A stretch of DNA of 64,000 nucleotides from Promethearchaeota archaeon (GTDB lineage Archaea > Asgardarchaeota > Heimdallarchaeia > Hodarchaeales > Hodarchaeaceae). The translations under genes were made by a program, and so were the position numbers. Under the pieces are notes generated by a model. That model had not been told where the DNA came from. It searched no databases and saw only the letters and a list, made by a program, of their open reading frames with translations. The stretch lies in assembly GCA_048938105.1 (NCBI GenBank), contig JBHLMN010000012.1, forward strand, positions 1 through 64,000, read 5' to 3'. This document shows, in pieces, positions 1 through 64,000 of the stretch (positions are counted from its first letter, which is position 1; each line of letters starts with the position of its first letter).

Positions 1-2
1 CC

Positions 3-356
3 ATTACTCCTCTTGGAAAAAGAGCTCTTGAAATTTTAGATATTATTAATCGCGAAATAACAGAAGCAGACCAACCTTTATTAAAAGAAGCCTTCCTCTC
101 ACAGAAAGAAACAGGGAAACCTTTAGCTGTACAAGGGATCAATATAGGGATAGGAATGGTTTCTTTCATCATTGTTATTCATATGCTTATTTCTATTATC
201 GCTCTTAATACACCTGATACTCCATTTATTATTTATCCTATACTCTTTATATTACTCGTCGGAGAAATTATAATATTATTATGGTTACTACGTATTCGCA
301 AATCTACTCCAGCCTTTCTTGAACGGTTCTTTAGACATATTAGCGATACAGGATAG
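3..356 (+). CDS. 5'-partial membrane-anchored protein, probably winged-helix regulator with C-terminal TM helices
   Basis: Frame of ORF 156..356 stays open back to the window start (ITPLGKRALEILDIINREI..., like the end of a wHTH wing) and is followed by two hydrophobic segments. Confidence 0.5.
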   Translation: MTPLGKRALEILDIINREITEADQPLLKEAFLSQKETGKPLAVQGINIGIGMVSFIIVIHMLISIIALNTPDTPFIIYPILFILLVGEIIILLWLLRIRKSTPAFLERFFRHISDTG

Positions 357-389
357 TTAAAATTAATCAAAATATATGAGGTAGAAAAA

Positions 390-1175
390 TTGGATCTAAT
401 TCAACCAAAGAAGCATTTTTCAATAAAGAAATTGTTGGAATTACTATTCATGAGTAGTACACTCATTATGATTTTGCCTATTCTAGCTTTTGTAACTATG
501 TTCTCTCATGAGGGTGGCCATGGAATAATTGTGGTTCCAGCGATTATACTCAACCGAGAGATCCCAAAAGTCCCTGTTGAAGGCATGCAAGAGAACCCAT
601 TTAGAAATTTCCCATTAGGGATTTTTTCATTAGTCTTATCTTTTCCCTTAGGTGTTGTAGCTAATGGATTCCTATCATATTTATCTCTTAAAAATGCCAA
701 GCAATATCGAAACAATGAAACGATAAAAGAGTTATTTCTTCTTACAATTTTCCTTTCATTCTGTATTTTAAACTTCAGTGGTATTGTGACTAATTTTTTT
801 GGACAAGATTTCGCTTTTATTATCAAGGATATATTAAAAATCCCTTATGATGAGCAATGGTTCAGATATATTTTGCGTATAATAATTTACATCATTTTTC
901 CACTATTTTTAGCCAAAAAATATCAGTTTGAGATCCACAAAATGTTTATTATTTCTGGAGCTAGCTACTTGGGTTACATACTTGTAGTTGAATTGCTTAT
1001 GCCCCCTTTAGCTCCTATTTTAATGGCTAATTTTTGGTGGTTGTTTATTTTTGGATTACTTATATTACTCGGTACAATGATTTTTCTAATTAAGAATATT
1101 GAATCAATACCAACAATGTCAGAAGAAAAAATGGGTAGGATTGTTTTTAATAAGGAAAATTCACGAATAACTTGA
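390..1175 (+). CDS. Membrane metalloprotease-like protein (M50/M50B-like)
   Basis: HExxH motif (SHEGGH) within a hydrophobic segment; multiple TM helices. Confidence 0.5.
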   Translation: MDLIQPKKHFSIKKLLELLFMSSTLIMILPILAFVTMFSHEGGHGIIVVPAIILNREIPKVPVEGMQENPFRNFPLGIFSLVLSFPLGVVANGFLSYLSLKNAKQYRNNETIKELFLLTIFLSFCILNFSGIVTNFFGQDFAFIIKDILKIPYDEQWFRYILRIIIYIIFPLFLAKKYQFEIHKMFIISGASYLGYILVVELLMPPLAPILMANFWWLFIFGLLILLGTMIFLIKNIESIPTMSEEKMGRIVFNKENSRIT

Positions 1176-1200
1176 AGAACGGTCGTGTATTAATATTTCA

Positions 1201-2034
1201 ATGAAAAATGTTGAAAAAAAAGGTCAATTTCTGACTTTATATTTTCTACTATCCTATATCATTTCTTGGACCTTTTGGGTAGCACTAATTATCGCTTTTG
1301 AATTGAATCTTGGCCCTATTCAAGATATTGTTGATCCTACAAATGATTTTTTTATCAATATTGTTACAAGAATTGGCCTTTTTGGGCCAGTAATGGCAGC
1401 AGTAATTGTTATCTATGTTGAAAACAGAAAAAACGGTCTTCGTGAATTATTTTCTCGTATTAAAAAGTGGCGATTTGGAAAAGAATGGTATTTTGCAATA
1501 ATCTTCGTACCAATAATTCCTGTGCTTTGTGCCCTTTCTGTAAATATTATGATTGACGGTTCGTTGTCTGTAATCTTCAGTTTAAACTTTTTATTTAGTG
1601 CAATAATTCTTTTTTTCTTTACCTTATTCTTTGGAGGTGGACTTGAAGAACCTGGTTGGAGAGGTTACGCCCTTCCAGTGTTACAGTCAAAATTTAACGT
1701 TATTAAGTCAAGTTTGATCTTAGGATTTTGTTGGTGTTTTTGGCATATACCTTTGTTTTTTACGCCTGGATCATCTCGAGGAGGTCTTTCCTCTTTCACA
1801 GGTTTTCTATTAATAGGTTTAGGTATAACATTCATTTTTACGTGGCTTTATAACAATACTGAAAGCGTTTTTGCCACTATTCTGTTTCATACAATGTTCA
1901 ACTTCTCTTCGGAGCTATTATTACCTTCTAACGATAACTCGATTGTAGGAATTGTCTATTTGGTGGTATTATGGTTTTTAGTATTTATCATAGGATTAAT
2001 AAATTATTTGTCTAATCATGACAATGAACAGTAA
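1201..2034 (+). CDS. CPBP family intramembrane glutamic endopeptidase (CAAX/Abi)
   Basis: EEPGWRGY, FWHIP and LFHTMFN motifs; polytopic. Confidence 0.9.
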   Translation: MKNVEKKGQFLTLYFLLSYIISWTFWVALIIAFELNLGPIQDIVDPTNDFFINIVTRIGLFGPVMAAVIVIYVENRKNGLRELFSRIKKWRFGKEWYFAIIFVPIIPVLCALSVNIMIDGSLSVIFSLNFLFSAIILFFFTLFFGGGLEEPGWRGYALPVLQSKFNVIKSSLILGFCWCFWHIPLFFTPGSSRGGLSSFTGFLLIGLGITFIFTWLYNNTESVFATILFHTMFNFSSELLLPSNDNSIVGIVYLVVLWFLVFIIGLINYLSNHDNEQ

Positions 2035-2104
2035 CCAAAAAAGGTAACAAACTACAAGAAAAATGAAATTCAGCCCTTTTAGAATACCATATGATTTAAG
2101 TGGA

Positions 2105-2132
2105 TTTGAGAACAACCAGTCTTTTGCGAAGT
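2105..2132 (+). repeat. dif-like site (class I)
   Basis: tttgagaacaa-ccagtc-ttttgcgaagt. Confidence 0.55.
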
Positions 2133-2181
2133 TGTATTACAAGAGGTATCTTTTTATATATGTTTGAACATACACATACAC

Positions 2182-2403
2182 ATGGTAACAAAAACTATTA
2201 CTATAAAAGAAGAAGCTTATAGGGCATTGAAATCATTACAATTGGAAGGAGAATCGTTCTCGGACACAATTTTACGTATTTCTAGTTCATTTGGCAACCT
2301 CAAAGATTTTTGGGGTGCTGGGACAAAATCCTCAAAAGAATATGAAGCAGAACTTGCAGAAATCGAACAAAGACGGCTAAACTTCTTCCAAGGACGGCAA
2401 TAG
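2182..2403 (+). CDS. vapB: VapB-family antitoxin (DUF217-like)
   Basis: MVTKTITIKEEAYRALKSL...ESFSDTILR signature; immediately upstream of a PIN gene; ATG 2182 preferred over TTG 2164. Confidence 0.85.
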   Translation: MVTKTITIKEEAYRALKSLQLEGESFSDTILRISSSFGNLKDFWGAGTKSSKEYEAELAEIEQRRLNFFQGRQ

Positions 2404-2404
2404 C

Positions 2405-2800
2405 ATGAAGTTTTTAGATACTTCTTTCTTAATCGATGTCATTCGAAAAAGTAAATCTGTAAAAGAACTTTTAAATGAGATCGATGAACACAGACCACAT
2501 GTGACGAATACGATTGTCGTTCATGAATTTTTAGTTGGTGGATATGGAGCTCCAAATCCAGAGAAGGAATTAAAAATACGAAATGACCTTTTGAGTAGAA
2601 TAATTATATTAGACTTTGATCTTGACGCAGCAAATAAATCAGTGGAGCTTGAAGCAGAATTACGAAAGAAGGGGGAGTTAATTGGAGGAGCTGATATACT
2701 TATTGCTGGGACTATGCGCTCGCGCGGAATCAGGACGATTGTAACCAAGAATACTAAGCATTTTGAGAAGATTAGTGGTATTCATATCCAAACATGGTGA
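2405..2800 (+). CDS. vapC: VapC PIN-domain toxin
   Basis: FLDTSFLID, VVHEF, ADILIAGT and TKNTKHF PIN motifs. Confidence 0.92.
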   Translation: MKFLDTSFLIDVIRKSKSVKELLNEIDEHRPHVTNTIVVHEFLVGGYGAPNPEKELKIRNDLLSRIIILDFDLDAANKSVELEAELRKKGELIGGADILIAGTMRSRGIRTIVTKNTKHFEKISGIHIQTW

Positions 2801-2814
2801 TTAATTAATTCTTT

Positions 2815-2842
2815 ATTGTATTAATCCAGCCTTTGACACCGT
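2815..2842 (+). repeat. dif-like site (class I)
   Basis: attgtattaat-ccagcc-tttgacaccgt. Confidence 0.7.
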
Positions 2843-3127
2843 GTATGTGAATTCTAGATATCTCCTTCTGAATCTGTATATGTTATTTTTATCGAAGAAA
2901 TCACCAAGATGAAGGTAGAAGAAAGAACAAATACTAATAAGTTTTGTGATTTCTATTGTTTGAATAGGTTAGCTGAAAATCTAACCAATTCTAGATAACC
3001 TATCGATTTGGAGATTCTGGGTTTTCTTGATATCAGTGGAATCACTATTGAAGAACATCCGAACGATATTAATAGTAAATCCTTAGAGAGATTCAAATCA
3101 AAAGTTTTCGTAAAAATGGGATGAATC

Positions 3128-4534
3128 ATGGACTTGTTTGATGAAGACTTGCTGCTTCTAGGTCTAAAGGAAGGAGAAGATTTTGGCGCAAAATATGTGG
3201 AATTAAGATATCAAGATAAATATCTAGCCAATTTTAGGTATCGAAATGAGGAACTAACCAGTACATTAGGATCGAGAGAAGGGATATGTGCAAGAGTTTT
3301 GATTAATGGTAGTTGGGGGCTTTCTGCGACAAATAAAATATCGAAAAAAGAAATTAAAAATACTGTTCAATCAGCAGCTAAATTAGCTAAGAGTTCAGCT
3401 TCTTATAAAGATGAAAAAGTTACTTTAGCAGAAATAGAAATTATTCAGGATGAACAAATCTCACCAAGAAAGCGACATTTGTTTGATTTATCAACAGAAG
3501 AGAAAATTAAATCCATTATCAATGCGACGAAGGTTCCACAAGATCATCAGTCCATAAAAAGCCTAATGGTTAATTATAACGAGGTTATTGACAAACGAAT
3601 GATTGTAACTAATGAGGGGGCCAAAGTCAGCTGGATCGATATGAAACCTACTCTGATAGCCTATGCAGTAGCAATAGAAGAAGGAAAAATGGCAAGTGGA
3701 TATAGTTCTTGGTCCCATACATGTGGTGCGGAATTTTTTGATTTACACCCAGTGAATGAGGTTGTGGAGAACAGTATGCAGAAAGCAATGAACCTAGTCA
3801 AAGCACCTCTTCCCCCTAGTGGCGAGGCTAATCTCTTATTAGATCAACAGCTTGTAGGAGTGTTTGCCCACGAAGCTATAGGCCACTGTGCTGAAGCTGA
3901 TCTTGTTAGACTGGGGTCATTTACTCAAGGAAAACTTGGTGAACAAGTGTGTGATGAAAGCATTACGATTATAGATGCGCCTGTTGTAAAGGGTTCGGAA
4001 TGGATGGGAGCAGGATGGTTACCATTCGATGATGAAGGTGTAAGAGGAAAAACTACATATATTATTAAGGAAGGCATAATGCATAGTTATCTAACCAACA
4101 GAGCTTATGCAGAAGAATTCGGGTTGGAAGCAACGGGAAATGCAAGAGCATACAATTTTACTGACGAGCCAATTGTGAGAATGCGAAACATATATATTCA
4201 ATCTGGGGACATGACTCTTGATGAGCTATACGAATCAGTAGGTAATGGATATTATCTTAAATCCTTGCAAAATGGTCAAGCAGATAGTTCTGGTGAATTC
4301 ATGTTTGGTGCTGTTGAGTGTTATACGATTAAGAATGGCGAAATTACAGACGAATTATACCAGAATCCAGTCTTAACAGGAAATGCTTTTGAAGTATTAT
4401 CTAATATATTAGGGATAGGAAAAGATTTTGATGTGAATCTCGGAGCAGGATTTTGTGGGAAGGAACAACCTGCAAAAGTAGATGCAGGTGGACCACATCT
4501 TGCAGTAAGAGCAATGCTAGCAGGAGGAGAATAA
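3128..4534 (+). CDS. tldD: TldD metalloprotease
   Basis: FAHEAIGHCAEAD (HExxxH), FDDEGV, PIVRMRN and CGKEQ motifs. Confidence 0.92.
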   Translation: MDLFDEDLLLLGLKEGEDFGAKYVELRYQDKYLANFRYRNEELTSTLGSREGICARVLINGSWGLSATNKISKKEIKNTVQSAAKLAKSSASYKDEKVTLAEIEIIQDEQISPRKRHLFDLSTEEKIKSIINATKVPQDHQSIKSLMVNYNEVIDKRMIVTNEGAKVSWIDMKPTLIAYAVAIEEGKMASGYSSWSHTCGAEFFDLHPVNEVVENSMQKAMNLVKAPLPPSGEANLLLDQQLVGVFAHEAIGHCAEADLVRLGSFTQGKLGEQVCDESITIIDAPVVKGSEWMGAGWLPFDDEGVRGKTTYIIKEGIMHSYLTNRAYAEEFGLEATGNARAYNFTDEPIVRMRNIYIQSGDMTLDELYESVGNGYYLKSLQNGQADSSGEFMFGAVECYTIKNGEITDELYQNPVLTGNAFEVLSNILGIGKDFDVNLGAGFCGKEQPAKVDAGGPHLAVRAMLAGGE

Positions 4535-4535
4535 G

Positions 4536-5942
4536 ATGTCAAGTGAAACCAAAGAATCCTTTCTTGATATTGGCCACCAAGTGATTAAATATGCCAATAC
4601 AAAGGATATTGACGCAACAGAAGTCTTTTTCCATCAGAGGAAAGCGATTCAAGTCCTGACCGAGGGACAATCCATTGCTACCGAGAGGCTTACATCTGAA
4701 TCTGGATTTGCTATAAGAGTACTCAACAAGGATGTCGAAGGATTCTCTTATACAAATAAAACCGATATTAAGGCTCTAGAGTCTTGTGTTGATGAAGCAG
4801 TTAACATAGCTCGTGTTGTTCCACCCACACCTGGAATTAGATTTACGGTACCAACAGATTATCCCCAGATTACGGGTAGATATACCACTTCAATTGCTGA
4901 TTTAACCAGTGAAGAGTTAATTGATAATGCTAAAATGGTACTTCACCCATTAAAAGAAGCAAAAGTTAGTGTAAGAACCAACCTAAGTCAAATAGCGGTT
5001 CATGAAGAGGCTTACGGGATCATTAATTCCTTAGGTGTTGAAGGATATTCAAGATCAAATTGTATTAAAGGACTTTTTCTGGCGGTTGCTCGAGAGGGGG
5101 ATAAAGTGGGATCATTTGTTTTTGATGATTTTTTTGCCCATGAAAGTAATCAAATTAACTTTTCAGAGTTTGGAGAATCATTAACCACAAAAGCCATGCA
5201 AAATTTAGCAGCAAAAACACCTCCTACTATAGATTCAGATGTGGTGGTTTTTAGTAAAAATGGTGTTTTCGAACCCCTTTTATACGTCATCGCACATTCT
5301 ATAAGGGCTGATAGCGTGGATCAAAAAAGATCTATGTGGATGGATCATTTAGCTGATTCAGTTGCAGTAGAAACCTTCACTCTTATAGACGATTCCCATA
5401 ATCCCAGTGCTGGAGGCGGATGTAGAGCCTTTGATGACGAAGGGAATCCTACATGTAAAACCTCAATCATTAAGAAGGGAATTCTTGAAACCTTCCTCTT
5501 CGATGAATTAAGAGCAAATAAAATGGAAACTCAATCCACAGGTAACTCTTGGAGAGGATTGGGAGGAATAAAATTCCTACAACCACCTAGCGAAATTTTT
5601 CCCAACGCTCCCGTAATCTTACCAGGAGACATGGAGACTGAAGAATTCTATGAAGATATAAAACTTGGGATTCAATTTGAATACTTTTCTGGATCCGTTA
5701 GACCAGAGAACGGGATATTTAGTGGGGTGGCAAAAGGAGCTCAACTAATCAGGAATGGGGAATTAGCAGAGCCACTAATCAATGTGTCGATTGGTGGGAA
5801 CATCTTTGACTGCTTAACAAATATCACAGGGCTTTCAAAAGAGACAGAGTTGACTGGAGGGGGATTTATATTGGCAGGTGGCGTATCTTTAACTACTCCC
5901 CTTATCAAAACACATGGAATTAAAATTACGACACAGAAATGA
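4536..5942 (+). CDS. pmbA: TldE/PmbA partner
   Basis: FDDEG and STGN motifs, lacks HExxxH; directly downstream of tldD. Confidence 0.88.
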   Translation: MSSETKESFLDIGHQVIKYANTKDIDATEVFFHQRKAIQVLTEGQSIATERLTSESGFAIRVLNKDVEGFSYTNKTDIKALESCVDEAVNIARVVPPTPGIRFTVPTDYPQITGRYTTSIADLTSEELIDNAKMVLHPLKEAKVSVRTNLSQIAVHEEAYGIINSLGVEGYSRSNCIKGLFLAVAREGDKVGSFVFDDFFAHESNQINFSEFGESLTTKAMQNLAAKTPPTIDSDVVVFSKNGVFEPLLYVIAHSIRADSVDQKRSMWMDHLADSVAVETFTLIDDSHNPSAGGGCRAFDDEGNPTCKTSIIKKGILETFLFDELRANKMETQSTGNSWRGLGGIKFLQPPSEIFPNAPVILPGDMETEEFYEDIKLGIQFEYFSGSVRPENGIFSGVAKGAQLIRNGELAEPLINVSIGGNIFDCLTNITGLSKETELTGGGFILAGGVSLTTPLIKTHGIKITTQK

Positions 5943-6065
5943 GTGTTTTATGCCCAAAATTCGAGTAACTACTTAATAAATTACTCGGAATAGTATTTAT
6001 GTCCCTCTGATCTAGCCAACTTCTTAGTAAACCTTATAGAGAAATCAACCAGAGAATTTTTGATT

Positions 6066-6093
6066 TTGGTGTTAATCCAACCATAGTTTTAAA
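6066..6093 (+). repeat. dif-like site (degenerate right arm)
   Basis: ttggtgttaat-ccaacc-atagttttaaa; left arm and core match the 50609 site. Confidence 0.6.
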
Positions 6094-6317
6094 AAAGATA
6101 AAAATAAACTTCAGAGGGATTTTTTCAAGAGAATAAGACATGGAGGAGGAGTTCTTGAATAAATACCAATGAAGGCACTAAAACCTGCTTCTATAGACAA
6201 AGATTTTTGAGATAAAGTGTTATATCTCTGGACATATCTTAGAAAGCTGAGAATTATGGAAAGATAAACTCAAGGGTCACATTAAGACACCTGGCGCAAT
6301 TTGGGAAGTATTTATTC

Positions 6318-7622
6318 TTGAAAAAGATAAAATTTTTGATTTATTTTCCTTTGATTTTATTACTACTAATAAATCATCAAATAACAAATCCTTCGAAAAT
6401 TACTGTTAAAGCAAATGGTAGTAATTCAAAAGAATTTGGTTGGCATTTGCATAAAATTCATGCTATAGATGCTTGGAAAATTACAAATGGCTCATCTGAT
6501 ATAAGTATAGCAGTTATTGATTCTGGAATTAATTTTAGTCATCCAGAATTAACTCATGCACAGTGGATAAACAAAGGTGAAGATCCAGATGGAAATAATG
6601 GATTAGATGATGATAACAATGGTTATACGGATGATAGATGGGGATGGGATTTTGTGAGTCAAGATAAAATACCCGGTCCTGAACCTAGTGACCCCATTCA
6701 TAGGCATGCTACTTTTATTGCTGGAATAATCGCTGCATCCATTAATAATGAGGGGATTGCTGGGATTGCTTCTAATGTCACTATCATGGATCTTCGAGTT
6801 CTTAAAGATGATAATTATGCTGGAACTACTAATGAAGGATTAGGCGAATCTATTCGTTATGCAGTTGATAATGGAGCAGATATTATCAGTATGAGCTTAC
6901 AATATTATCCCAATTCAACAGTTTATTATGATGATATACAATATGCTGTAGCAAATGATGTTCCTATTGTTTCTATTACAGGTAATACTTGGTTAGCATC
7001 CGGTGGTGGAAAATATTATCAATCATTTCCAGGAGGGTATAATGAGGTAATTTCAGTTGGAGCTACTAATTATACTGACCATAAAGCTGATTATAGTAAT
7101 TATGGCGAATGGACTGAGCTAGTAGCTCCTGTGGGTGATCAAATGTATGATACTCTTGATCACTTGATTAAAAGCACTCATTTAAATGGAAAAAGTTATG
7201 CCAATAGTTATGGAACATCTTACGCTTGTCCACAAGTTTCAGCAACAATTGCTTTAATGAAATCAATCAATTCAGAAGTCTCATATAATGAAATTAGAGA
7301 AATCTTACATGCGACTGCAACAGATCTTGGTATTGCTGGTAAAGATGATTATTTTGGTTATGGAATGCTTAATGTTACTGGAGCTCTTGAAGAATTAATT
7401 GATAAAACAACTACTGTTTCAACATCCACTTCTTCAACAGCTTCTACAAATACCTCCACTTCTTCAACAGCTTCTACAAATATCTCCACTTCTTCAACAG
7501 CTTCTACAAATTCAATAACATCGAGGAATGGAATTGGAGGTTATCCTACAACCATAACTTTGTTTTGCATTTCTTTACTAATAGTTAGTGATCGTATAAG
7601 AAAATACAAGAAGAGAAAATAG
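6318..7622 (+). CDS. Secreted, membrane-anchored S8 subtilisin-like serine protease
   Basis: Catalytic triad motifs AVIDSG, HATFIAG and GTSYACP; signal peptide; S/T-rich linker, TM helix, basic tail. Confidence 0.92.
   Translation: MKKIKFLIYFPLILLLLINHQITNPSKITVKANGSNSKEFGWHLHKIHAIDAWKITNGSSDISIAVIDSGINFSHPELTHAQWINKGEDPDGNNGLDDDNNGYTDDRWGWDFVSQDKIPGPEPSDPIHRHATFIAGIIAASINNEGIAGIASNVTIMDLRVLKDDNYAGTTNEGLGESIRYAVDNGADIISMSLQYYPNSTVYYDDIQYAVANDVPIVSITGNTWLASGGGKYYQSFPGGYNEVISVGATNYTDHKADYSNYGEWTELVAPVGDQMYDTLDHLIKSTHLNGKSYANSYGTSYACPQVSATIALMKSINSEVSYNEIREILHATATDLGIAGKDDYFGYGMLNVTGALEELIDKTTTVSTSTSSTASTNTSTSSTASTNISTSSTASTNSITSRNGIGGYPTTITLFCISLLIVSDRIRKYKKRK
7421..7510 (+). repeat. 30-bp coding tandem repeat x3 (S/T linker)
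   Basis: tccacttcttcaacagcttctacaaa repeated with period 30. Confidence 0.9.
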
Positions 7623-7693
7623 GTAGAAAGAGTCGATCTCTAAACGAAATTTTTCTTGATAAGATGAACTTAAGGTCACATTAAGACAACTGA

Positions 7694-8233
7694 TCAAAGA
7701 GAAGAAAAAATTCTAGTTACCAAGGAGTGAAGGATTCTCGCAAATTCCTTGAAATCATCATTTGGAATAAAATAATAAAATTCGGATGATCCAACCTCCA
7801 GCTGGAGTGGTTCATTAACAATAGGATCATCAGGTGATCTTAGGATTCCAATAAATGCGATTGGAACATCAATGGGATTGATATCTTTGAAACGCTGGTA
7901 TAAGGCCCTTGATGCTTCAAAGGAATCATTACTGTCTTTTAAAAATGCAATAATGGCCCCACTGGAATGAAAATGATGACCAAACATTTTATTATAGAAG
8001 CCGCTTCCAATTGGTTGGACTAGAATTACTTTTACTATTCTATTAACAACAGAGATATCTATTGTTGAAACAACAAGTGACAAGTCTTCAATTGTTTGAC
8101 TTATGGATTGACCATTAAATTTTTGAATCAAAACACGGACTAACGGGAATAATAAATCCACAGGATGGCATAATAGGGAGATGCGAATCATATATTTATT
8201 GGATTGTTTTATGACTGGCAATTGATCCCTCAA
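7694..8233 (-). CDS. Degenerate Ras/Rab-like small GTPase (pseudo-GTPase)
   Basis: Spacing matches the Rab fold (TIDISVVNRIVKVILVQPIGSGFY...SSGAIIAF...DSF...VPIAFIG) but the G1, G3 and G4 motifs are lost. Confidence 0.55.
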   Translation of the reverse strand: MRDQLPVIKQSNKYMIRISLLCHPVDLLFPLVRVLIQKFNGQSISQTIEDLSLVVSTIDISVVNRIVKVILVQPIGSGFYNKMFGHHFHSSGAIIAFLKDSNDSFEASRALYQRFKDINPIDVPIAFIGILRSPDDPIVNEPLQLEVGSSEFYYFIPNDDFKEFARILHSLVTRIFSSL

Positions 8234-8524
8234 ATAACGTGAATTAATGATTATAAATAACTGATGTTCACAAAAGACTTATTCAAAAATCCTTCAGATT
8301 TTTACAAAATTGACTAACCCATCAAATTCATCGTCAAATGTAACAAGATATTCAATATTTTATGATTCCATATAAGCTAAAATGGTACAATCAGTGAAGC
8401 TGAGAGGTTTTTTTGGCCAGTCAGTTAGTTGTTTCCATTTCTTCCAAGATATTCCAAAATGTTTGTCTTCAATTTTCTTAAATTGGACAAATTCTGGTTT
8501 CTGACATGTAACCTTATATGCATT

Positions 8525-8626
8525 AATAACTAAATCTTTCCTCTCTCGCCTCCTTCTCCCACGCTTCAAAGTTTTCCATATATTCTTCTGCTAATTGTCT
8601 TGCATTACTCACTGGCCTTTTTTTCA
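8525..8626 (-). pseudogene. Remnant of the PIN-toxin/antitoxin module (paralogue of 42082-42823) with the PIN gene deleted
   Basis: Reads MKKRPVSNARQLAEEYMENFEAWEKEAREER vs MSNARKLAEEYMENFEAWEKEAKEER at 42330; upstream DNA resembles 42820-42940; boundaries approximate. Confidence 0.75.
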
Positions 8627-8731
8627 TTTCAACCCAATGGTATTTACAATTTTAAGAATTTATAAAGGTATATTGTAATCTTACATCTCAATAAAGAATA
8701 ATAAGCATTTTTGATGGATAATTTGGGTTCA

Positions 8732-8759
8732 ATGTCACAAAAGGCTGGATTAGCACTTA
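8732..8759 (-). repeat. dif-like site (class I)
   Basis: atgtcacaaaa-ggctgg-attagcactta. Confidence 0.85.
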
Positions 8760-8831
8760 CAAGAATTATTAATCAAAAATGATTGTCCTCGAAAAAAAGC
8801 AATTTTTAAATATTAATTAACTGATAAAGAA

Positions 8832-9104
8832 ATGGGGTATGTAAAAATGGGTTGGAAAAAAAATTTAATTATTTTGGCTCTCATCTTTATTTTTTTAGTT
8901 GGATTCATGCTTTTTATAGATGAAATCCGTATTGTTCCGTTTTTAGAAGTTTTAGCTCCACTACTGGATGATATCGGATTCCCTGAACGCATTTTACCTG
9001 ATTTAAGTGCAATTCATATTGCTGGTTTGCATCATTGGATTTTCGGTGTTCTCTTAATGCTAATATCTAGTATAGGATTGGTATATACAATCAAAAAGAG
9101 ATGA
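8832..9104 (+). CDS. Small two-TM membrane protein
   Basis: Two hydrophobic helices, LHHWIFG motif; sole gene between two sites. Confidence 0.6.
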   Translation: MGYVKMGWKKNLIILALIFIFLVGFMLFIDEIRIVPFLEVLAPLLDDIGFPERILPDLSAIHIAGLHHWIFGVLLMLISSIGLVYTIKKR

Positions 9105-9180
9105 TTAAAACAGGAAAAGGGTTATTCTTTTTTGAAACTAAGTAAGAGAGATTCATATAGCTAGAAACCAGGATGCAAAT

Positions 9181-9208
9181 TCGTCGTAAAAGGCTAGTTT
9201 AGGTTAGA
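9181..9208 (-). repeat. dif-like site (class I)
   Basis: tcgtcgtaaaa-ggctag-tttaggttaga. Confidence 0.75.
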
Positions 9209-9263
9209 AAAATATAAACAGATCTAGATCACTATTAGAAAAAGTAGACCAATCATAAGGGCT

Positions 9264-12095
9264 TTATCTTTTCTTTCGTCTTCGTATGAATACTATTAGG
9301 AAACCAAAGACTAAACAAACTTGTAATACTCCAGGAAAAGTACTTGATCTTGTGGTCGTTGTGCTTGATTTAGAAGTTGTTTTATGAATAGAAGTCGTGG
9401 TAGTAGTAGTACTCGAACTAGTATCAGGTTGACTGGTAGTTGTAGTTGTGGTGGTAGTAGTAGTCGTACTAGTATCGGGTTGACTGGTAGTTGTAGTTGT
9501 GGTGGTAGTAGTAGTCGTACTAGTATCGGGTTGACTGGTAGTTGTAGTCCCTGTTGTAGTTGTTGTAGATGGGCTTTCACTAATTTCAAATATATATTCA
9601 AGAGTGGGAGTAGAATAGAATTCGTGAGTGGCAGTAATATCGACACGTTTTGATCCACTGGAGGATAATTCACTACAATCCACAGGAATCAGAGAGAAGC
9701 CAATGGTACCGTTATCCAGAGTAGTTGCTTCCCATCCTTGAGCAGCTATGTTGTATTCAATGACGGCACCATCAATTGCTTTATGCAAATGAGTATCTTC
9801 ATAATACAGAATAATGGTGAATTGCTGATCAGGATCAAATATAGCGTTTTGAGGAGGTTCGATTAACAGTAAATTGGATTCTCCGATAATTGTGAGAGAA
9901 ACTTCCAAGAAACCCACAGCAATCCCATTATGCCAAGATACTTGGACACGAAAAACCCCATATTGAATTACAGTGTCTGAAACATCCCAATCTCCAAGAG
10001 AGAACTCTTGGCCAGAGTTAAACGTAGTTTTGACAAGTGTAAAGTTTAATACATCATTAATGGGAGCTGGACTATAGATACTCAAGTTAATCAGTCCATC
10101 ATTTTGGAATATCGTTTCTTTGAAGCTTACATTGAAGTGTACAATGTCTGAATAATTAACTACGTTTTCAGGTTCAGAACCAAGATAAGAATCGATCGAT
10201 GCTACTAGATTTTCTGAGGAGGCTGTTAAATACCAATCTCCACTCCCAGCATTCAATACGTAAATTTCACTATAACCATTATTCAGGATTCTAACTGATA
10301 CATCATCAGTTCGATTTATTGTCCCATTGAACACATTGATATTATACCAACTGCTAGGAATCGTGAAATTGATCATAGCTGTCTCATTAATGCGGGGATC
10401 AAGATAATTTAATCCTTCAGTATCTGTTACATGCCACAATACTTCTTGTTCGCTTCCCACCGTAAAATTTGAGTTCGCTTTTCCATCGGTTTTCGTATAA
10501 ATAATTTGAACAGAGGTGATTGTACAGGAGACATCCCACCAATCTGCTGATAAGGTGAAGTTTATGGTCCCAGATGGATTCGAGTATTGATCTATTGAGA
10601 GCCAAAAACCAGCTCCGTAACTTGTATTATGCCCAGTAACGGGATTATCGTTTATTTTCAACCCAATTTTCGATGGGATATCATCTATAATGTGTAGATC
10701 TAGTTTTAAATGAAAATCAACTTTTTGACTAAATGCCTCTGCTAAAATCCATTTTGTTGAGGGAAAGGTTTGATAGGTATAACTTCGCGTATCATCCACA
10801 CCATTCCCTTGGGAAATCCAATTCCATTCCCAGTAACCTTCGTGAAGTGAACTAATAATGGTAAATAATCCAATAAACCACGTATTATTTTCTGTTTTCG
10901 AGTTGTCTAAATAAATATGAAGTTCTCTCAATGTAATCCATTCTAAAGACGTAGAATAATCAATAATCCCTAAATCCTGAATAAAATCATTTTTAAGTCC
11001 ACCTGGTTTGCTTACCATGTCACTAGAATTCCATGTTGAATTAAATAAAGCTAGTCTTACAGTAATATTTTCAGGACTATATGGATTATAGAGTTCCACT
11101 GAGACATTTTCGAGAAAACAATTATCCCTAACCTCAAAAGAGGAAGCTGCAGGTACAACATCATCAAATTGCTGATAATTATTATCTGGGCCATCCTCAA
11201 CGATCAACGTTTGGTTGGGAGGAGAAATAGAAGGACTTAAATCAACTTTTAAATGATAATCTCTAGTTCTCTTAAATACATCTTGCCTTAATTGCCATTT
11301 ATTAACAGTGGTGTTATAAAAATAACTCTCGGAATTATCACCATTTGCATCATCGCGTGTGAACCTCCATTCGTGAGTTCCTGGTCCTGATTTAAACACA
11401 GCAATAAACCAGGTCTTATTTTCAGTATTGGAAATATTAAGAAATTCATGTACTCTTGTAACACCCATCCATCCTTCACTTGAAGCTCCTATTGTAAATA
11501 AACCTAATTGAGTACCTAATGCCACTCCGACAGGTTGACTTCTTGATTCTGTACTATTCCATTCAGAACTGAATAAATCTATTCTAATTGTAGCACTATT
11601 AGTTCCCAAATTTCTAAGATATACGGAGACATTTTCTAAATATCCATTACCTTTAATCCAAAATGATGTAGCTTCTGGGTATCCTGAAAGAGGTTCATTG
11701 CCCTGATTTATTCCCTCTTCAATTATCAGTGTTTTATTGGGAGCATAGATCTCCTCAATAGTCATATTCACAAGCGAACTGGGAAAATTCTCAGTAGTAG
11801 GGCAGGGTTCATAAAAAGTGTTATTCAGTGGATCGGAAGTATTTGTGACAGTAATGGGAGAGGACTCAATTAAGGACTGTTGCAAAGTAATATTGCAATT
11901 TTCCCCATTTCCAGTAAAAGTAGGAGTATAATCTGAGGTTATTTCACTCCCCGATAAAATTCTTTCATTTCCAGCATGGTTTAGTGCATGGTAACTGATT
12001 GGATTTAAAATAATAGAATGCAGATTTAAACTAATCATGAATAGAAGAAGAAGCAAGCTAATGCTTCCCCATTGAGTTTTCTTTCCTGTGTTCAT
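9264..12095 (-). CDS. Large secreted cell-surface glycoprotein with duplicated beta-rich domain, Thr-rich linker and C-terminal anchor
   Basis: Signal peptide; internal repeat (NKTLIIEEG..ENKTWFI vs NQTLIVEDG..ENNTWFI); many NxS/T sequons; FPG + TM + RRRKKR. Confidence 0.8.
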   Translation of the reverse strand: MNTGKKTQWGSISLLLLLFMISLNLHSIILNPISYHALNHAGNERILSGSEITSDYTPTFTGNGENCNITLQQSLIESSPITVTNTSDPLNNTFYEPCPTTENFPSSLVNMTIEEIYAPNKTLIIEEGINQGNEPLSGYPEATSFWIKGNGYLENVSVYLRNLGTNSATIRIDLFSSEWNSTESRSQPVGVALGTQLGLFTIGASSEGWMGVTRVHEFLNISNTENKTWFIAVFKSGPGTHEWRFTRDDANGDNSESYFYNTTVNKWQLRQDVFKRTRDYHLKVDLSPSISPPNQTLIVEDGPDNNYQQFDDVVPAASSFEVRDNCFLENVSVELYNPYSPENITVRLALFNSTWNSSDMVSKPGGLKNDFIQDLGIIDYSTSLEWITLRELHIYLDNSKTENNTWFIGLFTIISSLHEGYWEWNWISQGNGVDDTRSYTYQTFPSTKWILAEAFSQKVDFHLKLDLHIIDDIPSKIGLKINDNPVTGHNTSYGAGFWLSIDQYSNPSGTINFTLSADWWDVSCTITSVQIIYTKTDGKANSNFTVGSEQEVLWHVTDTEGLNYLDPRINETAMINFTIPSSWYNINVFNGTINRTDDVSVRILNNGYSEIYVLNAGSGDWYLTASSENLVASIDSYLGSEPENVVNYSDIVHFNVSFKETIFQNDGLINLSIYSPAPINDVLNFTLVKTTFNSGQEFSLGDWDVSDTVIQYGVFRVQVSWHNGIAVGFLEVSLTIIGESNLLLIEPPQNAIFDPDQQFTIILYYEDTHLHKAIDGAVIEYNIAAQGWEATTLDNGTIGFSLIPVDCSELSSSGSKRVDITATHEFYSTPTLEYIFEISESPSTTTTTGTTTTSQPDTSTTTTTTTTTTTSQPDTSTTTTTTTTTTTSQPDTSSSTTTTTTSIHKTTSKSSTTTTRSSTFPGVLQVCLVFGFLIVFIRRRKKR
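9397..9548 (-). repeat. 51-bp coding tandem repeat, about x3 (SQPDTSTTTTTTTTTTT)
   Basis: ctagtatcgggttgactggtagttgtagttgtggtggtagtagtagtcgta unit. Confidence 0.9.
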
Positions 12096-12349
12096 TCAGA
12101 CCCCTCTTGATTTCCTACTCGAAAAAAATTATTTTTCTCTCAAATGAGAATTGGAAAGCGCACAGTGTAAAAAAAAATCAGAGACATATTTAATATTTAC
12201 CCCTGGTAAAAATTTAGAATTCCGTTTAGATGAAATTTGCTTCTGACTTTGGTGATTAAATCGAATTCAACCACTATTAGATCAATTTTTTTTAGAAAAA
12301 GCTAGGTTCACCGAATTAGACCAAAAATAATTGACCTTACATCACACGA

Positions 12350-12377
12350 ATTTCGTCCATAGCTGGTTTAAATTGGT
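12350..12377 (-). repeat. dif-like site (degenerate)
   Basis: atttcgtccat-agctgg-tttaaattggt; resembles the 28671 site. Confidence 0.55.
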
Positions 12378-12621
12378 AGGGTTGGTAACAGTTGAAATTT
12401 AGGTGCTTAAATATGGTTATTCATACTGAATTATGAATAAGTTCCGTCGCCGAGAGTTCTGCGGAGACGTTAAACGCTTGTGGAGAGTTGATAAGACCTG
12501 TATATCAGTAGGCGCACCTCAATGAAGTATGAAGACTAGCACTATCGAAGACTGGTCATAAAAGGCCATAACTGTCCTCATTAGGTAAGTCTTTCAGAAC
12601 GGTATATAATCACAACTTAAT

Positions 12622-12649
12622 AATTGGCAAAAGGCTAGATTAACACTTT
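12622..12649 (-). repeat. dif-like site (class I)
   Basis: aattggcaaaa-ggctag-attaacacttt. Confidence 0.7.
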
Positions 12650-12669
12650 AAAAATATGAAAAGATTATC

Positions 12670-12948
12670 TTATAACATTAAATTTTGTTGTTTACAATTT
12701 TCACTGTCATTATTAGACCAACCACTAATTAATCCAGCAGAAAGCCGTTTGAGCGTCCAGGCAATCACAACCAAAGCAATCAAAATGAAACCAACCGCAA
12801 AAATAAGATCAACCGCAGAAGAAAAAGTCAGCGCAGCACTAAGGGCAAGAATGCAGAGCAACAGCCATAAAAAGCAACAGATCACAGTAAAAAAACACCT
12901 ACGAATATATAATTCCTTGAAATAAAATTTATGATGTAATGTCATCAA
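12670..12948 (-). CDS. Small membrane protein
   Basis: Two hydrophobic helices; overlaps the end of the S41 gene. Confidence 0.35.
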   Translation of the reverse strand: MMTLHHKFYFKELYIRRCFFTVICCFLWLLLCILALSAALTFSSAVDLIFAVGFILIALVVIAWTLKRLSAGLISGWSNNDSENCKQQNLML

Positions 12949-14542
12949 TCACAAAATCGATTAGTTCATTCAAATTACCAAATGAGCTCTCATAATACAC
13001 ATCTGGGTGTGTTCTAAACTCTTCGTTTGCTTCACCATTACTCTCCAGTCCTATGGATGGTGGAGCTCTGATGACAATTTTACTATTGGGTAATGTAAAG
13101 AAGATAGGAGTTGGAATGATTCCATCACCTCCACTTGGAATTCCATAAATCGTAGCAAAATTAGACTCCTTGCAAAAGATAGCCAAGTTCTCCGAAGCGG
13201 AATATGCGATATTATCTATCAATAAGCTAATTGTGCCATTAAAATCAACCTCATTGACTGGTTCAATAATCTGTGTATAGTTATAAATCTCGTAGTTATT
13301 ACCATAAACCTCGGGAGGTAGCGATTCGAAAAAATCAGCTGGAATGGTTCCAGAAGGGAGCGACCAAGCTTGTTCAATTTCTCTTCGGAATTCATTAACG
13401 TATCTCCCATTTTTGTAAGCTAAATATCCTATACGCGTTTTCGTTTCAGTAATCAGTGGTCCAACAATATAATTTCTCCAGTTGCTCGAACTACCCCCCA
13501 CATTCCCGCGGATATCAATAATCAGATGCTGATAATCATCAATCTGGTTAAGAAAATCTAAGATATCTTGAAGATACGGCTCTAAATAGTATGAGAATGA
13601 ACGGAAGTACATGTATGCAACACTCTGGTTCTCCCAGGTATTGAAGATGAGGGGTGAAGACAGTGTTGCAGGATAACAGAAGGGATTCTCATAGGGCTTG
13701 TTGACAATATCGAAAACTACATCATATTCATGGCCAAACTCATTCTTGATTGTAAATAAAGCGTTTCCAAATTCATGTGGAGTGATCGACCAAAGATAGT
13801 GCTTTTCTCTAGCAAAATCCCAGTCTAGATACGCTCTGTCAAAACATTCCAACACAACATCATCGATAGGATTCCCATTTACTTGGAGAATTGTGGACTG
13901 GTTACCATATTTTTCAATCCATGATCCATAACCATCCACAATTCTGTAAACTCCCCGATCATAGACGATTTTCGCATCGTAGCTGACATTAACCATGTTA
14001 TTACAGTATTCATTGTAGATGCTTTTCCAATATGAAGAAGCACTCACAACATTATTGTTGAAAACTTCTTTGCAAATGGGTAACCATGAGCCATAATTCG
14101 ATTGGTAAAGTGAATAATATTCAGGATCTACAATGTTAGTGTGTCTATTTTGCAGAGCTTCGACAGCTTCAGCAATTATAGAGAAAAACTCTACATTATC
14201 TGACGCAGAATTGATTCGATTCTCGTAAACTTCTCTTAAGTCCAGCCAATTATATCCATGAGTTCGATTCTTGAGTGTTAGATAGGGATAATTGTACCGA
14301 ACAAAACTATACAGTGCATGAAAATCTTGTAACCACTCATCAACGCCAATCTCAGTGGGATCTATATCTTTAATGTTCAACTCATACTCATCTGAGGATT
14401 GGTTGAAGTAATAGATGATGCCTATTGTTATCGCTGATATAATCGCAATAAACATTATTGCTGCTACTAAAACTCTTCTTGAGAAACCTTTAAGACGAGA
14501 AGTAAGTCTACTCATATTCTCATAATTCCTTTTGTATTTCAA
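12929..14542 (-). CDS. S41 family peptidase with N-terminal membrane anchor
   Basis: LIIDIRGNVGG, AYSASENLA and TIYGIPSGG motifs. Confidence 0.88.
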   Translation of the reverse strand: MKYKRNYENMSRLTSRLKGFSRRVLVAAIMFIAIISAITIGIIYYFNQSSDEYELNIKDIDPTEIGVDEWLQDFHALYSFVRYNYPYLTLKNRTHGYNWLDLREVYENRINSASDNVEFFSIIAEAVEALQNRHTNIVDPEYYSLYQSNYGSWLPICKEVFNNNVVSASSYWKSIYNEYCNNMVNVSYDAKIVYDRGVYRIVDGYGSWIEKYGNQSTILQVNGNPIDDVVLECFDRAYLDWDFAREKHYLWSITPHEFGNALFTIKNEFGHEYDVVFDIVNKPYENPFCYPATLSSPLIFNTWENQSVAYMYFRSFSYYLEPYLQDILDFLNQIDDYQHLIIDIRGNVGGSSSNWRNYIVGPLITETKTRIGYLAYKNGRYVNEFRREIEQAWSLPSGTIPADFFESLPPEVYGNNYEIYNYTQIIEPVNEVDFNGTISLLIDNIAYSASENLAIFCKESNFATIYGIPSGGDGIIPTPIFFTLPNSKIVIRAPPSIGLESNGEANEEFRTHPDVYYESSFGNLNELIDFVIDDITS

Positions 14543-15204
14543 TAATCTACAATTTCGATAAAATCATTCCATCCATCGGTAGAAAGTTGAACAATTTCAA
14601 TAAATACCACTTCTTCGTTGTTTCTCTTGACGATAAAGTCGTTTAAGAAAGGATATAGAACACTGATCGTCAGAATGATTGCAATTAGTATTCTTATCCG
14701 ATATTCCTGCATCATCATTGATTTTCCCAGATTTTATCCAACCATAAGCTCAAAGCTTTTATAATAGTTGTGTTAAGGGAAGTAAATCTATTAAAATTAG
14801 TCGAAGTAAAGTGGGGTTATTTAGTTTCTTCATATTACCAACATTGAGATTGTTGTACAAATTCGAAATAGTTAAAATGTATATTTGCTTTATATACCTT
14901 CTATATCCCTAAACCTTTGATAAATACCATTTCTCTATATTTTTTGTATATTATTTAGTACATTACATTTGGAGATTTTCATTCTGAATGATTGTCAAAC
15001 TTGTTTCTAGGACATTATTTCAGGAAAAGCCTTGAGAATCCAATTCCCTCCAGCTCATGTAATATCTATAAATTTTGTGCTCTTTCTGCTCTTAGATCCG
15101 TGTATAATGAGTTCTCAGGGATTATCAGCTGCCTTAAATGAAATTCTTTTTTAAAGAAAAAATCCTTACTCTAATGTCAAGAATAGGTAAGGACTTGCTT
15201 AAAA

Positions 15205-15903
15205 ATGGAAAATATCTTAGAAGTGATAAACCTTAGCAAATCTTACGGTTTTAAAAACACCAAAACGGAAATTCTCAAAGGACTCAACCTGTCTATTGCG
15301 AAAGGACAACGTGTTGCTATTATGGGTCCTTCCGGATCTGGCAAAACTACATTATTAAATGTTATATCAGGATTAGATGACGCTGATTCTGGTAAAGTGT
15401 CTATCAATAATAAAAATATTGTAGAGATGAATGCAGATCAGCGTGCGAAGTTTAGAAGAAGAAATCTTGGATTTATTTTCCAGAATTCGAATTTAATTAG
15501 TAGTTTAAGTGTTTTAGAAAATATTTGCTTCCCTTTATTATTAAATAATATTGGAATAAATGAGGCAAAAAAACAAGCCATAGATCTTCTTAAGAGAATT
15601 GGTCTTGAAGAGAAAGTTAATTATGATGTTAAAAAGCTTTCTGGTGGAGAAAAGCAAAGAGTCGCATTGGCAAGAGCTATGGTTTCCCATCCTACTCTTG
15701 TATTAGCTGACGAACCAACTGGAAATTTAGATCGTAGTACAGCGAGAAAAATTGTTCAGTTAGTGGATGAAATGACTGAAGAGTTTGATCAAACGCTACT
15801 TGTAGTAACTCATGACCCCATTGTAGCTAATGTTTGTGATGTTGTTTATTTTCTCAATGGTGCTCTACAGTTAAATAAGGAGAAAGATCTACCTAAAACT
15901 TAA
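15205..15903 (+). CDS. ABC transporter ATP-binding protein (LolD/MacB type)
   Basis: GPSGSGKTT, LSGGEKQR, LADEPTGNLD and VTHD. Confidence 0.95.
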   Translation: MENILEVINLSKSYGFKNTKTEILKGLNLSIAKGQRVAIMGPSGSGKTTLLNVISGLDDADSGKVSINNKNIVEMNADQRAKFRRRNLGFIFQNSNLISSLSVLENICFPLLLNNIGINEAKKQAIDLLKRIGLEEKVNYDVKKLSGGEKQRVALARAMVSHPTLVLADEPTGNLDRSTARKIVQLVDEMTEEFDQTLLVVTHDPIVANVCDVVYFLNGALQLNKEKDLPKT

Positions 15904-15919
15904 ATGGAAGGAATGGGAG

Positions 15920-18766
15920 ATGTTTTTAAATATCTGGATTACTATACAAACGGTTAGAAAGATCTGGAAAAGAGTTTTACTGGGCGGATTAGGAATATCA
16001 ATAGGATTTATGCTTATTTTTACTACTTCAATATTGAGTGATAGTATTTATAGATCAATTCTAGAAGATAATCTTCAAATTCTTCAAGAAACAGATATTT
16101 TGTTATTTTCAGCTGACAACACGAATGGAGGTTTCTTTGATGACTCTATTATCAATGAAATTGAGACAAATAATGAATTATCCTCTTTAATTGATGCTAT
16201 TTCTGGGCAATTGGTTTTTGGGGTAACCCTAATTTGTTCTGAAAAAAACTCAAGTGCGTGGGGAGTATTACACGGAATTAATGTAACTAGAGATCATGAA
16301 TTTGGCCCATTAAATATGGATGGAGAGTCACTTGGATGGAACCAGCTTGAATCTGAAGATGGGTCAATAAATGCAGTTATAACTCAGAATATTGTGAAAG
16401 AGCTTAATATTTCAAAGGGTGATTTAATAAAAATCCCTTTTTCATTGAATAAGCCAAATAAAATAATTCTAGTAGAATTTTCTGTTATTGGCGTATTAGA
16501 TGATGAAGGAAGAGCAAAGAGGAATGATGGATATAATATTTACGTAGATTTGCAAACCTTACAAATGACTCTAAATCTAACCAATAAAATCAATGAAGTA
16601 CTAATAAGTCTAAATGGGGACGTTGTAGATGGATTAGACTATGAAGATACATTTCTAGATGCTCTAAATAGCAATTTACTTAATACTGATAACTGGTCTA
16701 ATATTGGAATTTTTAGAATCAAAAGAAGTGCTTATGATGAGGCTAGAAGTGGAGCGAGAAGTTTTTCTGGGTTTTTTAACGCTTTAGGATTAATTGGAAT
16801 TACATCTGCAGTATTTTTAATTGGAACTATTTATTATATATTGCTAGAAGAGCGTCGTGGAGATATTGCTACCTTAAGATCATTAGGCATGGTAAAATTT
16901 GATATTTTCAAACAGTTTTTTCTAGAGAGTCTGATTACGGGAGTAATCGCGGGAATTATCGGTGTTTTTGGTACAATAATTATAACACACCTCTTTCTAG
17001 AAGCATTGAGTTCCATTTATAAACCTGGTTTTTATTTTATTGGACAGGTAGAACTCTCAAGGCCTTATACTATTTGGATTAGGCTTGAATCTTTGATACA
17101 GTCCTTTATACTTGGTCTTATATTTGTAATGATAATTGCTACATTTGCTTCTTGGAGAATATCATCAATGAATATTATCACTACTTTCCAAGAATTAGAG
17201 ATTGATATAATTCAAAATCCAAACAAGAAAAAAGGTTTGTTTTATTTATTTGCCTCTATAGTTCTTATTTCATTAGGAATCTCCGTTTTACAAACCTCAT
17301 TAATCATCTTTTCTACATTAAGTTCTATTGGAACATTATTTGGATTCTTATTCTTACATGCATGGAAAAAAGAACGATTTCGAACCCTTGGGACTATCTA
17401 TTCATTAGCTATTCTTATACCAACTGTTACTCTTGTAATCTTTTTAGCGAATAGCTCAACCTTTAATTCTGAGAGTTTTCTTTTTATTATATATTCCTGG
17501 TTATACATTTTAATTCTGATGGCAATTCTGGTTGTATTACAACTAAATTCTATTACAAAATTAATAATGAAGTTATCTTTTATTAAATCAAGTCATATTC
17601 TTATGTACTGTCAAGGAAATGTCAACAAATCAAAGGTTAAAATCTTTTTATCCCTTATTATATTTGCTTTAATGGTTTCAGTGATGCAGGGAGTTGTATT
17701 AATGGCTAATGCTTCTTATTATGCAAATGAGGCATCTATGGATCAAAATTGGATGTATGGAGCTGACTTCAGAGTAAATACTGTATTACCTATTAATCAA
17801 TCTGAATGGTATCAAAATCTAGATTTAGAACTGAAGAATAGTATTAGTTATATTGCAGGATGGTCTCGGACAATAGCTAGTATTGAAATGAAGGTTGGAG
17901 AGGAGATGGAATGGTGGTATAATTATACTAAGGATGAAAGTCCTATAATTGGCCTAGATAAGTATAGTAAAGACTTATTCGATATTAGAATCAAAGGAAA
18001 AAGTATATTTGAATCAGAAGATTCAGTTTGGACTAACTTCTTTGATGGCAAAGGAGTTTTAGTCCCTTCATGGTTTGAGTATAACGATTTTCAATTTCAA
18101 GATGTTAATATATCAACAGATATCGGAAATCAGACTCTCCCTGTAATAGGATACATTTTTTCAAGTTCAGGCTCTATTTTCATGTCAAAAAACTTGTTAA
18201 AGTCTTACTTTGTAAATATTACAGGTGATAATATTTTATTTATTAAATTAAAATCAACTAATAATATTAGAGATATTCATGAAAAACTAGAAAGAAGTTT
18301 AAGTGCATGGGGTCTTTCACTAACCAATAGAGTGGAATTTATTAATGATTTGACAGAGGTAATATTAATGGGAACAATTATTTTTGAAGGCTACTTCTCT
18401 ATCGGAGTCTTTTTGGCGTTTATTGGACTCTCATCAATTTTTTACCGAAATATTCAACTAAGATGGCATGAATTTGGTATTTTAAGAGCCATGGGAATGA
18501 GTAGGGCGGAAACAGCGACAGCAATAATTCTCGAGTCTGCACTAATCTCTGCTTTAGCTTTCATTATTGGTACAACTACCTCAGTTATTGTGTTAAAACC
18601 AGCTTTAGGAGCTTTACAGGGTGTATCCTCCTATAATGTTGACATTTTCGCTGTACTTTTTTGGACAATACTTGTAGTATTCAGTTCACTAATTGCGGCC
18701 TTAATTCCGGTTCTTTCTCTAAGAAGAATGAGAGAAATCGAATTGATAAGAGAGATAGGCCAATGA
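15920..18766 (+). CDS. FtsX/MacB-family ABC permease (duplicated)
   Basis: Two ERxxEI(A/G)xLRxxGM-type motifs; large extracellular domains; next to the ATPase. Confidence 0.9.
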   Translation: MFLNIWITIQTVRKIWKRVLLGGLGISIGFMLIFTTSILSDSIYRSILEDNLQILQETDILLFSADNTNGGFFDDSIINEIETNNELSSLIDAISGQLVFGVTLICSEKNSSAWGVLHGINVTRDHEFGPLNMDGESLGWNQLESEDGSINAVITQNIVKELNISKGDLIKIPFSLNKPNKIILVEFSVIGVLDDEGRAKRNDGYNIYVDLQTLQMTLNLTNKINEVLISLNGDVVDGLDYEDTFLDALNSNLLNTDNWSNIGIFRIKRSAYDEARSGARSFSGFFNALGLIGITSAVFLIGTIYYILLEERRGDIATLRSLGMVKFDIFKQFFLESLITGVIAGIIGVFGTIIITHLFLEALSSIYKPGFYFIGQVELSRPYTIWIRLESLIQSFILGLIFVMIIATFASWRISSMNIITTFQELEIDIIQNPNKKKGLFYLFASIVLISLGISVLQTSLIIFSTLSSIGTLFGFLFLHAWKKERFRTLGTIYSLAILIPTVTLVIFLANSSTFNSESFLFIIYSWLYILILMAILVVLQLNSITKLIMKLSFIKSSHILMYCQGNVNKSKVKIFLSLIIFALMVSVMQGVVLMANASYYANEASMDQNWMYGADFRVNTVLPINQSEWYQNLDLELKNSISYIAGWSRTIASIEMKVGEEMEWWYNYTKDESPIIGLDKYSKDLFDIRIKGKSIFESEDSVWTNFFDGKGVLVPSWFEYNDFQFQDVNISTDIGNQTLPVIGYIFSSSGSIFMSKNLLKSYFVNITGDNILFIKLKSTNNIRDIHEKLERSLSAWGLSLTNRVEFINDLTEVILMGTIIFEGYFSIGVFLAFIGLSSIFYRNIQLRWHEFGILRAMGMSRAETATAIILESALISALAFIIGTTTSVIVLKPALGALQGVSSYNVDIFAVLFWTILVVFSSLIAALIPVLSLRRMREIELIREIGQ

Positions 18767-18970
18767 ACAAATAATTATCTAATGAAATAATCTACTAAAT
18801 TCACATTGTTAATTTCGAAATCCTCATCTACATAATTTGAGTGCTTCCTTTTAACTTTTAATTGGATAGATTTTACATTCTGCTGCATTATAAGTATTGA
18901 AATTTCAGCGATGGTGTCATTTGGATTAACAGCCACCGAAAATTAAGAGTTTAGGAAATCTCTTGGATTA

Positions 18971-18998
18971 ATGTCATCAAACCAGCCCTCTATAATTG
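18971..18998 (+). repeat. dif-like site (class II)
   Basis: atgtcatcaaa-ccagcc-ctctataattg. Confidence 0.85.
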
Positions 18999-19224
18999 AA
19001 ATAAGTTATTTGACAATTTTTTTTACTTCTATCTTAAAATGAAATTGAATAAAAATTATGATAGTATTGAGATGGTATGAGATGACCGAGTTCTATTCCT
19101 ATTGGTCGAAAATTTGCACTAATTTTAGGACCTATCTTAATCTTCCTGTTATTTCTTCCATTTAACGATATAGGTAGCTTTTCTTGGTTGAGAAGTTCAT
19201 AATTATCTACATAGAACATGAATT

Positions 19225-20109
19225 TTAATGCTGAATTCTGTCAATGAATAAATTGATGAATTTTCGTATAACTTTCCGCATTACATTAGATCTTGTAATG
19301 ATTCCAGCAAAAGGAGGGGACAATTTATAATATAATTTAATTATTGAATTCCCAAAGGAAGTTTTGCCTAATGATTCATCACGCCAGCCTCGTAAAATAT
19401 CCAGCTTAAGATGAAGTGGATCGCCATATGCAGCAGTTGCAATAAAGCATTTACCGATAATAGGGTTTATAATAACAGGCCTAGCATACAATCTGAGCCT
19501 TCCATAACGTCTAATTTCGAGAAAAAGAAGAAATGGCTCACCGTCTACATTAACACCGCTTTTTGCAACCCTAAGGGGAACAACAACTGGGGAAATTTCA
19601 GATTCAAGATCAAATGTGAACCTGTGCCCCATACGATCACCTGGCCACTCAGTATTGTCTCTTTCAGCTCCTTGGACGTATTGTTCATGTTCAATCCACG
19701 CTCCTTGCACAGGTTCCCAATTCGGCTCAACGTAATCTTGCCATAAAGGTGAATGCTCTTTTGTAGGAAAAGTATCATCACCAGCTGGGAATCTCACTGT
19801 GTAATTACCGCGTTCTCCGTGGCCAAGATATTCTGGAGGATTTAGGATGGAATATGGGTCTGCAACTGATGCTTTAGGTTTTAACAAGTGAAGCTCTAGC
19901 TTATTTGGGATCTCATCAGAATTTTGCCTATTCAAATTCCATTTAATTACTACATTTCCCCAATCGACCTCTGTTTCTGTAGGCGGATACGAAGGAAGGG
20001 TAGGATTCCCTTCAGTAATATTAATCGGATTTACCCTCCCATGATCAACACTATAGATAATTTCAGACTCAATCGTTGTAAAATCCAAATTTCTCACCAT
20101 TCTACTCAA
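19225..20109 (-). CDS. Protein with C-terminal CFI-box-CTERM domain
   Basis: GKCFIATAAYG...LRGWRD...YYKLSPPFA. Confidence 0.8.
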   Translation of the reverse strand: MSRMVRNLDFTTIESEIIYSVDHGRVNPINITEGNPTLPSYPPTETEVDWGNVVIKWNLNRQNSDEIPNKLELHLLKPKASVADPYSILNPPEYLGHGERGNYTVRFPAGDDTFPTKEHSPLWQDYVEPNWEPVQGAWIEHEQYVQGAERDNTEWPGDRMGHRFTFDLESEISPVVVPLRVAKSGVNVDGEPFLLFLEIRRYGRLRLYARPVIINPIIGKCFIATAAYGDPLHLKLDILRGWRDESLGKTSFGNSIIKLYYKLSPPFAGIITRSNVMRKVIRKFINLFIDRIQH

Positions 20110-20469
20110 TGACTAAAATAATTTCCCTCTATTTCTAGAAACTTAATTTCGAAACTAAATTATTTCTATCTAAATTATTACTTATAAAGTTTGACTTGAA
20201 ATGAAAAGTGAATTCTGCTCCAAAAAATAGTATTTAGTTTGAGTCACAAATTCTAACTTCTGAAAAATCATTAGGATTATAAATAATTCTTAATATACTG
20301 CGTCTGGTGTTTTACTACTCGAAAGCTTAATTATCCTTGGAATATTAGTTGGATTCGTTAAGTTAAATGAAGGGATCTCTAGAATCGAAATACTAAATCT
20401 ACCAACCGATCAGACTTTTAGGACGTTTCAAACAAAAAATGTATATGAAGTAAGTGGTCTTAATCTGCA

Positions 20470-20721
20470 ATGTTTACATCTCTTGTGCCCTTAAAGGACT
20501 TATTGGATGAACCAAAAGAGAAAGATAGGTATATGTTTGTGTGGTTTATTTTAGGAGAATTAAGAAAAAGTTTAATATTCCCATTTCCTTATTTCACGAG
20601 TAATGCTGTTTTTGAAAGAAAAAATGATGCGTTAGAGAAAATCATTGTCATTGAAAATGCTAGATCAATATTACAGGGCTTGTGTCCTCATTGTAATGGT
20701 AATTATTCAAAAAACAGGTAG
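20470..20721 (+). CDS. Short hypothetical protein or fragment (CxxC)
   Basis: 83-aa ORF containing CPHC. Confidence 0.3.
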   Translation: MFTSLVPLKDLLDEPKEKDRYMFVWFILGELRKSLIFPFPYFTSNAVFERKNDALEKIIVIENARSILQGLCPHCNGNYSKNR

Positions 20722-20846
20722 ATCAGTTTTCAGAGGGAGAAAGTATTACTTGTAATTATTGCAATCATTCAATTAAAGCGGAATGGGTATCAATGAATCC
20801 CTAATTTGGATGACATGGGTTAGATTGTTTAACATCTAGAAATTTT

Positions 20847-20874
20847 CCGTCGCAAAAGGCTGGATTAACACCCA
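20847..20874 (-). repeat. dif-like site (class I)
   Basis: ccgtcgcaaaa-ggctgg-attaacaccca. Confidence 0.9.
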
Positions 20875-21026
20875 ACTTATAGAAAACCAGTTATCTTAAG
20901 TACTTCACTATTTATCTTAAGTACTTCACGTATCTTTGGGAAGAATAAACAGCAGTATTCAAGAAGAAAAGTATGAAAACGGCAGTTTTCCTTTTTGTAC
21001 AATTTCGTAATGTCATCAAACCAGCC
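20858..21026. mobile_element. Internally deleted copy of the GNAT module 25513-27165
   Basis: 20864-20910 matches 25519-25565 and 20928-21026 matches 27066-27165 with few differences. Confidence 0.9.
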
Positions 21027-21037
21027 TTCTTCATCTA
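21010..21037 (+). repeat. dif-like site (class II)
   Basis: atgtcatcaaa-ccagcc-ttcttcatcta. Confidence 0.9.
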
Positions 21038-21212
21038 AAGCAGTTGGTATCTAAAACTTTTGAAAATTAAATTACAGTCAAAAAAAAATCATGTGACAAA
21101 ACTAGAAAAATATTCAAATCTAAAATCCTTGATTGGGAATAAGTACTAGTAAAAATACATACCTTTAAAATATACATATTCACGGATTCCAATCAACCCT
21201 CATTAACAAAGG

Positions 21213-21518
21213 ATGAAAGAAGTGTTAACAAGAAAGAAAATCATAGATTTTCTGGAAGCTGAAATTCCATTTCTCATGGAGGCATATCATGTTAATACAA
21301 TTGGCTTATTTGGATCTTATGCTCGTGAGGAACAGAGTGAAACAAGCGATTTAGATTTGCTTGTTGAATTTACGAAACCAATCAGTTATTTTAGTCTTTT
21401 CAAGTTAGAAGATTATTTATCAGATAAACTCGGCGTTCATGTCTAAATTGTTACTCCAAGTGGATTAAAAGAATTAATAAAACCAAAAATAATGAGGGAT
21501 ATAGTCTATGTCAAGTAG
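21213..21518 (+). pseudogene. MNT (minimal nucleotidyltransferase) antitoxin with internal stop
   Basis: GLFGSYAREEQSETSDLDLLVEF; TAA at 21444 is followed in frame by the typical MNT tail IVTPSGLKELIKPKIMRDIVYVK. Confidence 0.85.
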
Positions 21519-22584
21519 GACTCCTAAATTATTATTATGGATGATTCTGATTATTCCTATAAGTGTCATTTCTGGTGATACACCCTCTCTTGATTTAGAA
21601 TTGACTAAGGTTGGTGAGATACAAACAGGTGGTGTTGCTGTGGATATTCAGGTTATAGATGACCTGCTATATGTTGCAGATCACCTAGGTTTGTTGATTT
21701 ACAATATTTCTGCCCCTGATTATCCTCAAAAAGTAGGACAATATTTAGATGGTGGAACAGGACATGGAATTCATATAGATGGAAGTTACGCATTCATTGC
21801 TGACCTTGTCGATGGCTTAGAAGTGTATGATATTTGTACCCCAACAAGTCCCCAAAAAATCGGAAGTTATTTCGATAAGAGAATGGTTGTAGATGTATTT
21901 GTTCAAGGGTCATTATGTTATGCTTCTGTACACGGTACAGAATTTGCTGTACTTGATGTTAGTAATCCAGGGAACATTACAAGAATCGGACACTATGATG
22001 ATATAGTAGTTGGGTATAGCATCTATTGTATTAACAATATTGCATTCGTAGCCGATTATGATGCTGGTTTACTAATTCTAGATATTAGTAATGCCAGCAA
22101 CCCTCATTTAATAGGAAAATTTAACGATGGAGACATTATAAGGGCTATTGATGTCGAAGATAACATTGTATTCGCCTCATGTGCAACTGATGGAGGATTT
22201 AAAACCATAAATGTTACTGAGCCATCAAATCCTGTACTACTAGGAGAGTATCAAAACATTAGTTTCGGGATCGGAGTCGATAAAAAGGAGGAATATGCCT
22301 TTGTCTGTGACTATGATAATGGATTGAGAATTTTGGATGTTGATAACCCAGTTAATCCCACCTTAAGTGGATCATACGAAGGGGAAAAGTTCTTTCATGT
22401 ACATGTAGTCAACGAATATGTTTATGTATTACAAAGTGGTGGAATTATTTTAATACTCCAGATAAATAAAAATACTTCCTCTACTTCTGATTCTAGTACA
22501 CCTGGGTATGAACTAGTTTATTTTCTTTTAATTTTTGGGCTAATATCTCTATTACACAAGAATAAGCATAGGAAAAACAAATAG
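21508..22584 (+). CDS. LVIVD-repeat beta-propeller surface protein
   Basis: Repeats such as AFVADYDAGLLILDISNASNP; signal peptide; S/T linker + PGY + TM + basic tail. Confidence 0.9.
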   Translation: MSSRTPKLLLWMILIIPISVISGDTPSLDLELTKVGEIQTGGVAVDIQVIDDLLYVADHLGLLIYNISAPDYPQKVGQYLDGGTGHGIHIDGSYAFIADLVDGLEVYDICTPTSPQKIGSYFDKRMVVDVFVQGSLCYASVHGTEFAVLDVSNPGNITRIGHYDDIVVGYSIYCINNIAFVADYDAGLLILDISNASNPHLIGKFNDGDIIRAIDVEDNIVFASCATDGGFKTINVTEPSNPVLLGEYQNISFGIGVDKKEEYAFVCDYDNGLRILDVDNPVNPTLSGSYEGEKFFHVHVVNEYVYVLQSGGIILILQINKNTSSTSDSSTPGYELVYFLLIFGLISLLHKNKHRKNK

Positions 22585-22735
22585 CTAGAATATCACAACT
22601 GTTCTTCATTTAAGACAGAGGATACTTCCCGCAGCACTACTAAGATATATACTCTCCAAAAAAAAGATTGACTTTTCATGTTATTATTGTCTCAATAAAA
22701 ATAAGAGTTTTGTACTATGAGCTAATATATTTTTA

Positions 22736-22763
22736 ATTTCGTAAAAGACTGGTTTAGAATTCA
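22736..22763 (-). repeat. dif-like site (class I)
   Basis: atttcgtaaaa-gactgg-tttagaattca. Confidence 0.7.
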
Positions 22764-22860
22764 AATCAAGGATAAAAAAGAGTCAGTTGAAAGATGGAAC
22801 TCATAATCGAATTTGCCAGTCAGTAAGAGAAATCTTAAAGAAATATGAGGTCTTTGCTGA

Positions 22861-23991
22861 GTGATTGAGATGAAAAACCGAAAATATGATTTTGAGGACC
22901 TAAATTTTCATCATTTAACCCTTGAAGGGACACATTATGAGGTGGGACAGCAGATGGCCAGGTTATTAAGCACTATCCCGGGATGGAGCGATTTTGCATC
23001 CTCTGGGAAACTCAATCTTAAAAAAGTGCGATTTCCAAGCTTTAAGGAATTATGGGAGTATACAGAAGAGTGTTGTCCAGGAGTGACTCAAGAAATCCAA
23101 GGATTTGCGGATTATTTTAAAGTATCACCTAAAACACATCCTTTTTGGAATTGGACGTTCAATGATTCACTTGGAGGGGAATGTTCACAGTTAGCTGTTT
23201 TATCACGAGTTACTTCAAATCAACACACACTCGTAGGACGGAGTTATGAATGGAATCACAAAGAAGAAGACATGAAATTAATAACTACTAGAATAAAGAG
23301 GAAAGCAGCACATATTGGTTTTTCTTGTCTACTACACGGTCGTCATGATGGTATGAATGAACATGGCCTGGTAGTATCAATGACAGGGGGTGGAATATTT
23401 GGTGTACCATTTAAACAGAGAGGACCCATGTTCTGGTTAACAATAAGGGCCATACTTGACACCTGTACATCAGTAGATCATGCACTCAATTATCTGAGAG
23501 AATTACCAGTGAACGGATATTTTTCCCTTCTTCTCGTGGATCAACAAGCAAATGCAGCTATTGTGGAATTTGCAGAAGAAAAGAAATTCGTTCGCCAAAT
23601 AGGTGACACAGGAGACTTATCATATCTTTTTTCAGTGAATCATTATCGTTCCCCTGAAATGGAAGAATTTAACAAGCTTAATTGTGGAATAATCACTCAC
23701 TCAAAGATCCGTGAGAAATTAATTACGGATTGGTATCAAGGACATACTTCTAAAATTTCTGCGGAGGATGTACGCACACTCTTTGCTACTCTCCATCCTG
23801 AAGGGTTATGTAATCATTTTTACAACGGAGGGTTTGGCACCTTGTGGTCTATGATCTTTGATATCAACCAAATGGCAGTAGATGTGTGTTTTAGTGCGCC
23901 AACCCACAACAAGTATCATACATTCGATCTAACATCTCCTTGTGGAATAACAGAGTATCCTACTACTGTTCCCATTACAGAATGGTATTAA
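22861..23991 (+). CDS. C45 family Ntn-hydrolase (acyl-CoA:6-APA acyltransferase-like peptidase)
   Basis: GTHYEVGQQ, ECSQ nucleophile, VGRSYEW and DGMNEHGL. Confidence 0.88.
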   Translation: MIEMKNRKYDFEDLNFHHLTLEGTHYEVGQQMARLLSTIPGWSDFASSGKLNLKKVRFPSFKELWEYTEECCPGVTQEIQGFADYFKVSPKTHPFWNWTFNDSLGGECSQLAVLSRVTSNQHTLVGRSYEWNHKEEDMKLITTRIKRKAAHIGFSCLLHGRHDGMNEHGLVVSMTGGGIFGVPFKQRGPMFWLTIRAILDTCTSVDHALNYLRELPVNGYFSLLLVDQQANAAIVEFAEEKKFVRQIGDTGDLSYLFSVNHYRSPEMEEFNKLNCGIITHSKIREKLITDWYQGHTSKISAEDVRTLFATLHPEGLCNHFYNGGFGTLWSMIFDINQMAVDVCFSAPTHNKYHTFDLTSPCGITEYPTTVPITEWY

Positions 23992-24124
23992 GATTCTAGC
24001 TAACACATTCTATTTGAGTTTAGATTTTAGATTTCAAGCTGGTCTACCCAAAAGAATTTAGAATTTCCGAAATTAAACGTAAAACCATATCCCTGTTTTT
24101 ATGATAAGAAGTTAGCCTTTATCT

Positions 24125-24152
24125 ATGTCGCCAAAGGCTGATTAGCAGATTT
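24125..24152 (-). repeat. dif-like site (class I, 1-nt core deletion)
   Basis: atgtcgccaaa-ggctg(-)-attagcagat. Confidence 0.75.
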
Positions 24153-24340
24153 CTGTTGTTCACAAATCACCAAAGGGAAGTAAAAACTTGAAGAGTGTTG
24201 ATGACATTCTGTCAATGATAAAAACTCTAGCTAAAATGGGAATAGATCATGCAATCTTTAACATGCGCAATCCATTAGCTGAACAAGAGCCTCTTACGAT
24301 CTTTCGTGATGAAATTATCCCCATCGCTCAGGATTTGTAG
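24146..24340 (+). pseudogene. 3' fragment of a gene, resembling the C-terminus of an LLM-class flavin/F420 oxidoreductase
   Basis: Open frame ...SVDDILSMIKTLAKMGIDHAIFNM...EPLTIFRDEIIPIAQDL* begins at the site; 5' part of the gene is missing. Confidence 0.5.
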
Positions 24341-24523
24341 ATATTATAAGAGAACTTCCTTCCTCGGAATCCATCAAATTAGGCCAGCTTCCTAAACATC
24401 ATATTGTTGTGATATGCCAACAAAAGAATCTCAATAAAGAATTAATAAACTCTGTAAATAGAGCTTATAGTGTTGAAGCTAAATAAACCGACAAGATGGT
24501 TTTATTATTAATCAAATCTGTTT

Positions 24524-24551
24524 ATGTCGTCAAACCAGCCTAAGACAAACG
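24524..24551 (+). repeat. dif-like site (class II)
   Basis: atgtcgtcaaa-ccagcc-taagacaaacg. Confidence 0.9.
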
Positions 24552-24574
24552 TCGTAATATTCTTGATTATAAAA

Positions 24575-24955
24575 TCACAAACCAAATCGATAAATTTTTC
24601 CAGACTGAAGAATACTACATAAAAACTTGATATCATCTGAAGGCGTGCCCTTAAAAGGACTTTCAATAGCATTTTCTTGATGTCGTGGATGAGTATGATG
24701 TGGTTTAGAAGTTACTTCCCATTTGTCATCAAAATTATCGAATCTGATACGATCTAGCTTCTGGGAGGAAAACATCACCACATAGGAATATTGTCCATAA
24801 TTATTATAGCGAATGAAGACTGTCACTCCGCTTTTCAATTTTATTCCTAATTTGCCAGTATCTTCGTCTAGATCAATCTCGGAAATAAACCCTCGTAATT
24901 CTTTGAGAATAATATCATATGCTTTAAGAATTAGTTCCTCAGATAACAAGATCAT
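24575..24955 (-). CDS. DUF6516/TumE-like putative toxin
   Basis: YSY...IRFDN...T-PHHxH motif. Confidence 0.7.
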   Translation of the reverse strand: MILLSEELILKAYDIILKELRGFISEIDLDEDTGKLGIKLKSGVTVFIRYNNYGQYSYVVMFSSQKLDRIRFDNFDDKWEVTSKPHHTHPRHQENAIESPFKGTPSDDIKFLCSILQSGKIYRFGL

Positions 24956-25198
24956 TCACTGTAAGCCAAGTAACAGTTTTTCTATTTCATTTCGTTTATC
25001 ACGTAAATTCTGTAAATCTATTGCATCGTCTTCAGCTTCAGGTAAGGTTCCAGTCTTTGTGCCTTTGATTAATTCGTCAATTGAATTAATATTCCATTTC
25101 CTGAGGATTTTATCAATTTTTTCAGTCAATACACGGAGTTTTGTTTCAATTAAATCTCGTGCTGTTTCAGAATCTAAAGTAATGGACATCTTACTCAT
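24956..25198 (-). CDS. Putative antitoxin of the DUF6516 toxin
   Basis: 80-aa acidic helical protein abutting the toxin gene. Confidence 0.6.
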   Translation of the reverse strand: MSKMSITLDSETARDLIETKLRVLTEKIDKILRKWNINSIDELIKGTKTGTLPEAEDDAIDLQNLRDKRNEIEKLLLGLQ

Positions 25199-25501
25199 TC
25201 CTACAATAGAAACATTTATTTTAAAATGTTATCAATATTCAGATTTAAATTTGAATAAAATTTTTTTTAAACCACTTGTTCAGATAAGTGATAATATTAG
25301 TTAAAAAGATAAAGCTATGGTTAGAATTACACTTTATATTGCCTGAAGAAGACCTTGAAGAGTTAGAATTACATGAGCTTAAACAAATAAGGAAAAAAAT
25401 GGAAGAGGGAGAACGAGCTCGCTGGAAAAAGGAATGAGTGATCAATTACTCAATTTTCTTACATTTTTTATTCTTTTGTGTTTTATAAGATATCCTTTCT
25501 A

Positions 25502-25529
25502 ATATCGTAAAAGGCTGGATTAACACCCA
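25502..25529 (-). repeat. dif-like site (class I)
   Basis: atatcgtaaaa-ggctgg-attaacaccca. Confidence 0.9.
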
Positions 25530-26129
25530 ACTTATAGAAAACCAGTTATCTTAAATACTTCACTATTCTTCTTGCTTCTACAATATTCCACGAATTTTTG
25601 TGGATTATTTGAATAATTCTTTAGTTCTCCTCCCAATATAGCATGGTCTACGATCACTGATCTGTTTGTTTTCCAAAAGAAAGAATAAAAAATGAATGAT
25701 TTTGAAGTGATTTCATGAATTTCGTCAAAATTCATAAAATTGTTGCTGTAGATCAGATAAAGTATTTTAATTTATCTTAAAATCATTTGGTGTTTAATTT
25801 ACTACAAGTGACAATATGAGCATAAACAATACCAAGAAGTTGTACAATCTAAGGATGTAGAGATATTCCAGATTGATATAAAAGTTCTTTCTTATTGATG
25901 TTAATAATAAATTGTTTTCGGAAAGAACGATTGAATCAGCTGTTGTATTTAAACAGCTTGATCCATGAGATATTGATTTGAAATTAAATTCATTTCATAT
26001 CTTCTGCATAACAAGGATAAGTATGAGATTTTCGGTGTTTTCTCTTATTGAAACCATTAGATCAATCAAAAAATAAGTTTTTAAACCTTATAAATCTCCC
26101 TATAATCCAAATTATTCAAACTTGGTGTT

Positions 26130-27086
26130 GTGAAATTGGAAATACATGTGAATGAATGGGAAAAAGTCCAACTTGACAAAACTGCTAGGCTAATTTTTGA
26201 TTCCAGGCTTGGAGCTTTAGGTGAAATAAACACCGTTGTTATAAGACTAAAATCATTACGAATGGAATTATCTCCGAATCCTGTGTATATCATTCAAGCC
26301 GTTGAGAAAGAAAAGCTGGTTGGTTGGTTAATGCTCCATCTAATGAATGGTTCAACAGTTGAATTAAACCCTGGTTCACTTCTAAAGGGACACCCTGTAA
26401 TTTCACCAGAGATGAATTTTCATAAAATAAGTTCTAGATTGATAGAAGAAGCTATAAATTGGACTAAAAAGGAAAAATTCAAAAAAATTGACCTCACTAT
26501 TCCGATAGAAGAAGAAGAAGCCAAGAACAGGGATTTTCTAGATTTTTACGGAACTTATGGATTCAAGAAGACATACTTCTGCATGCAATGTGAACTTTTT
26601 GAGCAGAAGATTGATCAAGTTATGATTCCTGAAGATTTTGAGATCAAACAACTTAAAATGCTTAACCATGAAGACATATACAGATGTTATTATGATGCGT
26701 TCAATACTGGTCAATCTCCTTTCTTTTTTGAGCAAAGCGAAACAGAAAAAAGGGATTATTTTGACACTTTACTCACGGAAATCACTTTAAATGAAGAAGC
26801 ATCTCTAGCAATTCTGAAAGGTAATCAGCTCGTAGGTTTTACACTTGTCGCTCCCATATTCGGTGAAACCAATAAACATCTAAATTGCATATGTATTCGT
26901 CCAGATTTCAGAAAAAAAGGATTAGGAAGAAATCTTCTTGCTGCTACAATGAAGAAGGTTGTTAAACAAGGAAATAGAACAATGACCTTATACACTGATG
27001 TATTTAATACGCGGGGAATAGATCTTTATCAAAAAAATGGATTTAAAGAAGGAGGTGGGACTATTACGTATCTTTGGGAAGAATAA
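26130..27086 (+). CDS. Tandem GNAT acetyltransferase
   Basis: CIRPDFRKKGLGRNLL and N..GIDLYQKNGF; degenerate N-terminal GNAT. Confidence 0.9.
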   Translation: MKLEIHVNEWEKVQLDKTARLIFDSRLGALGEINTVVIRLKSLRMELSPNPVYIIQAVEKEKLVGWLMLHLMNGSTVELNPGSLLKGHPVISPEMNFHKISSRLIEEAINWTKKEKFKKIDLTIPIEEEEAKNRDFLDFYGTYGFKKTYFCMQCELFEQKIDQVMIPEDFEIKQLKMLNHEDIYRCYYDAFNTGQSPFFFEQSETEKRDYFDTLLTEITLNEEASLAILKGNQLVGFTLVAPIFGETNKHLNCICIRPDFRKKGLGRNLLAATMKKVVKQGNRTMTLYTDVFNTRGIDLYQKNGFKEGGGTITYLWEE

Positions 27087-27148
27087 ACAGCAGTATTCAA
27101 GAAGAAAAGGTATGAAAACGGCTGTTTTCCTTTTTGTACAATTTCGTA

Positions 27149-27176
27149 ATGTCGTCAAACCAGCCTTCAGTACCGA
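27149..27176 (+). repeat. dif-like site (class II)
   Basis: atgtcgtcaaa-ccagcc-ttcagtaccga. Confidence 0.9.
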
Positions 27177-27265
27177 AAACAATTAAACTATAAAAACTAA
27201 TCAGATAACCAAGTATCGTTATTACAATTCTAACATTCTTTCTAATCAGGTGCAATCGAGCTTTC

Positions 27266-28528
27266 CTATAAACCAATTTTCAATGTAAAGAAACGTTCTC
27301 TGCGTTTTGTGTAATTGAAAACCGTCTTATAAAAATCAAAGAGCTCTTCATAATTTCGAAAGTTATATCTCTCTTTAATATCCTGAAATGGCTGCCTAGC
27401 GACCTATTTCTGAAATTTAGGACGATTTACATCTGGACAGACAATGAAGAATCTAGCATCTACAATGATTGTGTTATAGAGTCTAAGTAATGCATCTCGC
27501 ATATTTCCCCTGTGTTCAACCTCAAAGAAGAAGAATGGTGGCACAGATTTATACCAAATAGCATCAATAGCCCGAATATCTGTGATACTAGACAACTTTT
27601 CTGGTACTTCTCTTAATGTAGCGATTTCCCTTAATTGGATGTTGAAAGCAGTTTTGGAAGGATCAGCCACATAAGTATTATAACCTAATAGATTGCCTAT
27701 TTTTACAATGTAATAAATTGCTTCGCAATGATCTTGAGGTAGCTCTTCTTCTGGACTTAAAGACGATTCCTCATCTTCTTTTGTTGGTTCTGGTTCATCT
27801 AAGGTTTTTTCAGGTTCATCTTTAGCAAACTTTGCATACTCTCCCAATCGTTTATCACACATCCAATGACAAAACATATCGAACAATGTATATTCATTAA
27901 ACAAATCGCAGTTGATTTCATCAATCATATGCTTTATTATTTCAATATTTCTGCGATAATTTGATAATGAATTGTCAATGGCCTTCTTTTCAAGAATATA
28001 ATTGACTGTGTCAATATTTTTGGAATTAATTAAGAAAAATTTAGGATTTAAATGGAAAAAAGTTGGTGTCAACATTCCCGATTTGAATCCTCTTGATAAT
28101 TCCTTATTTTTTTCGAATTTTTCTAAAATCTCCCAGTTATCTTTATCAATTAGCTCAAACACAAGTTCAAAGATAGCTTTAGCAACTAAAGTTCAATTCT
28201 CTGGTTTTTGCCAATTTTCCTTTTCAAACCAAGATTTCACATCTTTCGTGATTGCAGACGATACACTAATCCTACATCTGTTTTCACGATTGTGATTAGT
28301 ATTACTATAAGGTAGTAGCTTTTTTAGAACATCTTCAGTTATATCTTCTCCCTTTAACTTCATATTTTTAATTTGATCCCAATATTCTTTCACTAGCTGG
28401 CTTTCTTCACGATGCTTAACTAAATGGTCTTTTCCTTTTTCTTTTTGGAGATATAACATCTCAAACTCGGAAATATAAGCATTTATTAACTCCAATCTTT
28501 CAGCAGACAACATCATTGAGGTCCCCAC
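27266..28528 (-). pseudogene. Restriction-endonuclease-like gene (C-terminal PD-(D/E)XK) broken by two in-frame stops
   Basis: ORFs 28193..28528 and 27404..28162 share a frame (KPEN*TLVAKAIFEL); the frame continues after FQK* (VARQPFQDIKERYNF...); IDAIW...FEVEH motif. Confidence 0.75.
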
Positions 28529-28670
28529 TATCCTTTGAGATTTATTTCTTAAAAGGGTGAGTATTATCTTATGATCTGCAAAATTAACCTTTTCATAACA
28601 TTATTCTGAGAGGTGATAAGCAAATTTATACACAAATTATTTACCTAATAACTATTAATCAATGTATATA

Positions 28671-28698
28671 ATGTCGTCTATGGCTGGTTTAATAAAAT
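28671..28698 (-). repeat. dif-like site (class I variant)
   Basis: atgtcgtctat-ggctgg-tttaataaaat. Confidence 0.8.
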
Positions 28699-28732
28699 TC
28701 TTGTTAGGTTCAGCTAAATGACCGTTATTTGT

Positions 28733-30457
28733 TCATTGGAAATTAACCTTCATGAACTCATGAGGGAAATCAAGTGCATTGAAGAATAAAGGGGTTCCAG
28801 AGAAAGATAAAGGAGAAATTGGACCAATCGTCATGAAAGGAAATTCTCGTTTTCCAAGAGCACTTTGTGGATCTTTAAACATCTGATAGAGTTTCAAGGC
28901 TTCGTTTTGACCTCCTATGATTTCCAAGAGCGCCTGTCTTTCTATACCCCAGCTAAGACCAAATCCAAACAGATAAATACGGATTTGTTCAACTATTCGT
29001 CTATCTAAGCTAGATAGAGTCTGACTAATAAACATCCAACCAAGTCCATACTTTCTAGTAGTTCGGACACCATCAATGAATCTTGCTTTTAGTAATTCTA
29101 AGTCTTCTATTGGTGATTTTTCTCGTGGGGCTAGTCGGTGAGCTTCATCGATTACTACTAAGGTGTTCAGGAGATTCCCTGCTTTGTATGATTCCTCTGC
29201 AATGTTAGTTAGCTGTTTAACAAATTCTCCAATTACGATGAATTTTATTGTCTCATTCCAAAATAAATCATCAGGAATTGCCATTTCTGATAGGTCAATG
29301 ATGCTAATATTCCCCTTTTCTTCTTGAATCTCCTTTACAAGTTTCGAAATTATAATTGAGTATTCTTTTCCTTCATATTTAAACAGATTACAGACTTTGT
29401 TCCATTTTTCTTTTATTTCAGCTTTATTATCTTCACTAAAAGAATCACTAACCCGATTTCTCAAATCTTGGGAAGAATAAATTCTTGCGATGATTGATTC
29501 TTTTTTCATCTCAAACCAGAATCTTTCAAAAGCCCCGTCTTTGTAGGTTTCCCATGTTTTAATCGATTTTGGATTTTCACATTTTAGAATTCGAACTAAT
29601 TCATTCGCAGCTTGCATTTGATTTGTTTCATGGTGGATCCCAAGATCTTTAAAGAAATCAGAATAAATCATAATCTTTTTAAATAGATCCCAACCGCTAA
29701 GTACAAGATTATGTAAACTAACAAATTTAACCTTTTTGTTGAAGGTCTGTGTTATTAAAGATCGAATTTGAGGATTACTATTGATTTTTTCAGAGAATTC
29801 TCCTTGAGGATCCAACACAAATAACCCCATCTCTGAATGTCGTGCGTAAGCAAGCATAATCATCAGGGAGAGATACGATTTTCCTGAACCAGTTTTACCA
29901 AATACTCCTAAGTGATAAGCTTCATTTGCTCCCTGTTCTCCCTTACCAAAATGTTTGAACCACATAGGCATTTTAATGTCAGTACCATAAGATTTTCCTA
30001 AATAGAATAGTTGATCACTCAAATGTGCAAATAATGAATTCATTATGTCCTCATTAAACAATTTTACTGGTGTACCAGTTGGGGGAATAGTACCAAGGAT
30101 ACTTGGTATAATTTCTTGCGACTCTGACGAAAACACAGAACTAACAGTCATCTGGGCTAGGTGAACATCTTGCTTTTCAGTAATGGGAGCAATTGTACCT
30201 TTCTGCCGTATAAGTCCGCGAATAGTTGGATCTTCGGACCAAGTGTTTCTCATTGTAATTTCTGTAAACTGACTTAACGCAAAGTGCTCATTCTCGTTTT
30301 GAAGATAGTTAAAAATTCCTAAATTTCCAATGAGTCTTTCATTAATAGCTGTTTCTAAAATATCTACATTTATTCGCCCTGTTGAGGAGGGAGAACCAAT
30401 AACACCAACTGATTTAGCGCTGTTGACTATGTCTTTTAATTTTTTATTATTTATCAT
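28733..30457 (-). CDS. herA: HerA/FtsK-family ATPase (DUF87) with N-terminal HAS-barrel-like region
   Basis: HLGVFGKTGSGKS, LDPQGEF, VVIDEAHRL and RKYGLG..ISQ. Confidence 0.88.
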   Translation of the reverse strand: MINNKKLKDIVNSAKSVGVIGSPSSTGRINVDILETAINERLIGNLGIFNYLQNENEHFALSQFTEITMRNTWSEDPTIRGLIRQKGTIAPITEKQDVHLAQMTVSSVFSSESQEIIPSILGTIPPTGTPVKLFNEDIMNSLFAHLSDQLFYLGKSYGTDIKMPMWFKHFGKGEQGANEAYHLGVFGKTGSGKSYLSLMIMLAYARHSEMGLFVLDPQGEFSEKINSNPQIRSLITQTFNKKVKFVSLHNLVLSGWDLFKKIMIYSDFFKDLGIHHETNQMQAANELVRILKCENPKSIKTWETYKDGAFERFWFEMKKESIIARIYSSQDLRNRVSDSFSEDNKAEIKEKWNKVCNLFKYEGKEYSIIISKLVKEIQEEKGNISIIDLSEMAIPDDLFWNETIKFIVIGEFVKQLTNIAEESYKAGNLLNTLVVIDEAHRLAPREKSPIEDLELLKARFIDGVRTTRKYGLGWMFISQTLSSLDRRIVEQIRIYLFGFGLSWGIERQALLEIIGGQNEALKLYQMFKDPQSALGKREFPFMTIGPISPLSFSGTPLFFNALDFPHEFMKVNFQ

Positions 30458-30463
30458 AGATTT

Positions 30464-31591
30464 TCACCCCCATTTAGAACGATATCCGTGCATGGCAAGA
30501 TAAACGTTATTTACATCTCCGTCCCATTGTCTAGTCATGTTTTGAGTTGCAGCTTTACGCAAAGCAGGCAAAGCTACTCTTAAATGCTTAACCATTCTAT
30601 CTGCAAGGTATAATGGAAATGGTTCGAACATTCCAGGAGCATCACACTGTAATTTCAGTGTTTGAAACAAAAGAGATAGTTGATTTTGATCAGTTACGAT
30701 AGGTTTCATTATTTCTAATCGTATTACAGGAAAAGATCTTGAAGGTCTATAATAGAAAACAAAGGAATCATTTAATAATCTTTCAATATCATGGAAAATC
30801 TTACCAGTACTATTTATGGGGATTGCTACATCCTGAAGATCCATTTTATATGGAAAAATCAGCTCTCCTCCTTCTAATACGAATGATAATAAGCCTCGGT
30901 CTTCATATCTGAGCATATTAAATTCTTTACAGATTTCCTTCTTCGTTGTATACTTTGGGACGCCCACATAGGACTTTCCTCCATTATATTCTAGTAATTT
31001 CTTGTAATTTTTAATTGCACTAGGTAGTTGATCAAGAAATTCCTGTTTGAGAATCTCAGGAACGTTATCTAAAGCATTCAAGGCCTTTTTGAAATGAACC
31101 ACTGGTGTGCTTAACGAACCATCGAAAAAAACGATATTATGTGGAGCTTTACTAGCAAGTTCGAGTTCCATACACATCATAAGAGCTCCAGCAACTTGGC
31201 GAGTGGAATCACTGTGACTAATGGAATAGATTTTTGAAAGATGGTGTGGACGTTCCCATTCAGCTGTTGATTTAGGGGGGATTAATCCCTCCACTGCAAC
31301 CCCTGCTACCGCAAGAACATCAACTGATAACAGATTTTCAATAATGAAAGAACCATCAACTCCACAAGTAGTAGGAAGCTCTAGATCATTAGGAAAGTCA
31401 GTATCTTTCATTAAGTAATTTTTTTCCAGCAATTTTTCTCTCAGATTATCTTTCTTGTTAATTATATTTCCAAAAGAAGTAGAAAGCTCATGACTCAGAC
31501 CTGTGCATTGGTTTAACATTTCTTTAACTAACGATTGGGGTAGTTCCGTAAATGGATACGCAACTGAACTACCTAAGCTTAAAATTTCCAC
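30464..31591 (-). CDS. nurA: NurA-family nuclease
   Basis: CGVDGS, MELELA, FFDGSL, GVPK and EPFPLYLADRMVK; upstream of herA. Confidence 0.88.
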   Translation of the reverse strand: MEILSLGSSVAYPFTELPQSLVKEMLNQCTGLSHELSTSFGNIINKKDNLREKLLEKNYLMKDTDFPNDLELPTTCGVDGSFIIENLLSVDVLAVAGVAVEGLIPPKSTAEWERPHHLSKIYSISHSDSTRQVAGALMMCMELELASKAPHNIVFFDGSLSTPVVHFKKALNALDNVPEILKQEFLDQLPSAIKNYKKLLEYNGGKSYVGVPKYTTKKEICKEFNMLRYEDRGLLSFVLEGGELIFPYKMDLQDVAIPINSTGKIFHDIERLLNDSFVFYYRPSRSFPVIRLEIMKPIVTDQNQLSLLFQTLKLQCDAPGMFEPFPLYLADRMVKHLRVALPALRKAATQNMTRQWDGDVNNVYLAMHGYRSKWG

Positions 31592-31778
31592 CTCTATTTA
31601 GTGAGCTCCAGTATTTTTCATGAAAATAAACCCAGAACTAATTCTATTATGTAAGGATCTGGTGGAATTAAAATGAGGGTGTGTTCTACATGATACTCTG
31701 ATAAGCAGAGGAATATTATGTTCCTTCAAATGTAATGTAAGGTTATACAAAGATATAATGGTTTAACTAGATCTCGAT

Positions 31779-31806
31779 ACATCGTCAAACAAGCCTTCCA
31801 TTCGTT
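31779..31806 (+). repeat. dif-like site (class II)
   Basis: acatcgtcaaa-caagcc-ttccattcgtt. Confidence 0.75.
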
Positions 31807-31873
31807 TGTAATAAGAACTAATTATAATCACTATTAATTAGGTTTTTAATAGGAAATTTAGTTTTTGATGAAT

Positions 31874-32347
31874 TTATAATCCCTGTAAAAGCCACTCTTT
31901 CAATACATCAAATATAGGATCAATAGCCTGTAAACGATGTAAAAACTGTTTAAAATTCTGGATCCGTTCAACATGGGGAATATCATGTAATTGAACAGGA
32001 TCTGTAGGAAGTCCATAAGTTGTTATATCCACATTATGTTTTTGAGATCGAGAAAGAATCCATGCTTCAATGTAATTTGGAATAATGATCAATTTTATAT
32101 TTTCTGAATCTTGACGACGCATTAAGCGAAGATCTTCATTATTATCAATCTGTACATAATTCCTTAGATCCTTTGGTTGTGTACTTGTAGGATCTTCATC
32201 AACCATTCCGAGTGTACCAAAACCTTTCCGAAGACTATTTATGACTCTTCCTTTACCCGATTCATGACGAATCGAGGTAGCTGGAATTTCAAGAGATTGA
32301 ACAAAATAGAAATCGAGATCACATTCAACTACGATCACCCAAATCAC
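31874..32347 (-). CDS. Small TOPRIM/DUF4435-like partner of the AAA ATPase
   Basis: VVECDLD, GMVDED and IEAWIL acidic motifs; 4-nt overlap with the ATPase gene. Confidence 0.55.
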   Translation of the reverse strand: MIWVIVVECDLDFYFVQSLEIPATSIRHESGKGRVINSLRKGFGTLGMVDEDPTSTQPKDLRNYVQIDNNEDLRLMRRQDSENIKLIIIPNYIEAWILSRSQKHNVDITTYGLPTDPVQLHDIPHVERIQNFKQFLHRLQAIDPIFDVLKEWLLQGL

Positions 32348-33351
32348 ATCTTATAGAATGAGCTGATATTAAAGAATGGATCTTTTTCTGAATCTAAAAT
32401 GTCCTCAACTTCAGATGATGACAAAGATGTAAGTTTAGTTTGATAATCTTCAAAATAGGTAACAAAAGTGTTTGTAGTAGCTTTAGGTGCCTTAGCAAGA
32501 ATTGAAGTCAAGAAATATGGATTATGGGTAGCAATAAAGTACTGATTTCGTGTGTCTAGGGCGATTTTTTCTGCAAGAAGTTTTGTATAATAAGGAAACA
32601 CATGTCCCTCTGGTTCTTCGAACACTAGAATAGAATCTTTATTTGAATTGATCGCAAACATATAGAAGATCATATGTCTTAATGTATTTGATGTGACGAT
32701 ATAGGGATATAAAATAATAGTATCATTAACTTGTTTCTGGATTTCAAAATTAAGGTCTTGTGGTTTGAAAACAAGACTAAAACCGAAGTCTTTAACCATT
32801 TGTTGTATTAATGATCTGTGGGCATTATTACCATAAATCACAGAGAACAAATTAGATCCGTTTGGTGGTAGTAAAAACTCCCTCATTTTACTTTGGAATT
32901 GAATGAGATTTTTGAAACGATAGAATTTTATTGCTTTGAGTAAAGGAAGAATTTCAGTTATAAAATGTCCTGTGGAACTTCCACCTGCATATTCCCCGTT
33001 ATGATTAAACCTAGCTTCACCTTTTGAGCTAGACTCCTGAAGAATAAAAACATCATATTCATATCGCAAAGAGAATGTAATATGGTTGATTCGCATTATA
33101 ATTGAATTTTCGGTTAAATCATCATAAAAAAGATTAGATATGTTTTGAAATCGTACAAAATCACTTAATATTGAAGGATCATAACCCCATGCACTAAGGA
33201 GACCTAAAACTTCTAATAAATTAGATTTACCTGAATTAGGTTCACCTATGAGGAGGTTAATTCGCTGGGGTTTCATTTGTAATTCTTTTATTGATTTGAA
33301 ATTAGAAATAGCCAGATTCTTGATCATCATGAGGAAACCTCCTTTGTGCAA
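32344..33351 (-). CDS. ABC/AAA ATPase (AAA_15/AAA_21, OLD/AbiEii-like)
   Basis: ISNFKSI, LIGEPNSGKSNLLE, VFEEPEGH and IATHNPY. Confidence 0.9.
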   Translation of the reverse strand: MHKGGFLMMIKNLAISNFKSIKELQMKPQRINLLIGEPNSGKSNLLEVLGLLSAWGYDPSILSDFVRFQNISNLFYDDLTENSIIMRINHITFSLRYEYDVFILQESSSKGEARFNHNGEYAGGSSTGHFITEILPLLKAIKFYRFKNLIQFQSKMREFLLPPNGSNLFSVIYGNNAHRSLIQQMVKDFGFSLVFKPQDLNFEIQKQVNDTIILYPYIVTSNTLRHMIFYMFAINSNKDSILVFEEPEGHVFPYYTKLLAEKIALDTRNQYFIATHNPYFLTSILAKAPKATTNTFVTYFEDYQTKLTSLSSSEVEDILDSEKDPFFNISSFYKM

Positions 33352-33598
33352 AATTATTATTTAATCAACCATAAATGCCTTTCTAATCCTTCCTTATCAA
33401 TTATGTGGATATCCATCAAAACTTTATCCAATAGTCTTCTTTACAAATTTAAAATCAGAATATAAGTAGGATTTTTAAACTAAAATGAACTTTGAATTAA
33501 TAAATTCAATATATAATGGACTTTTTTCACTTCCTAAAAATAGTTTTTCAACAAATTTTTCTAAATTAGAATAGTACTGATGAAAATATATAGGTTGA

Positions 33599-33626
33599 AT
33601 GTCGCAAAAGGCTGGTATAGATAGCA
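33599..33626 (-). repeat. dif-like site (class I)
   Basis: atgtcgcaaaa-ggctgg-tatagatagca. Confidence 0.88.
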
Positions 33627-34296
33627 AAAATGCCTACTATACATCACCCCATTCTTCTATACTTGATTTTGGTTGAGAGCTCATCATAAAATAGAAGTAG
33701 TATAAATCCTGACTCCAAAGTTTTTGATAATTGGGAGAATGCAATCAAAATAAAGGCTAGAATTAATCAAATTGTATCAGAGTTTTGAATTAATATTAAG
33801 CCGAGAATACAAGGGAAACCACCGCTCCAACAAGAATTGTGGCAATTCCAGAGGCGCAAAGTATCGAATTTATGGAATACGTTGCTAATGCGACTGTGAA
33901 AGCATCAAATGACATTTTCAATACTCTTTTCATTTTTTTTGCTCCATGGATTCTTGTATTTCGGTGGCAGCATAAAGAAATGAGAGGACTTCTCATTTAC
34001 ACAAGCTCGTGAATTTTTCCTTCTTAAGAATCAGGAGCCTTGTGGTTTCCCGGATTCATCGAACCTGCCAAATATTCCAATTGTATTACTCCTAATAAAG
34101 GTTTGCACAAACATATTTCTGGTATGAAAGGTTATAACATAATCACTTGTACCGTCAAATATTATAAACACATTTATGTTCGAGTGATAATATTGCTACA
34201 AACAGAATCAAAAGAATATAAGAAAAAAGATGATTAAGATAAAGTAATACCTGTTTATTTAGACATTGGTTTCGAGAAAACAAATTTTACAAGTGA

Positions 34297-34324
34297 ATGT
34301 CGTCAAACCACCATTATCCCACTG
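34297..34324 (+). repeat. dif-like site (class II, 1-nt core deletion)
   Basis: atgtcgtcaaa-cca(-)cc-attatcccac. Confidence 0.8.
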
Positions 34325-34565
34325 TTTTATTATTACAACAATTGAAAAACATTGAGGAGGATTAAAAAAAGTTTCTCAGAATTCAAGTTCAATACTTATT
34401 TCTACCATGGTATTCCCATTGCAATAAAGAGAATTTTTCTTAGCCTTTTCAATATCTGCAATTACATCATTAGAAGGATGGGGGGAATATAAATCTGACG
34501 CAGATGCGAACACCTAATGTTTCGAAGGAAAAAAGGGAATTAATGAATATATTGTTTTACTTTTT

Positions 34566-34593
34566 TTTTCGTAAAAGTCTGGATTAGCACCTT
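34566..34593 (-). repeat. dif-like site (class I)
   Basis: ttttcgtaaaa-gtctgg-attagcacctt. Confidence 0.8.
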
Positions 34594-34693
34594 TGGAAAA
34601 TATTTAATGTCAATAATTGAATGATATTGTTTTACACTATTTTTACTAGCCATTATTCAGACAAATTCTTTTAATAAAACTTCTCTACAATTT

Positions 34694-37288
34694 TCATGTG
34701 TCAAAGACACCTTCTTTTATTTTTAGAGGATTTCCTACTAGGAGAAGTTTGACTTCCCCTTGATATTTCAAAGATTTCAGTGAATTTGGTATTTTTTTCA
34801 ACTTATTATAAGACAAATTTAATTGTTTGAGTCTATTTAGTTTCTTTATCGATTCTGGGACATCAATCAGTTGATTATATGATATATTTAAGTTCTGTAA
34901 TTTCTCGAGGTGGCCAATTGTTTCTGGTATGTGTTTTAATTGGTTGTTCCATAAATTTAAAGATTTTAGTTCGGTGAGGTGAGTGATTGTATCAGGTATC
35001 TGTGTTAGTTTGTTATCTGCTAGATCTAAGTTCTGTAATTCCTTGAGATGACCAATTGTTTCTGGTATGTGTGTCAGTCTGTTACTTGACAGATCTAAAT
35101 CTTTTAATTGAGTGAGACGGGTAATTGCGTCAATAAAATTGGTTAGTTGATTGTCTGATAAATTTAAAGATCTTAATTGTGTAAGATGGGTAATTGTGTC
35201 AGGTAAACTAGTCAATAAATTATCTGTGAAGTCCAGATCTTGTAAATGGGTATGTTGTTTTATTGTCTCTGGTATTTGTGTCAGTTGGAGATCAATTAAA
35301 TCTAGATCATAAAATTGATCCAGTTGGTCAGTCGATTCAGGTTGGTTAGTCCTTTGTTTATTTGATAGATCAATAGAAATCAAGTTTCCATTAGTATCAG
35401 GATAAAGATAATCAGAATACGGTGAAGATATATTGGAATTTGAAATTAATTCGAATAACAATTGAGGAATAATCCAACGGTTCTTTCCTGATTTAAGAAT
35501 GGTCCAAATCCATAACTCTTCCCAAATTTCTTTTGGATTTGTACGATTGAATTTTTTCTCTAAAAATTGGTTGGTTTTTTCTATTTCTATGTTTAAAATA
35601 TCTCTTGATCTCTTCAAAAGTGATGAATCGTCACATTGCTGGATAATACTCTTGTACCAATGAGCTAAATTAGTATGAGGAAAAATCCAGTGCTTGTTTT
35701 CCATTTTTCCAATAGATATCAAACCAATTATTCTTGCTATTCCACCTAATCTTTTCCTAATTCGTTTTTGGAGTTTTTTGCCTGGGATTCTGTCAAAATA
35801 CGATTGAACAATTGCTATACGAGCAAGTTCATAACCTATCTTGATAATAATTCGTTCTTGTTCACTAGTGTCGAATCGTTGAGTTTTTCTTTTGTTATAT
35901 TGCAGATAATGATTTATTGAGCTGTGTAAGGTACTCAACAGGATCTTTTCATATAACGTCTTTAAATGATCCAATGTTATTGTCTCATGACAAAACGGGT
36001 CATTTGTCTTGATGATTAGGTCTGACCAACTACTTAATGCCAATCTGGTCAAAACTAGATCGTTTTCTGTTAAACTAATGAAGTGTTTTCGTAATGCTTT
36101 ATAAGGAGGTAAATCCTGTAAATTTCTATCAACAATTGTTGCTTTAAGTAAGGCATCGCAAGACAAAAGAAAATGAAACTCTATTTTTGCATTTTCCATC
36201 CATTGATCTTCAATAAAAGGATTTTCTTCAAGTGGTCGTGATAGAAACCAGGTATGAATTTTTATTGTTTTGTTGTCTTGCTGATTTGCATTATATGATA
36301 AAGTATCACAGATTTTACTTATATTTTTCATAGTTCGGAATGGATCGGTTACCAAATGGAGATCATCCAACACAAAACATATAATTTGATGTTTATTCCA
36401 ATCTGCTTCTGCGATCAGTTTAATATCTTTTTCTAAGGTTTGACTCGTAATATAAGGATCGTCCCAAGTCTTTTCTTTGAATGAATAGTAAAAAGAGTTG
36501 AATTGAAATTCATCTGCCCCTAAATAACGATTCTTTGTTTCAAACATGACTTTACTGAAGGGCTGTTTACTTAAGTCTCTCTCATTCAAAAGATCCTCTA
36601 AAAATGCCATCATGCCTAATGCTTGACTAGTTTTTCCTCCTCCTGCTGATTCTGTTGTAAACGCGACTTGATAATTCGAAAAGGCCTCGATTAAGCGTTT
36701 AAACGCTTTTTCTGAAATTGGTGCCCAGCTTCTAAAATCTGTGAGTGTAACCCAAGGATATAATTCAGAAGTAGTTTTGTTCTTTATCCTAAATATTAAA
36801 GGTGTTTCTTTTAAGTATGATAGACTAAGCTTTGGGGATTTCTTCACTTTTTGCTTTATGGGAATATAATTCTCTGGTTTTAAGACTTCTAATATTGATA
36901 GAACTATCTGCTTCAATCCTTTTTCGGTTTTGATTGCGCTAAGATTAGCTAAAAATGGAGAATGGTGTAAAAAATCGTCACGTGATATTCCATGCCAGAT
37001 TGGCAAAATGAACTTACCCTCTTTGATTTGTCTTTGGATCAAACCATCTAGTTCATATTCAGGCCATTCTTTTGCAAAAAATGCTTGGCTAAAAACAACA
37101 ACGGCAAATCGTGATTTCTGAATTCCTTCGTCTATTTTTTTTCTTAAATTATCCCCGAGAGTTAAACTTATTTCATCATAAAAAACCTTTATTCCATGTA
37201 ATTCTAGATCTTTTGCTAATGGTTTTACAAGCTCCTCCTTGTCTTCAGAAGCATGACAGATAAATAGATCATATGTGAATTCAGACAT
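34694..37288 (-). CDS. TIR - P-loop NTPase - leucine-rich repeat protein
   Basis: TIR (YDLFICHASEDK, FYDE, EWPEYELDGL, ILPIWH); Walker A-like SAGGGKTS and Walker B FVLDDLH; about 8 23-aa LRRs (LxxLDLSxNxLTxIPETIGxL). Confidence 0.88.
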   Translation of the reverse strand: MSEFTYDLFICHASEDKEELVKPLAKDLELHGIKVFYDEISLTLGDNLRKKIDEGIQKSRFAVVVFSQAFFAKEWPEYELDGLIQRQIKEGKFILPIWHGISRDDFLHHSPFLANLSAIKTEKGLKQIVLSILEVLKPENYIPIKQKVKKSPKLSLSYLKETPLIFRIKNKTTSELYPWVTLTDFRSWAPISEKAFKRLIEAFSNYQVAFTTESAGGGKTSQALGMMAFLEDLLNERDLSKQPFSKVMFETKNRYLGADEFQFNSFYYSFKEKTWDDPYITSQTLEKDIKLIAEADWNKHQIICFVLDDLHLVTDPFRTMKNISKICDTLSYNANQQDNKTIKIHTWFLSRPLEENPFIEDQWMENAKIEFHFLLSCDALLKATIVDRNLQDLPPYKALRKHFISLTENDLVLTRLALSSWSDLIIKTNDPFCHETITLDHLKTLYEKILLSTLHSSINHYLQYNKRKTQRFDTSEQERIIIKIGYELARIAIVQSYFDRIPGKKLQKRIRKRLGGIARIIGLISIGKMENKHWIFPHTNLAHWYKSIIQQCDDSSLLKRSRDILNIEIEKTNQFLEKKFNRTNPKEIWEELWIWTILKSGKNRWIIPQLLFELISNSNISSPYSDYLYPDTNGNLISIDLSNKQRTNQPESTDQLDQFYDLDLIDLQLTQIPETIKQHTHLQDLDFTDNLLTSLPDTITHLTQLRSLNLSDNQLTNFIDAITRLTQLKDLDLSSNRLTHIPETIGHLKELQNLDLADNKLTQIPDTITHLTELKSLNLWNNQLKHIPETIGHLEKLQNLNISYNQLIDVPESIKKLNRLKQLNLSYNKLKKIPNSLKSLKYQGEVKLLLVGNPLKIKEGVFDT

Positions 37289-37351
37289 TTATCTTACCTT
37301 ATAAACAACATCTGGTCACTAAGAGCAACAAATAACAATAAAATCATCTCT

Positions 37352-38440
37352 TCATAAATCTTGCAAGAATTTATCCAGACTATGAAGCTCTGAAACCTCT
37401 AAAAGATTATTAGCTGTCATTGTATTTTGATATTGTTTCACATTCTTATAGAACCGTGGGATTGCACGCGAATGTTCTTTAAACTCTCCTTTTTTCATAT
37501 AACCAACGAAATAAATGTTGGTATCGTATATCCATATATTCTCCCAATCATTTTGAAGAATACATACTTTTTCTCGTGTTTTCCTCCTTACTTTAAAACC
37601 GAATTTTGGTTCAATAATCTCTCTAGGCATATCAGTTTCTGCTTTAATTGTTAAAGTTCCTTGAGGAATCATTCCATTAGGTACATGGACATAGAAAAGT
37701 TGAAAGAAACTGTTTTGCGTTTTAGATTTTGGAGGGTTGCCTTTTAAAATTACTTTTTCAAACATAAACTTTCTATAACTTGATGTTCCTCCGATTACGA
37801 TTTCTTTACTATGATCATCTTCGTTATTGGAGATGATAGTGATTCGACCGAGTTGGGATGGTCCATAGGCTTTTATGAACTTCTGAGGTTTCACCCATGC
37901 ATATTCCCAAAAGGAGTGTATAAAGTATTTTTTGTATCTACTTTCTTGGAATGAATCAAGGTCAATACAACCATTATCTGGAGTTAATTTACCAGTTACA
38001 AACGCAAAAATGTAGAAATCATCGTCTATCATTGATTTAGCTTTCAATTGATCTGATGGTACTAAAGCTGCACAATCTAGAAGCCATTTGGTAGATGAAG
38101 GAGATAAATCCCCAATATTCTTTGATTCTAGATAAGAAGAATCAAGATCTAGAAAAAATGATTTGATATCACATTTGTGAGTGTTTATAGTAAGACTATA
38201 ACGATCAACATCGTACCACTTGGTTCCCCTTTCTTTTTCATACATTACGTTTTTAGTTTCTAGTAACTCTTCAAAAGCAAGTTCAGGAATGATTCCCTTT
38301 ACAAGATTTTTCATCCGGTAATATGGATTTGCGCTTGACATTCTATTAAAGGTCGAGTTTAAAGCTTTTTCTGCATATTTTATACCTTGAAGTATCCATT
38401 TGTCTTTGGTTTCTATGTGTATTATATCTTCATCAAGCAT
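37352..38440 (-). CDS. Hypothetical protein, possible PD-(D/E)XK endonuclease
   Basis: GIIPELAF...D...KCDIKS arrangement resembles an REase active site. Confidence 0.45.
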   Translation of the reverse strand: MLDEDIIHIETKDKWILQGIKYAEKALNSTFNRMSSANPYYRMKNLVKGIIPELAFEELLETKNVMYEKERGTKWYDVDRYSLTINTHKCDIKSFFLDLDSSYLESKNIGDLSPSSTKWLLDCAALVPSDQLKAKSMIDDDFYIFAFVTGKLTPDNGCIDLDSFQESRYKKYFIHSFWEYAWVKPQKFIKAYGPSQLGRITIISNNEDDHSKEIVIGGTSSYRKFMFEKVILKGNPPKSKTQNSFFQLFYVHVPNGMIPQGTLTIKAETDMPREIIEPKFGFKVRRKTREKVCILQNDWENIWIYDTNIYFVGYMKKGEFKEHSRAIPRFYKNVKQYQNTMTANNLLEVSELHSLDKFLQDL

Positions 38441-39003
38441 TTTTTATCTCTCATAGCATGAAAAGTTTGTGGTTTTAGCTAAAGTAAAAACTTTTCTCTG
38501 CTTTAGTGTACGTAAGTATAAATCGGATTCTAATCACTTTTTATTTGGCTTCTGAAAGAATACACAATGGATTATAATTTTGAAAAACTGTTCTTTAATA
38601 GGCTTAAAACTTCTTTAATCTTATCTCTTGGATTCATTTTTCTACTTTTCATTTTGAAACGATAAACCCTCATCAAGAGTCTAGGATCTTAATTTCAGAG
38701 ACATTAACAGAAATGGGTGTTACAAAGGGTAGTTTAATTAATCTAGATACTAATGGAACTTCTGAAAAAGCACATTGTTAAACTAACCTCCCAGATATTT
38801 GTAAAAAGTTCGATAGCTATTTTCTAGTTTGATCTAAGTTAATTTATTAATTTTTTACACAGATAAGATAAGAGTAAATGGACTTTTAATAGCAAATTAA
38901 AGAGATAAATTTTAGTTATAATGATTAGATAATGCTTTATTATTCAATTGAACAATAGCTAGAAAAGTCGATTAGTATAATCATTAGCTTTATTCGAAAA
39001 GAA

Positions 39004-39981
39004 ATGGAATTGAGATATGTTATGTATCAAGACTATATTATTTATCTTCGTCAAGGAGCAGACCGATGGAATACTTGGCGTCATAAAAATCCTAGAATAA
39101 AACCTAATCTATCACGACAGATATTTCCTAAACTTGATTTGTCAGAATTTGACTTTTCTTACACCGATTTTTCCAACTCGAATCTTTCTGAATTGAACCT
39201 ATCAGAATCAGTGTTGTATAAAGCTAATTTTTCATATTCTGATCTTTCTAATACCGATCTTTCGAAAACAAGCCTATATTATACTACTTTTTTTCGAACT
39301 GATCTAAGGAATACTAATTTTTCTCTATCTAAACTACGTGGTACGAGTTTCACTTTCACTGATCTTAGTCAATCTAAATATTTAGATACAATCGAACATC
39401 AAGGTCCGAGCAGCATTGATATCTCTACTCTTCATCAGTCAAAAAAACTTCCTAAAAGCTTTTTACGGGGATTAGGAGTTCCTGAACTGTATATCAGGAA
39501 TCTTTCAGTATTTATTACACATGAATGGCAATTCTATACCTGTTTTATTTCCCATAGTAGTCATGATAAGGCTTTTGTACGAAAGCTTTATAATGCTCTT
39601 CAACATCAAGGAATCCGTTGTTGGTATGATAAAGAAGATGCTACATGGGGGAAAGAAATCAAACCGATTCTTAATGAAAAAATCGAAGAGTTTGACAAAG
39701 TTGTGGTTGTTTGCAGTGAAGATTCCCTCAAATCAGAATGGGTAAATCATGAGATTGAAAGAGCTTTGCAAAAGGAAGAAAAGAACCGAGAAATCGAATC
39801 TATACCTGAAATCTTATTCCCTATAATAATAGATAAGTCCCTCTCTAATTGGCTAAATCATCTAAAGAAGTTTGGAGTAGAACGTATTATCGGGGACTTC
39901 TATGATTGGAGGAGTCCAATAAAATTTAATCAGAGCCTCACACGATTGGTGCAGGCCTTAAAGAGTGATTCCCCACGATAA
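39004..39981 (+). CDS. Pentapeptide-repeat + TIR domain protein
   Basis: WNTWR then (S/A)NLSx/TDFSx repeats; TIR CFISHSSHDKAF, WYD and SEWVNHEI. Confidence 0.9.
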   Translation: MELRYVMYQDYIIYLRQGADRWNTWRHKNPRIKPNLSRQIFPKLDLSEFDFSYTDFSNSNLSELNLSESVLYKANFSYSDLSNTDLSKTSLYYTTFFRTDLRNTNFSLSKLRGTSFTFTDLSQSKYLDTIEHQGPSSIDISTLHQSKKLPKSFLRGLGVPELYIRNLSVFITHEWQFYTCFISHSSHDKAFVRKLYNALQHQGIRCWYDKEDATWGKEIKPILNEKIEEFDKVVVVCSEDSLKSEWVNHEIERALQKEEKNREIESIPEILFPIIIDKSLSNWLNHLKKFGVERIIGDFYDWRSPIKFNQSLTRLVQALKSDSPR

Positions 39982-40044
39982 TACAATAATGTAATCTAAC
40001 CCTAACTTGGATTTTATAAAACTATGATTTTCTTTATTACCTCC

Positions 40045-40458
40045 CTACTCATGATATGCAGTATATTGAAAAGCATGAGTTAAGGCTCTTCTTATATTTA
40101 TTCTGTCCCACTGAAAGATAGGAATACTCTTAGTCGAAATGAGGTGTGGTGGTACGAAGCGATTTGGAGTAACAACAATAGCTGCAATTCCGATATGTAG
40201 AGAACTCGCCACTGATAATTCATGGTCGACCCACTCACTTTGAAAGGTATTTTGTCCAAGTAAACAAACCAAAGCACGGCAGGGATTAATCAATTCATTG
40301 AGATATTTTCGCACTTCATCATACCCATATATTCTATAATCCTCTCGTGCTGAAATCGGGGTATGATTAAATTTGGCATTGGGATTTTGCATTAGTCCTT
40401 CAAATGCTTCTCGATAGTCTCGATCTTTTTCCTTATAACTAACGAAAACTTTTGCCAT
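40045..40458 (-). CDS. Stand-alone TIR domain (ThsB/MTH538-like)
   Basis: KVFVSYK, LVCLLGQNT and SEWVDHEL. Confidence 0.85.
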   Translation of the reverse strand: MAKVFVSYKEKDRDYREAFEGLMQNPNAKFNHTPISAREDYRIYGYDEVRKYLNELINPCRALVCLLGQNTFQSEWVDHELSVASSLHIGIAAIVVTPNRFVPPHLISTKSIPIFQWDRINIRRALTHAFQYTAYHE

Positions 40459-40665
40459 ATTTTCTACGCCAAAGTATTACTTAATTTCTAGTTAAGAAGG
40501 AATACATCATATACATGTTCGAAAAGTTTATTTATTATACTTATTAGATTCTTCCTAAAAATCCTTCAACGATTAATAGCACTATAAAGTAAAAAGGTTG
40601 AGGGAATTAAGTTATCCAAATAAAGAATCAAAATTGTGTTATCAATAAAAACATGGGGAAGTTAA

Positions 40666-41202
40666 ATGACTAAGCGACACAAAGTATTTTTATGTTTTCA
40701 TCATGAAAATGATGAGAACTATAAGAACCAATTCGAGCAAAAATTTGGTAGTTTGTATGTATCAAAATCAGTGGAGATAGGAGACATTGATCCTAATTTA
40801 AAAACAGAAACAATAAGACGTAAGATAAGAGATGAATATTTAAGAGATTCAACTGTAACAGTTGTTCTTGTTGGCAAAGAAACATGGAAAAGAAAACATG
40901 TGGATTGGGAAATTTCTTCTAGTATTCGACATACTCAATACAATCCTAGATCTGGTCTCCTAGGACTTATTCTGCCCACACATCCAAATTTTTCTACAGA
41001 AACATATGATCCGCATATCATTCCTCCACGATTATATGATAATATTGAATGTGGATTTGCTAAAATTTATAATTGGACCGATGATGTTTCAACAATTGAA
41101 CAGCGTATCCATGACGCTTTTCAACGTAAGGATAAAATTCTACCAGACAATTCAAGATTACTCTTCAAGAATAACCGCTCTGGGGATAAATGGCAAGATT
41201 GA
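40666..41202 (+). CDS. Stand-alone TIR domain (ThsB/DUF1863-like)
   Basis: HKVFLCFHH, IRDEYLRDSTVTVVLVG and RKHVDWEI. Confidence 0.88.
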   Translation: MTKRHKVFLCFHHENDENYKNQFEQKFGSLYVSKSVEIGDIDPNLKTETIRRKIRDEYLRDSTVTVVLVGKETWKRKHVDWEISSSIRHTQYNPRSGLLGLILPTHPNFSTETYDPHIIPPRLYDNIECGFAKIYNWTDDVSTIEQRIHDAFQRKDKILPDNSRLLFKNNRSGDKWQD

Positions 41203-41332
41203 AAAAACAAATTTTCCAATTAGAACTAATCTCAGTTTAAATTCGTCTTTTTCCTTAGTATCATTTAAAAAGAGAAATTTAGCTCCTCTTGGAACAGAAA
41301 ACCTTTTCTCATATTTAAATGAGGAGTTTATT

Positions 41333-41863
41333 ATGCCAAAAGTAAAAGAGGTTACTGTTAATATCGGAGTTAAGGATGTTTTTTCAATAAGTGGTACTTT
41401 TGTTCCAAACAAAAATGAAGAAGAGGCTGCCTGGGAATTATATGTAGAATTGATAACCCGAATCACAGTTGTTAAGCTAAAAAAAGACAAAGGTTTTCTG
41501 AGAGAAGCATTAAATTCTTATCATAGTTTATTTAAGACAACAAGGGGAATTATGCGGGAAAAAGGCCCAGATTTAGCAAGACCCAAATCAAGTAGTAAAA
41601 TTACACTTGGTTTAATAGCTGTTTCAGTTTTAAATTATGTTTTAAGGCCATTGCTGACAGAATGGCACCCAATTTTAGAAGATTATGAATCGACACGTCC
41701 AAAAAACCTTTCACGAAAAGCTCATGAAGATAAATGGGAAAACAACAAAGACCTAAGAGATAAAATTGCTGAGACTAGAGAAACTTTACTACATTATGCC
41801 CAGCTACTTGCTGATATTGCAAAAGTTGAACCAATCCACATTGTTCCAGCTCCTCTTACCTAG
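41333..41863 (+). CDS. Conserved-looking helical hypothetical protein downstream of the TIR gene
   Basis: GAGGAG RBS before ATG 41333; AAWELYVELITRI...LRPLLTEWHP. Confidence 0.7.
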   Translation: MPKVKEVTVNIGVKDVFSISGTFVPNKNEEEAAWELYVELITRITVVKLKKDKGFLREALNSYHSLFKTTRGIMREKGPDLARPKSSSKITLGLIAVSVLNYVLRPLLTEWHPILEDYESTRPKNLSRKAHEDKWENNKDLRDKIAETRETLLHYAQLLADIAKVEPIHIVPAPLT

Positions 41864-42006
41864 AGGGATTAAGAAGTTCCAGTGTTGAAATTATTTCAAA
41901 TTGATAAACATCCACATTGCGAATTGTTGGTTCTCATTCATGTAATTTATAACAGCTCATATCTAATTACAAATAATCTGTACAACTATGGAATTTTTTT
42001 TCTCAA

Positions 42007-42034
42007 ATGTCGTCAAACCAGCCTGAGAGAAGCT
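42007..42034 (+). repeat. dif-like site (class II)
   Basis: atgtcgtcaaa-ccagcc-tgagagaagct. Confidence 0.9.
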
Positions 42035-42081
42035 TTCTGAGGGAATAGAAGCCCCTAAGAAAGATAATTAATTGTAAAATA

Positions 42082-42330
42082 CTACCCTCTAGAGACTCCT
42101 AGCTCATCTAACAAGTTAACAAAGTCCAAAACACTCATCTCAGCAATGGAAGCGGCACCTTCATAAAGTCGAAATTCAACAAATAATTTAATTGCCTCAA
42201 TCTGCTTTTTAGTACATTTATTCTTAATTAAATCCCAATTAACTGATTTTCGCCTTTCTTCTTTCGCCTCCTTCTCCCAAGCTTCAAAGTTTTCCATATA
42301 TTCTTCTGCCAATTTTCTTGCATTACTCAT
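42082..42330 (-). CDS. UPF0175-like antitoxin
   Basis: C-terminal AIKLF...GAASIAEMSVLDFVNLLDELGV HTH; overlaps the PIN gene. Confidence 0.65.
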   Translation of the reverse strand: MSNARKLAEEYMENFEAWEKEAKEERRKSVNWDLIKNKCTKKQIEAIKLFVEFRLYEGAASIAEMSVLDFVNLLDELGVSRG

Positions 42331-42823
42331 GATTACCATACCTTTGTTTTATACGAAAAAGATCTTTGGTTGAGTAAGTGCCAAGGAGTTTATCAAAAAA
42401 ATCTATTTTAATCTTACCCAATTCTAATAATCGAGTAAAGAAATAAGTACCTCTGAATATTTTGACTTCGGAATATTCTTGATGATGTTTTCGTATATAC
42501 CAGGGGGCAAAATTATCACTAATAACGAGGAAATATCCCCGCGATAGAGACAGAACTAATGTTTCAATTTCACTAACATGTTTTCCAGCATATTGAGAGG
42601 AAAATTCTTCATGTAATACATTGAATCTTTCTCTTTCAGCTGTTGTCAATTCTTCTTTCGTCATACAATTCAATTTCTCTAAATCACGATGAAATTGAAA
42701 AGATTCCTTCCATACTTCTGGAGAAATTAATATTTCATCAAAAACATCACAAAGATACTTTATAACTTCCAATCTCTTTAGATTAACTAGAAAAGAAGTA
42801 TCTAGCACCGTTTTTTCTTTCAT
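42323..42823 (-). CDS. PIN-domain toxin (DUF3368-like)
   Basis: VLDTSFL, ISPEVWKE, SEIETLVL and ISDN. Confidence 0.8.
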   Translation of the reverse strand: MKEKTVLDTSFLVNLKRLEVIKYLCDVFDEILISPEVWKESFQFHRDLEKLNCMTKEELTTAERERFNVLHEEFSSQYAGKHVSEIETLVLSLSRGYFLVISDNFAPWYIRKHHQEYSEVKIFRGTYFFTRLLELGKIKIDFFDKLLGTYSTKDLFRIKQRYGNHE

Positions 42824-42927
42824 TTCAACCTAAGGGAATTGTAAGATTTGAGAATTTATAAAGATATGTGGTTATCTTATGTTACAATTTAGATTTGTTG
42901 AAGTTTTTGGTGAATAATTTTGAACTA

Positions 42928-42955
42928 ATGTCGTAAAAGGTTGATTTGCCACATA
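42928..42955 (-). repeat. dif-like site (both arms fairly close to consensus)
   Basis: atgtcgtaaaa-ggttga-tttgccacata. Confidence 0.8.
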
Positions 42956-43065
42956 TTAGTTTAAAAATGATATTTCAATAGTAATGTCTCTTGATCCCTT
43001 GGAAATTGCATCCCTGTTTCCTTATATTATAAAATAAGGAGAAAAATCATTTTAGACTATATTCA

Positions 43066-46000
43066 TTAATTTAAATACTCAGATTTTTTAATGATTATAA
43101 TTTCTTCTTTCTTATAATCAATTTCAATAGTTAATTTATTTTTTATCTTTATTACACTATAAATTAAATCTAGAAATTCGAGAGTCTCTTCAATATACCA
43201 CTTTGGTTTTAATTGCTTATCTAATATTAAATTTGGTTGAAGTAGTTTTTCCAATCTTAAAATTGAGGTTTCATTTTCATATATTTGAATATCTTGTAAA
43301 TTAGATAAAATGTGTGAATTCCATGGACAGGGGATTTTTTCAGAAAAGACATAGAAATAAAACTGATCTAATCTCTCAACAAGTTCAAGTATATCTGATG
43401 TCCATGGGTTTAGATTTCTACCCATTAATATAACACGTTTTTCGATATTATCGCATAATTCCTCAATAATTTTTAGAAATTCAATTTTTTGTTCTGTTTT
43501 CACTGTATTGAGGAATTTAATAATTCTAAAATAGTCTCGCAAATCTAAATTTGCTAATATTTCTCTCTCATCAATATTTGGAATAGGAATATAACTTTCA
43601 AAGCTTTTTAGTCTTTTATTTAAATCTTGAGGTAATCCTCGTCTCCATTTATTATCTCCAAACAATATTCTTGTATAATTAAAAATAAAATTCTTTAATT
43701 TTTCTTCAAGAATGACTTTAATTTTGTTAATCGCTAAATCAAAATTATTACTTTCTACATTTCTCCTGATATCATTGAGAAGAATTTTATCCTCTCTCCA
43801 AATTCCCTTTCCCTTCAATGAAAACCAAATATCCCACTGTACAAACCTTTTTAATCTTGAAACCAAGTCCTTAATTGTTGACAAGTAATCTGAAATTAAT
43901 CTAGTTTTATCATCTAAAGAAGGACTTATTTTTAACATAAAAGATTTTAATAATTTTGCAAAATACGTGACTACTTCCAATTCATACCAAGAATTTTCAT
44001 GAAATTCTAATGCTTCTTCGTAATTCTGTACTTCGGAATCACATTGAATTACATAAGCCATTAAGAGCGAAGAAAATGATTCTTGAATTATTTCAACATT
44101 AAATTTCGCTAATGATGATTCTTTGGCAATTCGTAATGATTTGGAGAATTGATATACTTCTTTATACCCTCTGGCTGCACTGACTAATTTTTCAATAAAA
44201 GCACTTCCATATTCTTCTCCCCTCTTAATTGTATTCTCAAGGGCTAGTAATACTTCATCTTCATATTCTTCGGGTATTTCTTTAACAAAGTAAAGAGATG
44301 GAATAATATTGACAGGATTTACACTATAGATATGGTTTATTTTATTGAAATAGTCATTACAATTTTCATTTATAGTCCATGATGGTTCCTGATCCGTTTC
44401 TTTCTTTATTAACAGTCCAACGGAGAAAAGATGAATAATTAATTCTCTGTTCTTAAGAAAATCGTAACTTCCCTCAATAATCGGATCACTCAACCATATA
44501 TCTTCTAAAACTTTAATTAATCGTTCAAATGTATCACGATTTGATTCTGTTCTCGTTTTAAGTTCTTGAAAAGCCTTATGTAATTGGTTATGGCTTCTTT
44601 CAATATCTTTTCTTGCATTTCTTATTTCAACATCATCTTCTCTTATTGTTATTGAATCTTCTGTAAATTCCAATCGTTTAAATCTCTTGATAAGAATTTC
44701 AATATAATCACGAAAAGTCTTGATCGGACGACCAGGATGTTTTTCCATTTTGGACAATCTAACTAAGTAATCTCTTGTGATAGAAGGAGCATTCTCGACC
44801 TCAATTGAAAATACTTTGAGTCTATGATTTATCATTGCTAAAGCTTCATCAATAGTAACTGAAGACATTGGATGATAATCATCAACACTCCCAGATATTG
44901 ATCTATCTCCCTTTATTCTCTGCGAAAGCTCATCAATCGCAGAAAAAAAGAAAGAAGTAGAGATTTCATGAGAAAAATCTTTTCTATAAATTTGAAGAGA
45001 TGTTATAAATCCAATAATCTCTTCCATATACTCTCCAATACTTGAATGCTTGTAGATATCTTCAATGAAAATTATTAATGCCTTTTTAACCGTTGATAAG
45101 GTTTTAAGCATAATAAGGCAATCTTCTTCAGGATCTATTTCTTCTGGAGTATAATCAAATTCATTTTGATGTACTTTTTTCAAGTGTGAACGTAATTTTA
45201 CGAAAAATTTTCTCTTTATTTCAACTACTCGCTCTCTTGCGTCTAAAGAAAAGATTATCACAATTGTATCATTATAATGCAGATTGATTAATCGATTCAT
45301 ATATTGAAATAATGTTGTTTTTCCAGATCCAAAAGCACCGTAAACACACATTGTTATGTTCTTAATGGAGGAAAAATTCCTTAGAATCGCATGTTTGAAT
45401 TGGTTTATCGAATTTGTTGGATAGATTATTTCATCATAGTATTCAGGATTAATATTACTTAATCCATCTTTAGATGGAAAAGGATTTTCTTTCAAACCAA
45501 GCCGTTTATACCAATCTAAATATTCAATGTTATCCTCGACTTCTTCTGAGGGAAGAGGAGGAAGGAATTCAACAGGACGATCTTTATATCGTTCTATAAC
45601 TGAGGCACTTCTCTTTCTATATTTTTCGAGTTCTTTAGTCATTGTAGATAATTCTTTTTGTAATTCAATTAATTTAATATCCTTTCTACGTCTTGAAAGA
45701 TGATCCTGAATGCTCTCTTCTCGTGATTCAAAGTATCTTTCATTATAATAATCTAATATTCGATTATGATAATACTGAATTTGTTTTAAAAGAAAAATTT
45801 CTTTCAAAGCTTCATATAATTTTTCAAAATTGATAATTAAATCCTTTGAAATTAAATATTTCAGAAAATTTAAAGCAAAATCCTCAATATTAAGGCTAGA
45901 AACAGATTTCATTTGCTTTCTAATTGTTATCAATTCTTCTTTTGAGTTCGCTCTTGTAATCTTCTTTTGATTTCTATAAAAAAAGATTTCTAATTCTTTT

Positions 46001-47013
46001 GTGATTTCATAATCCTTTAGAGGATCAGAAATTTCTTCAGAAATTTCTTTCTCTCTATAAGGTAAGCTAAACCTTATGATACCATCTTTCCTTGCTTCTG
46101 GAGAAACTGAAGTATCACTTGGGCAAAAATTAAGGCCTCTTTCAGTATGAAAATAAGAATGAATCCCTCTAGCGGTATATGGATCATAATCAAGAATAGA
46201 GAATCTATACCTATATTTTTCTGGATTCCTCTTTTCAGGTAAATAAAGTGTCCCCATAATGAATGTTATATATTCTCTTTCTCTAGAAATTTCTTTTTTT
46301 ATATAAGAATCAGGATAATGCTCATGGCCAACAACTACTATATCAAAACTTTTCCCAATTTTCATTTCTAAGTTGCGACGATTGTTAGGATATAAGCAAT
46401 GAGGGGGATGGTGTTGTACTAAAATAGACAAATTAAAATCATTTTTATCTTTAAAGGTATCTTTGATACCGTCAATATGAATAAAGGATGGCAATTTATC
46501 TTGGGCTAAAGAATTTGCTAAACATGAATTGAGCGATGTGATATTTATCTTGAATTTACTAATATCTACGGTTTTAGTGTAACCAAAAATTGAGTGTTTT
46601 TCGCATAAAAATCGTTCTTGAAATCTGATATAATTACTGAAGGCGTTATCTACATGAACTTTAAAATCAGAGGAGGAGAAAATTTCTTCAAATTTCATAC
46701 TATTTGGTGTTTCTATATATTTAAAAGCTGTACCTAATGAATCACGGTTATAGTCATGATTTCCAGGTGTAAAGAAGAATCTAGAGCTATCAATATTAAG
46801 ACTGTGTCTTAATCTTTCAAAAAAGAGTAACGCCTTATCATATTGATCAACTTTCCCTTCTGATGTAATGTCTCCTGGTACAACGACTAAGTCAACTCTA
46901 TTTTCAGCTACAATCATTTGATCAAAATGGTTAATAATTTTATCGAAAATTCTGTCTTGTAGATTATCATTACTAACCATATGAAGATCTGAAAAGATAG
47001 CTATTGTAACCAA
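43066..47013 (-). CDS. Metallophosphoesterase - P-loop NTPase - helical/Swt1-HEPN-like multidomain defence protein
   Basis: FSDLH, VPGD, PGNHD, HHP and GHEH; LKENPF then YGAFGSGKTT and IFIEDI; KWRRGLP...LDLRDYFRII. Confidence 0.8.
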   Translation of the reverse strand: MVTIAIFSDLHMVSNDNLQDRIFDKIINHFDQMIVAENRVDLVVVPGDITSEGKVDQYDKALLFFERLRHSLNIDSSRFFFTPGNHDYNRDSLGTAFKYIETPNSMKFEEIFSSSDFKVHVDNAFSNYIRFQERFLCEKHSIFGYTKTVDISKFKINITSLNSCLANSLAQDKLPSFIHIDGIKDTFKDKNDFNLSILVQHHPPHCLYPNNRRNLEMKIGKSFDIVVVGHEHYPDSYIKKEISREREYITFIMGTLYLPEKRNPEKYRYRFSILDYDPYTARGIHSYFHTERGLNFCPSDTSVSPEARKDGIIRFSLPYREKEISEEISDPLKDYEITKELEIFFYRNQKKITRANSKEELITIRKQMKSVSSLNIEDFALNFLKYLISKDLIINFEKLYEALKEIFLLKQIQYYHNRILDYYNERYFESREESIQDHLSRRRKDIKLIELQKELSTMTKELEKYRKRSASVIERYKDRPVEFLPPLPSEEVEDNIEYLDWYKRLGLKENPFPSKDGLSNINPEYYDEIIYPTNSINQFKHAILRNFSSIKNITMCVYGAFGSGKTTLFQYMNRLINLHYNDTIVIIFSLDARERVVEIKRKFFVKLRSHLKKVHQNEFDYTPEEIDPEEDCLIMLKTLSTVKKALIIFIEDIYKHSSIGEYMEEIIGFITSLQIYRKDFSHEISTSFFFSAIDELSQRIKGDRSISGSVDDYHPMSSVTIDEALAMINHRLKVFSIEVENAPSITRDYLVRLSKMEKHPGRPIKTFRDYIEILIKRFKRLEFTEDSITIREDDVEIRNARKDIERSHNQLHKAFQELKTRTESNRDTFERLIKVLEDIWLSDPIIEGSYDFLKNRELIIHLFSVGLLIKKETDQEPSWTINENCNDYFNKINHIYSVNPVNIIPSLYFVKEIPEEYEDEVLLALENTIKRGEEYGSAFIEKLVSAARGYKEVYQFSKSLRIAKESSLAKFNVEIIQESFSSLLMAYVIQCDSEVQNYEEALEFHENSWYELEVVTYFAKLLKSFMLKISPSLDDKTRLISDYLSTIKDLVSRLKRFVQWDIWFSLKGKGIWREDKILLNDIRRNVESNNFDLAINKIKVILEEKLKNFIFNYTRILFGDNKWRRGLPQDLNKRLKSFESYIPIPNIDEREILANLDLRDYFRIIKFLNTVKTEQKIEFLKIIEELCDNIEKRVILMGRNLNPWTSDILELVERLDQFYFYVFSEKIPCPWNSHILSNLQDIQIYENETSILRLEKLLQPNLILDKQLKPKWYIEETLEFLDLIYSVIKIKNKLTIEIDYKKEEIIIIKKSEYLN

Positions 47014-47287
47014 TGATGGATCTCACCCCATCAATTAATTCTAATAGATGTTACAAGTATTCGTATATTATTATTGAATCATAATTTAAAAGCTTAACTT
47101 GGGTCTCGGTGTCTTTTAATTTTAGGTTGTATATAGATAATGTCAAATAGTTTCATAAAGATAATAGAATAAAATAATTACAATTATGACAATAGTTTTT
47201 GTAATAAATTATCATTATAAATTAAGATGGGATAGTTTAAAAGAGGCTTCTTTGATCTAACTAAACCACCTTGAGGGAAGTAAAAGA

Positions 47288-48661
47288 ATGAATCAGAGGG
47301 GTTATTCTTCTAATAACCAGATTTCCAAGTTCAAGTCTTTATTGAAAGAATATCCTTGGGACTTCATGGGATTTCTAATCCTTGCATTACTTATCCCCCG
47401 AATCTATAGTTTGACAAACACTTTTTGGGTTGGCCATATTGATTATAGTGCTCTTGCAATAGCAGAACAGTATGAATTTATGGGGATTCTAATAGAGATC
47501 GTGAATGAAACACTTCCTTTTGGTATCCTAGCGTTAGTAAGCCAGAATTTTAAGAGTCGGGAGAATATTGTGAAACAACTTGTTGCTGGTATAGCTTTAC
47601 AATTAATCCTTTCAATTAGTATGGCAGCATTAATCTTTCTCAATATCAACCAGTTTGTTGATTTCATAGGGACTGCACCTGAGCTAGTAGATCAAACCAT
47701 CTCTTACCTATCCTTACGAGCTATAGCGCTTCCCTTTACGTCAATGGCTCTACTTTTAATCGTTGGATTAAAGTCAATGGATCGAGCAAAGCTAGCTTTA
47801 GGAATTGTGTGTGTGAATGTTGCTATTAACATGTTATTAGACCTGTTTTTGGTCTCACAACTCCCCTTTTCCCTCCAATTAGGACTAAATGGTGTAGCTT
47901 TAGGCTATTTACTCTCAAATATCACTTACTTCATAGTTTCAACAATAACGTCTGTCCGAACACTCCAACTCAATAGAACAGACCTCACAACCAACCACAT
48001 TAAAAGCCAAACAAAACCCCTATTCACCATTGGGGGATGGACTGGAATAGACTCGTTTGTACGGAATTTCTTTTACTTTTTTGTTCTCCAGATTCTGAAT
48101 TTTATGGGTCCTAACCAATTTGCTGGATTTCAACTCTTTCAGCGCCTAATGTGGACAGTGTTAATACCAGTGATTGCACTCGCGGATGGTACAAGTATTC
48201 GTGTCGGAAATTACTTAAAAACAGACACAGCAAACCGAAATATTCCCCGTTTGCTATTCATGTCTTGTCTTCTTGCATTTGCTATTGTTGGCGGATTTGG
48301 ATTAACAGGACTTGTAACGATAGACGCAATGGGCTATATTTTCACTAAAAACCCAGATGTTGTACGCTACTCTAGCGAAATGTTCTTTTGGCAGATAATT
48401 CCTTATATGCTATTTGCAGTAGCCATGAACTTACGCGGATTATTCTTTGGAACGGGTAAAACGTACTATATCTTAATTATCAGTATAATCCTCAATCTGG
48501 CTATTATTTTCCCATTCTTCATCATGATTGATGCTGCTATTCTCCCACAGGCGTTTGGAACGATTATGTTGATGTTTGTTCTTGTTGATGTAGTTGACAT
48601 TGTGGTAACCTATACATTAGTTCATAGATTATTGGGCCGTCTCTTCCTCAAACAGTACTGA
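47288..48661 (+). CDS. MATE family efflux transporter
   Basis: About 12 TM helices; NMLLDLFLV...GLNGVALG and RVGNYL. Confidence 0.88.
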   Translation: MNQRGYSSNNQISKFKSLLKEYPWDFMGFLILALLIPRIYSLTNTFWVGHIDYSALAIAEQYEFMGILIEIVNETLPFGILALVSQNFKSRENIVKQLVAGIALQLILSISMAALIFLNINQFVDFIGTAPELVDQTISYLSLRAIALPFTSMALLLIVGLKSMDRAKLALGIVCVNVAINMLLDLFLVSQLPFSLQLGLNGVALGYLLSNITYFIVSTITSVRTLQLNRTDLTTNHIKSQTKPLFTIGGWTGIDSFVRNFFYFFVLQILNFMGPNQFAGFQLFQRLMWTVLIPVIALADGTSIRVGNYLKTDTANRNIPRLLFMSCLLAFAIVGGFGLTGLVTIDAMGYIFTKNPDVVRYSSEMFFWQIIPYMLFAVAMNLRGLFFGTGKTYYILIISIILNLAIIFPFFIMIDAAILPQAFGTIMLMFVLVDVVDIVVTYTLVHRLLGRLFLKQY

Positions 48662-48675
48662 AACAAAAACCTAAT

Positions 48676-49650
48676 TCATTTTTCTTTTTCGTGCATCGAG
48701 GGTCTTGATCCAGAGGGATATTGAATATTTTCCTGCATAATAACAGTATTATAATAACTTTGAGTATTATCATAAGATCTTAAACAATTAACTTCTTCTA
48801 TTAATTCTAAAAATGATTTTAATTTTAGTCGCTGATAATTTTTGTCATAATTCTGGATAAGCGAGTTAAGATGATTGAAATGGACATAACTCCAATCATC
48901 AGGAGAACTCTCTACCAACTGAAGTCGTTCTTTGATACGATTTTGAAAGATCTTTTGGGGAAGGATTCGAAGATGGTTAACAAATACATTTGGTTCGTTA
49001 GGAGGAAGATAAACTTTATTCTTATGAATAAAACGATGGAATCCTGATACAGTACGGAGTTCAGAAATAAGGGGAAGTGTCTGATCCGAAACATGTAGAA
49101 TATAGTCCTTATAGAAAGGGTCTCCCCATAAATCACTGATCTTCCCTTTTAGAGCTTGGTTTCTAACTAAATTAAGGATTTGCTTGGGAGTCAAATCAGC
49201 TTGAAAAAGATTAGGAGTAAGATACCAGTCAAAAAAAATCGTCCGTAACACAGGATATTGAGTATATTGATCAAGAAACTGTGAGAAATTTTGAAAAGAA
49301 TCTAACCATATAAACTCATCTGCATCAGGAAAAACCCACCAATTATCATCAGAATGGACGCTTTTTCCAACCACCCAGTCAAGTATAAAATTACAAAAAG
49401 TAGTTTGTTGTTGATAGTTAGAATGTCTGTATTTTGGGTCAAACAGAACAAGGTGAACTAGGTTAGTCTCTGATTCCCACTTCCTAACAATATCTAATGT
49501 TCCATCTTTGGATCCACAATCAAAAAGATATATCCTATCTGCTCCTAATGTCTGATAATGATGAAAAAAGGTTTCAAGAAGATATTTCTCATTCAATGTT
49601 CTTAAGACAATGTATAGAGGCATGATAACACAGCTATATTTTCTGTACAA
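48676..49650 (-). CDS. GT-A fold glycosyltransferase family 2 (Glyco_tranf_2_4-like)
   Basis: NEKYLLETFFHHYQTLG, FDCGSKDGT and VFPDADEF. Confidence 0.82.
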   Translation of the reverse strand: MYRKYSCVIMPLYIVLRTLNEKYLLETFFHHYQTLGADRIYLFDCGSKDGTLDIVRKWESETNLVHLVLFDPKYRHSNYQQQTTFCNFILDWVVGKSVHSDDNWWVFPDADEFIWLDSFQNFSQFLDQYTQYPVLRTIFFDWYLTPNLFQADLTPKQILNLVRNQALKGKISDLWGDPFYKDYILHVSDQTLPLISELRTVSGFHRFIHKNKVYLPPNEPNVFVNHLRILPQKIFQNRIKERLQLVESSPDDWSYVHFNHLNSLIQNYDKNYQRLKLKSFLELIEEVNCLRSYDNTQSYYNTVIMQENIQYPSGSRPSMHEKEK

Positions 49651-49679
49651 TTAAAGTAGTAAGGTTAATGATTCTTTGT

Positions 49680-50474
49680 TTATTCCTTAATTCTAATTAG
49701 TTCCTCTACTTCTGTTGTGAGAAATGTCAGTTGTGAAAGCATACTGATACACTGGTAAGGAGAGAGAAGTTTTGTACTATGTTGAGCTCGATTCCGTAGT
49801 TCCCGTAAGAAATGAAATCCATGAAAAAATGTCTGTAAGATTGTCTTCCGATCATCTGACATTGATAATTTTGCTTGAATCATATGGAGTACATTCATTA
49901 AGTCAGACCACCGATCATGTGTATTAATATAACTCCGAATATCTCCCATCCCTTTCGTACCTTTAAAGATAGTTGGAATAGTTTGTCTGATCACAGTAAA
50001 GAAGAAAAACTCTGACACTAATGCTAGTTTTGAAGCAGCTGTTGAATCATCGCTCTCTATTATTGCACGCAGTGCATAAAAATATTCGTCCTGATGTTCC
50101 TCATCCAGATATTGAAGGATATTAAACATTGTATTTCCATTAAATTGATTTGCTAGAATTACACAGGGATCGTTATTCCCAATGTAGCTTCTTGATTGAA
50201 CACCTCTCAACTTAATATAATGTTCCTCTCGTGTGAGTTGAAATACATTCGTTCCCAATGAAACATTACCAGAAGAAAACTTCAATATAACTGATTCAAT
50301 TTTCCCTTTTATATTATTTGTCACCAAATATTCATATTCTTTGTGCTTGACGTAGTTAAATCCTTCTTCAGGGTACATATGGTCAAGGAAAGATTCTAGT
50401 GTGTCAATAGCAGTGTTCAGAGGAAATATCAACACAATTTTATCTTCTAGCTGCACAAACATGGAATTTTCCAC
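49680..50474 (-). CDS. Hypothetical protein with C-terminal HEPN-like motif
   Basis: LRELRNRAQH (R-N-x3-H) in a helical C-terminus. Confidence 0.5.
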   Translation of the reverse strand: MENSMFVQLEDKIVLIFPLNTAIDTLESFLDHMYPEEGFNYVKHKEYEYLVTNNIKGKIESVILKFSSGNVSLGTNVFQLTREEHYIKLRGVQSRSYIGNNDPCVILANQFNGNTMFNILQYLDEEHQDEYFYALRAIIESDDSTAASKLALVSEFFFFTVIRQTIPTIFKGTKGMGDIRSYINTHDRWSDLMNVLHMIQAKLSMSDDRKTILQTFFHGFHFLRELRNRAQHSTKLLSPYQCISMLSQLTFLTTEVEELIRIKE

Positions 50475-50608
50475 CTAATTAGTTGTCCCCATTTTTTAAT
50501 AAATTTTTAACCTATCTATTCAAATTATTTGGAATTATTTTAAAAAGGAACACACTGCATTATAACCAGAAATAAACTCGAAACAGATAATCTTTACATG
50601 AGTCAGTA

Positions 50609-50636
50609 ACGGTGTTAATCCAACCTTTTGCGACAC
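50609..50636 (+). repeat. dif-like site (class I)
   Basis: acggtgttaat-ccaacc-ttttgcgacac. Confidence 0.9.
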
Positions 50637-50843
50637 ATAATCAATAAGGAACTCAGATATAGATTTAAAACTCTAAATTATCCTATTATCCTCACACACA
50701 TTACACCCAATGAATGATTCTTGTTTTAATACTAAATGAGAAAGCTAAAGATAGAGATTAGGATGCCAGGGATAGTCCATAGTTTGATAATTCGATAAAA
50801 AGAAAGGAATGGATTTCGAATATTTTCTGATGTAGCTGGTGAG

Positions 50844-51890
50844 TTAAGGATCTAGAGAATGAATTTTCCTTTCAGAGTCAACCAATCGTATTTTATGTTC
50901 TGAAACATCCTCCATCCTTCGACCCCGCCATGTCCAACTAAGATAATATTCACCTGATTGAGAGGTTAATCTAACAACAGCAGAATAAGCGAGTAAACTG
51001 AGGAGAAGAGACCGAATCCGTTCAAGATCAAGCTGCTTACTCACTTCTTTTTCAATCCTACTTTTATATCCAGGTTTTTTAATATGAATTGCTTCAATTC
51101 CTTCTTGAATCGCTGATTTGCATTGATCTTTATCATTAGTAATAAATAAAATAGGAAGACTCGTATTTTGACGAATGAAGTCAACTTCATAACGAATAAG
51201 GCTATCGTGAACAGCATTTAGAAAAGGACTTTGTTCAAGAACTTTAGGGGAGTGGAGGACATGACTTGGTTTTACAATAATAACTGGTGCCCACTTATGT
51301 AAAGCGTCAACTTCATAAGTACCTTTCAATCCAAGTCTTCCTCTTTCATTTGATAGACTGGTCATAAGATCAGGAGTATATTTACCAAATCTAGAATTCC
51401 AAAGGTCCGCTAAGAGTGGCCAAGTTTGAACTGCTTGTTCAAAGAAATTTTCCACATCGGATGGAAGGCGAGAGGAATAGGTAAAAGGTCTCATACTATG
51501 AATTTCATATTGAATTGAACGTGCAAACAAAACCAAAACTGGGACAATATCATGGGGGCTTACAGCTAATCTCTTAAGAAATTTTGTTAAGAATCCTGGA
51601 ATGATTAAGTTTGTATCAGGTGCAATCCCTTTTACTCGATGAGGAAGAGTTTCTCTCCTAACCCATTCTTCAAGCTCATTTTCAGATTCACTAAAAATCA
51701 AATCAGCTTCCCAGTAAAGATGAGCTAAATCATTCTTATTCCAATTGGGAGAAGAACAGATTTCTTTTCGGGTTTTATCATAACAGATTTGCAGATCAAC
51801 CCATTCCCAAGAGGATTCTTGAATGACATGGAATTTCCAACAGGGATTCTCCGAAAAACACTCATTGAGAAGATTAATAAGAAGCTTCAT
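50844..51890 (-). CDS. PIN-domain putative ribonuclease
   Basis: APDTNL, IQYEI, HDSLIRYE and LFITNDKDQ..A..EGI acidic tetrad. Confidence 0.65.
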   Translation of the reverse strand: MKLLINLLNECFSENPCWKFHVIQESSWEWVDLQICYDKTRKEICSSPNWNKNDLAHLYWEADLIFSESENELEEWVRRETLPHRVKGIAPDTNLIIPGFLTKFLKRLAVSPHDIVPVLVLFARSIQYEIHSMRPFTYSSRLPSDVENFFEQAVQTWPLLADLWNSRFGKYTPDLMTSLSNERGRLGLKGTYEVDALHKWAPVIIVKPSHVLHSPKVLEQSPFLNAVHDSLIRYEVDFIRQNTSLPILFITNDKDQCKSAIQEGIEAIHIKKPGYKSRIEKEVSKQLDLERIRSLLLSLLAYSAVVRLTSQSGEYYLSWTWRGRRMEDVSEHKIRLVDSERKIHSLDP

Positions 51891-52471
51891 TTACGAACCA
51901 TCCGAACATTGTCATCTAATTGTTCAAGTGAGGTAAAAATCGTTTCATAAGCATCGAAACCGAGTTCATAAAGCATTTTATTCAAATTATCAGGAGTAAA
52001 ACGTTTAAGCCAGTAATAGGCAATGTCATAAGAACAATTAGGTCTATTTTGCTTCAGGATAATAATACTTAACAAAGCTGAACCAGTCATAATCTTACGT
52101 CCTGCAGTTATGTCAAAAATTACACGATCGCCATCTTGAATAATCTTGTTTGCAGCTGAAACAATTAAAGGAACATTTGCACCAAGATCATGTTCGTAAA
52201 TATCTATCAACTCGTGATCTTGTGAGTGAATCCTAATATTTATTATTGATTGAAGTTTGTCAAGATTTCGAGTATTAGCTTGGAATCGTTCGATTACTTG
52301 ATTAATATCACTTGAAGTACGATCGGGAAACGGTTGGTCTTCTGAAGATCCTATGAAAAAATAACAATCAACTCTTATCCCCTCATCTAGTGTTAAAAGA
52401 TGAGATGCCATGGCATTAGCAACTGCTTGAGGAGTAGTACCAACAGTAAAAAACATTTTGATTGAACCCAT
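51887..52471 (-). CDS. Stand-alone CARF domain protein
   Basis: FFTVGTTPQAV and IFDITAGRKIMT (CARF motifs I and II). Confidence 0.8.
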   Translation of the reverse strand: MGSIKMFFTVGTTPQAVANAMASHLLTLDEGIRVDCYFFIGSSEDQPFPDRTSSDINQVIERFQANTRNLDKLQSIINIRIHSQDHELIDIYEHDLGANVPLIVSAANKIIQDGDRVIFDITAGRKIMTGSALLSIIILKQNRPNCSYDIAYYWLKRFTPDNLNKMLYELGFDAYETIFTSLEQLDDNVRMVRK

Positions 52472-52515
52472 TAAGGAACACCTTTATTTAATTGCTTAAA
52501 ACTATTAATCAATTC

Positions 52516-53193
52516 TTAAGGTAACGAAATAACAGTATCAACTTTTTTTTCAGGTAAATAGAATCGTCTTAACCCATATTCCTTTGCTAGAATGTATAAG
52601 GACAGCGTGTGGATTTTAGTTAAACCAGTAATGTCGGTAATAATGGAATAGTTTAAGATAATGTCATCAATGACTTGTTTCATTGTTTGGTAGGTCGGTT
52701 CAAACTCAAGTAAGGGAACCTCAATTAATTGAGCTTCTGAATGTATCCTTTGCAGATTTAACCAGTTGTCATCATTCTCCAAAATTTCAATAATTTCAGT
52801 TGTTGTAAAAATGAAAAGTGCTTTAAATGCCCATCCGTGAGACTTTAATCTCTCAATAGACTGATTTAACTGTAATCCTGAATTTTTCTTGCCAACCATA
52901 CCTAAATATGCATATTTTTGTGTATTTTCGAAATATCGTCTTGCTCGTTCGATAAAACGCGGTGAGATACGAAGATAAATGGCTTTAGTTCCAGGTTGTT
53001 TTTCTTTAACTACGATATTACTTTCTAGTAGTATATTAAGATGATGGCGGGCGTTAGTTTCAGATATTTTTAGATAATCAATATATAATGATTTGAAATC
53101 AGTTAAACCTTGATTAAGTAACGTTTCAACAAATTTCTTTCGTGTTGCTTCTTTTAGTGATTCCACGAAAATGGTATAAGGTGGATCATCCAT
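52516..53193 (-). CDS. wHTH-CARF transcriptional regulator (Csa3-like, reversed domain order)
   Basis: ArsR-like HTH (ISETNARHHLNILLESNIV); CARF motifs YLGMVG and ITDITGLTKIHT. Confidence 0.78.
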   Translation of the reverse strand: MDDPPYTIFVESLKEATRKKFVETLLNQGLTDFKSLYIDYLKISETNARHHLNILLESNIVVKEKQPGTKAIYLRISPRFIERARRYFENTQKYAYLGMVGKKNSGLQLNQSIERLKSHGWAFKALFIFTTTEIIEILENDDNWLNLQRIHSEAQLIEVPLLEFEPTYQTMKQVIDDIILNYSIITDITGLTKIHTLSLYILAKEYGLRRFYLPEKKVDTVISLP

Positions 53194-53233
53194 TTTCCTT
53201 CACTAGAATATGATATCATTTTTCCCTTTATAA

Positions 53234-53299
53234 TATATTCGCTATATACACTAGCGAATATAATAATATTTATATACGCTATATACAATAGAGTATATG
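53234..53299. promoter_or_regulatory. Tandem palindromic operator in the divergent promoter
   Basis: Perfect TATATTCGCTA-N7-TAGCGAATATA (53234-53262) and a second copy TATATACGCTA-N7-TAGAGTATATG (53271-53299), period 37 bp. Confidence 0.75.
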
Positions 53300-53318
53300 G
53301 AGAAAGGGATTAAGAAAT

Positions 53319-54248
53319 ATGATTGGAAATAAGGCAAATAGAATTTTCATTGAAAATAAGCATTGTAATGAGCCTTTACATAACATAGAAAGAGGGGATG
53401 TCTCACAAAAACTCATAAGTGTGAATTATCATCTGACAAACGCCTGTAATTATCAATGTAGATTCTGTTTTGCGCGATTTCCTCAATCACATAAAATCTT
53501 GCCATTAAAGAAAGCAAAAAAGCTAGTAACACAGCTCTCAATGCATGGAACTAAAAAAATAACGTTTGTAGGGGGAGAGCCCCTTCTTTATCCACAGTTA
53601 GGGGAATTAATCCGTTATACGAAAAACTACAATATTACTACAATGATAATAACCAATGGATCACTTTTAGATTGTGTATATTTAGAATTATATGAAAAGT
53701 ATATAGATTGGATCGGCTTTAGCCTCGATTCAAGTATTGATGTGGTTAATGATACACTTGGGCGTCGCCTAAAAAATAGTCGAAAACAGAATTTAACCCA
53801 TATTCAACGTGTTCGTTCTTTGGTACCCACCGTAAAAAATTTGGGAATTAATGTAAAAATAAATACTGTAGTAACATCGTTGAACTGGCAGGAAGATATG
53901 AACTGGTTAATCAAGGAATTAAAACCAGATCGATGGAAAGTATTCCAGGTTCTAAAAATCGATGGAGAGAATGATAGGGATATCAGCCCTTTACTGATCA
54001 CACCAAGACAATTTCAACATTTTATCTTTCGTCATCAAAATTGTAACCCAAATAAAGAATCCAATGACGCAATGATGGGCAGCTACATCATGATAGATCC
54101 ATTAGGCAGATTTTTTGATAATACAAATGGGTACCTTACTTTTAGTCGTCCGATTCTTGAGGTTGGAGTAGAAAAAGCATTTAGTGACATACAGTTCTCA
54201 TTAAAAAAATTTTATCAACGAGGTGGGCATTATAATTGGGACACTTGA
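53319..54248 (+). CDS. Viperin (RSAD2-like radical SAM antiviral enzyme)
   Basis: SVNYHLTNACNYQCRFCF, KITFVGGEP, KINTV, RWKVFQVL, SYIMIDPLGRFFDN and FYQRGGHYNW. Confidence 0.93.
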   Translation: MIGNKANRIFIENKHCNEPLHNIERGDVSQKLISVNYHLTNACNYQCRFCFARFPQSHKILPLKKAKKLVTQLSMHGTKKITFVGGEPLLYPQLGELIRYTKNYNITTMIITNGSLLDCVYLELYEKYIDWIGFSLDSSIDVVNDTLGRRLKNSRKQNLTHIQRVRSLVPTVKNLGINVKINTVVTSLNWQEDMNWLIKELKPDRWKVFQVLKIDGENDRDISPLLITPRQFQHFIFRHQNCNPNKESNDAMMGSYIMIDPLGRFFDNTNGYLTFSRPILEVGVEKAFSDIQFSLKKFYQRGGHYNWDT

Positions 54249-54278
54249 CCAAAAAGAATCTTTTAAGCAGGTAAAAAG

Positions 54279-54413
54279 ATGATAAAAAAATCAGGAAAAA
54301 AAATTATGGCGAAAGAAGCAGCTACTAGAATATAGTCTCATACAGATCGTACAGGACGGACTCAGCAGTTCAAAGCCCAAGTTCAAAGAGCTGTGAGTAA
54401 AAAACGGAAATAA
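54279..54413 (+). pseudogene. Small basic protein (EAAxRIQS-type, SMP-like) with internal stop
   Basis: MIKKSGKKIMAKEAATRI*SHTDRTGRTQQFKAQVQRAVSKKRK; TAG where CAG is expected. Confidence 0.4.
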
Positions 54414-54432
54414 GACGAATTTTCGTCTTATT
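54409..54432 (+). terminator. Inverted repeat, possible terminator or processing hairpin
   Basis: aataagacgaa-tt-ttcgtcttatt. Confidence 0.45.
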
Positions 54433-54564
54433 CTCCATTTCAATGATAAAATCTAATCTTAAATACATCATCAAGAGATAAATTTCAAGTTTCTCTTACT
54501 AATAGAGAAATATAGAGATATATTTAAAAGAAAAATGGCATTTAAATTATTTTATTAGAGGAGA

Positions 54565-57357
54565 TTGAGAGAAGTCTTGTCTTATCTTTACTATGAGAAC
54601 TTTTCTGATGTGATGACTAAAGATCAAGCAAGAGCTATAATGTGGGGGATTTACGATAATTTAAAACCATATTTCGGATTTATTGAATCAATAATGAGAG
54701 TTGCAAGTAGAAAGGTGTTATCAGTTGAGGTAGAACCTTTCCCATTAGAAGATCTCATCTCTGAAGAACTATTTGAGATAATTGATGAATCAAAGATTAC
54801 CAAAAAAGAGGAAATATTGAGTCTTTTAAATCAAGAAGAGATAAGGAAAAAATTTGATCGTCAATTAAAATGGATCATTAAACTTGTACAAGAAGAAAAA
54901 GGAGCCCTATACAGAATTATTGATGATCCTGATGATGAGAAGATTGATAGAACAAAAGATGAATTTTTGGCCGCTGAAGAAGTTTATTTAACGAGTAAAG
55001 TAAGGGATGCGAGACGAATTGAGGTATTAACAAGCTATTCCCCTTATGATATTATTGTATTCAAAAAAAAGTGGTTACCAGAAAAAGAAGGAAAATTCAA
55101 GATCTATCTTAGATCTAATCTATACCAATTACAAATGATCTTGGATTCTTTACGGATCCTACAAAATAGACCAATGGATTACAATCGAAATTTAGTTAGA
55201 TTGATGGAAAATATTAATCATGTCCAATTTGACGATTTAGAGAATTTTAAAATAGCTGATAAAGAATGGATGTTCCTTAGCGATCCCAATCGTGAGGGTA
55301 CGAAAGTTCAAAGAGAATTTGTGGAAATTAGCTTAGCCACTCCAGATTTTGCATTATTAGAAGGACCTCCAGGCTCAGGAAAGACAACAACAATCTGTGA
55401 AATAATTTGTCAAGCAATAAAAAGGGGACAAAGAGTTCTATTGGTTGCCTCGACACATGTAGCCGTTGACAACGTCTTAGAAAAACTAATGGATGAAAAT
55501 TCTCATTATTTTAGTGAAATAAAACGAACCGTATTACCGATTCGAATAGGAAGATCAGAACGGATATCTGATTTAGCAACAAAATATCATGCAGAGACAT
55601 TTTGGGAGTCTGAACGAAAAAGATTACGCAGAAGATTGGAACAATTTAAGGAAAGAACAGAGTCTCAAGAAGAAATGTTAAAACTTCTGAGATCATCGGA
55701 AAAACTGATTAATATTCATATGAAAAATGTATTTATTCGTGCAGCAAACTTAGTTTGTGGAACAACCATTGGCATTTTGCGCCATCCTGAAATTTACAGG
55801 ATCAGACGAGGAGGAACAACTCTTTTACCTTATGATCTTTTGATTTTAGATGAAGCGAGTAAAACAACATTTCAAGAATTTCTTGTTCCATCATTAGTAG
55901 CAGGTCGATTTATAATTGTTGGGGATATACGTCAATTATCCCCATTTGTTGATGAGGAGGGAGTTGTATCTAATTTACAAGAAATTTCAGTTTCGGAAGC
56001 TTATTGGGTAACATTAATTAACAATATTAGAAATTCTGAAAAAGTTAACAAAGGAAATAAATACATTGTTCAATTAAAAGAAAATTTAACTGAAAAAGAA
56101 GTGAAAATCATCAAAGAGCTAATACCAAATGATATACCTTGGATATTGCTTTCAGAAGAAAAAAAAGTGGATTCTTTACAATTATTAGGATCTACAATTA
56201 TCATTGGGACACTTAATTCTTTAATTCTACATGAAAAAATGTTACCTCTCAATGTAAATTGGATGAATGATCAAGAAAATTCCATACTCAGTCCATTAAA
56301 TAAAAAATCAGTTCTTCAATCTTTGGACACTTGGCAAAGGAGTTTAAAAGCCTGTAAACAAATGAAACCACCTATAAGCGAAAAGTATGCAAATGATGAG
56401 CAATTTGAAGAAGCAATTGGATGGCGACTAATCCGTGATTATGAGCTTAGATTAATAAAGGATAATCGATATAGAGAGGAAATTGAAAACCTCATCCCAC
56501 AAAATTGGTCTAATGAAGAAAAGAATAATTTTCGATCAATCTTAAACGGTCTGAAACGATTAGCTTTTCCATCAATTATTGAATTGTTACAGAAAGGTTT
56601 TGAACGAAGTTATATACAGAAAGAAAGAGATCTAGGTTCCTGTCTGACAGATGGAATTCCTAGAGTTTTTTTAAATAAAAGACATAGAATTTTGCAGTAT
56701 CAACATAGGATGCATCCAGAGATTTCTGAATTTCCAAGAAAACAGTTTTACAATGATGAAGCCCTTAAAGATATTCCTGGATTAGAGCATGAGCGAGAAT
56801 TAAATTTCAAGAATTATCAACATGCCATATTATGGATTGATGTACCAAGAAAAAAACTAAAACCGAGTATGGTGAAGATTAAAAGTAGGAGGCAATTTAA
56901 AAATAGTAATGAAGATGAAGCTAATGTAATAATATCTGAGCTTAAAGATTTATTAAATCCAAGAAAACTCATTCCAAGACAAGATGGAAGACCTTGGGAG
57001 ATAGCAATACTTCCATTTTATAAAGGCCAGGAACGGTTAATCAGGTTCAAACTTCAAAGATTATTTAGTTCAAACCGAAAACGAACATTTTTCAACAAAA
57101 ATCGAACAGTACGGGTTGAATTATGTGTTGTAGATCGATTCCAAGGGCATGAAGCTGATATTGTTTTTTTATCTTTAGTACGTAATAGCGGGGTGGGATT
57201 TCTAGATACACCTAATCGATTAAATGTCGCACTCACACGACCGCGTTACCAACGTATTATTGTTGGAAATCGTTTACATTTCATTCGACAAGGCCGATCT
57301 GAGTTATTACGAAATTTAGCTGAAGAAACTCCTTATAAGAGATATTATCGGGGTTAA
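54565..57357 (+). CDS. Superfamily 1 helicase (Upf1/DNA2-like, AAA_11/AAA_12)
   Basis: EGPPGSGKTT, STHVAVDN, ILDEAS, VGDIRQL, QHRMHP, VDRFQGHE and NRLNVALTR. Confidence 0.93.
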   Translation: MREVLSYLYYENFSDVMTKDQARAIMWGIYDNLKPYFGFIESIMRVASRKVLSVEVEPFPLEDLISEELFEIIDESKITKKEEILSLLNQEEIRKKFDRQLKWIIKLVQEEKGALYRIIDDPDDEKIDRTKDEFLAAEEVYLTSKVRDARRIEVLTSYSPYDIIVFKKKWLPEKEGKFKIYLRSNLYQLQMILDSLRILQNRPMDYNRNLVRLMENINHVQFDDLENFKIADKEWMFLSDPNREGTKVQREFVEISLATPDFALLEGPPGSGKTTTICEIICQAIKRGQRVLLVASTHVAVDNVLEKLMDENSHYFSEIKRTVLPIRIGRSERISDLATKYHAETFWESERKRLRRRLEQFKERTESQEEMLKLLRSSEKLINIHMKNVFIRAANLVCGTTIGILRHPEIYRIRRGGTTLLPYDLLILDEASKTTFQEFLVPSLVAGRFIIVGDIRQLSPFVDEEGVVSNLQEISVSEAYWVTLINNIRNSEKVNKGNKYIVQLKENLTEKEVKIIKELIPNDIPWILLSEEKKVDSLQLLGSTIIIGTLNSLILHEKMLPLNVNWMNDQENSILSPLNKKSVLQSLDTWQRSLKACKQMKPPISEKYANDEQFEEAIGWRLIRDYELRLIKDNRYREEIENLIPQNWSNEEKNNFRSILNGLKRLAFPSIIELLQKGFERSYIQKERDLGSCLTDGIPRVFLNKRHRILQYQHRMHPEISEFPRKQFYNDEALKDIPGLEHERELNFKNYQHAILWIDVPRKKLKPSMVKIKSRRQFKNSNEDEANVIISELKDLLNPRKLIPRQDGRPWEIAILPFYKGQERLIRFKLQRLFSSNRKRTFFNKNRTVRVELCVVDRFQGHEADIVFLSLVRNSGVGFLDTPNRLNVALTRPRYQRIIVGNRLHFIRQGRSELLRNLAEETPYKRYYRG

Positions 57358-57359
57358 AA

Positions 57360-58454
57360 ATGAAGATAACATTAAAAAGAAGGGTGGAGGTATTATCTTA
57401 TGCAGTTCAGATGACAATATTCGAAGAGGAGGATAGACCAGAAATCATTCCACTTCTAAGGACTTTATCAGAAGCCAATGAAACCAACATAAATGTAATC
57501 GAATATCTGCAGAATAATATTTTCATAGACCTTCCTGTTGCTTTTATAAAGAACATTCTTATTGAATTAAGATTGATGGGGTTAATTTTAGAGGATAATA
57601 CTCTTTCAAACAGAGGTAAACAAACATTAGAGAAAGGAGAGGTGATGGTACCTCGTACAGGGCCTTATAGAGTCGATATAGTTGACGATCCTCTAATCAA
57701 ACAAGTTATTATAGATTATAATCCTTTGAATCTAAGTCTAAAAGACGATTTATTTTCACAAGACGATGACTCGAGACAAACAATAGAAATTCCCGATTTT
57801 TTGAGTAATACGATAGATACTCGCGTAAGTACTATTGAAAACAACTCGCGAACAATAGATATCAAGGAAATCCAAGAAAGAGGTTCAAAATTACATAGCA
57901 AACATCAACTAGAAATTACTCTTCAATTTTTGAATAGCTATACTCAGCTTATAGTAAATTATAGAAATCATACAAGAACACTTGAACTCCCTTCAAATTT
58001 TAATGAAAATAAACTCATTGATCGTTTATTAACCTCAATATCATCAGAAGCAGATCTAACTAGATGGCGAATCGAGCAATCTCCAGAATCATTAACTATT
58101 ACAGAACTAAGTCGGTTCAAAAAAAATTTCAATCTGCCCTCATTTGAAATTGAAGAATTGGGTTATTTTTCCTTTGTCACATTACAAGACATTGAGATCT
58201 ACCCTGATAACGATCAAAGTGCACGACAATGGGCAATTGATCTATTTCTTGAAGAGTTATCAGATTATGTGATTAATAAGAGATATCTTGATTTATGGAA
58301 TGATCTAATCTACAAATATCCAGTATTGGGGGAGTATGAGTATGTAATTCCAACGCTTAAAGAACTTTGGTCTGGTGTACAATTTGGATCTCAGAAATAT
58401 TGGTTCTTACGAGCAGGAACAGATATGAGACTTGGGGAGGTAATTCAAGAATGA
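57360..58454 (+). CDS. Hypothetical protein in the helicase-PLD operon (N-terminal wHTH-like)
   Basis: Tightly coupled to both neighbours; ELRLMGLI...LSNRG. Confidence 0.7.
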   Translation: MKITLKRRVEVLSYAVQMTIFEEEDRPEIIPLLRTLSEANETNINVIEYLQNNIFIDLPVAFIKNILIELRLMGLILEDNTLSNRGKQTLEKGEVMVPRTGPYRVDIVDDPLIKQVIIDYNPLNLSLKDDLFSQDDDSRQTIEIPDFLSNTIDTRVSTIENNSRTIDIKEIQERGSKLHSKHQLEITLQFLNSYTQLIVNYRNHTRTLELPSNFNENKLIDRLLTSISSEADLTRWRIEQSPESLTITELSRFKKNFNLPSFEIEELGYFSFVTLQDIEIYPDNDQSARQWAIDLFLEELSDYVINKRYLDLWNDLIYKYPVLGEYEYVIPTLKELWSGVQFGSQKYWFLRAGTDMRLGEVIQE

Positions 58455-59980
58455 TTGAAAGGTATGAAAAAGATTTTTCAAAACAGTTAAACACAAATAT
58501 CCCACCACATTGGCGAGTTAGGGAAACTGAATCATATAAAAGACAACCCACCACAAAGCGAATCGTAGCAATAGGGGGAGGAGATAACCGTTTTCGGTCA
58601 TTACTGATTAATGCAATTAAAGAAGCTCAGCATACTATCATGCTTTGTTCATTTATATTGAGCGATGAACAGATAATTGAGGAGATCTTAGGAGCTGCTG
58701 ATCGCGAAGTCCGATGCTATTTGATGTTTTCTACTGAAACACAGTTAAAAAAGGAGTACCGCGAAGACATGACAGAGTTTGATCAAAAGACACTTGATGC
58801 TCATAAAAAAATGCTTGACCAACTAGTAGGAAAAGCATTAGCTCGTACAAATGAACATTTACATGCTAAATTTTTACTGATTGATTATAGTTTTCCCTCA
58901 CAAAAAGGGTTCATAAGTACTGCTAATTTTACATATGAAGCATTAACACGAAATCAAGAAATTGGGATTATTCTTACAGAAAAAGAAATCAATGAAGTTT
59001 TTGAATTTTTTAGATTTGGATTTTGGTCCGAAAGTAATCAAGAATTATTACGGATTAGGAGTTGGGATGATGTTAAGAGAGAACATATCAATGTAAACAA
59101 TAATTATTTAAGGATCAGGACAACAACTGTTCAAAATCAGGGAATTAAAAATGAAATTTTTAATTGTATCAAAAACGCACGTGGTTCGCTGATTGTTGCA
59201 AGCTATGGATTCGATGTTGACCATGAAGTAGCAGAAGCTTTGTATCAAAAAGCACAAACAAACGAACTCACTATAATAACACGTCCTAGGGACAGAAACA
59301 TGCCATTTATCGAAAAACTCTCAAATTCAGGAGCAACCATATTCAGTTTCAACTTCTTACATGCAAAATTCATTTATGCTCCGAAAGAAAAATATGGATT
59401 TATCATGACAGCAAATATCGAACCTCGTGGATTAGATACTGGTTATGAAGTTGGAATATTGCTAAATGAGGAGGATTACTCTGAACTTAATGTGATCATC
59501 AATGAATGGCTCAAACATGCTCCTTTGAAGTGGGAAAAAGGTGGAAATGTGCAAATCCTATCTCCAGGAAAAATATTGATACCAAATGGAAAGGAATCCG
59601 AAGAAAAAGAAATCATTCTTGAGTATTCTCTGCCAATTGAAGAAGAGTCTCCACCAGACCTTTTCAAAATGAAGAAACTAATGGAATCTCCCCCTAGAAT
59701 CCCTGAAAAAGTACCAGGATTATTACCCAAAGTAATAAAAGTAAAAAAGATTATTAATCCTCCAATTTTACCTAAAAATGCTGTGAAGATTGATGCAAAT
59801 GAATATTGGAGAAATACATCAAGTAAAGCAGAGTTGAAAAAGAAAAAGATTAAGAAATTTCCTATAACAGTTTATAAACTAAAAAATAATTATTATGGGA
59901 TCATTAAATCGTGGAAGGAATTTGAGAAGGTGAATAATCATCCCGATCTACCAAAAAATATTATATTCATTTCGGAATAA
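58451..59980 (+). CDS. Phospholipase D-family nuclease (two HxK motifs)
   Basis: HLHAKFLLID...STANFT and LHAKFI...TANIE; ATGA overlap and GGAGG RBS favour start 58451. Confidence 0.88.
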   Translation: MIERYEKDFSKQLNTNIPPHWRVRETESYKRQPTTKRIVAIGGGDNRFRSLLINAIKEAQHTIMLCSFILSDEQIIEEILGAADREVRCYLMFSTETQLKKEYREDMTEFDQKTLDAHKKMLDQLVGKALARTNEHLHAKFLLIDYSFPSQKGFISTANFTYEALTRNQEIGIILTEKEINEVFEFFRFGFWSESNQELLRIRSWDDVKREHINVNNNYLRIRTTTVQNQGIKNEIFNCIKNARGSLIVASYGFDVDHEVAEALYQKAQTNELTIITRPRDRNMPFIEKLSNSGATIFSFNFLHAKFIYAPKEKYGFIMTANIEPRGLDTGYEVGILLNEEDYSELNVIINEWLKHAPLKWEKGGNVQILSPGKILIPNGKESEEKEIILEYSLPIEEESPPDLFKMKKLMESPPRIPEKVPGLLPKVIKVKKIINPPILPKNAVKIDANEYWRNTSSKAELKKKKIKKFPITVYKLKNNYYGIIKSWKEFEKVNNHPDLPKNIIFISE

Positions 59981-60100
59981 CCAATACACTTTGTTTAAAT
60001 AATACAAAGTATAAGTTTGAACCAATTTCACAATGTGTAAAGAATAAGATATTTTTATAAGATTTAAACGAAAAATATTATGCAAAAAAAATATTGTTAA

Positions 60101-61543
60101 ATGTTTAGAAGGGACTCATGGATGAGATTCAGAATAAATGGGAATGTTGTTCAACTACTAACAAATCAAAATTGGACTAATGTTTTTCAACAAAATAATC
60201 CATATCAACGAGTTGGTATATCCTGCTATACAGAAAAATCTCTCATGGGAGGGTGGGTCAATCTTCCTCTCTCATTTCCTTTTGAATTTGAAGCTTTAAG
60301 CTATACTAATCGCCGATTTAATAATTTGGTTGTTCTTGAAATTACAGTTGAACGATTCACTCAGTTAAAGCAGCTCTCACACCAATTGATTGATTCCTTT
60401 ACAGATTATAGTTATAAGGGTGGACTCAAAAGACCATTAGTTTATGAAGTATTAAATGATTTCCTCATAGAATTACCTCATTTCAGAGACAATATGACCC
60501 TACTTCTTCAAAAGGTAGAAACTGAGTTTTCTTGGCAAGATGCTACTCAATATAATTGGAATGAAATTCGCGGAGATATCAATCACTATACAAATATTGT
60601 TCAAGTGAATCACTTGCCTTCAGAGTATCAAAAAATATTTAGAAAGCTTTATCATGAATTAAAAGATTTAGAAAATGTGTTTAATCCGAGTGTTGTTTTT
60701 AAGCAAGTATTTAAACGTGAGTTTGATAAATATAGTGATATATTTGAAGAAATTGTTAATCAATATACTAAACCAAACTTAGATTTACAATCCCTTTCAA
60801 TTATCTATGAAGATATTAATACATTGGATTCAAATGTTAAGGGACTTTGGGAACAGATCAATGATTATAATAGAAACTATGCAAATTCTGTGAATGAATT
60901 GAAGAATGAGCTCTTGAATAAAATTAGTCACTTAAAAAATAAAATCCAAAACGAATATCATGAACTAGAACAGCTCCATCAGCTAAAACAAAAGCGGAAA
61001 GCTATTGAACAAACAATTCTTCAACAATTAAAACTTCTAACACCAGGAATCCAAACACTCTTGACACGTATTAGCGAGTTGACTGACATTGATAAAAAAA
61101 TTGTTGAAGAAACCATAATCAGATTATTGGAGAGGTTCCCCGATTTAGGAAGTTATGATAAAGTATCTCAGGTCTTCATACTTGGGCAAAACATGCCAAC
61201 AGAAATTAATTCTATTTTAGATAATTATCCAAAACCCTCATTCGAAGATATTATTGTAAACCTAGAAAAAGGGAAAGAACCCGATAATGAACAACTCTAT
61301 TTCATTGTTGGAAGGTTACATAAAGAAATAGAATCTGTAATTCGAACATTAGTAGGAAACGAATCTAATAATGATTTTAAAGACAATATTAATCAGGCTT
61401 TTGATCAAGAGTACATTAATAAGAACGAAAAAGATGTTCTTCACGCATTTCGTAAAGCAAGAAATATACTAATGCACGAGGAAGGGGAATCTTTTCCTCT
61501 AGAGTTGATTCTGAATGTTAAAAGCATTCTCGAAAGATTATGA
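60101..61543 (+). CDS. Coiled-coil protein with C-terminal HEPN-like domain
   Basis: Heptad-rich middle; LHAFRKARNILMHE (R-N-x3-H). Confidence 0.6.
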   Translation: MFRRDSWMRFRINGNVVQLLTNQNWTNVFQQNNPYQRVGISCYTEKSLMGGWVNLPLSFPFEFEALSYTNRRFNNLVVLEITVERFTQLKQLSHQLIDSFTDYSYKGGLKRPLVYEVLNDFLIELPHFRDNMTLLLQKVETEFSWQDATQYNWNEIRGDINHYTNIVQVNHLPSEYQKIFRKLYHELKDLENVFNPSVVFKQVFKREFDKYSDIFEEIVNQYTKPNLDLQSLSIIYEDINTLDSNVKGLWEQINDYNRNYANSVNELKNELLNKISHLKNKIQNEYHELEQLHQLKQKRKAIEQTILQQLKLLTPGIQTLLTRISELTDIDKKIVEETIIRLLERFPDLGSYDKVSQVFILGQNMPTEINSILDNYPKPSFEDIIVNLEKGKEPDNEQLYFIVGRLHKEIESVIRTLVGNESNNDFKDNINQAFDQEYINKNEKDVLHAFRKARNILMHEEGESFPLELILNVKSILERL

Positions 61544-61578
61544 ACAAAAAATTTATCGTTGAATTCCTCACCCTTTTA

Positions 61579-61606
61579 ATTTTATCAATCCAGCCTTTTA
61601 CGACCT
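61579..61606 (+). repeat. dif-like site (class I)
   Basis: attttatcaat-ccagcc-ttttacgacct. Confidence 0.85.
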
Positions 61607-61609
61607 AAT

Positions 61610-62151
61610 TTAGGGATAATCAGTTTTTTGATAAATGATTCTTGCATCCTCCTCCCATACTTTAGTTATACTTAGAAACCAAGCTAACATCCGCTTATCC
61701 CACCGCCTATGCTTTTGAAAAAGAGTCCAATCAAGTTCTAAAATCTGAACTAGTTCAAGCTCATCATCTAATTTCGTAATAATCACATATTCAAATAATC
61801 TATCATCTTCAATATTTGAATCTGGCGGATTAAGGGTATGAAAAACGCCAGTTTTCTTCGTCGTAGGATGAGTAATGGTTTTTATTGAATACCGCTCTCC
61901 ATTCCTGCTCAATGCGTCGACATTCCGTGTCCCTTCGGGAGTAGCTACTAATTTTGGTAGATTTGGAGTATCATTGTAAAATTTTATTGCTACTTTCTCT
62001 CCTTTCTCCCCAACAATGTTTTTGTCCGTACTAGAGCTCTGGTTTTAAGTTCTTTTTTTATTAATGCAAACGAGATCCATAACAATTCATCTTCTAAATT
62101 GGAAATGAATTCTCGCAATTCCTCTTTGGATTCCAGTTTCTTCCCCTTCAA
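61610..62151 (-). pseudogene. Frameshifted PD-(D/E)XK endonuclease-like gene
   Basis: ...ELKTRALVRT / NIVGEKGE...NVDALSRNGERYSIK; frame change at the T5 run 62019-62023. Confidence 0.6.
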
Positions 62152-62422
62152 GTATCTAATAATTTCTGAGGCTTAATTAATTTATAAATGAATAGCAGTT
62201 TCTTATTACATTTGATTTGTATCTCAATTATATATTAAAATCTAACAAAGAACGATATCTTCTAGTAGAAGAATTATTATAATTGAATGAGAAATTACTC
62301 CTCGCGAAGTGTAAAAATTATTGAAAGTGAAGAGATAAAAATCAATGTAGAATTTTAATTAACCACGTATTTCTTTATATTCTATATTTTTTAGACCAAG
62401 CATAACAGTAGAGGGATTCTCA

Positions 62423-63097
62423 TTGAGTAAGAAGATCAATCAAAAAGAAATTGAGAAACTAGCGATATTAATTGCACTTGAAGCAGAAGAAAAATCATTT
62501 CCTACTTTTCAAATGTTAATATCAAGAGCAGGGTTTCTATCAAGACCATTGTCTGAAAGAGACCTAAAACTAGAAAACATTAGAAATTCTTTAAATGAAT
62601 TAACAAAACTAGAACCTAGGAAACCTCCAGAAATTACTCAACAGGGTAGAAAAGAACTGTATGATCCTAAAAATAGAGATTTAATAATACAAATTCTAGG
62701 AAAATCGATGGAAGATATTGGAAATCAGTTCTTGGGTTATGGGGGTTTCATGGATAGATTAACAAAACGTATCCCTAATGATATTCATACACTTGAAAGA
62801 GAATTAAGCATTTCATTAGATGAGTTTCAAATATTATTGAGAGAAATCTATCATGAAGTAAATGCAGAAGAATCCCGATTTCATGGATTACTGCCATTAG
62901 ATCTAATTAAAAAGAAAATTAATCAAAAAAAACCTAATTTGACATTAGATGATATCAATAGGTTCCTTTTAATGATGGAAGAAGAACGAATTATTGATCT
63001 ACAAATTGCTTATGATGCCAGTTCAATTAAGGAACCAGAATTTGGAATTGAAATTCCAGGAAGAGGATTAATATATTTCCTAAAATACCGTAGCTAA
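62423..63097 (+). CDS. Hypothetical protein with C-terminal winged-helix-like domain
   Basis: LLPLDLIKK...DINRFLLMMEEERIIDL...GRGLIYF; upstream of an ATPase. Confidence 0.7.
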   Translation: MSKKINQKEIEKLAILIALEAEEKSFPTFQMLISRAGFLSRPLSERDLKLENIRNSLNELTKLEPRKPPEITQQGRKELYDPKNRDLIIQILGKSMEDIGNQFLGYGGFMDRLTKRIPNDIHTLERELSISLDEFQILLREIYHEVNAEESRFHGLLPLDLIKKKINQKKPNLTLDDINRFLLMMEEERIIDLQIAYDASSIKEPEFGIEIPGRGLIYFLKYRS

Positions 63098-63113
63098 AAG
63101 GAGGGGAAAATTG

Positions 63114-64000
63114 ATGATTGAAGAAGTTCAGAAAGCAATTTATTCAGCAAGTAATCCTTTTAGAAAAACCAATGTTAAATCAGCATGGGAAGATGATATA
63201 TTTGATGTAGAATCCTATAACTCTAAATGTTTCAGTGAAATTATTAATGAAATTAAGGAGATCTCTCATAAGGAATATAGTTCATTTATTCATTTGATTT
63301 TGGGAGAAGTAGGTTTAGGAAAAACTCACATTTTGGCACGATTGAGGAAAAAAGCTATAGAAGAGAACTTCTATTTTGTCGAGATCGAACCTGTACCTAA
63401 TCTTGACAAATTTTATATGCACATCTTGCGAGAATTTTCATCAAATTTGAGAAAAAAGATACCAGATTCAGATTTTACTTTTCTAGAGGAACTAGTTGCT
63501 AATCTTCTATTTCAACAAATGGAAAAAGCCTTAAAAAATAAGAAAAAGTTTAAAAAACTTCTCAATGAACTTCGTAAATCTCCTACTAAGATATTTAAAC
63601 TCAAACTATCAGAAGATGATCTTAACGATATAAAAGACACAATGATATTTAAAATTAGTAAAGATTATCCTGGTATTGAAGTTCAACTTGTTCAGATTCT
63701 ATTTGAAGCTATTAATCCAAGAAAATTCCTTTATGCAATCAAATGGTTACAGTGCGAAAGCCTATCTGAAGAGGAGATGAAACTTATTGGAGCAACAATT
63801 TCAATAGAAGAGGAGAATATAGCTTTTAATGTAATGAAATCACTTCTTGATTTAACTGATAAGATTGTAGTATTTGCTTTTGATCAGATTGAATCAATTG
63901 AGAAGAGTTTTGGTATAGTTGGATTACAAAAATTCTTTCAAATGATTGTGAATATCTATAATACATGTAAGAATCATCTTTCCATAATTATGGTTCAAAC
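63114..64000 (+). CDS. 3'-partial P-loop (AAA-like) ATPase
   Basis: GGAGG RBS; SNPF, LILGEVGLGKTHILARLR and VVFAFDQIESI; frame open to the window end (absent from the ORF track). Confidence 0.85.
   Translation, partial: MIEEVQKAIYSASNPFRKTNVKSAWEDDIFDVESYNSKCFSEIINEIKEISHKEYSSFIHLILGEVGLGKTHILARLRKKAIEENFYFVEIEPVPNLDKFYMHILREFSSNLRKKIPDSDFTFLEELVANLLFQQMEKALKNKKKFKKLLNELRKSPTKIFKLKLSEDDLNDIKDTMIFKISKDYPGIEVQLVQILFEAINPRKFLYAIKWLQCESLSEEEMKLIGATISIEEENIAFNVMKSLLDLTDKIVVFAFDQIESIEKSFGIVGLQKFFQMIVNIYNTCKNHLSIIMVQ

Follow-up and report, generated by a model that had tools for sequence, protein, structure and literature searches.

A CARF-domain regulator gene facing viperin in a probable mobile defence cassette of a Hodarchaeales archaeon

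Few antiviral effectors are common to animals, bacteria and archaea; viperin is one, and the hallmark of the animal enzyme is its induction via a nucleotide-triggered signalling pathway. A locus in a Hodarchaeales (Asgard) archaeon (genome of 5.85 Mb, 99% complete) raises the question of whether an archaeal viperin might also be placed under a nucleotide sensor. In the 64-kb stretch of DNA analysed here (the window), genes for a wHTH-CARF protein, a stand-alone CARF protein and a 348-aa PIN protein lie on the minus strand, the latter two overlapping by 4 nt, and viperin lies opposite on the plus strand with 125 bp between. All four genes were found where a sequence-only reading of this DNA had placed them, and the coordinates and profile matches bear out its description of a wHTH-CARF, CARF and PIN operon that shares a 125-bp divergent promoter with viperin. 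That reading was supported in part: the CARF and PIN folds and the linkage to viperin were borne out, a CARF-PIN complex is supported by modelling and the proposed class of messenger is likely, but the regulator is not of the Csa3 type. The most probable reading is that Asgard archaea have a mobile defence cassette of which this locus forms the sensor-and-control arm; its parts are known, and the wiring of viperin to a CARF regulator is without precedent in the papers searched.

Viperin and the facing regulator

The plus-strand gene at 53319..54248 encodes a 309-aa pVip-type radical SAM enzyme, which scored 299.5 bits against the NCBIfam model NF038283 (viperin_w_prok; cut-off 180) over residues 33-302 and matched the PADLOC pVip model at 2.4e-88. 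Its CxxxCxxC motif (C43/C47/C50) was invariant across 10 Asgard viperins. The protein is, as judged by its sequence, a true prokaryotic viperin, with ddh-nucleotide synthesis and antiviral action as its predicted functions. It resembles the known pVips in exceeding the family cut-off and in carrying the radical SAM cysteine motif, but differs in belonging to a multi-gene cassette under putative sensor control, pVips having been described as single genes or as genes linked to a kinase. Work by Bernheim and colleagues in 2021 is said to have found that pVips function as single genes.

Facing viperin, the minus-strand gene at 52516..53193 encodes a transcription factor of 225 aa that has the wHTH-CARF layout known as CARF_m5, with residues 18-216 matching positions 10-189 of the 195-position PADLOC profile PDLC01987 (6.2e-19). 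Profile searches placed an HTH_5 domain at residues 39-61 and a Card1-CARF domain at residues 123-218, and the CARF signature motif D187-x-T189-x3-K193 was invariant among relatives. In the Atlas model, residues ~90-225 aligned to the CARF domains of Csa3, Card1 and RtcR. The sequence-only reading had set this protein beside Csa3-type regulators, but its domain order is the reverse of theirs: in the Csa3 family CARF is followed by wHTH, whereas here the HTH is N-terminal and the CARF domain C-terminal. Csa3a and Csa3b, from Sulfolobales, are transcription factors of the CARF-wHTH type with cA4 as a ligand (PMC8844856, PMC8699464). Like them, the regulator is a small dimeric-type protein that combines a winged helix with a CARF sensor, and it shares with them a position divergent from the defence genes that each would control, and palindromic operator sites; Csa3-type proteins moreover occupy the same place beside viperin in other Asgard loci. 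It differs from them in that its candidate target is viperin rather than cas genes, in a host genome without detected CRISPR-Cas.

A split CARF-PIN pair and the genes downstream of viperin

The second minus-strand gene (51887..52471) encodes the stand-alone CARF protein of 194 aa, which gave 18 CARF matches, weak yet consistent, to PADLOC, Pfam and NCBIfam models. It carries a D-I-T-x-G-R-K motif, and its invariant residues are G11, N19, E93 and T122-x-G-R-K. Its best solved relative was Crn1/Sso2081, a partial profile match over residues 71-133 with an E value of 0.0065. The protein may also degrade the ligand.

The third gene (50844..51890, minus strand) encodes a 348-aa protein that by itself gave no family match in profile searches. 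When its relatives were aligned, D92, E129, D229 and D253 proved invariant in 25 of them, and 5 of the 25 family members matched Pfam PIN_4. An AF2 model built from the 25-sequence alignment reached a pLDDT of 92.5 and superseded an earlier model from 11 close sequences (pLDDT 59, with the PIN core below 50). Residues 1-341 of the model superposed on residues 156-400 of SiRe_0806 of Sulfolobus islandicus (Z 13.2, rmsd 3.6, 228 residues aligned, 15% identity), and the model also resembled the PIN domain 3i8o (Z 12.7) and the PIN domains of Rrp44, SMG6, Nmd4 and VapC (Z 7-9.5); profile searches of the PDB sequences with the PIN family returned no match. The modelled fold and the D-E-D-D quartet identify the protein as a PIN nuclease that has additional domains at both termini, its activity being predicted. 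Both folds proposed for this operon are thus borne out, CARF by profile matches and structural look-alikes and PIN by the quartet and Z scores.

It had further been proposed that the CARF and PIN proteins form a complex. The modelled complex scored 0.67 against 0.00 for the best control, a mark reached by 58 of 80 solved complexes and by 2 of 110 mismatched pairs, although similarity to a solved fused protein may contribute to the score and the alignments were self-made. Three runs shared at least 95% of contacts, with a partner pLDDT of 86, and the contact with the PIN protein fell on CARF residues 158-174. The modelling agrees with the proposal and supports binding of the two chains to each other; in the mechanism that we propose, the small CARF protein would dock on the PIN protein via its C-terminal ELGFD segment.

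The solved fused protein is SiRe_0806 (PDB 9jxx, 9jxw), which was crystallised with cA4. Its CARF domain precedes the part that superposes on the 348-aa protein, whereas in the Asgard locus CARF and PIN are separate proteins, at the 15% sequence identity given above. Our literature search found no publication dealing with SiRe_0806 or with a CARF-PIN protein from Sulfolobus. The pair studied here consists of two polypeptides, unlike the one-polypeptide CARF-PIN effectors of type III CRISPR, and no fused form occurred among 26 detectable PIN relatives, all of which have 389 aa or fewer. The Cas10-system neighbourhood typical of those effectors was also not found, with no Csm1, Cmr2, Cas10, Csm3 or Cas1 match in the archaeon's own genome. 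The pair was found at three positions within viperin cassettes, and distant relatives of it recur beside Csx1 or cas1/cas2 (L010, L011). We propose that the two proteins would act as a CARF-PIN RNase divided over two chains, switched on by the ligand of the regulator. The split pair offers a handy system for the study of CARF control of a nuclease in trans.

On the other side of the promoter, viperin is followed by a micro-ORF (54279..54413, plus strand) with an in-frame TAG and then a hairpin; its orthologues in L001 and L002 are intact, 44-45 aa long and 66% identical to one another. Next on the plus strand come a conserved partner, a UPF1/MkoA-like SF1 helicase (54565..57357; PADLOC MkoA 3e-86, Pfam AAA_11/AAA_12), a 364-aa 'adaptor' (57360..58454) and a DrmC/MkoB-like PLD-family nuclease (58367..59980; PLDc_2 5e-27, DrmC 2e-23), the true start of whose gene is probably near 58450; its orthologues have 510-511 aa. 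The adaptor belongs to no named family and gave no family match in profile searches, and it is conserved in gene order. Its Atlas look-alikes were all hypothetical proteins of bacteria, none of them resembling a nucleotidyltransferase. Because the 316-bp spacer between viperin and the helicase, in which the micro-ORF lies, holds the hairpin, co-transcription of the helicase trio with viperin is uncertain. Mokosh type I consists of the MkoA helicase and the MkoB PLD protein (bioRxiv 10.1101/2022.05.11.491447). The trio resembles it through the helicase match to MkoA and a weak match of the PLD protein to MkoB, and differs in having the 364-aa protein between the two and in being coupled to viperin and CARF sensors.

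The block in which PIN, CARF and wHTH-CARF genes face viperin, micro-ORF, helicase, adaptor and PLD genes is kept in orthologous contigs with differing flanks, the PIN proteins of which are 52-67% identical. A 264-aa HEPN-like gene beyond the PIN gene was rejected as a cassette member, as it lies outside the block conserved across orthologous loci. A direct-repeat search for the cassette borders gave pairs at chance level only. The window is rich in further defence-like genes.

The ligand and its source

The relatives of the regulator bear on what it might sense. One CARF_m5 relative is divergent from Cas10 in L157 (Cas10 9e-67), and two are co-transcribed with a CD-NTase, in L049 (2.7e-23), where the regulator stands beside viperin, and in L150 (5.5e-27). 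Given these Cas10-adjacent and CD-NTase-co-transcribed relatives, the ligand is likely, by analogy, to be a cyclic oligonucleotide, in keeping with the nucleotide second messenger proposed earlier, and the CARF domain of the regulator would bind one like those that Cas10 and CD-NTases produce.

The source of such a ligand was then sought in the genome. Nine queries returned no Csm1, Cmr2, Cas10, Csm3, Cas1 or CD-NTase match, cyclases having been sought with two models from PADLOC and two proteins from Asgard archaea; the observation that the window has no cas or CD-NTase gene holds for the genes queried and extends to the whole genome. The only cyclase trace was a degraded SMODS fragment, interrupted by stops, on a different contig, so that the CD-NTase, in locus or genome, by which CBASS is recognised is represented by this fragment alone. 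With no Cas10 or CD-NTase detected, the proposed ligand has no known source in this genome.

This raises the alternative that the three minus-strand genes are orphaned CRISPR accessory genes, which came from a type III locus together with the cassette and are signal-less here. The regulator would then repress or activate constitutively, independent of any ligand, and the CARF-PIN pair would be silent until a signal-making system is acquired. The missing synthase fits such an origin, as does the lack of a Csm1 match in several further cassette-bearing genomes, and CRISPR associations are at hand: in L156 a CARF_m5 relative is joined to CARF, PIN and Csx1, so that the trio of minus-strand genes recurs there in a neighbourhood that bears Csx1, Csa3 and Cas3, and CARF-PIN pairs occur beside Csx1 or cas1/cas2. 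Nevertheless, all three genes are intact, and relatives with 42-67% identity show no change in the CARF motifs or in the catalytic residues of the PIN protein, a pattern that speaks for continuing selection on the PIN and CARF genes; the contigs of the cassette clade, moreover, carry no synthase, yet the sensors are kept throughout the clade. We consider this alternative unlikely.

The absence of a detected cyclase also fits a reading in which the CARF domains sense not a cyclic oligoadenylate but something that the cell or cassette produces during infection, such as RNA ends with a 2',3'-cyclic phosphate, helicase-PLD products or a viperin by-product, which would make the cassette a self-contained feedback circuit. 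RtcR, which senses RNA ends with a 2',3'-cyclic phosphate, provides a precedent; RtcR-type CARF domains are among the Atlas look-alikes of the regulator's CARF domain, and the cassette clade is self-contained in five loci. Close family members are, however, linked to Cas10 and CD-NTases, and the solved protein most similar in structure to the effector was crystallised together with cA4; we regard a ligand of this other kind as quite improbable.

The link between regulator and viperin

Whatever the ligand, a regulator of viperin should be tied to it. Among 23 Asgard viperin loci with upstream DNA, an HTH-CARF gene adjoins viperin in 14, divergently in 12 of these; the other 9 gave no CARF regulator match with the profiles used. 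The link was found across several Asgard families. The viperin-linked regulators are of two opposite domain orders, CARF_m5 (HTH-CARF) and Csa3-type (CARF-HTH), and CARF_m5-linked viperins fall in at least 3 separate places among Csa3-linked ones on the viperin tree. As two opposite domain orders are interleaved on this tree, the link has been selected rather than arisen as a chance adjacency, and the adjacency is far beyond chance. Regulator and viperin also occur together without the CARF-PIN pair (L045-47, L049, L056, L066), which marks viperin as the constant partner of the regulator. Among the best 80 viperin loci from species genomes, mostly bacterial, CARF regulators were found only in Heimdall ones, a weak negative as the profiles were Asgard-derived. 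The linkage claimed from the sequence is therefore conserved, both in orthologous contigs with differing flanks and in many Asgard viperin lineages. In the literature searched, no paper linked viperin with CARF and no regulation of prokaryotic viperins was described, and the arrangement is, within that literature, undescribed as had been supposed; a radical SAM mention in a paper on the CARF protein MM_0565 proved unrelated.

The 125-bp intergenic region (53194-53318) contains two palindromes that are candidate operators. Site 2 (53237..53259), nearer the regulator gene, forms an 8-7-8 palindrome without a mismatch, the arms of which can be lengthened to 11-7-11. Site 1 (53274..53296) is the one nearer viperin and departs from the pattern at one position; it runs across the last part of a TTTATATA box (53269-53276) and also covers the point at which viperin transcription is expected to begin. 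Both palindromes were present in 6 of 6 orthologous loci having this intergenic DNA, with a spacing of 37 bp here and 37-40 bp in the orthologues, and the shared promoter is borne out in that it encloses this conserved double palindrome. The window contained 2 matches to the operator pattern, both intergenic, against 0.35 expected, the pattern having been derived from these same sequences; a whole-genome scan gave 2 strict matches against 1.9 expected, with no enrichment and no wider regulon found. It is highly improbable that regulator and viperin simply adjoin within a defence island, the former controlling only its own CARF-PIN operon and the latter being an independent single-gene system: defence genes do cluster, the window has many others like them and pVips reportedly work singly, but regulator and viperin stand together without CARF-PIN in at least 6 loci, two unrelated domain orders fill the same divergent position in several Asgard families, and site 1 lies on the viperin core promoter.

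In the sensor-and-control arm that we propose, the wHTH-CARF protein would bind both palindromes as dimers and would control viperin and its own operon, and probably also the helicase, adaptor and PLD genes after viperin. Because site 1 is placed after the TATA box and before the start of viperin, the ligand-free regulator would most likely repress and the ligand induce. Such a route would resemble type III CRISPR, CBASS and the cGAS-STING-interferon system in passing from a sensor through a nucleotide signal and a receptor to an antiviral output. It would differ from type III CRISPR and CBASS in ending with the transcription of a gene for an antiviral enzyme that does not kill the cell, and in that no synthase was detected in the genome, and the parallel with animal cGAS-STING is one of logic and not of common pathway ancestry. 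Tentatively, and with considerable doubt, we suggest an inducible, interferon-like programme of Asgard archaea in which infection would yield a nucleotide signal and, through the CARF factor, viperin and the UPF1-like helicase/PLD arm, the signal in CRISPR-less genomes coming from a yet-unrecognised kind of synthase or from the cassette's own activity.

The retention of sensors in a genome without detected Cas10 or CD-NTase poses a sharp question as to what these sensors respond to. If the proposed control is true, CARF signalling extends beyond CRISPR loci, and a conserved CARF factor on the viperin promoter would represent a directly testable case, in the archaea most closely related to eukaryotes, of a defence that is induced by a signal and is not suicidal.

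A reversed-order CARF regulator facing viperin

The locus comprises two divergent arms with eight genes in total at 50.8-60.0 kb of the window. The minus-strand arm encodes a 225-aa wHTH-CARF protein (52516-53193), a 194-aa CARF protein (51887-52471) and a 348-aa PIN protein (50844-51890) whose gene shares its first 4 nt with the end of the CARF gene. Across a gap of 125 bp, the plus-strand arm begins with viperin (53319-54248), followed by a micro-ORF, a UPF1/MkoA-like helicase, a 364-aa protein without family (the adaptor) and a PLD nuclease. Assignment of viperin from its sequence is secure, as it matched NCBIfam viperin_w_prok with 299.5 bits (cut-off 180) and PADLOC pVip at 2e-88, with the Cys motif intact. 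Coordinates, family matches and the PIN fold model agreed, confirming the wHTH-CARF/CARF/PIN operon that the sequence-only reading had placed opposite viperin. The genome carries a single copy of this cassette. A truncated second viperin copy at G000:C52:362196-362612 is a 138-aa open frame resembling the C-terminal part (E 2e-42, profile from this analysis). On the minus strand, a 264-aa protein (49680-50474) encoded 369 bp behind the PIN gene has an R-N-R-A-Q-H motif (HEPN Rx4H) and weakly matches a CARF_HEPN profile at its HEPN end (E 0.003); none of the orthologous loci has this protein, and it is not a member of the block. Upstream of the cassette, a 1315-aa protein (43066-47013, minus strand) starts with a calcineurin-like phosphoesterase domain (1e-17), and the long stretch behind that domain has no assignment.

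The PADLOC CARF_m5 match spans the whole regulator (6e-19), with an ArsR-type HTH at residues 39-61 and a Card1-type CARF domain at 123-218, and in an Atlas model of this exact protein residues ~90-225 align with CARF domains of Csa3, HFX_2341, Card1, Csm6 and the RtcR family. By these matches and this alignment the regulator is a CARF transcription factor. Its domain order is the reverse of that of Csa3 (CARF then HTH), so it is not of the Csa3 type named earlier.

To place this arrangement among its relatives, surroundings of Asgard viperin loci were scored with profiles built from the cassette. True viperin was present in 26 of 399 Asgard species genomes, at 28 places, five of which ended at a contig edge. 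Among the 23 loci with sufficient upstream DNA, 14 had an adjacent HTH-CARF gene, divergent in 12, and nine gave no regulator match with the cassette-derived profiles; the proposed linkage is therefore conserved. The regulators beside viperin were of CARF_m5 type (HTH then CARF) in the window's clade and at loci L049, L056 and L066 from other genomes, and of Csa3 type (PADLOC CARF3 1e-24 to 1e-55) at L045-47, L050, L054, L057, L061, L062 and others. In a midpoint-rooted viperin tree, in which related genomes are not independent, CARF_m5-linked viperins fell at no fewer than three separate places amid Csa3-linked ones, and the window's clade formed a single well-supported group (99/97). This interleaving of two architectures indicates that the same position has repeatedly been held by different regulators; it is evidence for an exchange of regulator types beside viperin and argues for function, beyond mere inheritance, behind the linkage. 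Across orthologous contigs from other samples and a Hermodarchaeota assembly the block is kept with PIN identity of 52-67%, and its flanks vary (NYN, an AAA_16 protein or a metallophosphatase). The 80 best viperin loci in the full set of species genomes were predominantly bacterial; with profiles that may miss distant CARFs, CARF regulators were found in the Heimdall ones only. One Asgard viperin (L048:2248-3927, G045) lies inside a 559-aa open frame, possibly a fusion, and no CARF regulator was found adjacent to it. In addition, ~1040-aa proteins matching the PADLOC viperin-associated TPR occur by viperin (L056:4494-7604, minus strand) and directly after a CARF_m5 regulator (L149:1793-4933, minus strand).

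A split CARF-PIN pair

The constant partner of the regulator is viperin and not the CARF-PIN pair, since at least six loci have regulator and viperin without the pair, which is found behind the CARF_m5 regulator in the window, behind a Csa3-type regulator at L061 and L062, and behind PLD at L057. The 194-aa protein gave many weak yet mutually consistent CARF matches, contains a D-I-T-x-G-R-K motif, and has the ring nuclease Crn1/Sso2081 as its best solved sequence relative (E 0.0065). The 348-aa protein alone gave no family match, and a search of 1.8 billion proteins yielded only 26 representative relatives, none longer than 389 aa. Five family members matched Pfam PIN_4, and the PIN acidic quartet D92, E129, D229 and D253 is invariant across 25 relatives. 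Eleven close sequences gave a poor model, 25 sequences one with pLDDT 92.5. Its top structural match was Sulfolobus islandicus SiRe_0806, crystallised with cA4 (Z 13.2, rmsd 3.6, 228 aligned), with model residues 1-341 aligned to SiRe_0806 residues 156-400, after its N-terminal region, followed by the classic PIN domains 3i8o (Z 12.7), Rrp44, SMG6, Nmd4 and VapC. The PIN fold is thus borne out, and by its model the protein is predicted to be a PIN nuclease, forming with the 194-aa protein a CARF-PIN effector split over two chains. Among cOA effectors, CARF-PIN RNases form an established class in the literature.

Complex formation between the two proteins had also been proposed, and modelling supported binding with a score of 0.67 (best control 0.00), a level that 58 of 80 solved complexes attained, as did 2 of 110 mismatched pairs; this pass may partly stem from resemblance to the solved fused protein, and the alignments were home-made. 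Runs had at least 95% of contacts in common, with a partner pLDDT of 86 and a predicted interface between the conserved ELGFD segment of CARF (158-174) and the first helix of the PIN protein. In other genomes, too, the two genes form a unit: in front of PIN relatives with 42% and 26% identity lies, in each case, a CARF gene homologous to the one here (hhalign 7e-53 and 6e-29), and of these two loci one adjoins Csx1 and the other is near cas1/cas2. One further PIN relative is solitary, adjoining uvrABC.

Candidate operator and the helicase arm

The intergenic DNA contains a perfect palindrome nearer the regulator gene (site 2, 53237-53259; 8-7-8, extending to 11-7-11) and, 37 bp away, a second copy with one mismatch nearer viperin (site 1, 53274-53296). 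These were the only two matches to the pattern in the 64-kb window, with 0.35 expected, a count that is not independent because the pattern was drawn from the same sequences. As an independent test, the pair was found in all six orthologous intergenic regions with a spacing of 37-40 bp, within surrounding DNA that has diverged. A genome-wide search showed no enrichment of the pattern elsewhere. Distant CARF_m5-viperin loci carry another repeated motif of TTAACGGC type, a difference expected of diverged regulators. Read from the sequence, site 1 overlaps the end of a putative promoter element, a TTTATATA box (53269-53276), as well as the position where viperin would be expected to start, and site 2 borders directly on a TATA-like element that would serve the operon of the regulator itself. 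This position suggests repression lifted by ligand, with activation as the alternative. In a single orthologous locus (L007:1586-1608), the boundary between the CARF and PIN genes carries an operator-like site that deviates at one position.

In several lineages (L054, L055, L057, L061) the viperin and helicase genes are directly adjacent or overlapping. In the window they are separated by a 316-bp spacer with a broken micro-ORF, a hairpin and a TATA-like stretch, so that co-regulation of helicase, adaptor and PLD with viperin is plausible here. The micro-ORF (54279-54413, plus strand) has 44 codons with an in-frame TAG, and a perfect hairpin behind it (~54407-54432). The TAG corresponds to the Gln of a conserved R-I-Q-S-H-A-D-R motif in the intact orthologues at L001 and L002 (44-45 aa, mutual identity 66%).

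Ligand class and signal source

CARF_m5 relatives occur widely across Asgard genomes. At L157 one of them faces away from a neighbouring, divergent Cas10 gene (PADLOC Cas10 9e-67), homologues lie 0.5-12 kb from Cas10-like genes in nine genomes by coordinate comparison, and another heads a CARF + PIN + Csx1 + Csa3 neighbourhood (L156). A CBASS-type cyclase lies directly behind the regulator at L049:7355-8140 (minus strand, 2.7e-23), where the two are divergent from viperin, and at L150:4151-4981 (minus strand, 5.5e-27), in a genome with zero viperin matches in the Asgard species-genome survey. At L153 (G138:C144, 1-5600), on a contig with no viperin, a CARF_m5 regulator, a 236-aa protein, an MkoA-like helicase, a 391-aa protein and PLD form one operon. 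Since these neighbours include Cas10, Csx1 and CBASS-type cyclases, the probable ligand class is a cyclic oligonucleotide produced by Cas10 or CD-NTase, which backs the nucleotide second messenger proposed earlier. In several Asgard genomes, proteins of ~630-670 aa (e.g. G053:C71, G015:C1:504613, G311:C1:866238) match only the palm/cyclase part of Csm1, positions ~490-730, and could be stand-alone Cas10-like cyclases; none occurs in the window's own genome.

Searches of this genome (5.85 Mb, 99% complete, 7% contaminated) gave no match to Csm1, Cmr2, PADLOC Cas10, Csm3 or Cas1, nor to two PADLOC cyclase models or two Asgard cyclases. For SMODS there was only a stop-bearing fragment on contig 8 (G000:C8:15567-15776, L009; CD-NTase-like, E 2e-4), broken by TGA and TAG stops, which may be left over from a signal synthase that was lost. 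The main alternatives are that an unrecognised synthase exists or that the sensors read another molecule. A further one is that the sensors came along from a CRISPR context and are idle passengers here; intact genes and motifs invariant across 42-67% identity speak against decay.

Full-text searches for viperin with CARF, Csa3 or archaea returned no paper describing the link, and a 2026 survey of defence in archaea covers viperins with no mention of CARF, in line with the earlier view that the arrangement is undescribed. Overall, the observation stood and its interpretation was upheld in part. The finding is built out of known parts. Sensors sit in a nearly complete genome in which searches recovered no known signal source, and the window shows a reversed-order regulator at viperin together with a split CARF-PIN pair with a modelled fold and a predicted complex.
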